From contig CBDEFM010000002.1 of NCBI GenBank assembly GCA_965237415.1, forward strand, positions 96,001 through 160,000: DNA of 64,000 nucleotides, written 5' to 3'. Below the pieces are notes generated by a model that saw only the letters and a program-made list of their open reading frames with translations, was not told the DNA's origin and did not search any database. The translations under genes and the position numbers were made by a program. This DNA is from Alphaproteobacteria bacterium. Lineage in GTDB: Bacteria > Pseudomonadota > Alphaproteobacteria > UBA828. Position 1 is the stretch's first letter. Each line of letters begins with the position of its first letter. Shown piece after piece: positions 1 to 64,000 of this stretch.

Positions 1-184
1 GGGACCTCGGTCAATTCTCGTTGACCGGTGTGGGAAACTCTGCGCAGGGTCGAAGCGAGGGGCATCATCGAGCAGCGATCCCGGCGCGCCATGCGCATCG
101 AAGTCGAGGAAGGCTGCAGGAACGTCGAGGCCATGGTCAAGCAGGCCCTGGCCAAGGCCCACAGCTTAGCACGCGGAGGTTCCG

Positions 185-994
185 ATGAAGTTCAAATGGA
201 AGAAAGGAACGCCGATTCTCTGGGAGGAGTTCACGTGGGAAGAAGTCGAGGAGTTCGTGGATCGCTGCAATATGGTGATCATCCCGGTGGGCGCGATCGA
301 GCAGCACGGCCCCCATCTCCCTTTGATGACAGACACAGCGCAAGCGCTCGAGATTTCGAAACGGGTGTCCGCGAACACTGGCGTTCCGGTCGTGCCGCCA
401 GTCGCCGTGGGCATCTCCCAGAGTCATGGGAATTTCCCCGGAACTCTCTGGGTCCGCGTCGATACCATGATCAGTCTTCTCTATGACCTGTGCACGTCGC
501 TCTACGAGTCCGGGATCCGGAAATTCTTCTTCATTAACGGGCATATGTACAACGACTGGGGAATCAAGGGCGTGCGGGACCATTTCCGTTGCGACTATGA
601 CGACGTCCAGATCACGACAGTCAACTATTGGCAGACCACCGAAACGAGATTTGCCGAGGATTGCCCGCAGAACAAGCATATCCACGGCAACTTCGGGGAG
701 ACGGCGCAGATGTTGGTGATCCGTCCCGACCTGGTCAAGATGGATCGCGCGGAGGACACGCCAGACTTCTTCACCCTCTTCGACTATCGCTTCGATCAGG
801 TTTCGGCCAACGGCGTCATCGGCGGCAACGCGACCGGGGCCACGCCCGAGGACGGCGCGGAGATGTTGGCGGCCTTCGAGGCCAAAATCACCGAGCTGGT
901 CCAGAAGGGGCTAGAGGAGAACATTCCCATTCCGGGCGGCTATGAAAGGAAAAACAAGTCGATCGTCAATCGCCGCCGCAGCTGGAGCCGTTGA
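185..994 (+). CDS. creatininase / creatinine amidohydrolase family protein
   Basis: IPVGAIEQHGPHLPLMTD, SQSHGNFPGT, INGH and HGNFGET metal-binding motifs; GGAGG RBS upstream. Confidence 0.9.
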   Translation: MKFKWKKGTPILWEEFTWEEVEEFVDRCNMVIIPVGAIEQHGPHLPLMTDTAQALEISKRVSANTGVPVVPPVAVGISQSHGNFPGTLWVRVDTMISLLYDLCTSLYESGIRKFFFINGHMYNDWGIKGVRDHFRCDYDDVQITTVNYWQTTETRFAEDCPQNKHIHGNFGETAQMLVIRPDLVKMDRAEDTPDFFTLFDYRFDQVSANGVIGGNATGATPEDGAEMLAAFEAKITELVQKGLEENIPIPGGYERKNKSIVNRRRSWSR

Positions 995-1144
995 AGGCGG
1001 CAGGGGCGGCGGCCGGTGCCGCCCAGGGAGACGATGCATCTGTGATCGAGATCGGTTCGGCGAGGGCGAAGCTTCCGCGCGCCCGGCGATGCGAGTCGCG
1101 GGCAACTCACCGTAGCGACTTCTCCAATTGGCAAGGAGGATATC

Positions 1145-2272
1145 ATGGCCAGAGTTCAAAAGATCCAAGTTCACAAGATCCCCATGAATTCACCGAGCGA
1201 TGTCTCGGGAATCGAAAGTCTCATCGAGAGCGGCGAGCTGAAGCCTGAAACCATCGTCGCCATCGTCGCCAAGACGGAGGGCAACGGGCTGGTCAACGAT
1301 TTCAGCCGTGGCTTCGCCGAGCTGACGCTCAAGATTCTCTTGGCCGAGAAAATGGGAATCTCTCGGGACGAAATGGGAGATCGTATCTCCCTGGTAATGT
1401 CGGGCGGATGCCCGGGACTGATGAGCCCCCATTTCACTGTATTCGCCCGCGAGTGGGTGGAGGGGGAGGAGAGCCCGGAGAAGAGGCTCGCGGTGGGGAT
1501 CGCGCGTTCGCGTGATATCCTTCCCGAGGAGATCGGCCGCATGGGCCAGATCGAGGTCGTCGCTGACGCGGTCAGGGAAGCGACGGCGGACGCGTGCATT
1601 TCGGATCCCGCCGATATCCATTTCGTTCAGGTCAAGAATCCGCTCCTGACCAAGCCGCGCATCGCCGACGCCAAGAGCCGTGGGCAGACTGTGGTGACCG
1701 AGGAAACGGGCGTCACCTATTTCGGCTCGATGTGCTACGCGAACGATGCCTCGGCCCTGGGCGTCGGCCTCGGGACCGGCGAAATTCCCAGGGAGAAGCT
1801 GAGCGACGAGGCGGTGCGCCGCGATTTCTCGCTCTACTCCAACGTCTCTTCGACGTCGTCGGGGGGAGAGAAGTCCCGCGCCGAGGTCGTTGTCATGGGC
1901 AATTCCTCCCAGGCAGTGAGCGATTTTCGCATCGGCCACAGCATCATGAAGGATCTGATAGACGCGAACGGCGTGAAGGAGGCGCTGAGGAGCGCGGGGC
2001 TCGACTTCGCCTGCTGCCCCTCCGAATCCGACCTCGAGAGGGTCGTGAACGTGCTGGCGAAGGCCGTCGTGCCCGGTCACGGGGCGTGCCGGGGCCGGCG
2101 CTTCGCGATGCACGATGATTCCGATATCGGAACCAAGCCGGCCCGCGCCGTCGGCAATGCCGTCATTGCCTCCGTCATCGGAGACACGATGAACTACGTG
2201 TCGGGCGGCGAAGTCGATTCTCATTCGGGACCGCCGGACGGAAACCCCGTGGCCGCCATCGTTCGCATGTGA
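1145..2272 (+). CDS. ring-opening amidohydrolase, cyanuric acid hydrolase (AtzD)/barbiturase family, divergent
   Basis: KTEGNGxVNDFSRG, VMSGG, FVQVKNPLLT, SSGGE, DDSD, YVSGG..H.GP motifs; AAGGAGGA RBS. Confidence 0.9.
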   Translation: MARVQKIQVHKIPMNSPSDVSGIESLIESGELKPETIVAIVAKTEGNGLVNDFSRGFAELTLKILLAEKMGISRDEMGDRISLVMSGGCPGLMSPHFTVFAREWVEGEESPEKRLAVGIARSRDILPEEIGRMGQIEVVADAVREATADACISDPADIHFVQVKNPLLTKPRIADAKSRGQTVVTEETGVTYFGSMCYANDASALGVGLGTGEIPREKLSDEAVRRDFSLYSNVSSTSSGGEKSRAEVVVMGNSSQAVSDFRIGHSIMKDLIDANGVKEALRSAGLDFACCPSESDLERVVNVLAKAVVPGHGACRGRRFAMHDDSDIGTKPARAVGNAVIASVIGDTMNYVSGGEVDSHSGPPDGNPVAAIVRM

Positions 2273-2323
2273 CTTCACGAGGTTTCCGCGCAGCCCTTGT
2301 GCAGTAGGAGGAGGGAGAATGCG

Positions 2324-2625
2324 GTGTCGTTCGAGTTGTTCGTCAACGGAACGCTGATGCGGGGCCTCGAGCTCCACGGGAACCTCGAGGGGGCGGAGTT
2401 CTTGGGGGAGGCCCAGACGGCGCCGACCTATCGCGTGTATTCCATCGACGACCGCCATCCCGGCATGTTCGAGGTGGGCGTGGGCGGTGTCTCGGTGAAG
2501 GGAGAACTCTACCTGGTGGACGATGCGCTGTGGGCACGCATCGAGGCTGGCGAGCCGCCTCACCTCTATCGCGGGGAGGCGACGCTATCGGACGGCAGGC
2601 GCGTGCAAGCCGTCCTTTACCCGCG
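2324..2625 (+). pseudogene. gamma-glutamylcyclotransferase-fold / allophanate hydrolase C-terminal-like protein, 5' part (interrupted by IS21)
   Basis: LFVNGTLMRGL...TAPTYRVYSI..HPGM..GELY..EPPHLY; native sequence ends at VLYPR at the IS end. Confidence 0.85.
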
Positions 2626-2779
2626 TGTCGATGACGGTCCAAAAGTGCGCCTATTCGCTGCATTCAGCACGTGAGTGCGGTGACGATGTAGCAGCTTGTT
2701 TGGCGGGTGGAAGCGTGCCTCGTCGGAGCTGTGGATAGGCGGCTTGTCGCAGCGACCGCCCTCGTCTATGGACGCCCCC

Positions 2780-3036
2780 GGTAATGCAAGCTTTTCTTTG
2801 AACGGCACGGTGCATGCGGTCAGGTGCTGTCGTCTATCCGGCCTGTTGATGCGGCATTTCGATCGCCGCTGGCCCGTATGGAGATACGCGAACCGGGTCC
2901 AAAATCGAGTCTGCGAGCTTGAACGCTCTCAGGACGGTGCTGGTTTTCCCGATCCGGTCTCATTGACCGTATGCCCTCCTTACCTGTCCTCCGACCTGCC
3001 CACATCCCCGACGGCTTCCCGCGATTGTCCGCCCTG
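2780..3036 (-). ncRNA. putative bridge/seek RNA of the IS1111 element
   Basis: ~260-bp non-coding end downstream of the recombinase, containing segments that match target flank (2905-2913, 2931-2938) and donor junction (2830-2837); boundaries approximate. Confidence 0.7.
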
Positions 3037-4062
3037 TCAGGCGGTTGCGGGAACCCGATAGATCTCCTTCTTCGCCGTCACCGCCCAGGCGACGCGCGCC
3101 ATTTTGTTGGCCAGCGCAACCGCGACGAGCATCTTCGGCTTGCGCGCCAGCATTTCGGCCAGCCAAGGATCCCTCGTCTCGCCACCACGGCGCTCCGCCG
3201 CTTGGATTACAGACATGGCACCCGTGATCAAGAGCCGCCTGAGATCGCGCTGGCCCATCTTCGATACCTTGCCAAGCCTTGGCTTGCCGCCAGTCGTATG
3301 CTGTCGCGGCACGAGGCCTAGCCAGGCGGCGAAGTCGCGCCCGCGCCTGAAGCTCTCCATCGGTGGGGCGAAAGCCTGTACTGCCATGGCCGTGATCGGC
3401 CCGATGCCCGGGATCGTCATGAGCCGTGCCGCCTCTTCGTCCTGGCGTGCGCAAACGCGGAGCTCCTTCTCCAAATCGTAGATCTTCGCATCGAGGTCTG
3501 AGACCTGACCGAGCAGTAGGTCACCCAGCTCGCGAACCGGCTCCGGTAGCCCCGAGCTCGGATCCATGAGTGCCGCCTCCAGCCGCTTGACATGAGCTGG
3601 CCCCTGTGGAGCGATGACGCCGAACTCCGCCAGGTGACCCCGTAGCGCGTTAATCGTCTGCGTGCGCTGGCGCACCAGGAGGTCGCGTGTGCGGAACAGC
3701 ATCCCTCGAGCCTGCTGCTCTTCCGTCTTCACGGCCACCAAGCTCATGGTGGGGCGCTGCGCGGCCTCGCAAGTCGCCTCCGCGTCCCTCGCGTCATTTT
3801 TCTGCCGTTTGACGAATGGCTTGACATATATCGGTGGGATTAGCTTGACCTCGTGTCCGAGCATCTCGGTCTCTCTACCCCAATAGTGAGCGCTCGCGCA
3901 GGCCTCCATCGCCACCACGCAGGGCGGTTGCGAGGCGAGGAAGTCGAGTAGCTTGCCCCGGCTCAGCTTCTTGCGGAACACAACGGACCCGTCTGCCCGC
4001 GCACCATGCAACTGAAAGCTGTGCTTCGCCAGATCGATCCCGATGATGCTAGCCTGATCCAT
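3037..4062 (-). CDS. IS110/IS1111 DEDD recombinase (transposase)
   Basis: IGIDLAK, AMEACA, QKNDARDAEA, IPGIGPITA, WLGLVPRQHTTGGK, VAVALANKMAR; GGAGG-type RBS upstream. Confidence 0.95.
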   Translation of the reverse strand: MDQASIIGIDLAKHSFQLHGARADGSVVFRKKLSRGKLLDFLASQPPCVVAMEACASAHYWGRETEMLGHEVKLIPPIYVKPFVKRQKNDARDAEATCEAAQRPTMSLVAVKTEEQQARGMLFRTRDLLVRQRTQTINALRGHLAEFGVIAPQGPAHVKRLEAALMDPSSGLPEPVRELGDLLLGQVSDLDAKIYDLEKELRVCARQDEEAARLMTIPGIGPITAMAVQAFAPPMESFRRGRDFAAWLGLVPRQHTTGGKPRLGKVSKMGQRDLRRLLITGAMSVIQAAERRGGETRDPWLAEMLARKPKMLVAVALANKMARVAWAVTAKKEIYRVPATA

Positions 4063-4407
4063 GGAGGCCTCCTCCCTCAGGTGGTTCGACACCACCACCT
4101 TGGCACGATTCGCTGCCGTCGGGAGGGGGCGTCCACTCCCTCGAGTCTGGCAAGGCAAGCCGGCTATCCACAGCGGGCAGGCGTCGCGATTCCGGTGGCG
4201 GCGGGCGAACTGGCGGCAGCCCCTCGGACCTGAACAGCAAGATCGGTAGGGCTACACTCGGGCCGCTGAGAACGATGCGGCGCCGGCCACGTCTGCTTGG
4301 TGGCAAGAGCCGGCGCCGCACCCCCCGAGCCATGCTCGGCACGGCCCAGATGCACAGTATCGTGCGGGTTTTGGCGGGGGTCGAGCCCGTTCTCATCGAC
4401 CGCCGCG

Positions 4408-4854
4408 ATGAGGAACTTCGGCCGCCTGTTCAACTGCGCCCACTGCGATCGGCAGGTGGTTCTCTGCCCGCGCTGCGACCACGGCAACATGTACTGCTCA
4501 GCGGACTGCCGCGAGACGGCGCGCAGGCAGGCGCAGCGTCTTTGCGGGCAGCGCTATCAGGACAGCCTCCAGGGTCGTCGCAAGCACGCGCAGCGGCAGC
4601 AGCGCTATCGCGATCGGCACCGGCGTCGGGTGCCGGAGAATGAGGTCTGCGCGCAGAAAGTGACGCATCACCCTTTGACCCGCGGGCACCGTCGTCCTGT
4701 TGTGCCACAGACGCCGATGACGCGTCGCGGGACACAACCCTTTGGGCACGGGCGGCCTGCCAGGGTCTTCCGCTGCCATCGCTGCGGCCGGTTCTGCGCG
4801 CAGTTTGTCCATCCGGGCCTGCGCCCGGTCCGGCATCCGGCACGAGAAGGGTGA
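4408..4854 (+). CDS. Cys-rich, basic putative zinc-binding protein (IS21 passenger)
   Basis: CAHC-x6-CPRC-x6-CSADC plus C-terminal CHRCGRFC; stop 1 bp before istA ATG. Confidence 0.7.
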   Translation: MRNFGRLFNCAHCDRQVVLCPRCDHGNMYCSADCRETARRQAQRLCGQRYQDSLQGRRKHAQRQQRYRDRHRRRVPENEVCAQKVTHHPLTRGHRRPVVPQTPMTRRGTQPFGHGRPARVFRCHRCGRFCAQFVHPGLRPVRHPAREG

Positions 4855-4855
4855 G

Positions 4856-6361
4856 ATGACCATCGACAAGAAGACGCGCGCGGAGATCCTGCGCCTCCAT
4901 TACGCCGAGAAGTGGAAGATCGGCACGATCGCAAACCAACTCGGCGTCCATCACATCACGGTCCGCCGCGTTCTGGCCGACGACGGGGTGCCTCGGCATA
5001 TGAGGCGGCACCGGCGCTCGAAGCTCGATCCCTTCATGCCCTTCATCCGCCAGACACTGGCTCACTATCCGAAGCTGACCGCCAGCCGGCTCTACGAGAT
5101 GGCGTGCGAGCGCGGCTACCAGGGGAGCCAGAGCCACTTCCGCAACATGATCGCCCCCGAGCGGCCGAAGCCTGTGGCCGAGGCCTATCTGCGTCTCAAG
5201 ACCCTTCCCGGCGAGCAGGCCCAGGTCGATTGGGGACACTTCGGCAAAGTGAAGCTCGGTCGCGCGGAGCGCCCGCTGATGGGCTTCGTGATGGTTCTGA
5301 GCTTCTCGCGACGCATCTTCCTGCGCTTCTACCTCAACGCCGCGATGAGCAACTTCCTGCGTGGCCATATCGACGCCTTCGAGGCGTGGCAGGGCGTGCC
5401 CCGCGAGCTCTGGTACGACAACCTGAAGAGCGTCGTGCTGGAGCGCCGCGGCGACGCCATCCGCTTCAATCCCCAGTTCCTCGACTTCGCCGGCCACTAC
5501 CGTTTCCTGGCACAGCCCGTCGCGATCGCGCGCGGCAATGAGAAGGGGCGCGTGGAACGGGCGATACGCTACGCTCGCGACAGCTTCTTCGCCGCTCGCT
5601 CATGGCGCGATATCGACGACCTCAACGCCCAGGCCCAGGCCTGGTGCGATGGCATCGCCGCCGAGCGGCCCTGGCCCGAAGACCACTCCATCAGCGTGCG
5701 CGAGGCCTTCGAGCGGGAACGCAGCTCTCTCATTGCGCTGCCCGGCGATCGCTTCCCCGCCGACGAACGGGTCGAGGCCTCCATCGGCAAGACCCCTTAC
5801 GTCAGATTCGACCTCAACGACTACAGCGTGCCGCACACCCATGTGAGCCGCACTCTCGTCGTCCTCGCGACCCTCGACGAGGTGCGCATCCTCGACGGCG
5901 CGGACGTCATCGCCACCCATCCACGCAGCTTCGACAAGGCAGAGCGTGTCGAAAACCCCGACCACATCGCCGGCCTGGTCAGGCACAAGCGTCATGCCCG
6001 GCGCCTTCGCGGGCAGGATCGGCTGGTCCAGGCCGCGCCCAACAGCGAGCGCCTGCTCACCGACGCCGCCAAGCGCGGCAGCAATCTCGGCACCATCGTC
6101 GCCGCCCTACTGCGCCTCCTCGACGGGTACGGCGCCGCCGAGCTCGAGGCGGGCATCGACGAGGCCCTGAAGCGCGGCGTCCCCCATCCGAACGCCGTGC
6201 GCCTGAGCCTGGCCCGGCGGCGCGAACTGCGAGACGAGCCCCCGCCCATCCCCGTCGACCTGCCCAAGCATCCACGCCTGCGCGATATCGCGGTGCGCGA
6301 CCACGATCTCGGCGGATACGACGGACTGGCCGGTGGGCCCGAAGAGGACAGCGAAGAATGA
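4856..6361 (+). CDS. istA: IS21-family transposase IstA
   Basis: N-terminal HTH; [28 protein letters not shown] motifs. Confidence 0.95.
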
Positions 6362-7167
6362 CCGACACCCTCAAGGACCGTGCCCGCGCGCTGCGCCTGT
6401 ACGGCCTCATCGCCCACTGGGACGACATCGGCGAGTGCAGCTGGCTGCCCACCCTCATCGCCTGGGAAGAGGAAGAACGGCGAAGCCGCAGCCTCAAGCG
6501 GCGCCTCAGCGAGGCCCGCATTGGACACTTCAAGCCCCTCGTCGACTTCGATTGGGACTGGCCCCGCCGCTGCGACCCAATGGTCATCGAGGACCTCATG
6601 AGCCTCGAGTTCCTGCGCGAGGCCGCCAACGTCGTCCTCGTCGGCCCAAACGGGGTGGGCAAGTCCACCATCGCCGCCAACCTCGCCCACCGCGCCATCA
6701 TCGAGGGGCACACCGTGCGCTTCACAACTGCAGGAAACATGCTCGGTGAGCTCGCCGCCCTCGATAGCGACAGCCTGCTCCAGCGCAAGCTCCGATTCTA
6801 CGCCCGCCAACAGCTGCTGGTGATCGACGAGGTCGGCTACCTCTCCTATAGCAATCGCCATGCCGATCTGCTGTTCAATATCGTCTCCAGCCGCAGCCAG
6901 CAGCGCTCCACCATAATCACCACAAACCGGCCCTTCGCCGAGTGGAGCGAAGCCTTCCCCAACGCCGCCTGCGTCGTCGCCCTCGTCGACCGCCTCATCC
7001 ACAACGCCGAGATCATCGCCATCGACGGCGATTCCTATCGCCGAAAGGAGGCCGAGGAACGCCAGAAGAAGCGCAGCGCAGAGCGCCGCCGCCGCCGGGG
7101 CGCAGCAGGCCGTCGGCGAGCCGGAAAGGCCGACGCCCTGGACCGCGAGCCGCCGTCGGCGGCGTAG
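6358..7167 (+). CDS. istB: IS21-family ATPase IstB
   Basis: Walker A GPNGVGKS, Walker B LLVIDEVGY, STIITTNRPF..W, LVDRLIH; ATGA overlap with istA. Confidence 0.95.
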   Translation: MTDTLKDRARALRLYGLIAHWDDIGECSWLPTLIAWEEEERRSRSLKRRLSEARIGHFKPLVDFDWDWPRRCDPMVIEDLMSLEFLREAANVVLVGPNGVGKSTIAANLAHRAIIEGHTVRFTTAGNMLGELAALDSDSLLQRKLRFYARQQLLVIDEVGYLSYSNRHADLLFNIVSSRSQQRSTIITTNRPFAEWSEAFPNAACVVALVDRLIHNAEIIAIDGDSYRRKEAEERQKKRSAERRRRRGAAGRRRAGKADALDREPPSAA

Positions 7168-7384
7168 TCATAGATCGTCTCTCGCCATGGTACGGGCGGG
7201 TGCAGGCCGAGACCCTGAGAGCCTATCCCCTCGAAGGCGTCGCGCGATCCCTCGGCTACCGCCGCGACCCCGATGTCGATGACGCACCCTGGAGGCACCT
7301 CGGATTGATCGTCAGCATCAACCGCCGACCACGTCCAACTCCAGAAATGCAGCAAATACGCGCATTCCTAAGCCGTCGCTAACA

Positions 7385-7472
7385 CCCGCGCGAGCAGGCC
7401 GAAGACGGGCATCGCGACATTTCCGAATACGGCGGCTGGCGTGCCTACTTGGAGCAACGAAGCGGCGGCTGA
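7385..7472 (+). pseudogene. 3' remainder of the GGCT/AtzF-C-like gene
   Basis: After the IS21 right end the frame resumes PREQAEDGHRDISEYGGWRAYLEQRSGG*, the typical DI..GGWRAY C-terminus. Confidence 0.85.
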
Positions 7473-7504
7473 CTGGCGGGCCGAATCGCCACCGGTATTG
7501 CGCA

Positions 7505-7590
7505 TGCACTGGAAGCCATAGCGGATGGAGCCGAGCAGGTTGGGCGCATCGTCACGATCCTGGATGTCGGCGGCGTGAGCCGACGCCGTC
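7505..7590 (-). pseudogene. IS5-family (IS1031-like) transposase fragment
   Basis: Minus strand reads AHAADIQDRDDAPNLLGSIR, similar to the HxADIQDRDGA motif. Confidence 0.55.
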
Positions 7591-7631
7591 AGCCGACGCC
7601 GTCACCGGCAGACCGCCCGTGTCGGCAATGC

Positions 7632-8010
7632 TCTAACAGGCTGGGAAAAAAGCCGCTTCAGTCGGGCCTCGATGGGGGCTTTGCAGCCTGAGCCCGTTGG
7701 ACACGTTGATTTCGTCTGATCGGCGGGTTTCGTGGTTCTGGCACCACAGGTCTCGCGTGGGGTATGTCCGATTATCTGTGTAAGCGGCGCCATGGTCCGC
7801 AGCGTGCCAGTCGGACGATCCCCGGTCTCGACGCTCATGCCGCTGCCCCCATTAGCTTCGGCAGGCGGATCAGATCGTAAGCCGCGAGCGCCAGGGTTAA
7901 TTGCCAATCGACCTGCCCCAGCCCCCGATGCCGGGTCTTTGAGAGACCGGCCACAGTCTTCACCCAAGCGAAGACCTCTTCGATGCGCTTGCGACGGACC
8001 TGGCTCGTCC
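7632..8010 (-). mobile_element. IS5-like transposase 3' remnant with right end
   Basis: RKRIEEVFAWVKTVAGLSKTRHRG..AAYDLIRL C-terminus (7835-~8005) and end-like sequence TTTTTTCCCAGCCTGTTAG (minus strand, ~7632-7650). Confidence 0.65.
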
Positions 8011-8463
8011 GATAGGGAGCGCTCGCCGCCACCTCGTCCTCGAGTTCGCCCCCTTGTCAGGCACCAACTTGTGTAAGCCTTCGGTCGTCGGGTGATAGAT
8101 TGCCTGGACTGATGTCGAGAGGGTCCGCTGAGCGGGAAGATCGCTTGGCTGCCCCGGCCTGCGCCACCCGCCAGCCGAACGGTCACCGCTCACGTCGGCT
8201 GCGCCGCGATCTGCCGTAGACAATCTCCCGCCGGGATACGCATGAGTTCGAATGAATCCGCTGACGATACGCTTACGCAAATTGTGACGAACCATTTGAT
8301 AAGAGCAGTGATGAAAAAGAAAACTCAATGAATCCAACGCCAAAGGGATGCCATCGTGGACGAACCACGGATAGGCGAGTCAAGTGGGTCGGGGTGAGGA
8401 GGGGCGGCGCGCAGGCCGCGGCCGCAGTGAGAGAGTCGGGCTGAGCCCCGCGAAGGCAGGCGC

Positions 8464-9111
8464 TCAGAACGCTGCGAGCGCGTCAGCGATCGGCGTCTCG
8501 CCTCCGATCATCTCGAAGGTCTTCTCGATGGTGTTGTCGAGGGCGAGGCAATCCACCAGCACCCGCGCCACGTCCTCGCGGGTCACCGTGTGGGTCTCCT
8601 TGGCGAGGGGGCCGAGGTCGTCGCCCGTGGCGATGGCGCCGGTGCCCGGCTCGTTGGTGAGGAAGCCCGGCCGCACGATGGTGTAGTTGAGGCCGCTCGC
8701 CTGCAGGTGCCGGTCGGCGGTCGCCTTTGCCCTGAAATAGTGATGCAGGCTCTCGGGCCCGCGTTCCGGCGCATCGACGGCGATGGAACTCAGCATGACG
8801 AAGCGGCGGGCGTTCATGCGCACGCAGGTCTCGATGAAGGCCATCGCGCCGTTCTGGTCCACGTCGGTGGTCTTCTCCGGCCCGGTCTTGGAGCCCGAGC
8901 CCGCGGCGAAGATGGCGCCCCGGCAGCCGCGAACGGCATAGCCGACCGGCTTCTCCAGATCGCCAATCCGGCATTCCGCGCCGAGCGCCTCAAGTTCGTC
9001 GCGCTGGGCGAAGTCCCGGATCATGGCGACCGGCTGGTGCCCGGCCTCCGCCAGCATCCTCAGCACGATCCGCCCGGTGAGCCCGTTCGCGCCCGCAACC
9101 ACAACCTGCAT
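8464..9111 (-). CDS. NAD(P)-binding atypical SDR / NmrA-like oxidoreductase
   Basis: VAGANGLTG, FAAGSG, YFRAK, YTIVRPG, TREDVA. Confidence 0.9.
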   Translation of the reverse strand: MQVVVAGANGLTGRIVLRMLAEAGHQPVAMIRDFAQRDELEALGAECRIGDLEKPVGYAVRGCRGAIFAAGSGSKTGPEKTTDVDQNGAMAFIETCVRMNARRFVMLSSIAVDAPERGPESLHHYFRAKATADRHLQASGLNYTIVRPGFLTNEPGTGAIATGDDLGPLAKETHTVTREDVARVLVDCLALDNTIEKTFEMIGGETPIADALAAF

Positions 9112-9301
9112 CGCCGCCTCCGTTCTTGCGCGCGCCCGATCATGGCAGACACGCAGAGCTCTTCAAATCCCCGATGATGGCTGCGCCGTCTCCCGATGAC
9201 GGCGTCGGCATTTCGAGTATTCTGTCCGACGAAGGCCGCTGGCGCGCCTCATCGGCGATAGCCTTGCCCGCCTCTCGGAACGGACGAGCCCGTCACGAAG
9301 C

Positions 9302-10324
9302 ATGAAGATTTCGGTGCCTGGCGTCCCGGACGGACTCAAGCCCCAACCGCGTTTCCTCGCGATCTGGCTGGCGCTGGTCGTGCTCATCGTCATCAGCGCG
9401 ATTTTCGTGCCGCGAAGCCTGATGGCCACCTCGATCCTCGCCATCATTCCCTTGGCGGCCTTTCTCTGCCTCGCGTCGATGGGCGAGGCCCTGGTCCTCA
9501 TGGCGCGCGGCATCGACCTCTCGATCCCGGCCGTCATCACGCTCTCCAGCAGCCTGCTTCTCGGCGTCTCCGGCGGCGACGATGCGGCGCTCGGCCAGGC
9601 GGTCGTCGTCGCGCTCGCGGTCTCGGCCGGCGTCGGTGCGGTCAACGGCGTGCTGGTCTCCAACTTCAGGCTCAATCCCCTGGTCGTCACGCTCGCCGTC
9701 GGCACCATCGTGATGGGCGCGGCGATCTGGTACCGGGAAGGGATCGCCCAGGAGTCACGGGTGCCGCCGATCCTCGCGGACTGGGGCGAGACGCGCTTCC
9801 TCTCGATCAACTTCTCGGTGTGGGTGGCGATGGCGCTCGTGCTCGTCTCCACCTTCCTGCTGCGCCTCACCCTCTACGGGCGGCGCTTCATCGCCGTGGG
9901 CGCCAACCCCGTTGCCGCCTGGATCAGCGGCATCGGCGTGAACCGCTACCGTGTCGCGGCGTACGCCTCGGCCGGGCTGCTCTACGGCGTTGCAGGTATC
10001 CTGCTCTCGGCGTTCATCCGCAATCCCACTCTCGATGTCGGCGCCGCCTATCTGCTCGCGCCCATCGCCGCCGCCGTGCTCGGCGGCACTGCGGTGAGCG
10101 GCGGGGTCGGCAGCATGATCGCGGTGGCCGGCGCGGCTTTGTTCCTGACCCATCTCGGGCAGATCCTGAAGATGATGGGGCTCACCACGGCGATCCAGTT
10201 CATGGTCTACGGCGGCGCCATCGCCGTCGGCATGGCGCTCGCCGGCGTCCGCTTCTCCGACCTGCGCGACGCCTGGGCACGGCGGCTGGGCCGCGTCGCC
10301 ACCCCCGGCCCCGAGTCTCCGTGA
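9302..10324 (+). CDS. sugar-type ABC transporter permease (RbsC family)
   Basis: GIDLS, YGRRFIAVGANPVAA, IAAAVLGG; hydrophobic. Confidence 0.92.
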   Translation: MKISVPGVPDGLKPQPRFLAIWLALVVLIVISAIFVPRSLMATSILAIIPLAAFLCLASMGEALVLMARGIDLSIPAVITLSSSLLLGVSGGDDAALGQAVVVALAVSAGVGAVNGVLVSNFRLNPLVVTLAVGTIVMGAAIWYREGIAQESRVPPILADWGETRFLSINFSVWVAMALVLVSTFLLRLTLYGRRFIAVGANPVAAWISGIGVNRYRVAAYASAGLLYGVAGILLSAFIRNPTLDVGAAYLLAPIAAAVLGGTAVSGGVGSMIAVAGAALFLTHLGQILKMMGLTTAIQFMVYGGAIAVGMALAGVRFSDLRDAWARRLGRVATPGPESP

Positions 10325-10465
10325 GGCGCCATGGGGCACTTATGCGCGCTTATGCCAAGGCGGAGGGTCTGGTATCTAAGGGATGCATGCCGTGAGCAAC
10401 CCGTTCACGGAATTGATCAGTCTGTATCCTGCTTCACCGACACACAGGCATCGGAGGACACGAAC

Positions 10466-11650
10466 ATGAGCCGTTTGCATTGGATGAGGAACACAGCCGC
10501 CTCGGCGTTGATGGCCGGCACCGTGGCGCTGGGCGCCCAAGGCGGCGCGAACGCCGCCGATCCCGAGCTGATGCTGAAGGCGCTCGGCACCACGGAGGGG
10601 ATCGGCCCCATCGTCACAGCCACCTTCGACCGCGCGAGCGAGGCGCTCAGCGAGGAAGACCGCGCACTGGCACTGAAGTGCTGGCAGGAGCAGGTGTGCG
10701 AGACCGGTCGCGGCGATCTCACCGTGGCACTCGCCGACGGCTTCGGCGAGAACGTCTGGCGCCGCGTGACGCACATGGAGTTCGTCATGCAGGCGCTGAG
10801 CTACCCCGAGGTCAGCAAGATCATCTACACCTCGGCCCGGGGCGATGCCAGCAAGGCGATCTCCGACATGCGGAGCCTGATCGCGCAGGGCGTCGACATC
10901 ATCGTGACCTTCCCCGACGCGGGCCCGGCGCTGCTGCCGACCGCCCAGGAGGCAACCGAGACGGGCATCACCGTGGTCCCCTATATCGCCGGTCTCGGCG
11001 GTACCGCGGGTGAGGACTATCTCACCTTCGTCGCGGAGGACCTGTGCGAGCTGGGCCGCCAGTTCGTCCAGTTCGTGGCCGGCGCCAACAGCGAAGAGAG
11101 CATCGAGATCGTCGAGCTCGGCGGGACGCCCGGCAATCAGCTGAGCGCCGCCTGGCAGGCCTGCTCCGAGGCCGAGATCGAGGGCAACGCCGCCATGACG
11201 CTGCTCGGCAAGGCCGACACCAACTGGACCCAGCAGGGCACCTTCGAGGCGATGTCGAGCTTTCTCTCGCAGAACCCCGATGTCGACGCGGTGCTCTATG
11301 AGTATGCGGACGGCTTCCGCGGCGGCGTGCGCGCCTATGCCGCCGCGGATCGCGCCATGGACGTGATCGTCACGCTGCGTACCGACGAGCAGGGCCTCTT
11401 CTGCGATTGGGAGGAGGTGGGCAACCCGAACTTCCGCATCTTCTTCTCCTCGGGCGGCACCTTCCAGGTCCGTATCGCGCTGACCGCCGCCATGGAGGCG
11501 AGAGGCGGTGCCGAGATCGGCGCCCATGTCGATGTCCCCTTCAAGATGAAGGAAGTGCAGCAGGGCATGTGCGACAAGGCGCTGCCGGATCAGATGCCGG
11601 TCTCCACGCTGGTGGATACCGACATGCTGAACGCGATGTTCAAGGAGTAG
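10466..11650 (+). CDS. periplasmic substrate-binding protein (RbsB-like)
   Basis: Signal peptide; AISDMRSLIAQGVDIIV, ELGGTPG; GGAGG RBS. Confidence 0.88.
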   Translation: MSRLHWMRNTAASALMAGTVALGAQGGANAADPELMLKALGTTEGIGPIVTATFDRASEALSEEDRALALKCWQEQVCETGRGDLTVALADGFGENVWRRVTHMEFVMQALSYPEVSKIIYTSARGDASKAISDMRSLIAQGVDIIVTFPDAGPALLPTAQEATETGITVVPYIAGLGGTAGEDYLTFVAEDLCELGRQFVQFVAGANSEESIEIVELGGTPGNQLSAAWQACSEAEIEGNAAMTLLGKADTNWTQQGTFEAMSSFLSQNPDVDAVLYEYADGFRGGVRAYAAADRAMDVIVTLRTDEQGLFCDWEEVGNPNFRIFFSSGGTFQVRIALTAAMEARGGAEIGAHVDVPFKMKEVQQGMCDKALPDQMPVSTLVDTDMLNAMFKE

Positions 11651-11670
11651 CGGCCGCAACGAACGGCCTC

Positions 11671-11719
11671 ACCGCCGGGCGGGGCAGAAGACACTCTTCT
11701 CCGCCCGGCGGTTTCGTTT
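11671..11719 (+). terminator. intra-operon stem-loop after the binding-protein gene
   Basis: ACCGCCGGGCGG (11671-11682)/CCGCCCGGCGGT (11701-11712) IR followed by TTCGTTT. Confidence 0.65.
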
Positions 11720-11746
11720 GAACGCCCGCAGATCGCCGCCGAGAGA

Positions 11747-14320
11747 ATGCCCGAACCATCGCTCCGCCTGTCAGGGATCTCCAAGCGCTTCCCCGGAGTC
11801 CAGGCGCTCCGCGATGTCAGCCTCGACTGCGTGGCCGGCGAGGTCCACGCGGTGCTCGGCGAGAACGGCTCGGGCAAGAGCACGCTGCTCAAGATCGCGA
11901 GCGGCGCGCTGGCGGCGGACGACGGCACGGTCGAAATCCTGGGCAATCGGCTGGCCTCGGCGGACACGTCGCAGGCCCAGCGCTTTGGGCTCGCCACCGT
12001 TTATCAGGACAACTCGCTCGTGCCGGAGCTCACCGTCGCCCAGAACCTCTACATCGGCACGGTCGGTCAAACGCTGCCCTATCGCCGGGTGCAAGCCTGG
12101 GCCGAGGAGCAGCTCGCGCCATACGATCTCGCAATAGACGGCGCCGCGCGCGTCGCCGATCTCTCTCCGGCTCAACGACAATTCCTGGAGGTGGTGAAGG
12201 CTCTAGTTTGGAAGCCCAACGTGCTTCTGCTCGACGAGCCGACCGCGTCGCTCGACGTCAACGACGTGGACACCCTCCATCGCATCGTCCGCGGGATCGT
12301 CGCCGAAGGGACGACTGTCGTCTATGTCAGCCACCGGCTCCCGGAAATCCTTTCCCTCGCTCAGCGCGTGACCGTGCTGCGCGACGGCGAGGGGCAGGGC
12401 ACCTTCGAAACGCACGCGCTCTCGGAGGACGACCTCATCGCGCTCATGGTCGGCCGGCCGATCGAGGCGGAGTTCCCGCCCAGGCGAGGCGCCGAGGTTC
12501 TATCGAGCGAGGTGTGCCTCTCAGTGCAGGCGCTCTCCGGCGACGCGTTCAGTGACGTTGCCTTCGAGGTCCACCGGGGCGAGATCCTCGGCCTCGCCGG
12601 CGCCGAGGGCAACGGGCAGCGCGAGGTGCTTCGCGCCATTGGGGGATTCGAGGACGCGTCCGGCGTCCTCTCCTGCGAGGGCCGGCGCATTCCCCTCGTC
12701 GCGCCGCAGCGCGCGCTCGGCGCCGGCGTGATGATGCTGAGCGGCGACCGGGCGGTCGAGTCCATCTATCCGGCCATGAGCGTGCGCGAGAACATCACGA
12801 TCCAGGTTCTCAAGGACTTCGCGACCGCAAGCGTGATCTCGGGTCGTAGGGAGCGCGCGCGCACGCGCGCGATGATCGAGGAACTCGACATCGTTACCGC
12901 ATCCCTCGATCAGCCCATCGTCTCGCTCTCGGGCGGCAATCAACAGAAGAGCATGCTGGCGCGGAGCTTCCTGCATGGCGCCAGGGTTGTGCTGATCGAC
13001 GAGCCGACCCAGGGCGTGGATGCGGCCGCGCGCTTCGATATCTATCAGGCGGTTAGGGCCAAGGCCGACAGCGGCACCACCTTCGTCATCAAGTCGTCGG
13101 ACGCGCTGGAGCTCGCGGGTCTCTGCGACCGCGTTCTGGTGTTCTCGCGCGGAAACCTCATCAAGGAGCTGGTGGGCGACGAGGTGAGCGAGGAGAGCAT
13201 CGTTTCTTCGTTCCTGACGTCGCGTGTGGGACGAACGACGGAAGCCTCCGCCACCGCGCCGCCCGCGCCCGATACGCCCGCAGGCTTCGCTCTCATGCGA
13301 GATGTCGGGCGGCTCGCGCTCGCCCGCGATCAGTGGTGGACACCGCTCGGCTTCCTCCTCCTTCTGATCGTCCTGGTCGGCGCCTACGCGTCCAGTCAGT
13401 CCGATGCCTTCCTCTCCCCGCTCAACGGGCGGCACATGCTGCTGGCGACCGCGCCGCTCGCCTTGGTCGCGATGGCCCAGCTGAACGTGCTGCTCGTCGG
13501 CGGGTTCGACATGTCGGTCGGCTCGCTCATGAGCATGACGGTCGTCGCCGCGTCCTTCCTGCTCGGCATGGGGGCGGACATTCCGGTGCTGTTTGGCGGC
13601 ACGCTCGCCTGCCTCGGCGCGGGGCTCGCGGTCGGGGTCATCAACGGGACGATGGTGCGACGGCTCCGGATCAACCCGGTGATCACGACCATCGCCATGC
13701 TGAGCGTGCTGCAGGGCGTGGCACTCCACTTCAGGCCGGTGCCGACCGGCTTGGTGGAGCCCGGCTTCATGGCGGCGCTGCGCACCCGCGTCGATTTCCT
13801 CCCGGTCTCCTTCCTCGGCCTGATCGCGATCGCCGTGCTGGGCGATCTCTGGCTCTACCGCACCAAGAGCGGGCTCAAGCTTCGGGCCGTCGGCTTTTAC
13901 GAGGAAGCCGCGCGGCGCAACGGCATCAAGACCGGCTTCGTGCATTTCCGCGCCTATGTGATCTCGGGTGGGATCGCGGCGCTGGCCGGGCTCTTTCTCA
14001 GCACCGAGGTGGGCGTCGGGCACCCGACGGTGGGCGCCACCTACACGCTGACCAGCATCGCCGCGGCGGTGCTGGGCGGCGCTGCGCTCTCAGGCGGGCG
14101 CGGCTCCTATTCCGGCGCGCTGCTCGGCGCGCTCTTCTTCACGCTGATCGTCAACATCATGCCGTTCCTCGCGGTCAATACCGCACTCGGCGTCATCGTC
14201 AGCGGTGCATTGACTCTGCTTGCCGTCCTTCTCTATTCCGGGCGTCTGCCGACCGGCCGCGTGGGTCATCTCTTGCGCGTCCTTGCCGAGCGCCGCTCCA
14301 CTCCAACATCACGGGTATGA
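11747..14320 (+). CDS. fused ABC ATPase (tandem RbsA-type domains) + permease
   Basis: GENGSGKST, LLLDEPT, LSGGNQQK, IDEPTQGVD, then a C-terminal RbsC-like membrane domain (GGFDMSVG, IAAAVLGG). Confidence 0.92.
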   Translation: MPEPSLRLSGISKRFPGVQALRDVSLDCVAGEVHAVLGENGSGKSTLLKIASGALAADDGTVEILGNRLASADTSQAQRFGLATVYQDNSLVPELTVAQNLYIGTVGQTLPYRRVQAWAEEQLAPYDLAIDGAARVADLSPAQRQFLEVVKALVWKPNVLLLDEPTASLDVNDVDTLHRIVRGIVAEGTTVVYVSHRLPEILSLAQRVTVLRDGEGQGTFETHALSEDDLIALMVGRPIEAEFPPRRGAEVLSSEVCLSVQALSGDAFSDVAFEVHRGEILGLAGAEGNGQREVLRAIGGFEDASGVLSCEGRRIPLVAPQRALGAGVMMLSGDRAVESIYPAMSVRENITIQVLKDFATASVISGRRERARTRAMIEELDIVTASLDQPIVSLSGGNQQKSMLARSFLHGARVVLIDEPTQGVDAAARFDIYQAVRAKADSGTTFVIKSSDALELAGLCDRVLVFSRGNLIKELVGDEVSEESIVSSFLTSRVGRTTEASATAPPAPDTPAGFALMRDVGRLALARDQWWTPLGFLLLLIVLVGAYASSQSDAFLSPLNGRHMLLATAPLALVAMAQLNVLLVGGFDMSVGSLMSMTVVAASFLLGMGADIPVLFGGTLACLGAGLAVGVINGTMVRRLRINPVITTIAMLSVLQGVALHFRPVPTGLVEPGFMAALRTRVDFLPVSFLGLIAIAVLGDLWLYRTKSGLKLRAVGFYEEAARRNGIKTGFVHFRAYVISGGIAALAGLFLSTEVGVGHPTVGATYTLTSIAAAVLGGAALSGGRGSYSGALLGALFFTLIVNIMPFLAVNTALGVIVSGALTLLAVLLYSGRLPTGRVGHLLRVLAERRSTPTSRV

Positions 14321-14324
14321 GGTC

Positions 14325-15998
14325 ATGACAGAGCTCTTGCCAATCGCGGAACGAGAATCCGCCCGCCCAGCCGCTGCGCGCGGACCCTACGACGGCGCCT
14401 TCGACATCGTGTGCATCGGTGCCGGCGCAGGCGGCCTCGCCACCGCGCTCTTCTCGCGCTGGCTCGGCAACAGCGTGCTGATCCTGGAGAAAGCACCGGA
14501 GATCGGCGGCACGACGCGCAAGGCCGCCTTCTGGTACTGGGTGCCCAACAACCAGGCGATGCGGGACAAGGGCATGGAGGACCCGCGCGAGGATTGCCTG
14601 CGCTACATGGCGCGACTTTCCCGCCCGGAATGCTACGACCCCACGGACGAGCGTCTCGGCATGCCCGCGTGGGAATACGCGATGTTCGAGGCGATTTACG
14701 ACAACGCCTCGACGGCGACCGAGCTCCTGAAGGAGAAGGGCGCGCTCGACTATCGGCACTGCGACTTCGTGCCGGACTATTGGGCCGAGCTGCCGGAGGA
14801 CAAGGCGCCCACAGGCCGCGTTCTGGTCCCTGTGGACGCGAGGGACACGATGTCGGACGGCGGCCTCCGCGCCGTGGAGTCGATGTCGCGTGCGGCCCAA
14901 GAGGCCGGCGTCGATATCCGCACCGGGCATCGGGTGCAGCGCGTCATCCGCAATCTCGCGGGCGATGTCGTCGGCGTCGAGGCCAGCGCCGGCAACGGCA
15001 CGGTGCGGCGCTTCCACGCCCGCAAGGCCGTCGTCTTCTGCACCGGCGGCTTCACCCACAACGTCGAGATCCGCAAGAACTTCCTGAACGTGCCGATCTA
15101 CGGCGGCTGCGCCGCGAAAACCAACGAGGGCGACTTCATCCCTATCGCCGGCGGCATGGGCGCGCAGCTGAGGAACATGAATTATGCCTGGATGTGCCCC
15201 GTCGTCCTTGAGAAGGCGATTGCCGGCGATCCCACGCTGATCGGCACCTTCTCCCCCTCCGGCGATTCGATGATCTATGTGAGCAAGCAAGGCCATCGGG
15301 TCGCCAACGAGAAGCTGGCCTACAACGAGATGGCGCAAAAGTTCTTCGAGTGGGACCCGACGGCCGGGGCGTATCCCAACCTGGTGTTGATCGCGGTCTG
15401 GGACCAGCGAAGCCAGGATCACTGCGCGAGCGACGAATACGGCCGCTTCATCGTGCCGCCGGGGGTGGACGATGCCCACGTGATCAAGGGCGAGACCCTG
15501 GGCGCGCTGGGCCAGGCCATCGACGAGCGACTCGCACTCTACGAGGCCGAGACCGGCGGTATCCGGCTCTCCGCCGATTTCGAGGCCAATCTGGAGGCGG
15601 CCATCGCGCGCTTCAACGGCTTCGCCGAGACTGGCAAGGACGCCGACTTCCACCGCGGCGAACGACAGGTTGAGCAGCTCTTCAATGGGCCGGTGGCGGA
15701 ATCGCCGTCAGCGCCCAACCCCACGATGTATCCGATCAGCGACCAGGGCCCTTACTATGCGGCACTGCTCTCCGGCGGGACCCTCGATACCAAGGGAGGC
15801 CCCAAGGCCACGCCCACTGGAAAGGTCCTCGACGATACCGATGCGCCGATCGCGGGGCTCTACGGCGTCGGCAACTGCGTCGCCTCGGCCTCGGCGCGCG
15901 CCTACTGGGCCGGCGGCGCCACTCTGGGGCCGATCCTGGCCTTCGCCTATCTGGCCGCGAACGAGGCCGACCGCGAGTCGCCGAAGCTCACCAACTAG
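14325..15998 (+). CDS. FAD-dependent oxidoreductase, 3-ketosteroid dehydrogenase/fumarate reductase flavoprotein family
   Basis: CIGAGAGG, LEKAPEIGGTT, TGGF, LDTKGG, GLYGVGN, GGATLG. Confidence 0.88.
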   Translation: MTELLPIAERESARPAAARGPYDGAFDIVCIGAGAGGLATALFSRWLGNSVLILEKAPEIGGTTRKAAFWYWVPNNQAMRDKGMEDPREDCLRYMARLSRPECYDPTDERLGMPAWEYAMFEAIYDNASTATELLKEKGALDYRHCDFVPDYWAELPEDKAPTGRVLVPVDARDTMSDGGLRAVESMSRAAQEAGVDIRTGHRVQRVIRNLAGDVVGVEASAGNGTVRRFHARKAVVFCTGGFTHNVEIRKNFLNVPIYGGCAAKTNEGDFIPIAGGMGAQLRNMNYAWMCPVVLEKAIAGDPTLIGTFSPSGDSMIYVSKQGHRVANEKLAYNEMAQKFFEWDPTAGAYPNLVLIAVWDQRSQDHCASDEYGRFIVPPGVDDAHVIKGETLGALGQAIDERLALYEAETGGIRLSADFEANLEAAIARFNGFAETGKDADFHRGERQVEQLFNGPVAESPSAPNPTMYPISDQGPYYAALLSGGTLDTKGGPKATPTGKVLDDTDAPIAGLYGVGNCVASASARAYWAGGATLGPILAFAYLAANEADRESPKLTN

Positions 15999-16177
15999 GG
16001 CACCCGCCCGGACATCTGCTAGTCATCTGGCACTGAAGTTGAGATCATTATAGATTAGCAGTGCTGCCACACTAAGTCGCTCTATTGTCGAAGAATTTAG
16101 TCGTTCAACATAGTTAGCTTTATGTGGCGAACTTCAGATTCAGGTGACTAGAGACTGAACGCGCAAGGAGGAACAGC

Positions 16178-16642
16178 ATGGCTCTCACCACACAAACGAT
16201 GACCGACGAGCAGCGCAAGTCGGTCGCTATCGAATACCTCAAGGCCTTCGACAATGGGGGCGTGACGTCGACCGGCGGCAGCATCCTCGACCTGTTCGCC
16301 GACGATGCCCAGGTCTATTTCCCGAAATGGGGCATCGCGACCGGCAAGGAGCAGATCACCCAGTTGTTCACCGACGTGGGCGGCACCATCAAGTCGATCG
16401 AGCACCACTACTCGCACTTCAACTGGATTTTCTCCGGCAGCGACTACGTCGTGGCCGAAGGCACCAGCCACGGCGAGCATCGCGACGGCCCCTGGCGCGC
16501 CGGCGTGCCGGAATCGGGCGCGGGCCGCTGGTGCGATGTGTTCGAGATCCGCGACTGGAAGATCCAGCGCTGCTTCATCTACCTCGACCCCGACTACGCA
16601 GGCGGGGATAGGGCGCGCTACCCGTGGCTCGCCGACAAGTAG
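16178..16642 (+). CDS. NTF2/SnoaL-like protein
   Basis: LFADDA..FP..G..GKEQI, VVAEG, WCDVFEIRDWKIQR..IYLDPD; AAGGAGG RBS. Confidence 0.85.
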   Translation: MALTTQTMTDEQRKSVAIEYLKAFDNGGVTSTGGSILDLFADDAQVYFPKWGIATGKEQITQLFTDVGGTIKSIEHHYSHFNWIFSGSDYVVAEGTSHGEHRDGPWRAGVPESGAGRWCDVFEIRDWKIQRCFIYLDPDYAGGDRARYPWLADK

Positions 16643-16680
16643 GCGCGCGCAATCGCCTCAACGGGCGAAGGGCCGGGCCG

Positions 16681-17418
16681 CTACGCCTGCCGGCCGCCGT
16701 CGAGCAGGGCGGCGGTAAAGCGGGGGTAGACCCCGGCCAGCGCCGTGCCGACCGGGCCGCGGATGAGCTCCATCGTCTCCGCGCTCGGCTCGGGCGTCAC
16801 GGGCGGGTCTTCGGCACTATCGAAGTCGAAGCCGGTGGCGGCGTGCACCTCGTCGAGGTCGTGGCCGGGGTGCAGCGAGGCGAGGCGGAAGCGCCCGCGC
16901 GCCGCGTCGAAGCGGAAGACGCAGCGGCCGGTCACCAGCGCGTAGGGTCCGCCCGGCCGGTAGACCCCCAGTGGGCTCGTGCCGGGTGCGCTGATGAAAT
17001 CCACCTTGCGCACAAGCGTTCGGGGCGTGTGCTCGATGCGGAACAGGATGACCCGGGGCACCACGAAGTAGAGGTAGGCGGAGCCGTAGGAGCCGGGAAA
17101 GCGCTTGTCTGCCGTGGGGTGCGGGCCGGTCCCCACCAGGTTGATATTGGCGCCGCCGTCGATCTGCACACCGCCCAGGAAGAAGGCGTCGACGCGGCCC
17201 TGGCCGGCGCGGTCGAAGAGCTCCCGGCCACCGTCGGTGAAATCGCTCTGCGCCTGACTACCGAGCAGGCTGACCTCCGGCTGGCCGCCGCCGCGCTCGC
17301 GCGCGAGCAGGGCGGCTGCGCCAGGAATCGGCGACGAGGCCCCGACCGCGACACGGCCGAGGCCTGCCAGCATGCCGGCGATGACCTCGACGAGGAGCGC
17401 GGTCTTTTCCGGGCTCAT
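16681..17418 (-). CDS. CoA-transferase family I beta subunit (glutaconate/3-oxoadipate type)
   Basis: FFLGGVQIDGGANIN, FPGSYGS, VDFISAPG, SLHPG. Confidence 0.85.
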   Translation of the reverse strand: MSPEKTALLVEVIAGMLAGLGRVAVGASSPIPGAAALLARERGGGQPEVSLLGSQAQSDFTDGGRELFDRAGQGRVDAFFLGGVQIDGGANINLVGTGPHPTADKRFPGSYGSAYLYFVVPRVILFRIEHTPRTLVRKVDFISAPGTSPLGVYRPGGPYALVTGRCVFRFDAARGRFRLASLHPGHDLDEVHAATGFDFDSAEDPPVTPEPSAETMELIRGPVGTALAGVYPRFTAALLDGGRQA

Positions 17419-18257
17419 TCGGCGGCGATGAGGCTCGCGGTCTCGTCCGTCGTCCCGCCCGTCACATGCACCGCGCAGTAGCGGGCGAAGCCCTCCTCGC
17501 TCGCCGCAAGCCGGGCGTAGTCGGCGAGGTGGGCACGGTCGGGCTCGTAACGGCCGGCGAGGCCCAAGGGCCAAGCGCCGCGCGGAGCTTCGGCGAGCGC
17601 CGTGACGTAGAGCGCCGGCAGGGTGCCTGCCGCCAGCGTCTCGTCGGCCAGCAGGTCGCCGGGCCGCACTTCCTCGACGGTGACGAGTGTCTCCCTGGCC
17701 GCATGGGCCATGGTCACGAGCTCGCGCCGCGCGCCGAGCCACACGTTGCCGTGCTCGTCGGCATAGGGCGCGTGGAAGAGCGCGATATCGGGCCTGAGCG
17801 CCGGCAGCAGGACGATGGGGTCGCCCTCAGCAAGGGGGTTGTCGATGACCTGCCAGTCCGGCCTCGCGCTCAGAAGGTCCGAGCCGATGAGGCCGCGCAA
17901 CGGCATGAAGGGCACGCCCTTCTCGGCCGCCTGGAGCGCGGCGTGAATCGCGGGGCAGGTGGAGTCGCGGATCGCGAGCCGGCCGCCTTCGACCGCTGCG
18001 GTGAAGCGGGGGGCGTTGCCGAGCTCGCCGAGGCTCACCGCCGCGGTCTCGATGGTGGCAACGCAGCCCGCGCCGATCAGGAGGTCCGCCGCGATGCCGG
18101 CCTGCGGCACGGTGACGAGGTGCAGGTCGCGCACCCCGCGCCGCACCAGCGCGCGCACCGCCGCCATCGGCACGAACGAATAGTCCGGCGGCAGCGCCAG
18201 CATGGCGCCGTCCGCGACCCGGCCCGCCAGCCGGTCGAGGGAGAGGGTCTCGGTCAC
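17415..18257 (-). CDS. CoA-transferase family I alpha subunit
   Basis: ADLLIGAG, GVPFMP, PDIALFHA..ADEHGN, VTVEE. Confidence 0.85.
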   Translation of the reverse strand: MTETLSLDRLAGRVADGAMLALPPDYSFVPMAAVRALVRRGVRDLHLVTVPQAGIAADLLIGAGCVATIETAAVSLGELGNAPRFTAAVEGGRLAIRDSTCPAIHAALQAAEKGVPFMPLRGLIGSDLLSARPDWQVIDNPLAEGDPIVLLPALRPDIALFHAPYADEHGNVWLGARRELVTMAHAARETLVTVEEVRPGDLLADETLAAGTLPALYVTALAEAPRGAWPLGLAGRYEPDRAHLADYARLAASEEGFARYCAVHVTGGTTDETASLIAAE

Positions 18258-18323
18258 GGGCTTCTCACCCTCGCCTCCTAGCGTCCCGTCCCGGACATAC
18301 GCAGCAGCAACGCTGTCCTCCCA

Positions 18324-18413
18324 CCGTCATGCCCGGACTTGTTCCGGGCATCTCGTCGTGCGTGGCGAGGTCGGGGCGCCCCTGGATGGCCGGGACAAGC
18401 CCGGCCATGACGG
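18324..18413. repeat. alphaproteobacterial REP/RIME-like palindromic element
   Basis: CCGTCATGCCCGGACTTGTTCCGGGCATC ... GATGGCCGGGACAAGCCCGGCCATGACGG, two inverted hairpin units. Confidence 0.8.
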
Positions 18414-18428
18414 GAAGGGGACACTGCA

Positions 18429-20207
18429 CTAGAACTCGTCCGCGCCGTGGGCCATGACGGTGCCCTTGCCGGCCATGATCTTGAGGAAGAGCCCGGCGGT
18501 GTCCGGCAGGATCTTCTGCACGTAGAAGCGCGCGGTCTTGAGCTTGGTGTCGTAGAAGGCGTCGCCGTTCTGCTTGTCGCGGGCGAGCTTCGCCATCTGG
18601 CACCACATGTAGCCCACCGCCACCAAGCCGAACATCTTGAGATAGTCGGACGCCGCCGCGCCGGCTTCCTCGGGATCGCCCAGGCCCCGCTGGGCGATGA
18701 CGAGCGTAGCGGTCTGCAGCTTGCCGAGCGCCTTGCCGACGGGGCCCACGATGTCGGCGAGCTCCGGGTCGTCCTTGTTGGCCTCGACGAAGGCGACGGC
18801 GGGGTGGAAGAAGTGCCGCAGATAGCGGCCGGCCCGCTGGGGCAGCTTGCGTCCCACCAGATCGAGAGCCTGGATGCCGTTCGCGCCCTCGTAGATCTGG
18901 CTGATCCGCGCATCGCGCACGAGCTGCTCCATGCCGTGCTCGCGGATGTAGCCGTGGCCGCCGTGGACCTGGACCGCGAGATTGGTGGCCTCGAAGCCGT
19001 AGTCGGTGAAGAAGGCCTTGATGATCGGCGTCATGAGCTGCACCAGCTCGTCGGCATCCTCGCGCACCGAGGCGTCCTCGTGGCTGCGCGAGATGTCGAG
19101 CTGCAACGCCGCCCAGTAGGCGAGCGCGCGGGCGCCCTCGTTGATGGCACGCTGGGTGAGCAGCATGCGGCGAACGTCGGGGTGCACGATGATCGGGTCG
19201 GCAGATGCCTCCGGCTCTTCGGCGCCCTTGAGCCCGCGTCCCTGGCGGCGGTCCTTCGCGTAAGCCGTCGCGCTCTGATAGGCGGTCTCGCCCAGGCCCA
19301 AGCCCTGGAGGCCGACGCCGAGGCGGGCGCCGTTCATCATCGTGAACATGCAGCGCAGCCCCTTGTGCGGCTCGCCGACCAGGTAGCCCTCAGCCTCCTC
19401 GAAGTGCATCACGCAGGTCGCCGACCCGTGGATGCCCATCTTCTCCTCGATGGAGCCGCAGGAGACGCCGTTAGCGGGCCCCGGGCTGCCATCGGCGGTG
19501 AGCGCGCGCTTCGGCACCAGAAAGAGGCTGATGCCGCGCACGCCGGGCGGTGCGTCCGGCAGCTTCGCCAGCACCAGATGGACGATGTTCTCGGTGAGGT
19601 CGTGCTCGCCGGCGGAAATGAAGATCTTGGTGCCGGAGACCGCGTAGCGGCCCTCGCCCGCCGGCACCGCCTTGGTGCGGATGAGCCCCAAGTCCGTGCC
19701 GCAATGGGGTTCGGTCAGGCACATGGTGCCGCTCCAGGTGCCGTCGGCAAGGCGGGGCAGATAGGTCTCCTTGAGCGTCTCCGTGGCATGGTTTTCGATC
19801 AGCGCCGCGGCCCCGTTCGAGAGCAGCGGGTAGACGCCGAAGGCGAGGTTGGTCGAGCAGACCATCTCGTCGAAGACCATGCTGATGAGCTGCGGCAGAC
19901 CCTTGCCACCATAGGCGGGCGACAGCGTGACCCCGGTCCAGCCGGCATCCACGAAGGTCTTGTAGGCCTCCTTGTAGCCGGCGGGTGTGCGCACCACGCC
20001 GTTCTCGTAGTGGCAGCCTTCCTCGTCCGCCGAGCGGTTGAGCGGCAGCAGCGTGTTCTCGCAGAGCTTGGCGCCTTCCTCGATCATGGCGTCGATCACG
20101 TCGGGCGTGGCGTCCTCGTAGCCGGGCAGCGTGGCGAGCTCACCCACATCGAGGAGCTCGTTGAGCACGAAGCGCATGTCGCGGAGCGGCGCGTTGTAGG
20201 TCTGCAT
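18429..20207 (-). CDS. acyl-CoA dehydrogenase (DmdC/FadE-like, ~590 aa)
   Basis: GTMCLTEPHCGTDLG, GTKIFIS, EEKMGIHGS, HGGHGY, IYEGANGIQA. Confidence 0.93.
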   Translation of the reverse strand: MQTYNAPLRDMRFVLNELLDVGELATLPGYEDATPDVIDAMIEEGAKLCENTLLPLNRSADEEGCHYENGVVRTPAGYKEAYKTFVDAGWTGVTLSPAYGGKGLPQLISMVFDEMVCSTNLAFGVYPLLSNGAAALIENHATETLKETYLPRLADGTWSGTMCLTEPHCGTDLGLIRTKAVPAGEGRYAVSGTKIFISAGEHDLTENIVHLVLAKLPDAPPGVRGISLFLVPKRALTADGSPGPANGVSCGSIEEKMGIHGSATCVMHFEEAEGYLVGEPHKGLRCMFTMMNGARLGVGLQGLGLGETAYQSATAYAKDRRQGRGLKGAEEPEASADPIIVHPDVRRMLLTQRAINEGARALAYWAALQLDISRSHEDASVREDADELVQLMTPIIKAFFTDYGFEATNLAVQVHGGHGYIREHGMEQLVRDARISQIYEGANGIQALDLVGRKLPQRAGRYLRHFFHPAVAFVEANKDDPELADIVGPVGKALGKLQTATLVIAQRGLGDPEEAGAAASDYLKMFGLVAVGYMWCQMAKLARDKQNGDAFYDTKLKTARFYVQKILPDTAGLFLKIMAGKGTVMAHGADEF

Positions 20208-20240
20208 GATCGTTACTCCCAGTTTCTCGAGGCGCCGCGC

Positions 20241-21509
20241 TCAGCTGCCGAGCGTCAGGTCGACCGTGCGCCCCATCACCGTGCGGCTCGCCGGTGTGGT
20301 CGCGGCGACCAGTTTGCCCCGCTTGAAGACATGAGTGCACGCCGGGTTGATCCGCAGCACGTCCGCCTTGCTGGAGGCGTCGAACACCGCCAGGTCCGCG
20401 CGGCAGCCGGGGGCCACGCCATAGTCCTCCAGCGCGAGTATCTCGGCGTTTTTCCAGGTGACCATGTCGAAGCAGGCGTCGATCTCCGCCGTGCCGGACA
20501 TCTGGCAGACGTGGAGCGTGAGCGACGCCGCCTGCACCATGTCGCCGCGCCCCAGCGGATACCAGGGGTCCATGATCGAATCGTGGCCGATGCCGACGGT
20601 GATACCGGCCTGCCACAGCTCCTTGACGCGGGTCATCGAGCGGCGCTTAGGGTAGGTGTCCTCCCGCGCCAGCAGGATCAGATTGTCGAAGGGGTTGGCG
20701 ATGACGTTGAGCCCGCCCTGTTGCAGCCAGCCGAAGAGGCGGAAGGCGTAAGCGTTGGCGTAGGAGTGCATGGCCGCGCAGTGGCTCGCCGTCACCCGGC
20801 CCTGCATGCCGCGGTAGTAGGTCTCATGCGCCATCACCTCGGTGAAGCGCGAGTTTGGGTCGTCGACCTCGTCGCAGTGGGCGTCGATCAGGAGGCCGCG
20901 CTTCTCCGCCTCGTCGAAGATCAGCTTGAGGCTGGCGACGCCCGCCTCCCGCGTCGCCTCGTTGTGCGGGATGCCGCCGATCACGTCGGGCCCCATGTCG
21001 AGGGCACGGAGGAAGAGCTCCGGGCCGCCGGGGTGGGAGTGGATGCCGTCCTGGGGAAAGGCGACGATCTGCAGGTCGACCCGGTCGCTCACCTCGTCCT
21101 TGACCTCCAGCAGGGCCTGCATCGAGAGCTGTTCCTCGTCCGAGGTATCGGCATGGGTGCGGATGAAGCCCGCGCCCTGGGCGACCTCCCAATCGATGGC
21201 CTGCTTGGCCCGGGCCTTCACCGATTCGAGAGCGCGGATCTTCTTCTGCCGGCCCCAGACCGCGATGCCCTCGTGCAGCGTGCCGCTGACGTTGGGCTCC
21301 AGGTTCGCAGTGAGCGCCGCGTCGAGATGGACGTGCGGGTCGATCAGCGGGCCCGAGACGAGCCGGCCCGCGCAATCGATCGTCTCACCGGCCTCGGCCG
21401 TGATCCCCGGCTCGACGGCCACGATGCGCTCGCCCTCGATGGCGATGTCGGCCGCGCGCACGGGCTGATCCTCGTGCGCCACCAGCGCATTCTTCAAAAT
21501 GATGTCCAT
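20241..21509 (-). CDS. codA: cytosine deaminase / amidohydrolase
   Basis: DPHVHLD, VAFPQDG, GGIPHNE, HCDE.DD, ASH, GHDSIMDPWYPLG. Confidence 0.85.
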   Translation of the reverse strand: MDIILKNALVAHEDQPVRAADIAIEGERIVAVEPGITAEAGETIDCAGRLVSGPLIDPHVHLDAALTANLEPNVSGTLHEGIAVWGRQKKIRALESVKARAKQAIDWEVAQGAGFIRTHADTSDEEQLSMQALLEVKDEVSDRVDLQIVAFPQDGIHSHPGGPELFLRALDMGPDVIGGIPHNEATREAGVASLKLIFDEAEKRGLLIDAHCDEVDDPNSRFTEVMAHETYYRGMQGRVTASHCAAMHSYANAYAFRLFGWLQQGGLNVIANPFDNLILLAREDTYPKRRSMTRVKELWQAGITVGIGHDSIMDPWYPLGRGDMVQAASLTLHVCQMSGTAEIDACFDMVTWKNAEILALEDYGVAPGCRADLAVFDASSKADVLRINPACTHVFKRGKLVAATTPASRTVMGRTVDLTLGS

Positions 21510-21665
21510 ACCCGCCTGTCTCCCCCTGCGGACGCGAGGCCCGCGTCATCTCGCATTCGCCCGCATTTTCGCCGAATGCGCGCGCAACCGCCAGCCGGGC
21601 GCGCGTCGCGAAGTTATCCGCTATTCTGGATGGCCACACACTCTAAGTGACGGGGAAGCGGGCGG

Positions 21666-21890
21666 ATGCAACTTGCCAAGATCGGGGCACGCGGCCGGAC
21701 GACGATCCCCAAGACCATTCGAGAGGCGGCGGACTTGCGCGAAGGCGACGCGATCGCCTTCGAGATCGAGGGCGGCCGCCTGCTGGTGCACAAGGTGCTT
21801 CCGGGGCGGCACGAGTACCTGCATGGACTCTGCGCGGCGATGGGCGAATGGCTCTCCCCCGAGGACGATGAAGCGTGGCACGACCTTTGA
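21666..21890 (+). CDS. AbrB/MazE-type antitoxin
   Basis: KIGARGRTTIPK.IR..L.EGD.I.F and C-terminal EWLSPEDDEAW.DL. Confidence 0.8.
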   Translation: MQLAKIGARGRTTIPKTIREAADLREGDAIAFEIEGGRLLVHKVLPGRHEYLHGLCAAMGEWLSPEDDEAWHDL

Positions 21891-21998
21891 GCAGCTCGAT
21901 GTCGTGGTCGGCCCTTGCCCTTTCACCGACCGACAGGCAGCTAAGTGCAGGCCGACTCTGATCGTCTCATCCGCGCATTTCCACGAGGCTCATGGCCC
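21880..21998 (+). pseudogene. PemK/MazF toxin, truncated
   Basis: TFEQLDVVVGPCPFTDRQAAKCRPTLIVSS; expected overlapping start reads ACG; similarity stops at the low-GC island. Confidence 0.7.
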
Positions 21999-22023
21999 AA
22001 ACTGTCACACCGATTACGCAGCC

Positions 22024-22692
22024 TTAGGACTGTTTTCTCAGAACAATATCGCCCAAAACTCCATGCTCTGCCATATAAGCGATAGCTACGTTTGAGAATT
22101 TAATCTCCGCCTTATGGCGACGATGTAGTTCGAAGGTAGATGTGCCGAGCACTGGTGCTCTGTTGACGAATACTCCGCCAATGGAGAACTTGATAGTGTT
22201 TCTAAAATCGTTGTTCAGTACAATGATGATAGCAGAGTCAGAAAGGCTGACACTTCGATGGAATTTGTCTTCCATTCTTTCCGTCAGAGTTCTGTATTTA
22301 TTCACATTCATGGACATAGTCGCGCGTATATCGTCGTCTTGGGGAGCTACTAAAACTCCAAACAGAGAATTAGCATTTTCCCACGCCTCAGGAGATGCAA
22401 CTATAGGTATTTGAGTATCTGCTAGCAAGTACGATTCCATTCCGTCTTTTTTACATCCCTTAGGCGAGAAGTCACCAACAATGCCTGTCATGATTTCCGC
22501 AATATCGGAAGTATATTCATCGCATTTGTCGGTACTGGGAACTTGAAAGGCCATCGTCGCAGGGGTGCTGAGTCCCTCAGTTCCTGCCACTGCATCCCAG
22601 AGATCGGTTGAGTATACATCTGTCGTTAGGTTCATCTTGCAGGCAGTTACAAGACCAACTAATACAAGTGCAGCAAGAGCAGCGCGTTTCAT
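22024..22692 (-). CDS. hypothetical lipoprotein (low GC)
   Basis: Lipobox LVTAC after a hydrophobic signal; AT-rich codons. Confidence 0.7.
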   Translation of the reverse strand: MKRAALAALVLVGLVTACKMNLTTDVYSTDLWDAVAGTEGLSTPATMAFQVPSTDKCDEYTSDIAEIMTGIVGDFSPKGCKKDGMESYLLADTQIPIVASPEAWENANSLFGVLVAPQDDDIRATMSMNVNKYRTLTERMEDKFHRSVSLSDSAIIIVLNNDFRNTIKFSIGGVFVNRAPVLGTSTFELHRRHKAEIKFSNVAIAYMAEHGVLGDIVLRKQS

Positions 22693-22746
22693 TGGATTAC
22701 ATTCCCTCTATTATTTCAGGCTTCGGTTGCCGCTGGACCGCTTCAA

Positions 22747-22953
22747 TCACTCAAGAAAACTCTTCTGCTTGACGTCGTCCTCACGCTTCGCCAGCGTGTT
22801 TAGTTTGCCGGCTACGACCGCAAAGCCAAATGAGCTCGTTCCGATGAGTAAGAATACCGATGCTACGAGTTCCTGAAGGATGGCCCCGGCCACAAGGCCG
22901 ATGACGCCGACTAGTATTGCGGCAGCAGAACCCGCATAGAGAATCCATTTCAT
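22747..22953 (-). CDS. small two-TM membrane protein (low GC)
   Basis: 68 aa, two hydrophobic stretches, AGGA upstream. Confidence 0.55.
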   Translation of the reverse strand: MKWILYAGSAAAILVGVIGLVAGAILQELVASVFLLIGTSSFGFAVVAGKLNTLAKREDDVKQKSFLE

Positions 22954-22968
22954 GCCTATTTCCTGGAT

Positions 22969-23328
22969 CTACTTCCGGACAATGTACTCGATTACTAGGT
23001 TCTCAGGTCGGACGTGGATGGACTTGATCTTCGCCGTAAAGATGAAGTCTCTAATGCGCGCACTATCGGAGCCGATGAACTGTCGTGTGTTTGCCGGTCC
23101 TGTATAAGCAAAGATCGACACCTTTCCGCGTTCGCAGGTAGTCCGCCCTTCGACATATAGCTTAACTTGATCAGCTTCGTGCCAGTACCGCCAGTCCTCG
23201 ATCTTGCATAAATCGGTAGTGTCGCCTTGGCCAAGCGCGGGGTCACCGCCCATCAGTACAAGCGCTATTCCTATGGCGATTACTCGTACGCTCGGAGATT
23301 GCACAAACCAGTACACAAATCGTTGCAT
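22969..23328 (-). CDS. hypothetical secreted protein (low GC)
   Basis: Signal-like N-terminus, two Cys, AAGGGGA upstream. Confidence 0.55.
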   Translation of the reverse strand: MQRFVYWFVQSPSVRVIAIGIALVLMGGDPALGQGDTTDLCKIEDWRYWHEADQVKLYVEGRTTCERGKVSIFAYTGPANTRQFIGSDSARIRDFIFTAKIKSIHVRPENLVIEYIVRK

Positions 23329-23379
23329 CGTTTCGCTTTCATCCCCTTGCTAGATGGAGACCGTCGAGGGTCTTGATCG

Positions 23380-23520
23380 CTACGACGATGGCAGAGCAGC
23401 CTCCCCTCCATGTGCAGGCTCTCGTCGTTCATGATCGCATGGGAGGCGTGGCTGTGTCTCAAGTCGTGGAGTCGCGCATCCGCCACGATGCCTGCGTCGT
23501 CGCGCAGGCCGCACGAGAAC
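23380..23520 (-). pseudogene. tyrosine recombinase C-terminal remnant
   Basis: LRDDAGIVADARLHDLRHSHASHA...GRLLCH (HxxR box and degenerate LLGH). Confidence 0.75.
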
Positions 23521-23539
23521 CAGAACAGCGCTCCTGCGC

Positions 23540-24337
23540 TCAGCCGTCCGTTTGGGCCAGCGCCTCTTGCAGCGTCCGGTGGAGGTGGCCGTTGGTGACC
23601 AGCACGTCGCCGCTCGACATGAAGTCCGCCCCGCCTGTGACGCCGGTCACGATGCCGCCGGATTCGCGCACGATTGCGACGCCGGCCGCGAGGTCCCACG
23701 GCGCGAGCGCGTAGCCCCAGAAGCCGTCGAGGCGCCCGGCGGCGACATAGGCGAGGTCGAGCGCGGCCGAGCCCGTGCGGCGCACCCCCGAGGTCTCGCC
23801 CGAGAGCCGGTGAACGATGGCGCCGTGGTTGGGGCAGCGCGGCCGTGCAATGAAGGGGAATGCAGTCGCGAGCAGCGCGGTCGGCAGCGTGCGCCGGGCC
23901 GAGACCCGCAGCCGCTGGTTGTTCAGGAAGGCGCTAGTGCCGTTCTCCGCCCAGAAGAGCTCGTCGCGGATCGGGTCGTAGATCACGCCGGCATGCGGCT
24001 TGCCGTCGCGTTCGAGCCCGATGGAGATGCAGAAATGGGGCAGCCCGTGCAGGAAGTTGGTGGTGCCGTCCAGCGGATCGACGACCCAGCGGTTGGAGGT
24101 GTCCTCGCCCTCGATCGCGCCGCCCTCCTCGAGCAGGAAGCCGAACTTCGGGCGCGCGCGGCGGAGCTCCGCGACGATGGTCTCCTCCGCCCGATGGTCT
24201 GCGGCCGAGACGAAGTCGGCCGGCCCCTTGCGCGAGACCTGCAGGTTCTCGACCTCGCCGAAATCGCGGATCAGGTCGCGCGCCGCCTTGTAGGCGGCGT
24301 TCACCATGACCGTTACGAGCGGCGAGCGGCGGGACAT
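23540..24337 (-). CDS. suhB: inositol monophosphatase
   Basis: DFVSAAD, WVVDPLDGTTNF, GSAALDLAYVAAG, PWDLAAG. Confidence 0.95.
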   Translation of the reverse strand: MSRRSPLVTVMVNAAYKAARDLIRDFGEVENLQVSRKGPADFVSAADHRAEETIVAELRRARPKFGFLLEEGGAIEGEDTSNRWVVDPLDGTTNFLHGLPHFCISIGLERDGKPHAGVIYDPIRDELFWAENGTSAFLNNQRLRVSARRTLPTALLATAFPFIARPRCPNHGAIVHRLSGETSGVRRTGSAALDLAYVAAGRLDGFWGYALAPWDLAAGVAIVRESGGIVTGVTGGADFMSSGDVLVTNGHLHRTLQEALAQTDG

Positions 24338-24403
24338 CGGCGTGTGGCAGTCGTTGTGCGACAGGGGGCGGGAGGGCGGTTGCCCCACCCGCGAGCGGGT
24401 CCC

Positions 24404-24970
24404 TCAGTCGCGGGCACGCTCGACATAGGTCGAATCGGCGGTGCTGATCACCACCCGCTCGCCCTCGGAGATATGCGGCGGCACCATCAGGCGCACGCCA
24501 TTGTCGAGTAGCGCCGGCTTGTAGGAGGCCGCGGCCGTCTGGCCCCTCACCACCGGCTCGGTCTCGGTCACGGTCTGCACAGCCGTATCGGGCAGGCTCA
24601 CGCCGAGGGGCTCACCCTCGTGCGATTCGATGGTGACGATCATTCCTTCATGGAGGAAGACGATTCCCTCGCCGATCAGATCGCGCGAGAGGCTGGTCTG
24701 CTCGTAGGTGTCCTGATCCATGAAGTGGAGCAGCCCGCCGTCTTCGTAGAGGTACTGGAACTGCTTCTGGTCGAGGCGGGCGCGCTCGACGTTCTCGGAC
24801 GCCCTGAAGCGCTCGTTCAGCTTGGTCCCGTTGCGCAGATCCTTGAGCTCGACCTGGAGGTAGGCGCCGCCCTTGCCGGGCTGGGTGTGCTGAATTTTCA
24901 CCGCCACCCAGAGGCGATCCTGATGCTCGATCACCATGCCGGGGCGGATGGCGTTGCCGTTGATCTTCAT
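24404..24970 (-). CDS. efp: translation elongation factor P
   Basis: [28 protein letters not shown]. Confidence 0.97.
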
Positions 24971-25004
24971 GGGTTCTGCTACCGGAAAGAGGCTGCAGGC
25001 TATA

Positions 25005-25643
25005 TCAACTCGCCTCCGCGCTGGCAATGGCACGGTTGATCGCCTTGACGCCCGCCTCCGGCCCCTCCGGGTGCGCCCACACGCCGCCGACCACGGCGAG
25101 AAAATCCGCGCCGGCTTCCACCAGTGGTGCGCAGTTCTCGGCCGTGATGCCGCCGATGGCGACGCAGGGCACCACCATCAGGGTATGCCACCACTTGAGC
25201 AGGTGGACGTCCGCCTTTGCGCGCGGCGTCTTGGTTTCGGTGGGGAAGAAGGCGCCGAAGGCCACATAGTCTGCGCCCGATGCCGCCGCCTCCACGGCCC
25301 GGTGGCGTGAATCGTAGCAGCTCACGCCCACCGTCCCGTTCGCGCCAACCCGTTCGCGCGCCTGCGCGTAATCCGCGTCGTCGGCTCCCACGTGGACGCC
25401 ATCGGCGCCCAACTCCGCCGCGAGGTCGGGCCGGTCGTTGATGAGCAGCGGCACATCGCGCGCCTGGCAGATCGGCAGCAGCCACTCGCCTGCGCGGCGC
25501 ACGTCATCGTCGTCCGCGCCCTTCAGCCGGAGCTGAAGGCAGGCGACATCGCCTGCGTCGAGCGCGGCCTCCAACTTGGGCGCGAACCGGTCCAGCGCGA
25601 ACTCCGGCGGTGTGATCAGGTACAGCCGGCACGGGTCTCTCAT
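25005..25643 (-). CDS. thiE: thiamine-phosphate synthase
   Basis: [35 protein letters not shown]. Confidence 0.93.
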
Positions 25644-25708
25644 AAGGTATGGTCCTCTAGCCACACGGCGGTCTGGCGCGCTGCCGACATACGCGCAATC
25701 GGGTGCAT

Positions 25709-26920
25709 TCAGATGACGCCCTTCTCGCGCAGGGCGTCGCGCTCGTCCGCCGAGAGGTCGAGCAGGGTGCCATACACCTCGTCGTTGTGGGCGCCGAGCC
25801 TGGGGCCGAGGCTTTCGATCCGCCCCGGCGTCTCGGAGAGGGCGGGGAGCACGTTCGGCACGTGGACGTGCTCGCCAGTCTCGGGTTCGATCACATCCTT
25901 CAGGGTGCCGCGCGCCTGATACTGCGGGTCCTCGAAAATGTCGGCGATGGAGTAGACGGGTGCCGTCGGCACGCCGCCCGCATTGCAGGTCTCCACCACC
26001 CGGTCGCGCGGCAGCGAAAGCGTGAAGGCCGTGACCATGGCCTCGACATCGTCGCGGTTCTCCACACGCCGGGCGCTGGTGGCGTAGTGCTCATCCTCGC
26101 CCAGCTCTTCGCGGCCGAGCACCGCGGCCATGCGGCGCCACATCTTGTCGCTGGTGCACGCAATCGCGACCCAGCCGCCGTCGCCGCACTCAAAATGGCC
26201 GTGAGGGCAGACGTTACTGGTCATCAGCCCGAGCCGCGGGCGGACGAACCCGGTGGCGGCATAGAGCGGCGCCATCTCGTCCAGCACGCGGAAGATCGAT
26301 TCGTAGAGCGCGATGTCGATCACCTGCCCGCCCGTGTCCTCGCGGCTGCGGAGCGCGAGCAGCGCGCCGACGGCGCCATAGAGGCCGGAGATGTAGTCGG
26401 CAAGCGAGGTGGAGCCTGGCGTCAGCGGCGGCCCGCCGGGGACGCCGGTGAGATGAGTGAGGCCGCCGAAGGCGTGCGCAATGCGGGCGAAGCCGGGGCG
26501 GTCCTTGTAGGGGCCGGTCTGGCCGTAGCCGGAGATGCGCACCAGCACCAGGCCGGGGTTCACGCGCTTCAGCTCATCCGGCCCCAGGCCCCACTTCTCC
26601 ATGGTGCCGGGCCGAAAGTTCTCGCAGAGGATGTCGGCTTCGGCGACGAGGCGCTTGAAGAGCGCCGCGCCCTCGGGCTGGCGGAGGTCGAGGGTGACGG
26701 ACTTCTTGTTGCGCTGCTCCGAGAGCCAAGTATAGCCGTCGCCGCGCTTGCTGGGCGTCCCGAATTTGCGCAGGGGATCGCCCGTCCGCGGCTGCTCGAC
26801 CTTGATGACCTCGGCGCCGAACTCGCTGAGGATGGCGGCCGTGAACGGCCCGGCAATGAAGGTCGCAAGGTCGATGACGCGGACGCCGTGGAGCGGCAGC
26901 TTCTCAGGCTTCTCGGGCAT
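25709..26920 (-). CDS. CoA-transferase family III (CaiB/BaiF)
   Basis: [39 protein letters not shown]. Confidence 0.93.
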
Positions 26921-26997
26921 AGCGGCTGAAAGCGGCGTTCAGGCCGGCATGTCAATCGCCGCCGCCGCGGCCGCCGCGCGATACGCCGGGCGGGATA

Positions 26998-27723
26998 TCA
27001 GAACTGCTCCTTGTGGGTGCGCAGATCGAGCTCCTGGGTCCAGGCGTTGCGCGGCTGGCGGTAGAGGAAGCGATAGGACTCCGCGAGCCCGTCGAGGCCG
27101 ATCAGCCCGCCCTCGCCCATCCGTTCGGCGAACTGCGGCGCGCGGGTCTTGAGCCTCTCGCCGTCGATGCCGCCGTCGACCACGACATGGGCCACGTGAA
27201 TGCCCTCGGGGCCGAATTCGCGCGCGAGGCTTTGGCCCAGCGCGCGGAGCCCGGCCTTGGCGGAGGTGAAGGCGGCGAAGTTGGGCTTGCCGCGCATCGA
27301 GGCGCTCGCGCCGGTGAGCAGCAGCGTACCCTCGCCCCGCGGCACCATGCGGCGCAGCGCCTCGCGGCTGAACAGGAAGCCGCCGAAGCAGCCGATCCGC
27401 CAGCAGGTCTCGAAATACGCGGCCTCCATTTCGAGCGGGCTGCCCGGCATGTTGTTGCCGGCGTTGAAGATGGCGAGGTCGATCGGCCCATGGCTCTCCG
27501 CCGCTTCGACGAAGGCGGCGACCGAGGCTTCGTCGGTGGTGTCGGCGACGACGGCCGTGGCGTTTCCTCCTGCCGCGCGGATCGCATCGGCAACCGCCTC
27601 GACCTTGGCCTCGGTGCGGCCGCCGACGAAGACGTGGAGGCCTTCGCTCGCCGCCATGCGGCACACCGCCGCCCCAAGCCCTTCGCCTGCGCCCACGCCG
27701 ATTACGATCGCCGTCTTGCTCAT
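26998..27723 (-). CDS. atypical short-chain dehydrogenase/reductase
   Basis: VIGVGAGEGLG, NAG, FxxAK in place of YxxxK, HVAHVVVDG. Confidence 0.88.
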   Translation of the reverse strand: MSKTAIVIGVGAGEGLGAAVCRMAASEGLHVFVGGRTEAKVEAVADAIRAAGGNATAVVADTTDEASVAAFVEAAESHGPIDLAIFNAGNNMPGSPLEMEAAYFETCWRIGCFGGFLFSREALRRMVPRGEGTLLLTGASASMRGKPNFAAFTSAKAGLRALGQSLAREFGPEGIHVAHVVVDGGIDGERLKTRAPQFAERMGEGGLIGLDGLAESYRFLYRQPRNAWTQELDLRTHKEQF

Positions 27724-27893
27724 TTTGTCCCCCGTGTGGTCTCAAACCCGGCGCCCCGCCGCGCGGCGGGAGAGTACAGCTTTCTGCCGGCGGGGCGGAA
27801 CAGGATTCGCAAGTCTGGTGCCCGCAGATGCGAGTGAGAGGGCGGGCTTCGGATCACTGGGCCGACGCCGCCAAGTCGTTGGCCCCCTGAGTG

Positions 27894-28295
27894 TTAGCGA
27901 ATCAGGGTAACGCCCTCGGCCGCCGCGGCGTTCGCCAACTCCCGGTCCAAAGTCGCCAAACTGTCGCCGCGGCGAAGCGCAGTCTCCAGATATGCGGCAT
28001 CATAGGCACTCAGCCCATGTTTACGGGCGAGAGCCATGATCGTGTCCTCGTCATGAGCATCGTCCCGTAGCAGGCGTAAATCCCGCAAGCGCGTCATGAA
28101 TCGTGCACTGTCCGCTTGATCGATGCGACCGCGGCGCTCGTTCACGACCAGCACGTTGCGTATTTCGTATCGAAAAATGCCTGGAACCACGCCGCCAAGC
28201 CGCGGCAACTCGTCGAGTGCCCGCTCGGCGGCATCGGCCTGCTCATCGGGGAAGCACCAGGCAGCGGCGATTGACACATCCACGACGATGGCCAT
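27894..28295 (-). CDS. vapC: VapC PIN-domain toxin
   Basis: VVDVS..W...DE, E.RN, LSAYDAAYL..A, LATLD. Confidence 0.9.
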   Translation of the reverse strand: MAIVVDVSIAAAWCFPDEQADAAERALDELPRLGGVVPGIFRYEIRNVLVVNERRGRIDQADSARFMTRLRDLRLLRDDAHDEDTIMALARKHGLSAYDAAYLETALRRGDSLATLDRELANAAAAEGVTLIR

Positions 28296-28528
28296 CAGGC
28301 ACGGCCCTGCTCCTTGGCAGCCCGAATGTCCGCGGCGGGGACCCCCGACCGTTTGGCCCGTTCTTGCCGCATAAGCGCGATGGTCTCGCCGACGGGCCGT
28401 TCCAAGGGCACGATGCGGGCCGCAGGCACGCCGTCGCGCGCGATGATCACGTCTTCGCCGGCCTCTGCACGCGCGATTAGTTGGGACAACCGCGCCTTGG
28501 CCTCTCCGACATTGACTGTCTGCGCCAT
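28295..28528 (-). CDS. Phd/YefM antitoxin
   Basis: VGEAKARLSQLI...GEDVII.RDG.P.ARI; TGATG overlap with vapC. Confidence 0.9.
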   Translation of the reverse strand: MAQTVNVGEAKARLSQLIARAEAGEDVIIARDGVPAARIVPLERPVGETIALMRQERAKRSGVPAADIRAAKEQGRA

Positions 28529-28806
28529 GGTATTCCCTGCACGCTGGTTCCATCGACTAAGAACATCAACGCATAGCGGCAGCCTCATGCTTGGTCAAGG
28601 CTCGGACCAAGCAATTTCGTACAGGTTCGTACAGGAGCGTGAACCAAGCCGACTCTAGGCCGGTCCGCGTACATTGGATAGCGGACTGCGGGGCAGCACC
28701 CGGCCTTGTCCCGTTCGCCGGGCGTCGCCATGATGGCGCGCGCCGGGGCCGCCGGCCGGCGGGGGAGCCACCTTCGCTGCCGTCTTGAAGCACGGAAAAG
28801 GGAGCC

Positions 28807-29964
28807 ATGCGCGCCGATCTCGACACCCTTTTGCCCGCCCTTCGCGCGCGGCGGGAAGAGACCCGCGGGAACCGCACCGTCCTGCCCGATATTCGCGAGA
28901 TGGTCCGGGAGTCAGGCGTTGCACGCATCCTGCAGCCGCCGGCCTACGGCGGCGCTGGCGGGCCTTTGCGCGACGTCGTCGATGCGGTCTCCGAAGTCGG
29001 TGCCGCCTGCGGCTCGACGGGCTGGGCGGTCGTTCAATATGTCGTTCACCCCTTCATGGTCGCCCAGTGGCCGCGTGACGCTCAGGATGAGGTCTGGGGC
29101 GACGATCCCGAGAACCTGGTCGCCGGCATCCTGATCCAGAGCCTGGGCCGCTACGAGCGCGCCCGTGGCGGCTACCGGGTGAACGGGCGTTGGCCCTTCG
29201 TCACCGGCGTGGACACCTGCGACTGGTGCATCGTCTCCGGCTACGAGGAGGGCAGGGCAGGGCAGCACGAGAGCCACCTGCACTTCCTAATTAGGCGTGA
29301 GGAGATCGAGATCCTGGATACCTGGCACGCGCTGGGACTGCGCGGCAGCGGCACCAACGACGTCCGGCTCCAGGAGTTCTTCGTGCCCGCTCACCGGGCG
29401 CTCTCGATGGAAGTACTGCGCGGCGGCGAATCGCCCGGCGGCCACTGGCGGGAGACGCCGCTCTACCTGCTTCCGAGCTATCCCATCTTCGGCTGCGGCA
29501 TTTCCAGCGGCGCGGTCGGGATCGCGCTGGAGATGGTCGCGGAATACAACGAGATCGCGCGCAAGAAAGGCTCGATCATGGCGGAGAAGGGCGTGGCGAC
29601 CTTCGCCTCGCAGCATATCCGCTTCGCCGAAGCGAAGGCCGCCGTCGATTGTGCGCGGCAGCTCCTGAGATTCGCAGGCGACGAGATCAGCGCGATCGCT
29701 CGTGAGGAGGGCCGCGTGCCGAACCTGGAGGAGCGTGCCCGCTGCCGCGCGCTTGCGACCTACGCCGGCAACACCGCCATGGATGCCGCGCGTGCCGTCT
29801 GGGACCTCTCCGGCGCTGCCAGCGTTTACAGCAAGAGCTCGCTCGGCAACCTCTACACCGACATGATGGTCGCCAACCAGCATTTCACCCAGAACAAGGA
29901 CGTGAACTACACGACCTACGGGCGAATTCTCTACGGGCTCGACATCGACAACCCGACGCTGTGA
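28807..29964 (+). CDS. flavin-dependent monooxygenase oxygenase subunit (HsaA/acyl-CoA dehydrogenase-like)
   Basis: LQPPAYGG, CGSTGW, GRWPFVTG, DTWHALGLRGSGTND. Confidence 0.88.
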   Translation: MRADLDTLLPALRARREETRGNRTVLPDIREMVRESGVARILQPPAYGGAGGPLRDVVDAVSEVGAACGSTGWAVVQYVVHPFMVAQWPRDAQDEVWGDDPENLVAGILIQSLGRYERARGGYRVNGRWPFVTGVDTCDWCIVSGYEEGRAGQHESHLHFLIRREEIEILDTWHALGLRGSGTNDVRLQEFFVPAHRALSMEVLRGGESPGGHWRETPLYLLPSYPIFGCGISSGAVGIALEMVAEYNEIARKKGSIMAEKGVATFASQHIRFAEAKAAVDCARQLLRFAGDEISAIAREEGRVPNLEERARCRALATYAGNTAMDAARAVWDLSGAASVYSKSSLGNLYTDMMVANQHFTQNKDVNYTTYGRILYGLDIDNPTL

Positions 29965-30470
29965 CCGCGAATTGCGTGTCCGGCCCGGCGCCGGAAGCAG
30001 CGCGTTACTTCGACGATCTGAAGCCCGGCGAGCGCTTCGTCACGGGCGAATGGGCGCTCGACGAGGCGGAGATTGTCGCCTTCGCACGCAAGTTCGATCC
30101 GCAGCCGATCCACGTCGATGCTGTGCAAGCAGCCGACGGCCCCTATGGCGGCCTGATCGCCAGCGGCTTTCAAACCATGGCGCTGGGGTTCCGCCTCTTC
30201 TACGAGCTCGGCGTGATCAACGAGGCCTGCATCGGCGGGCCGGGCATCGACGCGGTGCGTTTCCACCGGCCAGCGCGGCCGGGCGATTCCATCCACGCGG
30301 TCGCGACCGTCGCCGAGACCCGCCTCTCGCGCTCCAAGCCGGACCGCGGCTATGTGCGCATCGCCTACGACGTCCGCAACCAGCGGGACGAGCCGGTGCT
30401 GAGCTACGAGATCGTTCACATCCTCATGCGCAGGCCGCAGAACACGCACGAGGCAACGCCGGCGCCTTGA
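29961..30470 (+). CDS. MaoC-family dehydratase
   Basis: YFDD, FDPQPIHVD, GLIASG, RFHRP.RPGD. Confidence 0.9.
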   Translation: MTANCVSGPAPEAARYFDDLKPGERFVTGEWALDEAEIVAFARKFDPQPIHVDAVQAADGPYGGLIASGFQTMALGFRLFYELGVINEACIGGPGIDAVRFHRPARPGDSIHAVATVAETRLSRSKPDRGYVRIAYDVRNQRDEPVLSYEIVHILMRRPQNTHEATPAP

Positions 30471-30528
30471 CTCAGGTGCGCCCCTGTGCGGCCATCGTGC
30501 GCGCGGGGAGAGAGAAGCGGAGCACGCC

Positions 30529-31437
30529 GTGACCAGCCTCTATGACGGGCCGATCGTCGACGCCCACCATCACCTCTGGGATCTCGAGTCCGGCCGCTAT
30601 TCGTGGCTCACCGACGGCCCCCGCGAGGTGGTGTTCGGCAGCACCGCGCCGCTCATCCGCGACTATCTGCTCGACGACTATCTAGCGGACATGGCCGGCA
30701 TAAATCTGGTCAAGTCGGTCCATATCCAGGCGAGTTTTCTGGAGGACGACCCGGCCGCCGAGACCCGCTGGCTGCAAGGCATCGCCGACGAGCGCGGCTT
30801 CCCCCACGGGATCGTCGCCCACGCGCGCCTGGAGGAGCCGGACGCGGAAGCGGTGCTGGAGGCCCACTGCTCGCAGGCCAACATGCGCGGTATCCGCCAG
30901 ATCCTGAGCTGGCATCGGAACCCGGCCTGGAGCTTCAACGAGCGCGCCGACCTGATGCAGGATGCGGCGTGGCGGCACGGCTTCGGCCTGCTGCGGCGGT
31001 TCGATCTCGCCTTCGACATGATGATCTATTCCGGCCAACTCGGCGACGCTTTGGACCTCGCCAGCGCCTTCCCCGACACGCAGATCATCGTCAACCACAC
31101 CGGCAGCCCTGCCGATAGGGACGATGACGCCATCGCGGCCTGGCGCTCAGGCATGAGCGCGCTCGCCGATGCCACCAACGTCGCGGTCAAGATCTCCGAC
31201 CTCGGCGCCTACGACCACAACTGGACCACGGAAAGCACGCGGCCCTTCATCCGCCACACCATCGACGCCTTCGGCACCGAGCGCTGCATGTTCGCGAGCG
31301 ACTTTCCGGTGGCCGGACTGCACGGCGGTGCCGACGCGGTCTACAACTCGTTCAAGACCATCGTCGCGGATTTCTCGGAGGCCGAGCAGCGCGCGCTCTT
31401 CCACGACAACGCCGTCCGCTTCTACCGACTGGGCTGA
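30529..31437 (+). CDS. amidohydrolase-2 family (lactonase-like)
   Basis: DAHHHLWD, RGIR, NHTG, VKIS, FGTERCMFASDFP. Confidence 0.9.
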   Translation: MTSLYDGPIVDAHHHLWDLESGRYSWLTDGPREVVFGSTAPLIRDYLLDDYLADMAGINLVKSVHIQASFLEDDPAAETRWLQGIADERGFPHGIVAHARLEEPDAEAVLEAHCSQANMRGIRQILSWHRNPAWSFNERADLMQDAAWRHGFGLLRRFDLAFDMMIYSGQLGDALDLASAFPDTQIIVNHTGSPADRDDDAIAAWRSGMSALADATNVAVKISDLGAYDHNWTTESTRPFIRHTIDAFGTERCMFASDFPVAGLHGGADAVYNSFKTIVADFSEAEQRALFHDNAVRFYRLG

Positions 31438-32372
31438 ACCGGGCTCCCGAGCACTTCGTCCACGAACGCGTCGAAGAGGGCGAAGACGCGCGCCCTGACG
31501 TCGTCCGTCTCCATCAGCGCCTCGTGGCGGGCGTCGGGGATCGTCTCGAGCCGGCAGTCGGGCAGCCGCGCGGCGAGCCGGGCCTGAGCGGCGTTGGAGA
31601 CGACCCTGTCGGCTGCCGCGCCGATCATGAGCACCGGCGTTCCGACCCGTTCGGGATAGTCCCGGCTGCGCAGGATCGTCACCGAGCGCCGTGTGGCGGC
31701 AAGCCAGCCCACCGTCGGCCAGCCGATGGCGAGCGCCGGGTTCTCCCGCATCAGCGTTTCCATGCGCTCGTACCGCACGCGGTCGCGAGTCAGCGGATTG
31801 CCGTCGAACGGCGGCGGGAAGGGGCCGCGCGCCGGCACGTACTGGTTCCTGAGGCCGACGCTCATGGCGGCGACGGTAAGCACCGCGCCCAAGGCCCGCT
31901 CTGCCGGGTTCATCAGGATGTCCACCATGGGGGCGGAGAGGGCGATCCCTGCGGCGAAATAGGGCGCGGCGCGGGAGTCGTGCTCGGCCCGATGACGGAG
32001 CACGATGTGGCCGCCCATGGAATGGGCCAGCACTACGATGGGCCGCGGGGCTTGCGCGACGACCAGCCGCTCCAGGAACAGGTCCAAGTCGCTCAAATAG
32101 TCCTCGTAGCTGACGACATGACCTTTGCGCGTATCCTTCAGCACCCGGCCGGAGCGGCCCTGACCCCGCCAGTCCAGCGCGTAAACGGCGAAGCCACGGG
32201 CCCTGAGGTCGCCCACGGTCTCGCCGTACTTCTCGATGAACTCGGCCCTGCCCTGCAGCAACACCACCGTTCCCCGTGCGCCGCCGGGCGGCGCCGGCCA
32301 GACGGCTGTGCGGAGCGGGAGGCCGTCGTGGGCGGAGAGCGTCGCAAGCTGCGGGGCTAGCCCAGTGCCCAC
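31422..32372 (-). CDS. alpha/beta hydrolase, lysophospholipase L2-like
   Basis: GRAEFIEKY, DWRGQG.S, AHSMGG, ARHE. Confidence 0.9.
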   Translation of the reverse strand: MGTGLAPQLATLSAHDGLPLRTAVWPAPPGGARGTVVLLQGRAEFIEKYGETVGDLRARGFAVYALDWRGQGRSGRVLKDTRKGHVVSYEDYLSDLDLFLERLVVAQAPRPIVVLAHSMGGHIVLRHRAEHDSRAAPYFAAGIALSAPMVDILMNPAERALGAVLTVAAMSVGLRNQYVPARGPFPPPFDGNPLTRDRVRYERMETLMRENPALAIGWPTVGWLAATRRSVTILRSRDYPERVGTPVLMIGAAADRVVSNAAQARLAARLPDCRLETIPDARHEALMETDDVRARVFALFDAFVDEVLGSPVQPSR

Positions 32373-32375
32373 CCG

Positions 32376-33797
32376 TCAGTCTTTCGGCGCCGGCGCATCG
32401 ACCCCCTTCACCGGCACGAGGCCAGCGGGCGCGAGGCCCGCGAGCTTGACCGTGAGGGGGCCGGGCGTCAGGCCCTGGTCCTCCAGGCGCTCCTTGCGCC
32501 GGTTCGCTGCGATCACCATACGCCCGCCGACATAGCGCACCGGCTCGCGCGGGAAGAGCCCCACTTCCTCCCGCACCAGCCCGCACTCGGACCACTCGTC
32601 CTTCGCGCCGAGGGCGAGCGAGGCGAGGACGCGGCCGCCGACGGAGGTGGGCCCCACGCCGTTGCCCGAGAAGCCGAGGCCGTAGAGCAGGTCGTCGCGG
32701 CCGTCGAGGCGGCCGAAGAAGGGGAGCCCGCTGAGGGAGCGGTCGACCGGCCCGGTCCAGCTCGTCGCGATCGGCACATCGCTGAAGTTTGGGTAGATCC
32801 GGCGGAAGTAACCTTCGACCTCGCGGGCGCGCGGCGAGGCGCCGTTGAAGCGATCATCGACCCTGTTGCCGAAGGAGAGCCGCCCGCCGCCGGTGCCGAA
32901 GGCGACGCGGCCATCCATGGTCGGGCGGTAGTAGTTCACCAGGGTCCGGGAATCCGAGATGCACATGCCGTCGCCCCAGCCGGAGGCGGCGAGGCGCTCG
33001 GGCATCGGCCGGGTCGCCACGATATCGCTCGAGATCACGACGATGGTCCGCCGCAGCTCCGGGAACATGGTCGCCCAGGCGTTCATGGCGATGATCACCT
33101 TGTCGGCGGTCAGCGTGCCGCGCGGGGTGACCACGCGCGGCGGCCGGCTGCGGTCGAGCCGGGTCAACGGCGTCCGTTCGTAGATGCGCACACCCTTGGA
33201 GAGCGCCACGCGGCGCAGTCCGCGCGCCAGCAGGGCCGGTTGCACGCTGGCCCCGGTCGGCTCGTAGACGCCGGCGATGTGACGGTCGGTGCCTGAGCGG
33301 CGCTTGACCGTCTCCGGCTCCCAAAGCTCGAACGGGTGCAGCTGATGACGTTCCAGCGTATCCACCAACGCACTCCAGGAGCCGACCTGCGGCTCGCTGG
33401 ATGCCGCCCACAGCCAGCCGTCGCCGCGATAGTGCGCGTCGATCCCGTGGCCTTCGCAGAAGCGGCCGATGTCGCCGACGGCATCGGCCGAGGCGCGGGC
33501 GAGGCGGACCGCCTCGTCCGAGGGGCAGAACTTGCAGAGCGAGCCGAACTTGGCCCACCAGCTCAGGACGAAGCCGCCGTTGCGGCCGCTTGCGCCGCTG
33601 CCGCATTCGTCCTTCTCGACGATCGCGATATCGATGGAGGGGTCGCGCTCCTTCAGGCGGATCGCCGTCCACAGCCCGCAAAAGCCGCCGCCGACGATGC
33701 AGATGTCGGCGCGGCCGTCGCCCTCGAGGGCCGGTGCGGCTTCCTCCGCCGATAGCCCGGCCTCCGTCAGCCAATGGCTAAGCATCCGTCCGCTCAT
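32376..33797 (-). CDS. FAD-dependent oxidoreductase (PuuB/DadA-like)
   Basis: IVGGGFCGLW, GASGRNGG, W.GP.D, GFSGNGVG; start chosen at the ATG overlapping the MNT gene. Confidence 0.88.
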   Translation of the reverse strand: MSGRMLSHWLTEAGLSAEEAAPALEGDGRADICIVGGGFCGLWTAIRLKERDPSIDIAIVEKDECGSGASGRNGGFVLSWWAKFGSLCKFCPSDEAVRLARASADAVGDIGRFCEGHGIDAHYRGDGWLWAASSEPQVGSWSALVDTLERHQLHPFELWEPETVKRRSGTDRHIAGVYEPTGASVQPALLARGLRRVALSKGVRIYERTPLTRLDRSRPPRVVTPRGTLTADKVIIAMNAWATMFPELRRTIVVISSDIVATRPMPERLAASGWGDGMCISDSRTLVNYYRPTMDGRVAFGTGGGRLSFGNRVDDRFNGASPRAREVEGYFRRIYPNFSDVPIATSWTGPVDRSLSGLPFFGRLDGRDDLLYGLGFSGNGVGPTSVGGRVLASLALGAKDEWSECGLVREEVGLFPREPVRYVGGRMVIAANRRKERLEDQGLTPGPLTVKLAGLAPAGLVPVKGVDAPAPKD

Positions 33798-34119
33798 AGA
33801 GCACCTTGCCTTCCCGCAGCGCCCGCGCGAGCACGTGATTGAGGGAATCGCGCCAATAGTCCACGTCTTCGCGGGAATAGACGAGAACGTCGGCGGCCAC
33901 GGGGAAACCCGCAATCGCATGATAAAGCCTGACCAGCTCCTCGTGGCGGCTGCGGGCGGGGCCGAAGGGCTCGGTCTCCAGCACGATCAGGTCGACGTCC
34001 GACCTCTCCCGCTCTTCGCCACGCGCACGGGAGCCGAAAAGGATCACCTGTTCCGGATCGACCTCGTCGACGATGGCCTGGACCATCTCGCCGATCAGCG
34101 CGTCGGTGATCGGAATCAT
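33778..34119 (-). CDS. minimal nucleotidyltransferase (MNT antitoxin-like)
   Basis: ILFGSRARG..SDVDL, DVLV, EGKVLYE. Confidence 0.9.
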   Translation of the reverse strand: MIPITDALIGEMVQAIVDEVDPEQVILFGSRARGEERERSDVDLIVLETEPFGPARSRHEELVRLYHAIAGFPVAADVLVYSREDVDYWRDSLNHVLARALREGKVLYERTDA

Positions 34120-34123
34120 GGTC

Positions 34124-35515
34124 TCACTCTTCCTCCGCGCGCTCGCCGAATAGGAGCGTGACGTTGATCCGCCGGTTGGTATAGCCGGTTCGGAAGCGCA
34201 CGCCACCGCTTTCGTGAATGAGGCTGGAGTCGAAGATCACCGCTCTGTTGCAGCGATAAGGAACGTGCACCGGTGCACGCCCCTCGAGCGCCACGAGGCG
34301 CTCTAGCCGCGTCGGGTTCAGATTGTAATCCGAGAATCCCCAATCGGGCGGCGCGGCGACATCGTACACGGTGAGGCCGGCCGCCTCGGGATCCGGGCAG
34401 GCGTCATCGGGCGTGATCCAGAGGTTGACGTTGACGGCGGCCTTGTCCGAATGTTTGCGCGTCCCCCCGCCTGTTTGGCCGTAGCTGAACGCCCACATCT
34501 GCGTGAGTGGGTGCCCCCCCATGATGCCGCTCAGCCGCTGTTGGAGCTCGCGCGCGAGCTCCAACAGCGGCTGATGGTCGAAACCCTCGTGCAGATAGGC
34601 CCCGAGATAGGCGCCGTGCTCCTTGCAGTCGAACCAGATCGTCGCCTCCATGCAAAAGCGCTGAAGGGCGGCGAGGGCGGGTGCGCTGAGCAGATCGTCG
34701 ACGACGACCACCGATGGCGTCGTCGCATGGTAGCGCCGCTCGATTGCGCCCACGTCGAGGCCAGGGTTGAGCGCGGGCGCGATGGCCTCCTCCGGCGGGC
34801 GATAAATCACCCGGTTGTAGACGGGGCCGATGAGCTGACGCTCCGCCGCCGTGAGCGGGCGCGGCGCACCCGGCCGGGTCTCGTTGCCGAAACCGTCAAG
34901 CACCCGGCGAAGGCCCTTGCGCGCTTCGGCAAACGAAGGCGGGAGCCGGCCTTGCTCCAGCAGGTAGCCGATCTGCGCCAGGTCGAATTCGAGCTTGGCT
35001 CTGGATGCGGTGCGGAAGGTCTCCTGCTGGGCGGGATCGAGCACGGCCGTGCCGGACGCAGGGTCCGTGCCCCACCAGGCGGAGCCGCGATAGAGCGCAA
35101 GGGCCGCGCAGAAGGAGGCAACGGCCTCTTCCAGCCGCCCCTGCCGCTTCAGCGTTGCGCCGAGGTTGGTGTGCGCCGCTACCGAGCCCGGCGCGAGCGC
35201 CAACGCCGTGCGGAAGGCACGCTCGGCCGCCGCGTCGTCCCCTTGCCGTAGCGCCAGATTGCCGAGCGTGATTTGCAGGCTCGCCTTGTCGGGCGCCAGC
35301 GCCGCGGCGGTCTCGAACGCCTGAAGCGCCCGGTCTAGCGCGCCCTGGTCGGCGGCAACCAGGCCGCAGACGTAGTGCGCGCCTGCATCGCGCGGGTCAT
35401 GGGCGAGGATGGCGCGTCCGATGGCCTCCGCCTCGCTGCTTCTGCCCGCCTGATAGGCGGCGAATGCCGCGCTGGCGCGGGGCCGCCGGTCAGCGGCGCC
35501 GTGCGAGCCCGTCAC
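34124..35515 (-). CDS. TPR protein with C-terminal 2OG-Fe(II) oxygenase-like domain
   Basis: N-terminal TPRs; HSD..NVNLW, NRAVIFDS.L.HES, RRIN. Confidence 0.8.
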   Translation of the reverse strand: MTGSHGAADRRPRASAAFAAYQAGRSSEAEAIGRAILAHDPRDAGAHYVCGLVAADQGALDRALQAFETAAALAPDKASLQITLGNLALRQGDDAAAERAFRTALALAPGSVAAHTNLGATLKRQGRLEEAVASFCAALALYRGSAWWGTDPASGTAVLDPAQQETFRTASRAKLEFDLAQIGYLLEQGRLPPSFAEARKGLRRVLDGFGNETRPGAPRPLTAAERQLIGPVYNRVIYRPPEEAIAPALNPGLDVGAIERRYHATTPSVVVVDDLLSAPALAALQRFCMEATIWFDCKEHGAYLGAYLHEGFDHQPLLELARELQQRLSGIMGGHPLTQMWAFSYGQTGGGTRKHSDKAAVNVNLWITPDDACPDPEAAGLTVYDVAAPPDWGFSDYNLNPTRLERLVALEGRAPVHVPYRCNRAVIFDSSLIHESGGVRFRTGYTNRRINVTLLFGERAEEE

Positions 35516-37007
35516 GGGTCACCTTGAACCCGGCCGCCTCCCGGTCCCAGGTCGCGGCGGTGATGCCTTCCTCCCGCAGCACCACCTTGCGCACCTTCTG
35601 CGTGGACGTGCGCGGCAGGTCGGCCCTGAACTCGATGAAGCGGGGGACCATGAAGTAGGGCATCTCGGCCGCGCAGTGACGGAGCAGCGCCTCCTCGGTC
35701 AGCGCGGCGCCGGGATTTCGCACGACCGCCACTTTCACCTCGTCCTCCCCCACCTCGGCGGGGACGGCGATGGCGGCGGTCTCGGCCACGTCGGGGTGCT
35801 TGTTGACGATGTGCTCGACCTCGAACGACGAGATGTTCTCGCCGCGCCGGCGGATCGCGTCCTTCATCCGGTCGTGGAAAAAGAGGAAACCCTCCTCGTC
35901 CATGTGGCCGCGGTCGCCGCTGTGGAACCAGAGATTGCGGAAGGCCGCCAGCGTCGCCTCCGGCAGGCCGTCATAACCCTCCATCAGGATGTAAGGGTGC
36001 TTGGCCCGGACCACGATCTCGCCCGATGTGCTGGGCGGCACCGGGCGGTCCATCCCGTCGACGATCGCCACCTCGTTATAGGGCGCCGCTCGCCCGGCCG
36101 TGCCCTTCGGCGTCGCTTCGTCTGGCCGCGTGTAGACGACGATATTCGCCTCGGTCGAGCCGTAGCCCTCGGTCAATTGCAGGCCGAAGCGCTCGAGGAA
36201 CTCCTCCTGCACGTCGTGCGGGTTGGGCACCGAGTAGATCATGCGCAGCGGGTTGTCGGCGTCGTCCGGCCGCGGCGGCTCGGCCCAGAGCATGTGGCAG
36301 ATGCCGCCCACGCCCACCGTCACGGTCACGCCGTGCGCGCGCACGTCCGGCCAGAACCGGGCCGCGCTGAAGCGCGGACGCAGCAGCATCCGGCAATCCG
36401 CGAGCATGGTGCCGAGCATGATGAACTTGCCGGCGATATGGAAGAAGGGGAGGAAGTCGTAGGTCACGTCCTCGGCGCCGAGCGACACGATCTCGTTGAA
36501 GACGACGGCGAACGAAAGCTCGAAGTGGTTGTTGATGACCACGCCCTTGGACGGCCCCGTGGTGCCCGAGGTGAACATGATGCAGGCCGTGGTGGTTGCT
36601 TCGATGGGCCTCGGCCGATCGGTGCCGTCGCCGGTCGCGACATCTTCCAGCGAGAGCACGACGCCGGGCAGCGTGCGCCGTGCATCCTCCAGGTCGCCGC
36701 CCGAGACGATGAAGGTGCCGAGACCGGGGCAGCGATCGGCGATGCGCGCGACCACGGGCACGAACTCGGCGTCCAGCACCATGGCCGTCACGCGTGCGCT
36801 GGTGACGATATGGGTCAGGATGTCGCCCCGATAGGCGGTGTTGATCGGCACCTCGACGACGCCGAGCTTGGCGGTGGCGAACCAGACGAAGACGTGCGCC
36901 GGCGCGTTCTGCATCATCACGGCGCAGCGGTGACCGGGCTCGATGCCGCGCTCCGCGAGGCCGGCGGCGATGCGGTTGGCCTCGCGGTTGATCGCCGCGC
37001 AGACCAT
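35490..37007 (-). CDS. AMP-binding acyl-CoA ligase (CaiC-like), N-terminus possibly deleted
   Basis: FTSGTTGPSKG, YGSTE, WFHSGD, RRRGENISS, LPRT..K. Confidence 0.85.
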   Translation of the reverse strand: MVCAAINREANRIAAGLAERGIEPGHRCAVMMQNAPAHVFVWFATAKLGVVEVPINTAYRGDILTHIVTSARVTAMVLDAEFVPVVARIADRCPGLGTFIVSGGDLEDARRTLPGVVLSLEDVATGDGTDRPRPIEATTTACIMFTSGTTGPSKGVVINNHFELSFAVVFNEIVSLGAEDVTYDFLPFFHIAGKFIMLGTMLADCRMLLRPRFSAARFWPDVRAHGVTVTVGVGGICHMLWAEPPRPDDADNPLRMIYSVPNPHDVQEEFLERFGLQLTEGYGSTEANIVVYTRPDEATPKGTAGRAAPYNEVAIVDGMDRPVPPSTSGEIVVRAKHPYILMEGYDGLPEATLAAFRNLWFHSGDRGHMDEEGFLFFHDRMKDAIRRRGENISSFEVEHIVNKHPDVAETAAIAVPAEVGEDEVKVAVVRNPGAALTEEALLRHCAAEMPYFMVPRFIEFRADLPRTSTQKVRKVVLREEGITAATWDREAAGFKVTRDGLARRR

Positions 37008-37216
37008 GACATTGGTGGGAAGTCCGGGCTGGTCATGGCGCCAGAATGGGGTCCGGCCGATTTATGTCAACGTCCGCCGGCGGATGTGGGCACATGATGC
37101 GTGGTTTCGCGCCTTGACGGGGGGAAACCGGGTTTTCATAGTGCGCAAGAGTGCGTCCCCCGTGTCTGGACAGGGCGGAGCGGGGGCGCGAATCCCAGGC
37201 AGAAGGAGCGGAGCGC

Positions 37217-38935
37217 ATGGCTGAGGGCGAAGCGCAAGGCGGTGCCCACCCCTGGGAGAAGTCCTACCCAGAGAATATCGATTGGAACGCGCCGTTGCCC
37301 AAGGCGCCCCTGCAGCGGTTGCTCGACGATGCGGTCGCCCGCTTCGCGGACCGCCCCGCCATCGACTTCATGGACCGGATCACGACCTATCGGCAACTCG
37401 GCGACCTGGCGAATCGCGCGGCCGAGGGCTTCCAGAATCTCGGGGTTCGCAAGGGCACCAAGGTCGGCATCCTCCTGCCCAATTGCACGAACTTCGTCGC
37501 CGTCTATTACGGAGTGCTGAAGGCCGGCGGGACGGTCGTCAACGTCAACCCGCTCTACGCCATCGAGGAGATCAAGAGCCAGATCGAGGATTCGGAGACC
37601 GACGTCCTGGTCACCCTCGACCTCTCCATCCTCTATGACAAGGCCCGCATCGCCCTCGACCAGACGCGGCTCACCCATCTGGTGATCTGCCCCATGGCGG
37701 ACATGCTGCCCGGCCTCAAGCGGCTGCTCTTCCCCCTGGTCAAGCGCAGCGAGATCGCCAAGATACCGCGCGATTCCCGCCATGTGTTCTTCCGTAAGCT
37801 GACCGACAACGCCGGCAGGCCCACGCCGGTCGAGATCGAGGTCGACGACGATATCGCGGTGCTTCAGTACACCGGCGGCACCACCGGAACCTCGAAGGGC
37901 GCGATGCTGACCCACGCCAACCTCTCGGCGAACGTGGCGCAGGCGGCGATGATGATGCCCGATGCCGAGGCAGGCAGCGAGGTCATGATCGGCGTGCTGC
38001 CGCTCTTCCACGTCTTCGCCATGGCCGTGGTGATGAATTTCAGCATCAAGCTCGGCGCCAAGATGATCCTGCTGCCGCGCTTCGAGTTGGACACCGTGCT
38101 CAAGGTCGTCCACAAGAAGCGCCCGACCTTCTTCCCCGCCGTACCGACGATCTATATCGCGATCAACGGCCATCCCGACGTCGCGACGGGCAAGTACGAT
38201 CTCTCCTCCATCAAGGTCTGCCTCTCGGGCGGCGCCTCGCTGCCGCGCGAGGTGCAGGAGAAGTTCCAGGAACTCTCCGGCTGCACGCTGGTGGAAGGCT
38301 ACGGGCTCAGCGAGACCTCGCCGGTCGCGACCTGCAACCCGGCCACGCCCGGCGGCAGCCGCGAAGGCTCGCTCGGCGTGCCGGTGCCCAGCACGGTGGT
38401 CGACATTTGCGCGGTCGACGATCCGGAGAAAGTGTTGCCGCAGGGCGAGGTCGGCGAGATCTGCATCTCCGGCCCGCAGGTGATGAAGGGCTACTGGAAG
38501 CGCGATGAGGAGAACGCCCGCGCCTTCGCCGGCGGGCGCTTCCACACCGGCGATGTCGGCCGGATCGATGAGGACGGCTACGTCTATCTCATCGACCGGC
38601 TCAAGGAGGTCATCATCGCCGGCGGCTACAACATCTACCCGCGCCATGTGGAGGAGGCGATCTACAAGCACCCGTCGGTGCTGGAGGTGACGGTCATCGG
38701 CGTCGACGACGCCCGCCGCCAGCAGACCGTCAAGGCCTTCGTCCGCCTCAAGGACGGCCAGAGTCTCACGGCCGACGAGCTGACGGACTTCCTCAAGGAC
38801 AAACTCTCGCCCATCGAAATGCCAAAGCAGATCGAGTTCCGCGACGAGCTGCCGAAGACGATCATCGGCAAGCTCTCCAAGAGGGAGCTGGTGGCCGAGG
38901 AGGCCGCCAAGCAGAGCGCGGCTGCCGCAGGCTAG
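37217..38935 (+). CDS. fadD: long-chain fatty acid-CoA ligase
   Basis: LQYTGGTTGTSKGA, EGYGLSE, FHTGD, LPKT.IGK. Confidence 0.9.
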   Translation: MAEGEAQGGAHPWEKSYPENIDWNAPLPKAPLQRLLDDAVARFADRPAIDFMDRITTYRQLGDLANRAAEGFQNLGVRKGTKVGILLPNCTNFVAVYYGVLKAGGTVVNVNPLYAIEEIKSQIEDSETDVLVTLDLSILYDKARIALDQTRLTHLVICPMADMLPGLKRLLFPLVKRSEIAKIPRDSRHVFFRKLTDNAGRPTPVEIEVDDDIAVLQYTGGTTGTSKGAMLTHANLSANVAQAAMMMPDAEAGSEVMIGVLPLFHVFAMAVVMNFSIKLGAKMILLPRFELDTVLKVVHKKRPTFFPAVPTIYIAINGHPDVATGKYDLSSIKVCLSGGASLPREVQEKFQELSGCTLVEGYGLSETSPVATCNPATPGGSREGSLGVPVPSTVVDICAVDDPEKVLPQGEVGEICISGPQVMKGYWKRDEENARAFAGGRFHTGDVGRIDEDGYVYLIDRLKEVIIAGGYNIYPRHVEEAIYKHPSVLEVTVIGVDDARRQQTVKAFVRLKDGQSLTADELTDFLKDKLSPIEMPKQIEFRDELPKTIIGKLSKRELVAEEAAKQSAAAAG

Positions 38936-38977
38936 TCTGCGGCGCGTCGAATCAGACAGAGCAAGAGGCCCCAGCCC

Positions 38978-40114
38978 ATGAATAATGCCGTCATCGCCGG
39001 CTATGTCCGTTCGCCCTTCCACTTTGCCCACAAGGGCGCGCTGGTCGAGAAGCGCCCGGACGATCTCGCGGCCGAGGTCGTGCAGGGACTGATCGATCAG
39101 ACCGGCCTCGATCCCGCCGAGATCGAGGACCTGATCATCGGCTGCGCCTTTCCCGAGGGCGAGCAGGGCTTCAACCTGGGGCGCATCGTGGCGCTCATCG
39201 CGGAGCTCCCGATTTCGGTCGCCGGCGCCACCGTCAACCGCTTCTGCGGCTCGTCGATGCAGGCGATCCACATCGCCGCCGGCGCGGTCCGCATGGATGC
39301 CGGCGAGGCGTTCATCTGCGCCGGCGTCGAGTCCATGAGCCGCGTGCCCATGGGCGGCTTCAATCCGGCGCCCAACCCCGATCTCTATGAGAAGAACGAG
39401 GGCGCCTACATGCCCATGGGCGAGACCGCCGAAAACCTCGCACGCAAGTACCAGATCACCCGCGAGGAGCAGGAGTCGCTGGCGGTTGCGAGCCACGCCC
39501 GCGCCGCCCAAGCCTGGGACGACGGCAAGTTCGCCGGCGAGGTGATCGCGGTCGAGACCAGCGATGGCACGGTCGAGCGCGACGGCTGCATCCGCCCCGG
39601 CACCAATGCCGAGGTCCTCGCCGGCCTGGAGCCCGCCTTCGATGCCGACGGCACTGTCACGGCCGGCACCTCGTCCCCGCTCACCGACGGTGCCGCCGCC
39701 GTGCTGGTCTGCACCGAGGACTACGCCGCGCGCAACGGGCTCGCGGTGCTCGCCCGCATCAAGGCCATCGCGGTGGCCGGCTGCCCGCCGGAGATCATGG
39801 GCTACGGCCCGGTCGTCTCGTCGGAGAAGGCGCTCGCCCGTGCCGGGCTCAAGATGTCCGATATCGACGTGATCGAGCTCAACGAGGCCTTCGCCGTGCA
39901 GGCGCTCGCCTGCGTGCGCGAGCTTTCCATCGATCTGGAGCGCATGAACATCGACGGCGGCGCCATCGCCATCGGCCACCCGTTGGGCGCGACCGGCGCG
40001 CGCATCACCGGCAAGGCGGCGCAGATCCTTCGCCGCGAAGACAAGCGCTATGCGCTGGCCACCCAGTGCATTGGCGGCGGCCAGGGCATCTCCACCGTTC
40101 TTGAGGCCGCCTGA
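38978..40114 (+). CDS. acetyl-CoA C-acyltransferase (thiolase)
   Basis: VNRFCGSS, NEAFA, GHPLGATG, CIGGGQG. Confidence 0.95.
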   Translation: MNNAVIAGYVRSPFHFAHKGALVEKRPDDLAAEVVQGLIDQTGLDPAEIEDLIIGCAFPEGEQGFNLGRIVALIAELPISVAGATVNRFCGSSMQAIHIAAGAVRMDAGEAFICAGVESMSRVPMGGFNPAPNPDLYEKNEGAYMPMGETAENLARKYQITREEQESLAVASHARAAQAWDDGKFAGEVIAVETSDGTVERDGCIRPGTNAEVLAGLEPAFDADGTVTAGTSSPLTDGAAAVLVCTEDYAARNGLAVLARIKAIAVAGCPPEIMGYGPVVSSEKALARAGLKMSDIDVIELNEAFAVQALACVRELSIDLERMNIDGGAIAIGHPLGATGARITGKAAQILRREDKRYALATQCIGGGQGISTVLEAA

Positions 40115-42441
40115 TGGCAATCCAGAAGGCCGCCGTCATCGGGGCGGGTCTGATGGGCGGCGGCATCGCCGCCCACATCGCCAACGGGGGCCACGACGTG
40201 GTGCTGCTCGATATCGTGCCGGACGGCGCGAGCAAGCGGAACGCGCTGGCCGAGGGCGCCGTCGCCCGGATGCTCAAGACGGACCCCGCGCCCTTCATGG
40301 AGAAATCCGACGCCAAGCGCATCACCACCGGCAATATCGAGGACCACCTGCACCTTTTAAGCGATGCGGACTGGATCGTCGAAGCGGTGATCGAGACGGT
40401 GGACGCCAAGCAGGCCACCTATCGCAAGATCGATTCGGTGCGCAAAGAGGGCGCGATCGTCTCCTCCAACACGTCGACCATTCCCTCCGCCGTGCTGCTC
40501 GACGGCATGCCGGAGGCGTTCGCGCGGGACTTCCTCATCACCCACTTCTTCAACCCGCCGCGCTACATGCGGCTCTTGGAAGTGGTGGCGGGGCCAAAGA
40601 CCCGGGCGGAGGCCGTCGCGGAAGTCTGCGACTTCGCCGACCGCAAGCTCGGCAAGGGCGTGGTGCCCTGCAACGACACGCCCGGCTTCATCGCCAACCG
40701 CATCGGTACCTACTGGCTGATCGCTGCCGTGCGCGCAGCGATCGAGAGCGGGGTGACGGTGGAGGAGGCCGACGCGGTGCTGAGCCGCCCCATCGGCGTG
40801 CCGAAGACCGGCGTCTTCGGGCTGATCGATCTGGTCGGCCTCGACCTGATGCCGCTGGTCGGGCGCAGCCTCAGGGATGCGCTGCCGGAGAGCGATCCCT
40901 TCCACGCGGTCTACGACGAACCCGCGTTCATCGGCGAGATGATCGAGAGCGGCTATATCGGCCGCAAGGGCAAGGGCGGCTTCTACAGGCTGAAGCCCGG
41001 CTCCGAGAAGAAAGAGAAGGAGGTGCGCGACCTCGCCACCGGCGAGTACGGGCCTGCCCTTCGCCCCCGGCTCGAGAGCGTCGAGCAGGCGGGCCGCTCG
41101 CTCCGGGCGTTGTTCGAGCATCCGGACAAGACCGGCGCCTACGCCTGGCAGGTGATGTCGGGCACGCTCGCCTACACCGCCGGGCTGGTGCCCGAGATTG
41201 CCGACGATGTCGAAGCGGTCGATCGCGCCATGCGCCTCGGCTACGCTTGGAAGCGCGGCCCCTTCGAGATGATCGATTTGGTCGGCGCCGACTGGTTCGC
41301 AGAGAAGCTCGCCGCAGAGGGCAGGGAGGTGCCGCCGCTGCTGCAGGTGGCGGCGGACGGCGGCGGCTTCTATCGGATCGCAGACGGCCGCGCCACGCAT
41401 CTCGCCGGCGGCGGCACGTACGTGCCGCTTGCGCGGCCCGACGGCATGCTCCTCCTCTCCGACATCAAGCGCGCCGGCAAGCCGCTCGCCCGCAACGGCT
41501 CGGCGAGCCTCTGGAACATCGGCGACGGCGTCGCCTGCCTCGAATTCCACAGCAAGATGAATGCGCTCGACACCGAGATCATGGCGCTGGTCGGGCAGTC
41601 GGTGGAGATCGTGGGCGGCAGGATGAAGGCGCTGGTGATCCACAACGAGGGCAGCAGTTTCTCTGTCGGCATGAATCTCGGCCTTGCGCTCTTCGTCGTG
41701 AACGTCGGCGCGTGGTCGATGATCGAGGAGACGGCGAAGCAGGGTCAGGACGCCTTCCGCTCGCTCAAGTTCGCGCCCTTCCCGGTGGTGGGCGCGCCTT
41801 CCGGCATGGCGCTCGGTGGCGGTTGCGAGGTCCTGCTGCACTGCGATGCGGTGCAGGCCCACGCCGAGAGCTATATGGGCCTGGTCGAGGTCGGTGTCGG
41901 CCTCGTCCCCGGATGGGGCGGCTGCAAGGAGATGATGCTGCGCGGGCTCAATGCCGGCCGGTCCGGCTTCGGCGGCGCGATGCCGGCGATCTCCAGGGTT
42001 TTCGAGACCATCGGCCTCGCCAGGGTCTCACGCTCTGCGAAGGAGGCGCGAAAAATCGGATTCCTGCGCGACGGCGATGCGATCACCGCCAACCGCGACC
42101 GGCTGCTGGCCGATGCCAAGGCCAAGGCGCTGGCACTGGCGGAGAACTACACGCCGCCGGAGCCTGCGACGGTCAAGCTGCCGGGCAAGACCGGGCGCGT
42201 CGCTCTCAAGATGGCGGTTCGCGGGCTCGCCAAGACCCGCAAGGCGACGCCCCACGATCTGGTGGTGATCGAGCATCTGGGCAACGTGCTCACCGGCGGC
42301 GAGACCGACACGACGAGGGAGGTCTCGGAGGACCGCCTCTCGGAGCTGGAGCGCGAGGCGCTGCTTGCGCTGATCCGCATGCCCGCCACCATCGCCCGCA
42401 TGGAGCACATGCTGGAGACCGGCAAGCCGCTCAGGAACTAG
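40114..42441 (+). CDS. 3-hydroxyacyl-CoA dehydrogenase / enoyl-CoA hydratase (FadN-type)
   Basis: VIGAGLMG, SSNTS, HFFNPPRY, GGGCE, GLVEVGVG, GKPLRN. Confidence 0.93.
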   Translation: MAIQKAAVIGAGLMGGGIAAHIANGGHDVVLLDIVPDGASKRNALAEGAVARMLKTDPAPFMEKSDAKRITTGNIEDHLHLLSDADWIVEAVIETVDAKQATYRKIDSVRKEGAIVSSNTSTIPSAVLLDGMPEAFARDFLITHFFNPPRYMRLLEVVAGPKTRAEAVAEVCDFADRKLGKGVVPCNDTPGFIANRIGTYWLIAAVRAAIESGVTVEEADAVLSRPIGVPKTGVFGLIDLVGLDLMPLVGRSLRDALPESDPFHAVYDEPAFIGEMIESGYIGRKGKGGFYRLKPGSEKKEKEVRDLATGEYGPALRPRLESVEQAGRSLRALFEHPDKTGAYAWQVMSGTLAYTAGLVPEIADDVEAVDRAMRLGYAWKRGPFEMIDLVGADWFAEKLAAEGREVPPLLQVAADGGGFYRIADGRATHLAGGGTYVPLARPDGMLLLSDIKRAGKPLARNGSASLWNIGDGVACLEFHSKMNALDTEIMALVGQSVEIVGGRMKALVIHNEGSSFSVGMNLGLALFVVNVGAWSMIEETAKQGQDAFRSLKFAPFPVVGAPSGMALGGGCEVLLHCDAVQAHAESYMGLVEVGVGLVPGWGGCKEMMLRGLNAGRSGFGGAMPAISRVFETIGLARVSRSAKEARKIGFLRDGDAITANRDRLLADAKAKALALAENYTPPEPATVKLPGKTGRVALKMAVRGLAKTRKATPHDLVVIEHLGNVLTGGETDTTREVSEDRLSELEREALLALIRMPATIARMEHMLETGKPLRN

Positions 42442-42504
42442 CATCGTCAGCAGCGCGGCGAGGCGCGCAGAGGGCGGCGGGAGCGAAGAGGCAGGAGCTG
42501 TGAC

Positions 42505-43341
42505 ATGAGTGGCGTGGCCTGGACCCTCGCGGTCGCGCAGATGGATTGCGCCACCGGCGATACGGAGAGGAACCTCGCGACCATCGCCCGCTTCGCCCGC
42601 GAGGCTGCATCCCTGCAGGCCGACCTCGCGGTCTTTCCCGAATGCGCCACCACCGGCTACTTCCTTGGCGACCGGCTCGCCGACCTGGCTGAGCCGGCCG
42701 ACGGGCCGAGCGCGCAGCGCCTCGGCGAGATCGCGCGGGAGAACGCGGTGACCATGGCCGTCGGCGCCTATACGCAGCGCGACGGCGGCATCTACGATTC
42801 GCAGCTCCTGTTCGGGCCCGACGGGCAATGCCTCGCGGTCTACGACAAGGCTCATCTCTTCGCCGGCGAGCGCGAGAGCTGCCGCGCCGGCGACCGAGCC
42901 TGCGTGGTCGAGACACCGCTCGGCAAGATCGGGATGACGGTCTGCTACGACTTCATCTTCGCCGATTATGTGCGCCGTCTGGCCGACCTCGGCGCCGACT
43001 TGATCGTCAACAGCACCAACTGGATTTCCGACGCGTATCAGCGGGAGACCTGGGGCTGGAGCGGGCCGGTAACCCAAGGCCTCGCCGCCACCAGGGCGCT
43101 GGAGAACGGCACCTTCGTCGCCATGGCCAACCGCGTCGGCGACGAGGAGCTGGCGCCCGGCCTCTCGTTCACCAGCCTCGGCCATTCCTGCATCGCGGCT
43201 CCCTCCGGCAAGATTCTCGCGGCGCTCGCGGAGGGCGAAGGGCTAGCCGTGGCGCGCATCGACATCGCGCAGGAGGACCTCGACCGCTGGCGCGCCATCG
43301 CGACCTATCGCGAGGACCGCCGCCCCGAGCTCACCGGATGA
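42505..43341 (+). CDS. carbon-nitrogen hydrolase (nitrilase superfamily)
   Basis: FPE, YDKAHL, VCYD catalytic E-K-C triad; RALEN, ANRVG. Confidence 0.92.
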
Positions 43342-44399
43342 ACGAACCGGGCGCGACAGCATGGCCCGCGCGCTTCGCCGACGAGGCCGCGCTCGAGGAC
43401 CTGATGATTACGCCCGCGGATACGCTCCGCGCCGCGCTGGCCCGCGTCGATGGCGACATCATCGTGCTGGGCGTCGGCGGCAAGATGGGGCCGACGCTGG
43501 CGGGCCTCGCCAAGCGGGCCGCGCCGGATAAGCGCGTCGTCGGCGTCGCCCGCTTCACCGACCCGCGCGTTCGGGACAAGCTCGCCGCCTGGGGGGTGGA
43601 GACGATCCAATGCGACCTCACGGACCGCCACGCGGTCGCAGGCCTGCCGCGGCTCCCCAACGTGGTGTTCATGGCAGGGCGCAAGTTCGGCGCCGTCGGC
43701 GACGACGATGTGACCTGGGCGATGAACGCCTACGTGCCCGCCATCGTTGCAGAGACCTTCCACGAGTCCAGGATCGTCGCGTTCTCCACCGGCTGTGTCT
43801 ATCCCTTCGTCGATGTCCGCTCCCAGGGGGCGACCGAGGAGACGCCGCCGACGCCGCCCCCCGGCGAGTACGCCAACTCCTGCGTCGGCCGCGAGCGGCT
43901 GATCCAGTACTTCTCGCGCCGCCTCGGCACGCCGGGTCGCTTGGTGCGGCTCAATTACGCGATCGACATGCGCTACGGCGTGCTGCATGACGTCGCCCGC
44001 AAGGTGCAGGGCGGGGTGCCCATCGACCTCACCACGGGCCACGTCAACGTGATCTGGCAAGGGGATGCCAACGCCATGGCGCTGCGCTGCTTCGAGCACT
44101 GCACCGTGCCCGCCGCGCCCATCAACGTCAGCGGGCCCGAGACCGTGAGCATCCGCGCGCTGGCGGCGGCCTTCGGCGAGCGGCTGGGGCGCGAGCCGGT
44201 CTTCGCGGACGAAGAGGCGCCGACGGGCTGGCTTACCAACACCGAACGCGCCTGCGCCCTCTTCGGCTATCCGCGCGTGCCGCTGGGGCGGATGATCGAC
44301 TGGGTGGCGGACTGGGTCGCGCATGACATGCCGAGCCTCGCCAAGCCCACCCAGTACGAGGTGCGGGACGGCGTGTTCCAAACGCCGCCGGCCTCATGA
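43338..44399 (+). CDS. NAD-dependent epimerase/dehydratase family protein
   Basis: [32 protein letters not shown]. Confidence 0.88.
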
Positions 44400-45457
44400 G
44401 CCTCGCCTGGGATCAGGTGCCGGCGCCGGTGCGGGCGGCGCTCGCGCGGGGCGTGGTGATCCCGGCGCACCCGCTCGCGCTCGATGCCGACCGCCGGCTG
44501 GATGCGGAGCGGCAGCGGGCGCTTTCCCGCTACTACATCGACGCCGGTGCCGGCGGGCTCGCGGTCGGCGTCCACACCACGCAGTTCGCGATCCGTGAAG
44601 CCGGGTTCTACGAGCCGGTGCTGCGGCTTGCCGCCGAGACCGCCGACGCCTGGACCGACCGTCCGCTGGTGCGGATCGCGGGCCTCGTCGGGCGGACGGA
44701 TCAGGCGCTCGCCGAGGCGGATATCGCGCTCGGCCTCGGCTACCACGCAGGCATGGTGAGCCTCGCCGCCTTCGCCTCAGCCAGCGAGGACGAACGGCTC
44801 GATCATTGCGCCAGGCTGGCCCGGCGCATCCCGCTGGTGGGCTTCTACCTGCAACCGGCGGTGGGCGGCGTCGTGCTGGGGCCCGCCTTCTGGCGCCGCC
44901 TGGCTGCGCTCGACAACGTGGTGGCCATCAAGATCGCGCCCTTCAACCGCTACCGCACCCTCGACGTGGTGCGTGGCGTCGTCGAGGCCGGCGCCGAGGA
45001 TCGCGTGACCCTCTACACCGGCAACGACGACCATATCCTGCTCGATCTCGTCACGCCGTACAGTCTGATGCGCGGCGGCGAGGCGGTCACGCTGCGCATC
45101 AAGGGCGGGCTGCTCGGCCACTGGAGCGTCTGGGTCAAGCGGGCCGTGGAGTTGCTCGACCGCGCGCATGCGGCGGTGGACGCAGGCGCGATCGACCCGG
45201 ATTTTCTCGCGCTCGATGCCCAGATCACCGATTGCAACGCCGCTCTCTTCGATGTCGCCAACGATTTTCGGGGCTGCATCGCAGGCTGCCACGAGGTGCT
45301 GCGCCGCCAGGGGCTGCTGCGCGGCATCTGGTGCCTCGACCCGGAGGAAGGGCTGAGCCCCGGCCAGGCGGCCGAGATCGACCGCGTCTCGGCGGCTTAC
45401 CCCGAACTCACCGACGACGACTACGTGAGCGCCAATCTCGCGCGCTGGCTCGCCTGA
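44396..45457 (+). CDS. dihydrodipicolinate synthase (DapA)-family aldolase/lyase
   Basis: [33 protein letters not shown]. Confidence 0.88.
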
Positions 45458-45490
45458 GGGCCCGCGACGCTCGGTGGATTAAGGAGACCC

Positions 45491-46654
45491 ATGGGCGTCC
45501 ACTTTGCACAATCGGAATTCGACCGGCGTCGCGACGCGGCGGTCCGTGCGCTGAAGGCGCGCGGTCTCGCCGGCATCCTGCTCTTCAAGCAGGAGAGCAT
45601 GTTCTACCTCACGGGTTACGACACGTTCGGCTTCTGCTTCTTCCAGTGCCTCTGGCTGGGGAGCGACGGGCGGATGACCCTGCTCACCCGCGCGCCGGAT
45701 CTCAGGCAGGCGCAGCATACGTCGATCATCGACGACATCCGCATCTGGGTCGATGAGGCCGGCGCCGATCCCGCCGGCGCCCTGCGCGACGTGGTGGCCG
45801 AGCATGGCGGGGCCGGCAAGCTCATCGGCATCGAACGCGATACCCACGGGTTGACGGCGGCGAACTGGCTCAAGGTCGAGGCGGCATTCCGGGAGTTCTG
45901 CTCGCTGGAGGACGCGTCGGACCTCGTCTCCGCGCTCCGCCTCGTCAAGAGCGACGATGAGCTTGCCTATGTGCGTCGCGCGGCCGAACTCGCCGACGAT
46001 GCCCTGGCGGAGGCCGAGCGGCTGTGCGCGCCGGGCGCGTTCGAGGGCGATATCCTCGCCGCGATGCAAGGGGCGGTCTTCCGCGGCGGCGGCGAGTATC
46101 CGGGAAACCCGTTCATCCTCAGCTCCGGGCCCGACGCGCTGCTCTGCCGGGACAAGGCCGGCCGGCGCCGGCTCGCTGAGCGGGACCAGCTCACCATCGA
46201 ATTCGCCGGTGCCTATTGCCGCTATCACGCGGCGCTCATGCGCACCCTCGTGGTCGGCCCTGTCTCCGACGAGCACGAGGCCATGCACCGGGCGTGCGGA
46301 GACGCCCTCGATGCGTGCCGGGATACCCTGCACCCCGGCCGGCGCTTCGGTGAGGTCTTCGATGCCCACGCCAGGGTGCTCGACGCGGCGGGCTACCGCG
46401 CGCATCGCCTCAACGCCTGCGGCTACAGCCTGGGCGCGACCTTCGCGCCGTCATGGATGGACGGCCCGATGTTCTACGCCGGCAATCCGAAAACCGTGGA
46501 GTCGGGGATGGTGCTCTTCGTTCACATCATCCTCGCCAACAGCGAGTCCGGGCTCGCCATGACGCTGGGAGAGACCTACGCGGTCACCGACGATGGCCCC
46601 GCGTGCCTGAGCCGGGCCCCGCGCAATCTCGTGCCCGGCGGCGGCCAGCGGTAG
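45491..46654 (+). CDS. M24 Xaa-Pro peptidase / creatinase-like hydrolase
   Basis: YLTGYD, RLVKS..E, YHAALMRT, GYSLG. Confidence 0.88.
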   Translation: MGVHFAQSEFDRRRDAAVRALKARGLAGILLFKQESMFYLTGYDTFGFCFFQCLWLGSDGRMTLLTRAPDLRQAQHTSIIDDIRIWVDEAGADPAGALRDVVAEHGGAGKLIGIERDTHGLTAANWLKVEAAFREFCSLEDASDLVSALRLVKSDDELAYVRRAAELADDALAEAERLCAPGAFEGDILAAMQGAVFRGGGEYPGNPFILSSGPDALLCRDKAGRRRLAERDQLTIEFAGAYCRYHAALMRTLVVGPVSDEHEAMHRACGDALDACRDTLHPGRRFGEVFDAHARVLDAAGYRAHRLNACGYSLGATFAPSWMDGPMFYAGNPKTVESGMVLFVHIILANSESGLAMTLGETYAVTDDGPACLSRAPRNLVPGGGQR

Positions 46655-46728
46655 GGGGCGGGTTCGCCTATCTCTATGCGCAATTGCCTGATAACCGATT
46701 GCGGATGTGTCGCCGAGAGGCTCGAGAA

Positions 46729-47892
46729 TTGAAGAATGCTCGGGTGATGATCCCGGTGTATTTCAATGCGCCACTCGGCGGACTTCAATCGCATGTGCGA
46801 GCGCAATGCACAGCCCTGCGCAAATCGGGGAATCACGCAGTTGTGATGTGCAAGCCGGGACCATTTGCCGACATTTTACGAAATGATGGCGTGAAGGTGT
46901 TGACGACAGACTTTCAGGATTTGCAGATATCGATCGACGCGGCTTTGGCGGCGGGCCCTTATGACTTGATCCATGCGCATCCGTTTAAGTCGCGAAAGGT
47001 GGGACTGGCTGTAGCCACAACAAGCGGCCTTCCGCTCGTCGTTACGTTTCACGGCAATTATCTAGACGGCCTAGACCAATGGCATGACTGCGCCGATGCA
47101 ATCATAGCGGTGAGCCCAATCATTCGCGACCGTTTGCTGAGTAAAGCGTGTATTTCTGCAACCAAGTTGGTGACGATACCCAACGGCGTAAACCTTTCAG
47201 TCTTTTCGAACAAGTGGGCTAGTCAGGACCAACTCCTCGATGGTGAACAGCAGTACGCTCAAAATCTGGAGGAGAACAGGCAAACAATACTTTTCGTGTC
47301 ACGTTTGGATCCCGACAAGCGCTGCGCGTTGGACGCCATCAGCCATTGCTGGGCGCGATGCATCGAAACCCGCACCTTTGCAATAGACTGGTCGGTCGCA
47401 GGTGATGGCAGCGAACGTGGAGTGTTGGAACAGGAAGCAGCCAAACTCAACGAAGCTGCCGGTCGTCAGGTGGTCCGGTTTCACGGATGGCTGGACGAGT
47501 TAGAGTTGGCAAAGCGCTGCAGAGCCGCTGACCTCGCAATTGGTCCTGGGCGCTGTGCTATGGAAGCAATGGCCTGCGGCACCCCGGCAATCGCGGTGGC
47601 GCGGCATTACTATCTCGGTCTGGTTGAGGCTGACCGATTTCTCGCAGCGGTCTACACAAATTTCGGTGGCGGCGAATACAGAGAACATGGACGTACACCC
47701 GATAAGATGTTCGATGACGTCGTATCGGTCATTTATGATCAAGAACTAATGCAACGGATTGGTGAAACATCGTTCGCGCTAATCAAAGCATATTTTGATC
47801 AAAACTTGCTCGACGACCAATTGCTGAGCCTCTATTCAACGCTGACGAGTGGTGGGAGGGGAAAGTCACCGTGTCGCCTACGCCCGGAATAG
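46729..47892 (+). CDS. glycosyltransferase family 4 (lower GC)
   Basis: GGLQSH, IHAH, VVTFHG, IPNGV, VSRL..DK, MEAMACG.P; start uncertain. Confidence 0.85.
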   Translation: MKNARVMIPVYFNAPLGGLQSHVRAQCTALRKSGNHAVVMCKPGPFADILRNDGVKVLTTDFQDLQISIDAALAAGPYDLIHAHPFKSRKVGLAVATTSGLPLVVTFHGNYLDGLDQWHDCADAIIAVSPIIRDRLLSKACISATKLVTIPNGVNLSVFSNKWASQDQLLDGEQQYAQNLEENRQTILFVSRLDPDKRCALDAISHCWARCIETRTFAIDWSVAGDGSERGVLEQEAAKLNEAAGRQVVRFHGWLDELELAKRCRAADLAIGPGRCAMEAMACGTPAIAVARHYYLGLVEADRFLAAVYTNFGGGEYREHGRTPDKMFDDVVSVIYDQELMQRIGETSFALIKAYFDQNLLDDQLLSLYSTLTSGGRGKSPCRLRPE

Positions 47893-47910
47893 GCCCAGAA
47901 GACCGGCACG

Positions 47911-48650
47911 ATGCCCAAGTATGAAGTCGCGCTGAGCGAGTCTTGCTTCCCGGTGCAGGAGGATCGCGAGGTTCGCGAGACCAACGTCGGCGGCCTGCTG
48001 CGCGAGACTGCGGCGCGAGACTGCGGCGCGGCGTCCCTCGGCGGAGGCTCTCGTCGAGGTGCGGCGGTCCGGCGAGATCGGGCGGCGCTGGAGCTACGCG
48101 GCGCTGCTTGCCGAAAGCGAGCGGTTGGCGCTGGCGTTGGCCTCGCGGTTTCGCCGGGGCGAACGGGTCGTCGTCTGGTCGGCCAACAGCCCGGAATGGG
48201 TCCTGATGGAGTACGCCTGCGCCCTTGCCGGGCTGGTGTTGGTCACGGCGAACCCGGCCTACCAGGTGCGGGAGCTGCGGTACGTGCTCGAGCAATCGGG
48301 AGCCGTGGCGTTGTTCCTGGTCGATGAGTACCGGGGCAATCCGATGGCCGAGATCGGCGCCGAAGCCGACGACGGGCTGGGTGCGGTCCGCGAAGTCGTC
48401 GACATGAACGATGCGGCGGCGCTCCATGCCGTGGCCGGTTCGGCGGCGGCGCAGGCGTTGCCCCACGTGTCGCCCGGCGACGCGGCACAGATCCAATAGA
48501 CCTCGGGCACGACGGGCTTCCCCAAGGGCGCGGTGCTGAGCCACCGGGGGCTCGTCAACAACGCGCGCTACTACGCGGGTCGCTGCGGCGTGACCGAGCG
48601 AACCACCTGGATCAACCCCATGCCGATGTTCCACACCAGCGGGCGCACCT
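47911..48650 (+). pseudogene. AMP-binding acyl-CoA synthetase, frameshifted and truncated
   Basis: 13-bp tandem duplication 48000-48025 (+1 shift); TAG at 48497-48499 within Q*TSGTTGFPKG; ends after PMFHT. Confidence 0.88.
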
Positions 48651-48762
48651 GCGGTGCTAACATACTGATATAGAATTGCTTTTTTCCTCCTGTTCTGGCC
48701 CGGAGACGCGGATTCGGTCCGCGTTTTCTCCCCGGCTGCAACAGAATGCGGGAGGAAATTCC

Positions 48763-49830
48763 ATGGCGACGCTACGCCTCAACGAACGCCGTGTCCACAC
48801 GCTCAAGCCCCACAAGTCCTCTTACGACGTCCGCGACCGCGAACTCACCGGCTTCGGCGTGAGGGTCCTGCCCTCTGGCGCTAAGCGGTACTTCATCCAT
48901 AGCCAGCACCACGGCCGGCGGGTCTGGAAAATCATCGGTCGGGCCGGGTCCATCGGCGTGGACGAGGCCCGTGATCGGGCCAGGGTTACGCTCGCCTCGA
49001 TCCGGAATGGAACTGACGAGCAGGCCGCGGCTCCACAGGACACCGTCTTCGAGACAGTCGGCGACGAGGTGTTCCGGCGATATGCTCGCAACTGGAAACC
49101 CTCGACCCTCAAGGTCAACCGGAACTACTACCGCAACCATATTCTGCCGTGGTTCGAAGGACGCCCGATCGGCGACATCGCCGCCCACGACGTCCGGCGC
49201 TGGTTCGCGTCGCTCCACAGTACCCCGGTGTCGGCGGACCGGTCTGCCCCCATCCTGTCGGTCATCATGCGCCAGGCCGAGGTCTACGGCTACCGGCCGG
49301 AGGGAACCAATCCGTGCGCAGGCATCAGGCGATATCGGCGCCAGGGGCGGGAGCGATTCCTGTCGGCAACGGAATTCGGCCGACTGGGCGGGGTGCTTGC
49401 ACGCTACGAAGCCGATCATCCGCAGGCCGTGGCGATCATACTGCTGCTTCTCCTCACCGGATGCCGCAGGGGCGAGATTTTGACGCTGAAGTGGCACTTC
49501 TATCGCGAGGGCAAGTTGTTCCTGCCGGACAGCAAGACCGGTCCGCGCACGGTCTGGCTCTCGTCTGCCGCGCGCGCCATCCTCGACGATTTGCCCCGCA
49601 AGGCGGCCTGGGTCTTCCCCTCGCCGATAACGGACAGCTGTTTGTACGCGATGACGGTCCTGCAGGTCTGGCATTCCATGAGGGCGGAAGCGGAGTTGTG
49701 CGACGTCCGTCTTCACGATCTTCGTCATACCCATGCCAGCATCGCCTTGCGGCAGGGCGAGACCGTACTCGCCATCGGCCGGCTGCTCGGGCACCGCAAT
49801 GCGGAAACCACGCTCAAATACACCCATCCA
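48763..49830 (+). CDS. tyrosine recombinase/integrase with arm-binding domain, 3' end cut by IS21
   Basis: D.ELTGFGVRV, TGCRRGEI, SKTG, HDLRHT, LLGH, TT.KYTH; IS21 begins at 49831. Confidence 0.9.
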
Positions 49831-50032
49831 TGTCAAACGGCTTTCAATACTGACCCCCGATCGGCGTGCAAAATTGACCCCCCTGAGTGGCACGGCAGAG
49901 GTTGTCCCGGTAGTCAATAGGGGGGACCCGCGTGGCTTCGTGTAGCGCCCCGCGTTACGCGGAGCGAAGCCGCGTGGGGGGTCCCTGTTGGCCCACCGGG
50001 GCAACCGGGCCGCAGGGACGGCCGGCGCCAGG

Positions 50033-50761
50033 TCAGGAGCGGTTCTTGAAGCGCCAGCTCTCGTTGCCGGTCTCGATGATCTCGCAATGGTGGGTGAGAC
50101 GATCGAGCAGGGCTGTGGTCATCTTGGGGTCGCCGAAGACCGAGGGCCATTCGCCGAAGGCGAGGTTTGTGGTGATGACGATCGAGGTTCGCTCGTAGAG
50201 CCGGCTCATGAGGTGGAAGAGCAGCTGCCCGCCGGCCTGGGCGAAGGGCAGGTAGCCGAGTTCGTCGAGGATGACGAAGTCGCGGCGGACGAGCTGGTCT
50301 GCGGTGCGGCCCTGGCGTCCGGCGCGGAGCTCGGCCTCGAGGTGGTTGACCAGGTCGACGACGTTGTAGCACCGGCCGCGGGCGCCCTTTCGGATGCAGG
50401 ACCGGGCGATGGCGACGGCGAGATGGGTCTTGCCGGTGCCGGTGCCGCCGACCAGCACGATGTTGCGCTTGCCCTCCAGGAAGCCGCCACCGGCGAGCTC
50501 CTGGATCAGGGGCTCGTTGACCGGTGAGGCTGCGAAGTCGAAGTCGGCCAGCTCCTTGGCCGTCGGCAGCCTGGCGGACGCCATCTGGTACTTGATGGAG
50601 CGCGCCTGCTTGTCGGCGACCTCGGTCTGCAGCAGCGTACCGATGATCTGCTGCACCGGATGGCGGCGCTTGAGCCCGTCGGCGAGGATATCGTCGTAGG
50701 CGGCACGCATCCCCGCGAGCTTCAGCGCCGTCATCATCGCCAGCACCTCATGACGCTCCAT
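50033..50761 (-). CDS. istB: IS21 ATPase IstB
   Basis: [29 protein letters not shown]. Confidence 0.95.
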
Positions 50762-52262
50762 GACCGGCCTCCCTCAGGCTGTCATAGCGCTGGCAATCGG
50801 CAACCGGCTGGTGACGAAGTTGCAGGCCCTCGGGCGTCGGGATCGCCGCCGGCGGCGCCGGCTGGCGCTGCCGGGCAAGGATGTTGAGCACGACGTCGGC
50901 GCTGCAGGCGCCGCAGTCGAGCGCCTCGGCGCAGGCCGCCTCGACCGCCTCCAGTCCGTCCTCCTGAACCGCCGCGAGCACCTTGACGAACTGCCGGTCG
51001 CCGTCGTTGTGGCCCGCGAGCCGGGTTCGCAGGCGCCCGAGCGCGTTGGGCAACTGCCAGCCCTTGAAGGGCGCGCCATTGCGCAGCGCGCCGGGCTTCC
51101 TCGTCAGGATCGGCACGTAGTGCCACGGATCGTAGACGAACCGGCCGCGCCCGAAGCTCCGGGGATGCTCGGCGACGATCTCGCCGTCCTGGCGGATGGC
51201 GATCCGATCGGCATAGGCCCGCACGTCCACCGGCCGCCCCACCGCGCGTGCCGCGACGCTGTACTGGTTGTTGTCGAAGCGCACCAGACAGGTCTTGGAA
51301 ACCGCTACCTCAGTGGCATGGAAGCCGTCGAAGGGGCCGCGGTACGCCATCAGGAAGGGCCGCTCCTCCTCGAACACCTGCGACACCGTCTTGCCCTCGA
51401 TCGTCGGATGCGGCCGCTTCTTGGCGTCCTCGATGCACCGATCCATCAGCCACTCGTTGATCTCGGCGTAGGAGCGGCCCCGCGGGCTGGGCACGAACAG
51501 GCGGCCGCGAACGTCACCCACCTGCCTCTCGACCTGCCCCTTCTCCCAGCCAACCCCTGGCGTGCACGCCACAGGCTCGACCAGATGGTGCGAACACATC
51601 TCCTGGAAGCGGCGGTTGTAGTCCCGCTTCTTGCCCACGAACACCGTGCTCACCGCCGTCTTCATGTTGTCGTAGATGCCTCGCCGGCAGACCCCGCCGA
51701 AGAAGCGGAAGGCGCGCTCGTGCGCCTCGAACACCATCTCCTGGCTCTCGCGCGGGAAGATCTGAACCAGCTGCATCCGGCTGTAGCAGAGCCGCATGTG
51801 CGCCGCCTTCACCTTGGTCGTCACACCCGACAGGCGCGCGTACTCGTGGCTCCAGTCGAACTGGTAAGCCTCGCCGGGATCGAAGCTCAGCGGCACAAAG
51901 GCCTGCGACTGCGACAACAGCCGCCACCGGCGCCGCCAGGTCCTGGCATAGCGGCGCACCGCGTCATAGCCGCCGCCATAGCCCAGAGCCCCAAGGTCTT
52001 CATGAATCCGCAGAAGAGACAGCCGATCCTTGCGTGCCTTCTTCTCGTTGGCCTTCAGCTGGCGCTCGAGTTCCTCCACCCACGGCCCCAGCTTCGGCAT
52101 CGGCTGGATCTTGCGCTCGTAGCTGAACGAGGTCTCATCGCCCCGCACCACCTTGCGCACCGTGTTCTTCGAAACCCTCAAATCCCGGGCGATCTTCTTG
52201 ATCGGAACGCCCCTCACCAGATGATCCAGACGGATCTTCGCGATCGTTTCCACAACCAGCAT
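50748..52262 (-). CDS. istA: IS21 transposase IstA
   Basis: [26 protein letters not shown]. Confidence 0.95.
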
Positions 52263-52380
52263 CTCCCCCCCACCCCGTCCGTCCAAACGACGAGGTGTGT
52301 TCATGGACACAAACCATGGGGGGTCAAATTTGGACGCCGATCACCCCCAACAGGGGGTCAATTTTCCACGCTTAACAACA

Positions 52381-52592
52381 AGCGGGTTCGCGGCGCCCTG
52401 CACATCCAGACGGTCAACAGCCGCCACAGCCAGATCAAGGGCTTCCTGCGGGGCTTCCGCGGCATCGCCACCGAGTACCTCGACAGCTATCTCAGGTGGT
52501 TCCATCTCATCGAACTCGGCGATCAGCCATCGCCCAGAGCGTGTCTCGAGGCGGCAATGGCCAGACCATGCCTACGCTTCGCTAATTGAGCC
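52381..52592 (+). pseudogene. IS1595-family transposase 3' remnant with end
   Basis: HIQTVNSRHSQIK.FL..FRGIATEYLDSYLRW, followed by end-like CTAATTGAGCC. Confidence 0.8.
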
Positions 52593-52750
52593 TACAAAAT
52601 AGCGTGGGATTTGTCTATCTCCTTGCTATTACTCCATTTTCGCTGGTCGCCAGAATCCTCAATCGAGTCCGCACTCCGCCATTTTCAAAGTGCCGGTCCA
52701 GTACCAACGGGGGCAGGTCAGTGACGCGCGGCTTGACAGGCTCGACAAAA

Positions 52751-52765
52751 GAACAAATAGTGAAC
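52751..52765 (+). promoter_or_regulatory. alphaproteobacterial LexA (SOS) box
   Basis: GAAC-AAATAGT-GAAC just upstream of imuA; TTGACA at 52733. Confidence 0.85.
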
Positions 52766-52769
52766 AACC

Positions 52770-53687
52770 ATGAGCGCCTCCCACCCCATACCCCCGGACC
52801 GAGTCTCTCGCGCGCACGCTGGCACGGCCACGGACATGGCTGGTGCAGCCGCTGTGCCCTCCGCCGTGCCTACCGATCTGGACGCGCTGCGGCGGCGCAT
52901 CGCGGCGCTCGAACGCCGCCCGCCCGCGCTGGAGGGCGCCGCTGACGGAAGCCGCGCGGGGCGGCCCTGGTCGCTCGGCGTCGGCGCTCTGGACGGTGCC
53001 TTGCCGGAGGGGGGCCTCGCGGCGGACGGCCTGCACGAGGCCGCGGGTGCGAGCGCTGCGGACGGGCCGGCGGCGGCTGCCTTTCTCGCGGCGCTGCTGG
53101 CGCGGCGGGTGCGTGGCGGTGAGCGCGCCGGCGAGCGCGGGACTGTGCTGGTCTGCCAGAGCCGGGGTGGGGCCGCCCGCTTCGGCCGCCTCCACGGCCC
53201 GGGCTGGCGCGATCTCGGCCTGGAGCCGGCGGACCTGCTGATCCTCCGCGCCCGCCGCGAGAGGGACGTGCCCTGGGCGATGGAGGAGGGGCTCCGCTGC
53301 GGCGCGCTCGCGGCGGTGCTGGCCGAGGCCGAGGGCATCGAATTCACCGTGAGCCGGCGCCTCGCGCTCGCCGCGGCTGAGGGCGCAACGCCGGCGCTGC
53401 TGCTGCGCCATGACGCGCTCGGCCCGGCGAGCGCGGCGCTGACACGCTGGCGGGTGACGGCGTTGCCGGGCCGGGCCGACCCCTTCGACGAGGGCGCGCC
53501 CGGCCTGCCCCGCTGGCGCCTCGCCCTCGTGCGCGCGCGCGGCGGACGGCCTGCCACATGCGATGTGGAGTGGAACCGTGAGACGGGTGATTTCCGTATG
53601 GCTGCCGCGCTGGCCGATCGACCGGCTACGCCGCGAGCGGGCGCGGTCGAGGCTCCGCGCCGGTCCCGCGCGCTGGGCGGCGGCTGA
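52770..53687 (+). CDS. imuA: ImuA (RecA-like mutagenesis protein)
   Basis: LDGAL.GGL..GLHE, WAMEEGLR, SRRL.LAA, AALTRW; start may be 52836. Confidence 0.9.
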   Translation: MSASHPIPPDRVSRAHAGTATDMAGAAAVPSAVPTDLDALRRRIAALERRPPALEGAADGSRAGRPWSLGVGALDGALPEGGLAADGLHEAAGASAADGPAAAAFLAALLARRVRGGERAGERGTVLVCQSRGGAARFGRLHGPGWRDLGLEPADLLILRARRERDVPWAMEEGLRCGALAAVLAEAEGIEFTVSRRLALAAAEGATPALLLRHDALGPASAALTRWRVTALPGRADPFDEGAPGLPRWRLALVRARGGRPATCDVEWNRETGDFRMAAALADRPATPRAGAVEAPRRSRALGGG

Positions 53688-55383
53688 GGCGGCTAGAGCG
53701 AGTCCGTCCTTGACGGACTCGCGACAGGCCGCGACCGCGGCCCGCCGCTTCTGCGGCGCCCTCGCGGCAGGCGCCGGCCGCAGGCCGGCCGCCGTGAGCG
53801 ACAAAGAGCCAGAGCGTTTCCGTGTGAAACGGAAAGGCTCTGGCGCGGCCGCGCCGGTCCCCTTCGCCCTGGTGGCACCGGGCCGCCGCGGGCCGGTGCT
53901 GTGGGCGGTCAACCGCGAGGCCGGCGCACAGGGGCTGAGGCCCGGCATGCGCCTTGCCGACGCCCGCGCCCTGCACGCGGGCTTCGTCACGGCGCGCGCC
54001 GACCCGGCGGCGGACCGGCAGGGGCTCGAGCGGCTCGCCCTCTGGTGCAACCGCTTCACGCCCTGGTGCGCGGTGGACGGCGAGGACGGGCTGCTGCTCG
54101 ACATCACGGGCTGCGCCCACCTCTTCGGCGGCGAGGCGGCGCTCATGGACGAGATCGCGGCGCGGGTCACCGGCCTCGGCGTCGAGTCCCGTCTCGGCCT
54201 CGCCGACACGCCGGGCGCCGCCTGGGCGCTCGCCCGTTTCGGCCCGGCGGAGACGCGCATCGCCGCACCCGGCGGCGCGAGCACGGCGATCGCGGGCCTC
54301 CCGGTCGAGGCTCTCAGGCTCGCGGCCGAGGATGCCCACCTGCTGCGCCGCCTGGGCCTTACCACCATCGGCGCGGTGGAGGGCCTGCCGCGCGCGTCGC
54401 TCGCCCGCCGCTTCCCCTGCCGGGAGCGGGGGAGCGCGGTGCTCGCGCGCCTCGACCGGGCGCTGGGCCGGCAGGCCGAGCCGATCGTGCCCATGGCCCC
54501 GCCGCCCGCCTGCCTGGAGCGCCTGGCCCTGCTGGAGCCCCTGATCGACCGGGCGGGGCTCGACGCGGCGCTGGCCCGGCTCATGCCCGGACTGGCCGCG
54601 TCCCTGGAGCGGGACGGGCTCGGCGTGCGGCGGCTCGTGCTCTGGTGCTACCGGGTCGACGGCGGCGTGGTCCGGCGCGCGGTCGCCACGGCGCGTGCGA
54701 CAAGGGACGGCGATCACTTGCTGCGCCTCTTCCGGGAGACGCTGGAGACCGTCGACCCCGGCTTCGGAATCGATCTCGCGGCGCTCCACGCCGAGCGCGT
54801 CGAGCCGCTGGCGCCCGCGCAGCTTTCGCTCACCGGGGATAGGCGGAGGCGGGGCGACGTGGACCTGCTGGTCGATCGCCTGCTGGCAAAGCTGGGCGAA
54901 GGCGCCGTCTGCCGTCTGGAGCCGGTCGCCCGCCACAGGCCGGAGCAGGCGGAGCGGGCGGTGACGCCCGGCTGGGAGCCTGTGCCCTGGCGCGAAGCGC
55001 CTCCCGATACGTCCGAGGCGCCCCCCGATGCGCCCGATGCGCCCGCGACGCCCCAACGACCTCAACGGCCCTTCCGCCTGTTCGACCGGCCCGAGCCGGT
55101 GGAGGTGATGGCCGAGGTGCCGGACGGCCCGCCGCTGCTCTTCATCTGGCGGCGGGTGCGCCGCCGCGTCGCCCGCGCCGCCGGGCCCGAGCGCATCGAG
55201 CCGGAATGGTGGGCCGGTGCCGGAGAGCGGGACGAGACGGTGCGCGACTACTACCGTATCGAGGACGCAGACGGCCGGCGCTACTGGCTCTACCGCGCCG
55301 GCCTCTACGGCGATGGTGGGGGCGATGGCGGTGGCGACGCCGGGCGCGCGCCCCGCTGGTACGTGCACGGGCTCTATGGTTAA
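53578..55383 (+). CDS. imuB: ImuB (inactive Y-family polymerase)
   Basis: RRVISVWLPRW, GMRLADARA, LDITGCAHLFGG, GPERIEPEWW, RDYY, WLYR. Confidence 0.92.
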   Translation: MRRVISVWLPRWPIDRLRRERARSRLRAGPARWAAAEAARASPSLTDSRQAATAARRFCGALAAGAGRRPAAVSDKEPERFRVKRKGSGAAAPVPFALVAPGRRGPVLWAVNREAGAQGLRPGMRLADARALHAGFVTARADPAADRQGLERLALWCNRFTPWCAVDGEDGLLLDITGCAHLFGGEAALMDEIAARVTGLGVESRLGLADTPGAAWALARFGPAETRIAAPGGASTAIAGLPVEALRLAAEDAHLLRRLGLTTIGAVEGLPRASLARRFPCRERGSAVLARLDRALGRQAEPIVPMAPPPACLERLALLEPLIDRAGLDAALARLMPGLAASLERDGLGVRRLVLWCYRVDGGVVRRAVATARATRDGDHLLRLFRETLETVDPGFGIDLAALHAERVEPLAPAQLSLTGDRRRRGDVDLLVDRLLAKLGEGAVCRLEPVARHRPEQAERAVTPGWEPVPWREAPPDTSEAPPDAPDAPATPQRPQRPFRLFDRPEPVEVMAEVPDGPPLLFIWRRVRRRVARAAGPERIEPEWWAGAGERDETVRDYYRIEDADGRRYWLYRAGLYGDGGGDGGGDAGRAPRWYVHGLYG

Positions 55384-55407
55384 CGCGCGCGTTTCCGCGC
55401 GACACGG

Positions 55408-58400
55408 ATGACGCTCAAGTCTTCACAGGGCCGGCACGTCGCCTACGCCGAGCTGCAGGCGGTGAGCAACTTCAGCTTTCTGCGCGGCGCCTCCCACGCC
55501 GAGGAACTGGTGGAGCGGGCGGCGGACCTGGGGCTCGCCGCCATCGGCATCGCCGACCGCAACACCCTCGCCGGCGCGGTGCGCGCCCATGTGGCAGCGA
55601 AGGCTGTCGCGGCGAAGGCTGTCGCGGCGAAGGCTGTCGCGGCGAAGGCGGCGGGCCTGCGACTGCTAACCGGCGCGCGGCTCGACCTCGCCTGCGGGTT
55701 CTCGCTCCTCTGCTATCCCCGCGACCGCGCCGCCTACGGCCGCCTTTGCCGTCTTCTCACCCTCGGCCAGCGGCGCGCGGCCAAGGGCGGTTGCGTACTC
55801 CATCTCGACGACGTGACGGCCCACGACGAGGGCCAAGTGCTGATCGCGCTGCCGCCGGACCGCCTGGACGAGAGGGGCGGCGAGGGGGACGGCGGGCCGT
55901 TCGAGGCGGCGCTCGCCGCACTCCGCCGGCGCCATGAGGGCCCGCTCTATCTCGCCACCCACATGCTCTACCGGGGCGACGACGTGAGCCGTCTCAACCG
56001 GCTGGCGGCGCTGGCCGAACGGCACGCGACGCCCCTGGTCGCCACCAACGACGTCCACTATCACGCGCGCAAGCGCCGGCCGCTGCAGGACGTGCTGACC
56101 GCGATCCGCACGCGCGTCCCCGTGGCGCAAGCCGGCTGGCGCCTCGCCGCCAATGCCGAGCGCCACCTCAAGAGCGGGGCCGAGATGGCGCGGCTCTTCC
56201 GGGGCCACGAGGATGCCGTGGCCCGCACCCTGGAGATCGTCGAGCAGTGTACCTTCAGCCTCGACGAGCTGGCCTACGAGTATCCCGACGAGCCGGTGCC
56301 CGCCGGCAGCACGCCGCAGCAGCACCTGGAGGCGCTGACCTGGGAGGGAGCGGAGCAGTGCTATCCCGGCGGCATCCCGGCCAAGGTCCGCCGCGCGCTG
56401 GTGCACGAGCTCGGGCTCATCGCCGAGCTCGGCTACGCGCCCTACTTCCTCACCGTGCACGACATCATGCGCTTCGCCAGGGGGAAGGGCATCCTCTGCC
56501 AGGGGCGGGGGTCGGCCGCCAACTCCGCCGTCTGCTATTGCCTCGGCATCACCGCCGTCGACCCGGCGCAGATCGACCTCCTGTTCGAGCGCTTCGTCTC
56601 GCGCGAGCGGCGCGAGCCCCCCGACATCGACGTCGACTTCGAGCACGAGCGGCGCGAGGAGGTGATCCAGTACATCTACGGCCGCTACGGCCGCGCCCGC
56701 GCAGGCCTCGCCGCCACCGTCATCAGCTACCGGGGGCGGAGCGCGGCGCGGGACGTGGGCAAGGCCATGGGGCTCTCGGAGGACACGGCCGCAGCGCTCG
56801 CCGGCGCGATCCGGGACGTGCACCGGGAGGGCGTCGCCGCGAGCCGCCTGCAAGAGGCCGGCCTCGACCCCGCCGACCCGCTGCTGCGCCAGACCGTGGC
56901 GCTCGCGCGCGCGCTGATCGGCTTTCCCCGCCACCTCTCCCAGCATGTCGGCGGCTTCGTGCTGACCCGCGGGCCGCTGGAGGAGATCGTGCCCATCGGC
57001 AACGGGGCGATGAAGGACCGCACCTTCGTCGAGTGGGACAAGGACGCCCTCGAGGCGCTCGGCCTGATGAAGGTCGACGTGCTGGGGCTCGGCATGCTGA
57101 CCTGCATCCGCAAGTCCTTCGAATTACTGGCCCATCACAAGGGCTTGCATCTGACACTTGCCTCGGTTCCGCAGGACGACCCGGCGGTCTACGACATGCT
57201 GTGCCGGGCCGATACGGTCGGCGTCTTCCAGATCGAGAGCCGGGCGCAGATGAACATGCTGCCGAGGCTCAAGCCCCGCCGCTTCTACGACCTGGTGATC
57301 GAGGTCGCGATCGTGCGCCCCGGCCCGATTCAGGGCGACATGGTGCATCCCTACCTGCGCCGCCGCGACGGGCTGGAGGAGGTGATCTACCCGGCGCCGG
57401 CGCCGGAGCACGGCCCCCCTGACGAGCTGCGCCGGGTGCTTGAAAAAACCCTCGGCGTGCCGCTCTTCCAGGAGCAGGCGATGCGGCTCGCCATGGAGGC
57501 GGCGAAGTTCACGCCGGACGAGGCGGACGCGCTGCGCCGTGCCATGGCCACCTTCCGCCGGCGCGGGACGCTCAGCCTGCTGAAGGAGAAGATGGTGGGG
57601 CGCATGGTGGCGCGCGGCTACGACCCTGAGCTTGCAGAGCGCTGCTTCCGCCAGATCGAGGGGTTCGGGGACTATGGCTTCCCCGAATCCCACGCCGCGA
57701 GCTTCGCGCTCCTGGCCTATGTCTCCTCCTGGCTCAAGTGCTACCACCCCGACGCCTTCGCCTGCGCGCTGCTGAACGCCCAGCCCATGGGCTTCTACGC
57801 CCCCGCCCAGATCGTGCGGGATGCGCGCGAGCACGGCGTCGAAGTGCGCCCGGTGGATGTCAACGCGAGCGGCTGGGACAACAGTCTGGAGGACACGGGA
57901 AAGGGCGTGGGGGAGGGGGGCTGCGCGCTCCGCCTCGGCCTGCGCCAGGTGGGCGGCCTGCGCCAGGAGGATGCGGCACGCATCGTGGACGCGCGCGTCG
58001 CGGACACGCGGTACGTGCCTTATCCCGATCTCGGCACGCTCCGCCACCGCGCCGGGATCTCGGCCTCCGCCATCGAGACCCTGGCGGGGGCCGACGCCTT
58101 CCGCTCCCTAGGCCTCGATCGGCGCCAGGCGCTGTGGCAGGCCCGCGCGCTGGCCAAGGCGCCGCCGCTGCCGCTCTTCGAGGCCGCGGATCAGCGCGAA
58201 GAGGGGAGGGAGCCGGCGGTGGCGCTCCCCGCGATGGCCGACGGCGAGCAGGTGGTGGAGGACTACCGCACGCTCCGCCTCTCGTTGCACGCGCATCCGC
58301 TCGCCTTCCTGCGCGAGCGGCTGGCGGGGCGGGGTGCGCTTGCGGCCGGGGCGATGGCGCGCGCCCGGGACGGAGACCGTGCGGCGGCGGCCGGGCTCGT

Positions 58401-58770
58401 GCTGGTGCGCCAGCGGCCGGGCAGCGCCAAGGGCGTGATCTTCATGACGCTGGAGGACGAGACCGGGACCGTGAACGTGGTCGTCTGGCCCAACATCCTG
58501 GAGCGATACCGCCGGGCGGTGCTGGGCGGGCGCCTCGCGATGGTGCGGGGCCGGGTGCAGCGGGCCGGCGAGATCGTCCATCTGGTCGCAGCCCACGTGG
58601 AGGATCTCACCCACTGGCTCGACCTGCTGACGCCGGATCAAGGCACCGCGCAGCCATCGGCGGAGCACGCCAGGGCGCACGGCGGGCGCGACGGACGGCG
58701 GCCCGCCGCGGCGCCCGCACGCCACCCGCGCAACCAGCGCGTCATCCCGCGCTCACGGGACTTCCGGTGA
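55408..58770 (+). CDS. dnaE2: error-prone DNA polymerase DnaE2 (ImuC)
   Basis: SNFSFLRGAS, GRGSAANS, PPDIDVD, YGFPESH, C-terminal SRDFR. Confidence 0.97.
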   Translation: MTLKSSQGRHVAYAELQAVSNFSFLRGASHAEELVERAADLGLAAIGIADRNTLAGAVRAHVAAKAVAAKAVAAKAVAAKAAGLRLLTGARLDLACGFSLLCYPRDRAAYGRLCRLLTLGQRRAAKGGCVLHLDDVTAHDEGQVLIALPPDRLDERGGEGDGGPFEAALAALRRRHEGPLYLATHMLYRGDDVSRLNRLAALAERHATPLVATNDVHYHARKRRPLQDVLTAIRTRVPVAQAGWRLAANAERHLKSGAEMARLFRGHEDAVARTLEIVEQCTFSLDELAYEYPDEPVPAGSTPQQHLEALTWEGAEQCYPGGIPAKVRRALVHELGLIAELGYAPYFLTVHDIMRFARGKGILCQGRGSAANSAVCYCLGITAVDPAQIDLLFERFVSRERREPPDIDVDFEHERREEVIQYIYGRYGRARAGLAATVISYRGRSAARDVGKAMGLSEDTAAALAGAIRDVHREGVAASRLQEAGLDPADPLLRQTVALARALIGFPRHLSQHVGGFVLTRGPLEEIVPIGNGAMKDRTFVEWDKDALEALGLMKVDVLGLGMLTCIRKSFELLAHHKGLHLTLASVPQDDPAVYDMLCRADTVGVFQIESRAQMNMLPRLKPRRFYDLVIEVAIVRPGPIQGDMVHPYLRRRDGLEEVIYPAPAPEHGPPDELRRVLEKTLGVPLFQEQAMRLAMEAAKFTPDEADALRRAMATFRRRGTLSLLKEKMVGRMVARGYDPELAERCFRQIEGFGDYGFPESHAASFALLAYVSSWLKCYHPDAFACALLNAQPMGFYAPAQIVRDAREHGVEVRPVDVNASGWDNSLEDTGKGVGEGGCALRLGLRQVGGLRQEDAARIVDARVADTRYVPYPDLGTLRHRAGISASAIETLAGADAFRSLGLDRRQALWQARALAKAPPLPLFEAADQREEGREPAVALPAMADGEQVVEDYRTLRLSLHAHPLAFLRERLAGRGALAAGAMARARDGDRAAAAGLVLVRQRPGSAKGVIFMTLEDETGTVNVVVWPNILERYRRAVLGGRLAMVRGRVQRAGEIVHLVAAHVEDLTHWLDLLTPDQGTAQPSAEHARAHGGRDGRRPAAAPARHPRNQRVIPRSRDFR
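55597..55649 (+). repeat. in-frame 15-bp tandem repeat (AKAVA x3.5) in dnaE2
   Basis: GCGAAGGCTGTCGCG x3 followed by GCGAAGGC. Confidence 0.9.
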
Positions 58771-58855
58771 GGGCCGGCGCGATCAATCAAGCCACGACGA
58801 GGGCACCGAATATGCACTTGACACCATATGCTTTCAAGGACATGTAGGGATTGTG

Positions 58856-59182
58856 ATGACCGTAAGCCTTGAGACCATGATGGCGAGGCTCGACCCCGAG
58901 CGACGCCGCAAGATCGAGGAGCGGGCGGCCGAGCTCATCGCCGAGGAAATGACCCTGCGCGAGTTGCGCAAGGCGCGGCAGCTCACCCAGGCGCGCGTCG
59001 CGGCCGAGCTCGGCATCAGCCAGGACGGCGTCTCCCGCCTCGAGCAGCGCAGCGATTTCCTGCTCTCGACCTTGCGAAAGACCGTGGAGGCCATGGGCGG
59101 CAGCCTCTCGCTCATCGCGAGATTTCCCAACCGTCCGCCCGTCGAGCTGTCGGGCATCGCCGAGAGCGACCCACGCGACTGA
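58856..59182 (+). CDS. XRE/HigA-type HTH antitoxin (orphan)
   Basis: LRELRKARQLTQ..VA..LGISQ..VSRLE.R.D..LSTL. Confidence 0.88.
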   Translation: MTVSLETMMARLDPERRRKIEERAAELIAEEMTLRELRKARQLTQARVAAELGISQDGVSRLEQRSDFLLSTLRKTVEAMGGSLSLIARFPNRPPVELSGIAESDPRD

Positions 59183-59296
59183 CGCTCGGGGCGAACGCAC
59201 GCCCAGACGCCGGCAAGCCCGCAAGGCTTGCCGTCTGCGTCCCCCGATGGTTCGTTAGGGTCCGAGCACGATCACACATTTCCGGAAGAAGGGCCC

Positions 59297-60589
59297 ATGA
59301 ACTTCGACATTGGCGACAAGGCGAAAGAGGTACGCGACCAGGTGGCGGCCTTCATGGAAGCGCACGTCTACCCCAATGAAGAGGAGATGTTCGCGCAGAT
59401 CGACGAGGGCGACCGCTGGCAGCCGATCGCGCTGCTCGAAGAGCTGAAGGCGAAGGCCAGGGCCGAGGGGCTCTGGAACCTGTTCCTGCCCGAGAGCGCG
59501 TACGGCGCCGGGCTCTCCAACCTCGACTACGCGCCCGCTTGCGAGGAGATGGGGCGCTCCCACTTCGCGCCCGAGGTCTTCAACTGCTCGGCGCCCGATA
59601 CCGGCAACATGGAGGTGCTGGTCCGCTACGGCACCGAGGCGCAGCGCGCGGCGTGGCTCACGCCGCTGCTCGCCGGCGAGATCCGCTCCGCCTTCGCCAT
59701 GACCGAGGTCGAGGTCGCGTCCTCCGACGCCACCAATATCGAGACCCGAATCGAGCGGGATGGCGCGGACTACGTCATCAACGGCCGCAAGTGGTGGACC
59801 TCGGGCGCGCTCGACCCCCGCTGCCGTATCCTGATCGTCATGGGCAAGACCGACCCGGAGAACCCCGACCGCCATAAGCAGCAGTCGATGATCCTGGTGC
59901 CGCTGCCTTGGCCCGGCGTCACGGTGAAGCGCATGCTGCCGGTCTTCGGCTTCGACGACGCGCCGCACGGCCACGGCGAGGTGCTGTTCGAGAACGCGCG
60001 CGTGCCGGCGGAGAACATGCTGCTGGGCGAGGGCCGGGGCTTCGAGATCGCGCAGGGGCGCCTCGGGCCGGGGCGCATCCACCATTGCATGCGCCTGATC
60101 GGGCTTGCCGAGCGCGCGCTTGAGCGCATGTGCCGGCGCACCATGATGCGCGTCACCTTCGGCAAGCCGGTCGCGGACCGGACCGTGACGCAGGAGCGGA
60201 TCGCCGACGCCCGCATCATGATCGAGCAGTCCCGCCTGCTCACGCTGAGGGCCGCCTACATGATGGACACGGTCGGCAACAAGACCGCGCGTAAGGAGAT
60301 CGCGATGATCAAGGTGGCCGCGCCCATCATGGCCTGCAAGGTGATCGACTGGGCGATCCAGGCCTTCGGCGGCGCGGGCGTGACCACCGACTACGGCCTC
60401 GCCTACGCCTACGCCAACGCGCGCCTGCTGCGCCTCGCCGACGGGCCGGACGAGGTGCACCGCAACCAGATCGCCCGCCTCGAGCTCAGGCCCTACCGCA
60501 ACACGGTGAGCGCGCGGGGCGGCAACGCCTTCGTCATGCCGCGCGACGAGGAACCCGGTCCAAGCACGCGCCCCCGCCTCGTGGTGTAG
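59297..60589 (+). CDS. acyl-CoA dehydrogenase
   Basis: [42 protein letters not shown]. Confidence 0.95.
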
Positions 60590-60734
60590 GTGGCGGCGCC
60601 CACCTCCCCCTGACTCGTTCATATCCCTCAACGGCGGGCGCGAGTAACGTGCTCCCGCGCGCGTGTAAACGCGCGACGCTCGCTTGCCTACGCGCATACG
60701 CGCGCGGCGCAGTCGCGCCGTCCGGGCCTGCGGC

Positions 60735-60826
60735 CCGGCAGGGCGGAGAGGGAACGTAGGCGGCATCGGGACGCACTCTCCCTCTCCTCCCCGCCGGGGA
60801 GGAGAGGGCCGGGGTGAGGTGGGGTG
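60735..60826. repeat. REP-like palindromic element between convergent genes
   Basis: CCCTCTCCTCCCC-GCC-GGGGAGGAGAGGG (60780-60808) followed by GGTGAGG; partial half at 60735-60755. Confidence 0.7.
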
Positions 60827-60850
60827 TGGCTAGCGGCTCGACCCTGCCGC

Positions 60851-61714
60851 TCAACCCACCGGCGCAGGCGGTGCCGGCGGCGACTCGGGCTCGCCGCCGA
60901 GCTCGCGCAGGATGGTGCAGAGCTCGTCGCCGGCTTGCGCGATCTCGTCCTCGTCGGTGCCGCGTAACACCAGGGTCGTCCCGAAGTTGCCGTCGCGCAC
61001 GAAGGGGTAGCTGCCGATCTCCAGCGCGGGGTAGCGCTCCTACCCCGAACGCACGTCCATAACCTTCGAGCCCGGCGGCCACGTCGCCCTCGCCCAGCAG
61101 GACGGAAATCTCGCGCGACTTGACCGTGCGTCCGCCCTTCAGCGTCGGCGCCACGTCGCCCTCGCCCAGCAGGACGGAAATCTCGCGCGACTTGACCGTG
61201 CGTCCGCCCTTCAGCTCGGCGCCACGCTCTCGAACATCGCGCGCATCACCGCCGGGATGCCGGCGAGCACATGCACGTTCTCGACCCGGAAGCCCGGCGC
61301 CCGGCTCACCGGGTTCTCGATGAGCGTCGCGCCCTCGGGCGTGTGCGCCATCCGCATCCGCGCCTCGTTCAGCTCGCGCCCGGTGTCCTTGTAGAAATCC
61401 TCGAGGATGCGCTTCGCCTCCGGATTGATGCGGTAGGGCAGGTTGAAGGCCCGCGCGACCGCCTCGCAGGTGATGTCGTCGTGGGTGGGGCCGATGCCGC
61501 CGGTGGTGAAGACGTAGTCGTGGGCCGCCCGCAGCGTGTTGACCGCCGCGATGATCGCGCGCTCCTCGTCTCGCACCATGCGGACCTCGGCGAGCTGGAT
61601 GCCGAGCGCTGTGAGCTGGCGGGCGAGATAGGCGACGTTCACGTCCTTGGTGCGGCCCGAGAGAATCTCGTTGCCGATGACGACCAGGGCAGCGGTGACG
61701 GTGGCTTCCGACAT
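60851..61714 (-). pseudogene. CinA-like molybdopterin-binding protein, disrupted
   Basis: IGNEILSG.T.D.N, GGIGPTHDDIT, LAGIP; frameshift near 61215, 66-bp duplication, tail ERYPALEIGSYPF in another frame. Confidence 0.85.
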
Positions 61715-61841
61715 GACGTTGATGCTCGCTGGTGCGTGCGGATGCCGCGGGGCGGCGCAGAGCATAGAGCGGCGCGCCCGTAGCGGCCATGGCCCGAGCG
61801 CGCCGTGCCACTTGAGCCGAGGGCGCTGCGGGGCATAAGAG

Positions 61842-62552
61842 ATGCCCATGCGCTTCCCCCTCCCGCTCCGCCGGGCGACCCTGCTCACGCGCTACAAGCG
61901 CTTCCTGAGCGATCACCGCTTCGAGGACGGCAGCACCGTCACCGCCCATGTCGCCAATCCCGGTGCGATGACGGGGCTAATCGACGAGGGCCTCGAAACC
62001 TGGCTCTCGCCCGCCGCGAACCCCAAGCGGAAGCTCCCCTTCAGCTGGGAGATGGTGCGAATCGGACAAGGCCTGGTGGGCGTCAACACCGGGTGGCCGA
62101 ACCGACTCGCCGCCGAGGCGATCGAGGCCGGCGCGATCCCGCCGCTCGCCGGCTACGACACGATCCGCCGCGAGGTCGCTTACGGCACGCGCTCGCGCGT
62201 GGATTTTTTGCTCGAAGCGGAGGACCGGCCGCCCTGCTATGTCGAGGTCAAGAACGTCCACCTGAAGCGCGGCCCGGCCGCCGAGTTCCCCGACAGCGTG
62301 ACCGCGCGCGGGACGAAGCATCTTCGCGAGCTTGCGGCGGTTGCCCAAGGCGGCGCCCGCGCGGTGATGCTCTACATCGTGCAGCGCGAGGACTGCGACA
62401 GCTTCTCCCTCGCCGCCGACATCGACCCGGCCTATGCCGCGGCGTTCGCCGAAGCACGCGCGAGCGGCGTGGAGGCGCTCGCCTACGCCTGCCGGCTCAG
62501 CACGGAGGGCATCGCCGTGGACCGCCCGCTCCGCTTCGCCGAACCGGCTTAG
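61842..62552 (+). CDS. sfsA: DNA/RNA nuclease SfsA
   Basis: RYKRFL, AH.ANPG.M, SRVDFLL, EVKNV, FPD.VT.RG.KHL.EL. Confidence 0.95.
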   Translation: MPMRFPLPLRRATLLTRYKRFLSDHRFEDGSTVTAHVANPGAMTGLIDEGLETWLSPAANPKRKLPFSWEMVRIGQGLVGVNTGWPNRLAAEAIEAGAIPPLAGYDTIRREVAYGTRSRVDFLLEAEDRPPCYVEVKNVHLKRGPAAEFPDSVTARGTKHLRELAAVAQGGARAVMLYIVQREDCDSFSLAADIDPAYAAAFAEARASGVEALAYACRLSTEGIAVDRPLRFAEPA

Positions 62553-62641
62553 CCAGCGATCCTTTGGAACGCGCGCCGATAGAAGCTAGATTGCGGCCGG
62601 CGGGCGCGCCCGCCACGCATAGCGAGCAAGCGAGGCCAGCC

Positions 62642-63493
62642 GTGTCCACGTCGGGAGGCGCCGCGCCGCAGCACCTCTCCGGCGCTGCGAGCGGCGCGCA
62701 AGTCATCGAGCGGAGCGTCAAGACCCACGGGCCCAAGGAGTTCGAGGCGATGCGCAAGGCCGGGCGGCTTGCGGCAGAGGTGCTCGATGCGCTGACGCCT
62801 ATGGTCGAGCCCGGTGTCGCCACCGACGCCCTCGACACATTCTGCCACGACTACATCGTGGATCACGGCGCGGTGCCGGCCCCGCTCGGCTACCGCGGCT
62901 ACCCGAAATCCATCTGCACCTCGGTCAATCACGTCGTCTGCCACGGCATCCCCGGCGACAAGCGGCTCCAAAAAGGCGACATCGTGAATATCGACGTGAC
63001 CGTGATCCTCGACGGCTGGCACGGGGACACGAGCCGCATGTTCTATGTCGGCCAGCCGAGCGTGAAGGCGCGCCGGCTCGTCGACATCACCTACGAGGCC
63101 ACGATGCGCGGCATCGCCGAGGTGAGGCCCGGCGCCCGGCTCGGCGACATCGGCCACGCGATCCAGAGCTATGCCGAGGGCGAGCGTTGCACCGTGGTGC
63201 GCGATTTCTGCGGTCACGGCATCGGGCGGGTCTTCCACGACGCGCCGAACGTGCTGCACTACGGCGAGCCCGGCACCGGCCCTGAGCTTCGGCCCGGCAT
63301 GTTCTTCACGGTGGAGCCGATGATCAATCTCGGCGGCTGGCAGGTGAAGCTGCTCCGCGACGGCTGGACCGCCGTGACCAAGGACCGCTCGCTCTCTGCC
63401 CAATTCGAGCACACGATCGGCGTCACCGAGGACGGTCACGAGATCTTCACGCTCTCGCCGCTCGGTCACACCAAGCCGCCCTACGATTGCTGA
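62642..63493 (+). CDS. map: type I methionine aminopeptidase
   Basis: CTSVN.VVCHGIP, DVT..DGWHGD, GHGIG, EPMIN, SAQFEHT; start uncertain. Confidence 0.95.
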   Translation: MSTSGGAAPQHLSGAASGAQVIERSVKTHGPKEFEAMRKAGRLAAEVLDALTPMVEPGVATDALDTFCHDYIVDHGAVPAPLGYRGYPKSICTSVNHVVCHGIPGDKRLQKGDIVNIDVTVILDGWHGDTSRMFYVGQPSVKARRLVDITYEATMRGIAEVRPGARLGDIGHAIQSYAEGERCTVVRDFCGHGIGRVFHDAPNVLHYGEPGTGPELRPGMFFTVEPMINLGGWQVKLLRDGWTAVTKDRSLSAQFEHTIGVTEDGHEIFTLSPLGHTKPPYDC

Positions 63494-63495
63494 CG

Positions 63496-64000
63496 GTGGC
63501 GGAGAAGCCCCACTTTCACGGCCACCGCGAGCGGCTGCGCCAGCGCTTCGACAAGACGGGCGCGGACGGTCTGCCCGATTACGAACTGCTGGAACTGCTG
63601 CTCTGCCAGGCGCTCCCCAGACGCGACGTCAAGCCGCTGGCCAAGCGGCTGGTCGAGCGCTTCGGCACCATCGGCGGCGTGCTCGGTGCAGAGAAGGAGG
63701 CGCTGAGGGAGGTCGACGGCGTGGGCGATGGGGTGATCCACACCCTCAAGCTCGTCGAGGCGCTCGGCGTGCGCACGCTGCGGGAGGCGGTGATGGGCCG
63801 CCCGGTCATCGGCACGTGGCAGGCGGTGCTGGATTATTGCTCGGCGCGCCTCGCCCACCAGAAGACCGAGCACTTTCGCGTGCTCTATCTCGACAACCAC
63901 AACGCGCTGATCGCCGATGAGGAGCAGCAGCACGGCACGGTCGATCATGTGGTGCTCTATCCGCGCGAGGTGATCAAGCGCGCGCTCGAGCATGGCGCGA
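63496..64000 (+). CDS. radC: RadC family JAB-domain protein (partial, runs off window)
   Basis: GHRERLR.RF, YELLELLL, RRDVKPLAK, GTVDH..YPREV. Confidence 0.92.
   Translation, partial: MAEKPHFHGHRERLRQRFDKTGADGLPDYELLELLLCQALPRRDVKPLAKRLVERFGTIGGVLGAEKEALREVDGVGDGVIHTLKLVEALGVRTLREAVMGRPVIGTWQAVLDYCSARLAHQKTEHFRVLYLDNHNALIADEEQQHGTVDHVVLYPREVIKRALEHGA

Follow-up and report, generated by a model that had tools for sequence, protein, structure and literature searches.

Insertion sequences of the IS1111 group that are guided by a seekRNA, or bridge RNA, were published as a kind in 2024. The part of Siddiquee 2024 (PMC11187229) drawn on here covers four IS1111 members, whose transposase co-purifies with an RNA encoded in the non-coding region downstream of the gene; this RNA is essential and can be reprogrammed. 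According to the same part of the paper, IS1111 transposases are 330-350 aa long and carry a DEDD motif together with a GL-P----S/T-G motif, seekRNAs occur in short (70-100 nt) and long (145-170 nt) forms, and of its two target matches the RNA carries first, on the 5' side, the one that pairs with the top strand and then the one that pairs with the bottom strand. In the sections of Durrant 2024 (PMC11208160) used here, 93.0% of IS1111 elements are predicted to encode a bridge RNA in their right end, complementarity to both target and donor was found by hand in three IS1111 elements, and core pairing is described for all four guides of IS621. IS1111-type recombinases have been less studied than that of IS621.

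Here, we describe a further member of this kind in the window, the 64 000-nucleotide stretch of alphaproteobacterial DNA that was analysed. Positions 2763-4141 very probably hold an IS1111-group insertion sequence with a seekRNA/bridge RNA of approximately 150 nt, derived from its 3' non-coding end, which guides the choice of both target and donor; the whole is nested in an IS21 element. As far as sequence can tell, the locus matches the published kind in every testable feature. It shares the transposase type, the subterminal repeats, the downstream non-coding region and the order of the target matches with ISEc11, ISPa11, ISKpn4 and ISPst6, a likeness drawn from their description in the part of PMC11187229 consulted, while its guides and target differ from theirs and its target matches overlap by 1 nt only. 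Its target arm of 66 nt and RNA core of 153 nt are near the short and long forms reported in that part of the paper.

The comparison with IS621, made against the sections of PMC11208160 used here and the structure 8wt6 and those related to it, is more mixed. Common to both, on the predictions made here, are a single RNA with strands for both target and both donor strands, exchange at a 2-nt core and two shared recombinase domains (E = 1.2e-10). They differ in the place of the RNA, which our element encodes downstream of the gene, in its right end, and IS621 upstream of the gene, in its left end; in the target strands, which come in the opposite order; in the core, which is CG or TG instead of CT and which in this copy is covered by the 3' strand of each pair alone; and in the donor strands, which appear to lie in a three-way junction instead of a second internal loop.

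Element boundaries and the IS21 host

The gene, repeats, target halves and host of the element are located as follows.

3037-4062, minus strand: transposase gene, 341 aa, with DEDD residues D10, E53, D90 and D93 and a GLxPxxxxTG motif at 249-258
2769-2779, no strand: right subterminal inverted repeat, 11 bp, 4 nt from the core
4125-4135, no strand: left subterminal inverted repeat, 11 bp, 6 nt from the core, reverse complement of 2769-2779
2751-2762, no strand: target half adjoining the right end (right target in element sense), from the junction reading and the empty site
4144-4155, no strand: target half adjoining the left end (left target in element sense), from the junction reading and the empty site
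2626-7384, plus strand: IS21-family host element (repeat extent 2622-7392), with IstA at 4742-6361 and IstB at 6361-7167; Pfam PF22483, PF00665 and PF01695

The element runs from 2763 to 4141 on the minus strand, its 1379 bp including one copy of the CG core and equalling the distance from one CG to the other (2763 and 4142). On the plus strand, the junctions read ACCGCCCT-CG-TCTATGG (CG at 2763-2764) and CCACTCCCT-CG-AGTCTGG (CG at 4142-4143). As CCCTCG is present at both junctions (2759-2764 and 4138-4143), the ends of the element are ambiguous within 6 nt; the crossover was assigned to CG from relatives. The flanks have an uninterrupted homologue, L121 (88% over 423 nt), in a second genome from this class. 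Its sequence is ...GCAGCGACCGTCATCG|AGTCTGGCAAGG..., and the window is colinear with it, without any difference in length, once 1379 bp are deleted. This empty homologue bears out the claim, made in an initial annotation of the locus, that removing the element rebuilds its target, and the target and donor strings given there follow from the junction sequences.

The transposase matched the Pfam families PF01548 (E = 3.3e-15) and PF02371 (E = 4.2e-23) and the NCBIfam model NF033542, 'IS110 family RNA-guided transposase', the latter with 320.9 bits against a cut-off of 140. Its solved structural relatives are the transposases of ISCro4 and IS621. In an alignment of 12 proteins (that of the window and 11 relatives), D10, E53, D90, D93, G249, L250, P252 and G258 never change, and conservation of T257 is at least 90%. 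Non-coding DNA makes up 79 nt on the upstream side of the gene and 272 nt on the downstream side, and the subterminal repeat covaries on both sides in relatives (GGATGCCCC with GGGGCATCC). A protein within 330-350 aa, the GL-P----S(t)G motif, subterminal repeats within 7-17 bp and a longer non-coding region downstream, by which the IS1111 group is recognized, are all found here, and on these sequence features the element is an IS110-family, IS1111-group insertion sequence.

The IS21 host is flanked in the window by the 6-bp duplication CCCGCG and, at the copy C2:1800655-1805427, by CGCGCAG; a paralogous empty site lies at C2:634180-634240. IS4321 and IS5075 are reportedly IS1111-family elements that target the terminal repeats of Tn21-family transposons. 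Like them, our element has a fixed target in the end of another mobile element, but this target is a hairpin loop, that of an 18-bp inverted repeat approximately 135 bp inside the left end of IS21, rather than a Tn21-family terminal repeat.

The small element is present in its own genome in three full copies and a truncated one, with common flanks out to the ends of IS21 and differing IS21 target duplications. The possibility that the other copies are independent insertions was rejected, as the shared repeat runs over 2622-7392, beyond 2763-4141. Other genomic copies had been expected to sit in like sites, and none was found at an unrelated one; they share the site, however, because IS21 was copied whole, with the small element inside it, so that they do not provide independent tests of targeting. 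We suggest that a single insertion into the left end of IS21 took place, and that IS21 then copied its passenger to at least three more places. The element's own genome has no uninterrupted exact target; the uninterrupted look-alikes in it (84-85%) depart from the target at the core. An independent copy carrying the same guides was sought in 48 other genomes of the order without success, the best match to the non-coding end outside the own genome being 85%, and exact patterns of the element gave 0 matches when scanned against metagenome contigs.

A predicted guide RNA in the 3' non-coding end

The predicted RNA and its guide strands, in 5' to 3' order after the core and the target arm as wholes, are the following.

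2817-2969, minus strand: 153-nt RNA core, conserved and bounded by the 5' (2969-2965) and 3' (2821-2817) arms of helix P1
2890-2955, minus strand: predicted target-binding arm, 66 nt; lower stem 2955-2948/2897-2890 and 2943-2940/2901-2899, upper hairpin 2928-2925/2918-2915
2931-2938, minus strand: 5' strand of the target loop, ACCGUCCU, complementary to the element-sense top strand of the right flank from +1 to +8 (AGGGCGGT) with one G:U
2905-2913, minus strand: 3' strand of the target loop, CAGACUCGA, equal to the left flank from -6 to -1, the core CG and an A
2878-2883, minus strand: donor 5' strand, CUCCAU, complement of the family left end ATGGAG
2840-2874, minus strand: conserved stem-loop between the donor strands, GGCC/GGCC and GCGGC/GCCGC (helices 5-6), 99% paired, with two pairs that change on both sides
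2830-2837, minus strand: donor 3' strand, AUAGACGA, equal to the last 5 nt of the right end, the core CG and an A

An RNAalifold consensus of 58 distinct non-coding ends (alignment A1) predicted the target arm, in which an internal loop separates a lower stem from a 4-bp hairpin, and a second arm formed by GGCC/GGCC and GCGGC/GCCGC. The long-range helix P1 (CGGUC with GACCG) was added from the window's own fold, after which 29 pairs were counted. Across the 58 sequences, 96.7% of the 1677 cells for these pairs were paired, compared with at most 44.5% when the partners were slid. Compensatory change was common: 13 of the 29 pairs changed on both sides, and the observed values were met by 0 of 500 shuffles. 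Helices 2-4 of the target arm were 97-99% paired, with double-sided changes in 9 of their 15 pairs, and in P1 the pair 40/209 went from GC to AU in 10 sequences.

Folding 2817-2969 as a single sequence gave the same three arms. The whole non-coding end folded alone was no better than its shuffles (z = -1.29), and in that fold the loop strands are partly paired with one another (mean unpaired probability 0.44-0.82, versus 0.41 overall), so a single-sequence fold cannot settle the loops. The covarying helices around the target loop place the two target strands on opposite sides of a true internal loop. The donor strands flank the conserved second arm and are closed by P1, and would thus fall in a three-way junction of P1, the target arm and the second arm, not in a second internal loop. 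The initial annotation had asked whether the segments lie in two internal loops; this holds for the target strands, and the donor strands more probably lie in the three-way junction. None of the four is buried in a stem, all lying between helices with compensatory changes. Searches of 2400-4500 against Rfam gave no family at E up to 1, and a scan of 2600-4300 for promoters and terminators found none.

We read the four minus-strand segments named in the initial annotation, all of which are present in the sequence (ACCGTCCT at 2938-2931, CAGACTCGA at 2913-2905, CTCCAT at 2883-2878 and ATAGACGA at 2837-2830), as candidate guide strands. The RNA would consist of three arms held by the long-range helix, with both target strands carried in the internal loop of the target arm. 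Its 5' strand, ACCGUCCU, does not pair with the core, the next letters being GA. The C/T difference described at the left target (as read on the plus strand) is a true rU:dG wobble, and position 5 of the left half in L121 is T, as in the guide, where the window has C. The 3' strand, CAGACUCGA, reads like the left flank and core and so would pair with the bottom strand. In the target, the two matches overlap by 1 nt (position +1) in this copy; in many relatives the overlap takes in the 2-nt core.

The donor strands would flank the second arm, AUAGACGA repeating the right end and core and CUCCAU serving as the complement of the left end's first 6 nt. CUCCAU is the weakest of the four segments: the left end of this copy is AGGGAG, which creates an A:G mismatch, and the letters that follow CUCCAU are AC, so that the core is not covered. 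The mismatch of CTCCAT to the left end is no wobble. Only CAGACUCGA and AUAGACGA, the 3' strand of each pair, cover the core CG in this copy.

To estimate chance expectation, the 247-nt non-coding end was shuffled 2000 times with its dinucleotide content preserved. A same-sense run as long as that for the target (9 nt) arose in 64 shuffles and one as long as that for the donor (8 nt) in 193, with both together in only 4. By exact run, the antisense segments were no better than chance (1449 and 1958 of the 2000 shuffles). Taken alone, the single locus thus gives moderate support for guides, and it is the relatives that decide.

Guides and flanks across relatives

Genome contigs were scanned at the protein level; of 575 candidate stretches, 530 were confirmed as relatives, and 80 loci were kept (56-84% identity). 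Together with the window and two diverged paralogues from its own genome (L005 and L006, 78% and 76% DNA identity), these made up a set of 83 sequences. The end-motif pair was correctly spaced in 60 of the 83 on a first pass, and both ends were placed in 59 after refinement; the other 24, comprising short contigs, truncated copies and diverged motifs, were left out before counting. A search of 49 genomes of the order added nine loci, bringing the total to 68. The left-end filter took only ATG or AGG starts, and in an unfiltered pass other left-end letters came solely from mis-paired motif matches (L055 and L076). The junction core was CG or TG, identical at both junctions in 53 of 59 relatives. 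Loop and donor strands were taken for each locus from the alignment columns; both flanks were complete in 64 of the 68 loci, which yielded 62 distinct guide-plus-flank combinations with 48 guide sets.

Both target strands follow their own flanks. For the 3' strand, the anchored run against the left flank and core had a cognate mean of 6.02 (median 7), compared with 1.91 for non-cognate pairs (n = 3744), and reached 8 in the window. For the 5' strand against the core and right flank, the longest exact run averaged 6.21 for cognate and 3.10 for non-cognate pairs, with 4 in the window; when G:U pairs were included, the corresponding values were 7.10, 4.25 and 8. On this basis, ACCGUCCU pairs at 8 of 8 positions with its own right flank and at no more than 6 on the right flanks of 61 other elements, and a run of 8 was seen in 1.7% of the 3744 non-cognate pairs. 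Loci that differ in position but carry the same guides have the same site motif, as seen for L005 with L019 and for L011-L017 with L064. A 2-nt register shift of the window's 5' target strand relative to the family was considered and ruled out: L039, L058, L062, L063, L091 and L094 share its register, so register varies within the family. The expectation that guides covary with flanks across homologues is upheld by the 62 combinations and 48 guide sets.

The donor strands differ in their behaviour. Of 20 distinct combinations of guide and right end, 14 have a 3' donor strand identical to the final 5 nt of that end followed by the core, and the strand varies at three positions; of the six that deviate, four do so only through a right junction of CA instead of CG. 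The 5' donor strand is near-constant. Its sole clear covariation is ATCGCCAT with the left end ATGGCG, in three loci; otherwise the first 4 nt are invariant, and several relatives are mismatched to it at left-end positions 5 and 6. A guide role for the 5' donor strand is weakly supported.

Activity of this copy and alternative readings

The reading frame of the transposase and the RNA scaffold are both intact in this copy, whose left end begins AGGG where the other 67 loci that passed the left-end filter have ATGG. One further feature bears on its activity.

2784-2789, minus strand: -35-like hexamer TTGCAT, facing out of the right end

Of 52 distinct junctions, 47 contain a TTGCNN hexamer, which in 40 precedes the hexamer spanning the circle junction by 17 nt. 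The latter ends in AT in 51 of the 52 and is GACGAG in the window. Published work places a promoter at the circle junction (PMC11187229, in the part drawn on here), and we infer that the left-end change would weaken the junction promoter. Among contigs from public runs, none joins across the element and none contains the circle junction. Contigs from an RNA-library run cover 2983-3131 and 3639-3818 without differences; these may reflect DNA carry-over and are silent on expression. The contig over 2938-3022 comes from a relative. The description of the locus as a complete RNA-guided system stands in so far as all parts are present.

By extension from the ISEc11 and IS621 publications, the excised circle would join the right end, CG and the left end, and a complex of RNA and protein would align the donor on this circle with the target, strand exchange taking place at CG. 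It is possible, although we do not favour it, that the guide programme is readable but the copy is crippled, incapable of transposition on its own and persisting only as cargo of IS21. In favour of this, the three full copies and the truncated one have common flanks as far as the ends of IS21, the genomes of the order and metagenome contigs yielded no second site, and the AGGG left end both mismatches CUCCAU and turns the junction hexamer into GACGAG. The frame is nevertheless intact with every invariant residue retained, as is the RNA scaffold; relatives tolerate mismatches at left-end positions 5 and 6, and the effect of the hexamer is itself inferred. Since the own genome has no uninterrupted exact target left, a lack of new insertions is expected either way, which also counts against a crippled copy.

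The two remaining explanations concern the RNA itself. That the target arm alone guides, with the protein recognizing the ends through the subterminal repeats and the donor-like matches unused as guides, seems to us unlikely. The 82-nt short seekRNA of ISEc11 did by itself give 42% transposition (PMC11187229, in the part consulted), and variation in the 5' donor strand is slight, with mismatches to it in several relatives. The 3' donor strand, however, tracks the right end at three variable positions and is exact in 14 of 20 combinations, P1 and the arm between the donor strands are conserved with compensatory changes, and the sections of Durrant 2024 (PMC11208160) used here report donor complementarity in the IS1111 members inspected by hand. 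It is highly improbable that there is no RNA at all and that the matches are DNA repeats bound by protein, or chance. Compensatory base-pair changes point to a folded RNA, the loop strands change with the flanks in 48 guide sets, and the two same-sense runs arose jointly in just 4 of 2000 shuffles; this outweighs the facts that AUAGACGA is also a direct DNA repeat of the right end and that two of the four segments are not above chance in the single sequence. The reading of 2763-4141 as an element guided to target and donor by its own RNA is thus the one we retain.

Rather doubtfully, this reading may be taken one step further: the three-way-junction core of the clade (approx. 150 nt), in which P1 would clamp the target and donor arms, may be an architecture distinct from that of IS621, and an element programmed for the IS21 hairpin may now spread as cargo despite a left-end change that would break both donor pairing and the junction promoter. 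The clade may already be contained in the supplementary tables of Durrant 2024.

These findings leave the known mechanism unchanged. They show that the guide programme of an IS1111 element can be read from raw sequence and then checked against relatives, and the 68 relatives, with 48 natural guide sets on one conserved scaffold, would amount to a table of natural reprogramming for IS1111 recombinases. In the nesting within IS21, one mobile element has targeted another and has since been carried by it.

The IS21-family host and its movement

The small IS1111 element (window 2763-4141, minus strand) lies within a larger insertion sequence of the IS21 family, and the features of this host and its surroundings are as follows.

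Window 2297-2674: gene directly left of the IS21 element; its product carries an allophanate hydrolase C-terminal domain and a GGACT domain
Window 2626-7384: IS21-family element hosting the IS1111 element, with IstA at 4742-6361 and IstB at 6361-7167
Window 2718-2735 and 4157-4174: 18-bp inverted repeat with one mismatch, on both sides of the IS1111 insertion site
Window 4297-4854: CxxC-rich frame of 185 aa, within the IS21 element upstream of IstA

The uninterrupted arrangement is visible in paralogous flanks, one located at C2:633872-634297 in the same genome and another on C1. The target duplications of the IS21 and IS1111 composite differ between two sites (CCCGCG versus CGCGCAG), which indicates that the composite moved as a unit. 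The 185-aa frame had no Pfam match; its conservation is approximately 80% in another, related IS21 copy (C2:3085073-3085951). Uninterrupted hairpin sites resembling the inverted repeat at the insertion site occur at least six times in this genome, and four further genomes of the class contain them too; these look-alikes adjoin IS-end-like sequence.

Guide strands and element ends

In nearly all relatives, the 3′ target strand of the predicted bridge RNA (window 2905-2913, minus strand) ends in the core dinucleotide plus A, regardless of which base begins the right flank (column 112, equivalent to window 2905, in an alignment of 58 distinct non-coding ends). The left end likewise begins with A, so the strand is a better match to the post-insertion junction than to the naive target.

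The left end of this copy reads AGGGAG, as against ATGG in the 67 other loci of our table, with window 4140 corresponding to left-end position +2 in the element sense. It is mismatched to the 5′ donor strand (CUCCAU; window 2878-2883, minus strand), and the change also alters the hexamer spanning the circle junction, which is GACGAG rather than a hexamer ending in AT.

Related loci and their targets

A 5′-truncated relative, L008, is present in the same genome:

C2:1562026-1562359: retains the right end, the entire non-coding RNA region and roughly 50 nt from the 3′ end of the transposase gene

The 1.8 kb upstream of it showed no similarity to the transposase. A subgroup of relatives (L011-L017 and L064) is inserted, judging from the left flanks, at GGCGTCCAAAAT-TG-ACCCC, a site whose left half resembles an IS1111 subterminal repeat; these elements may therefore target the ends of related elements.
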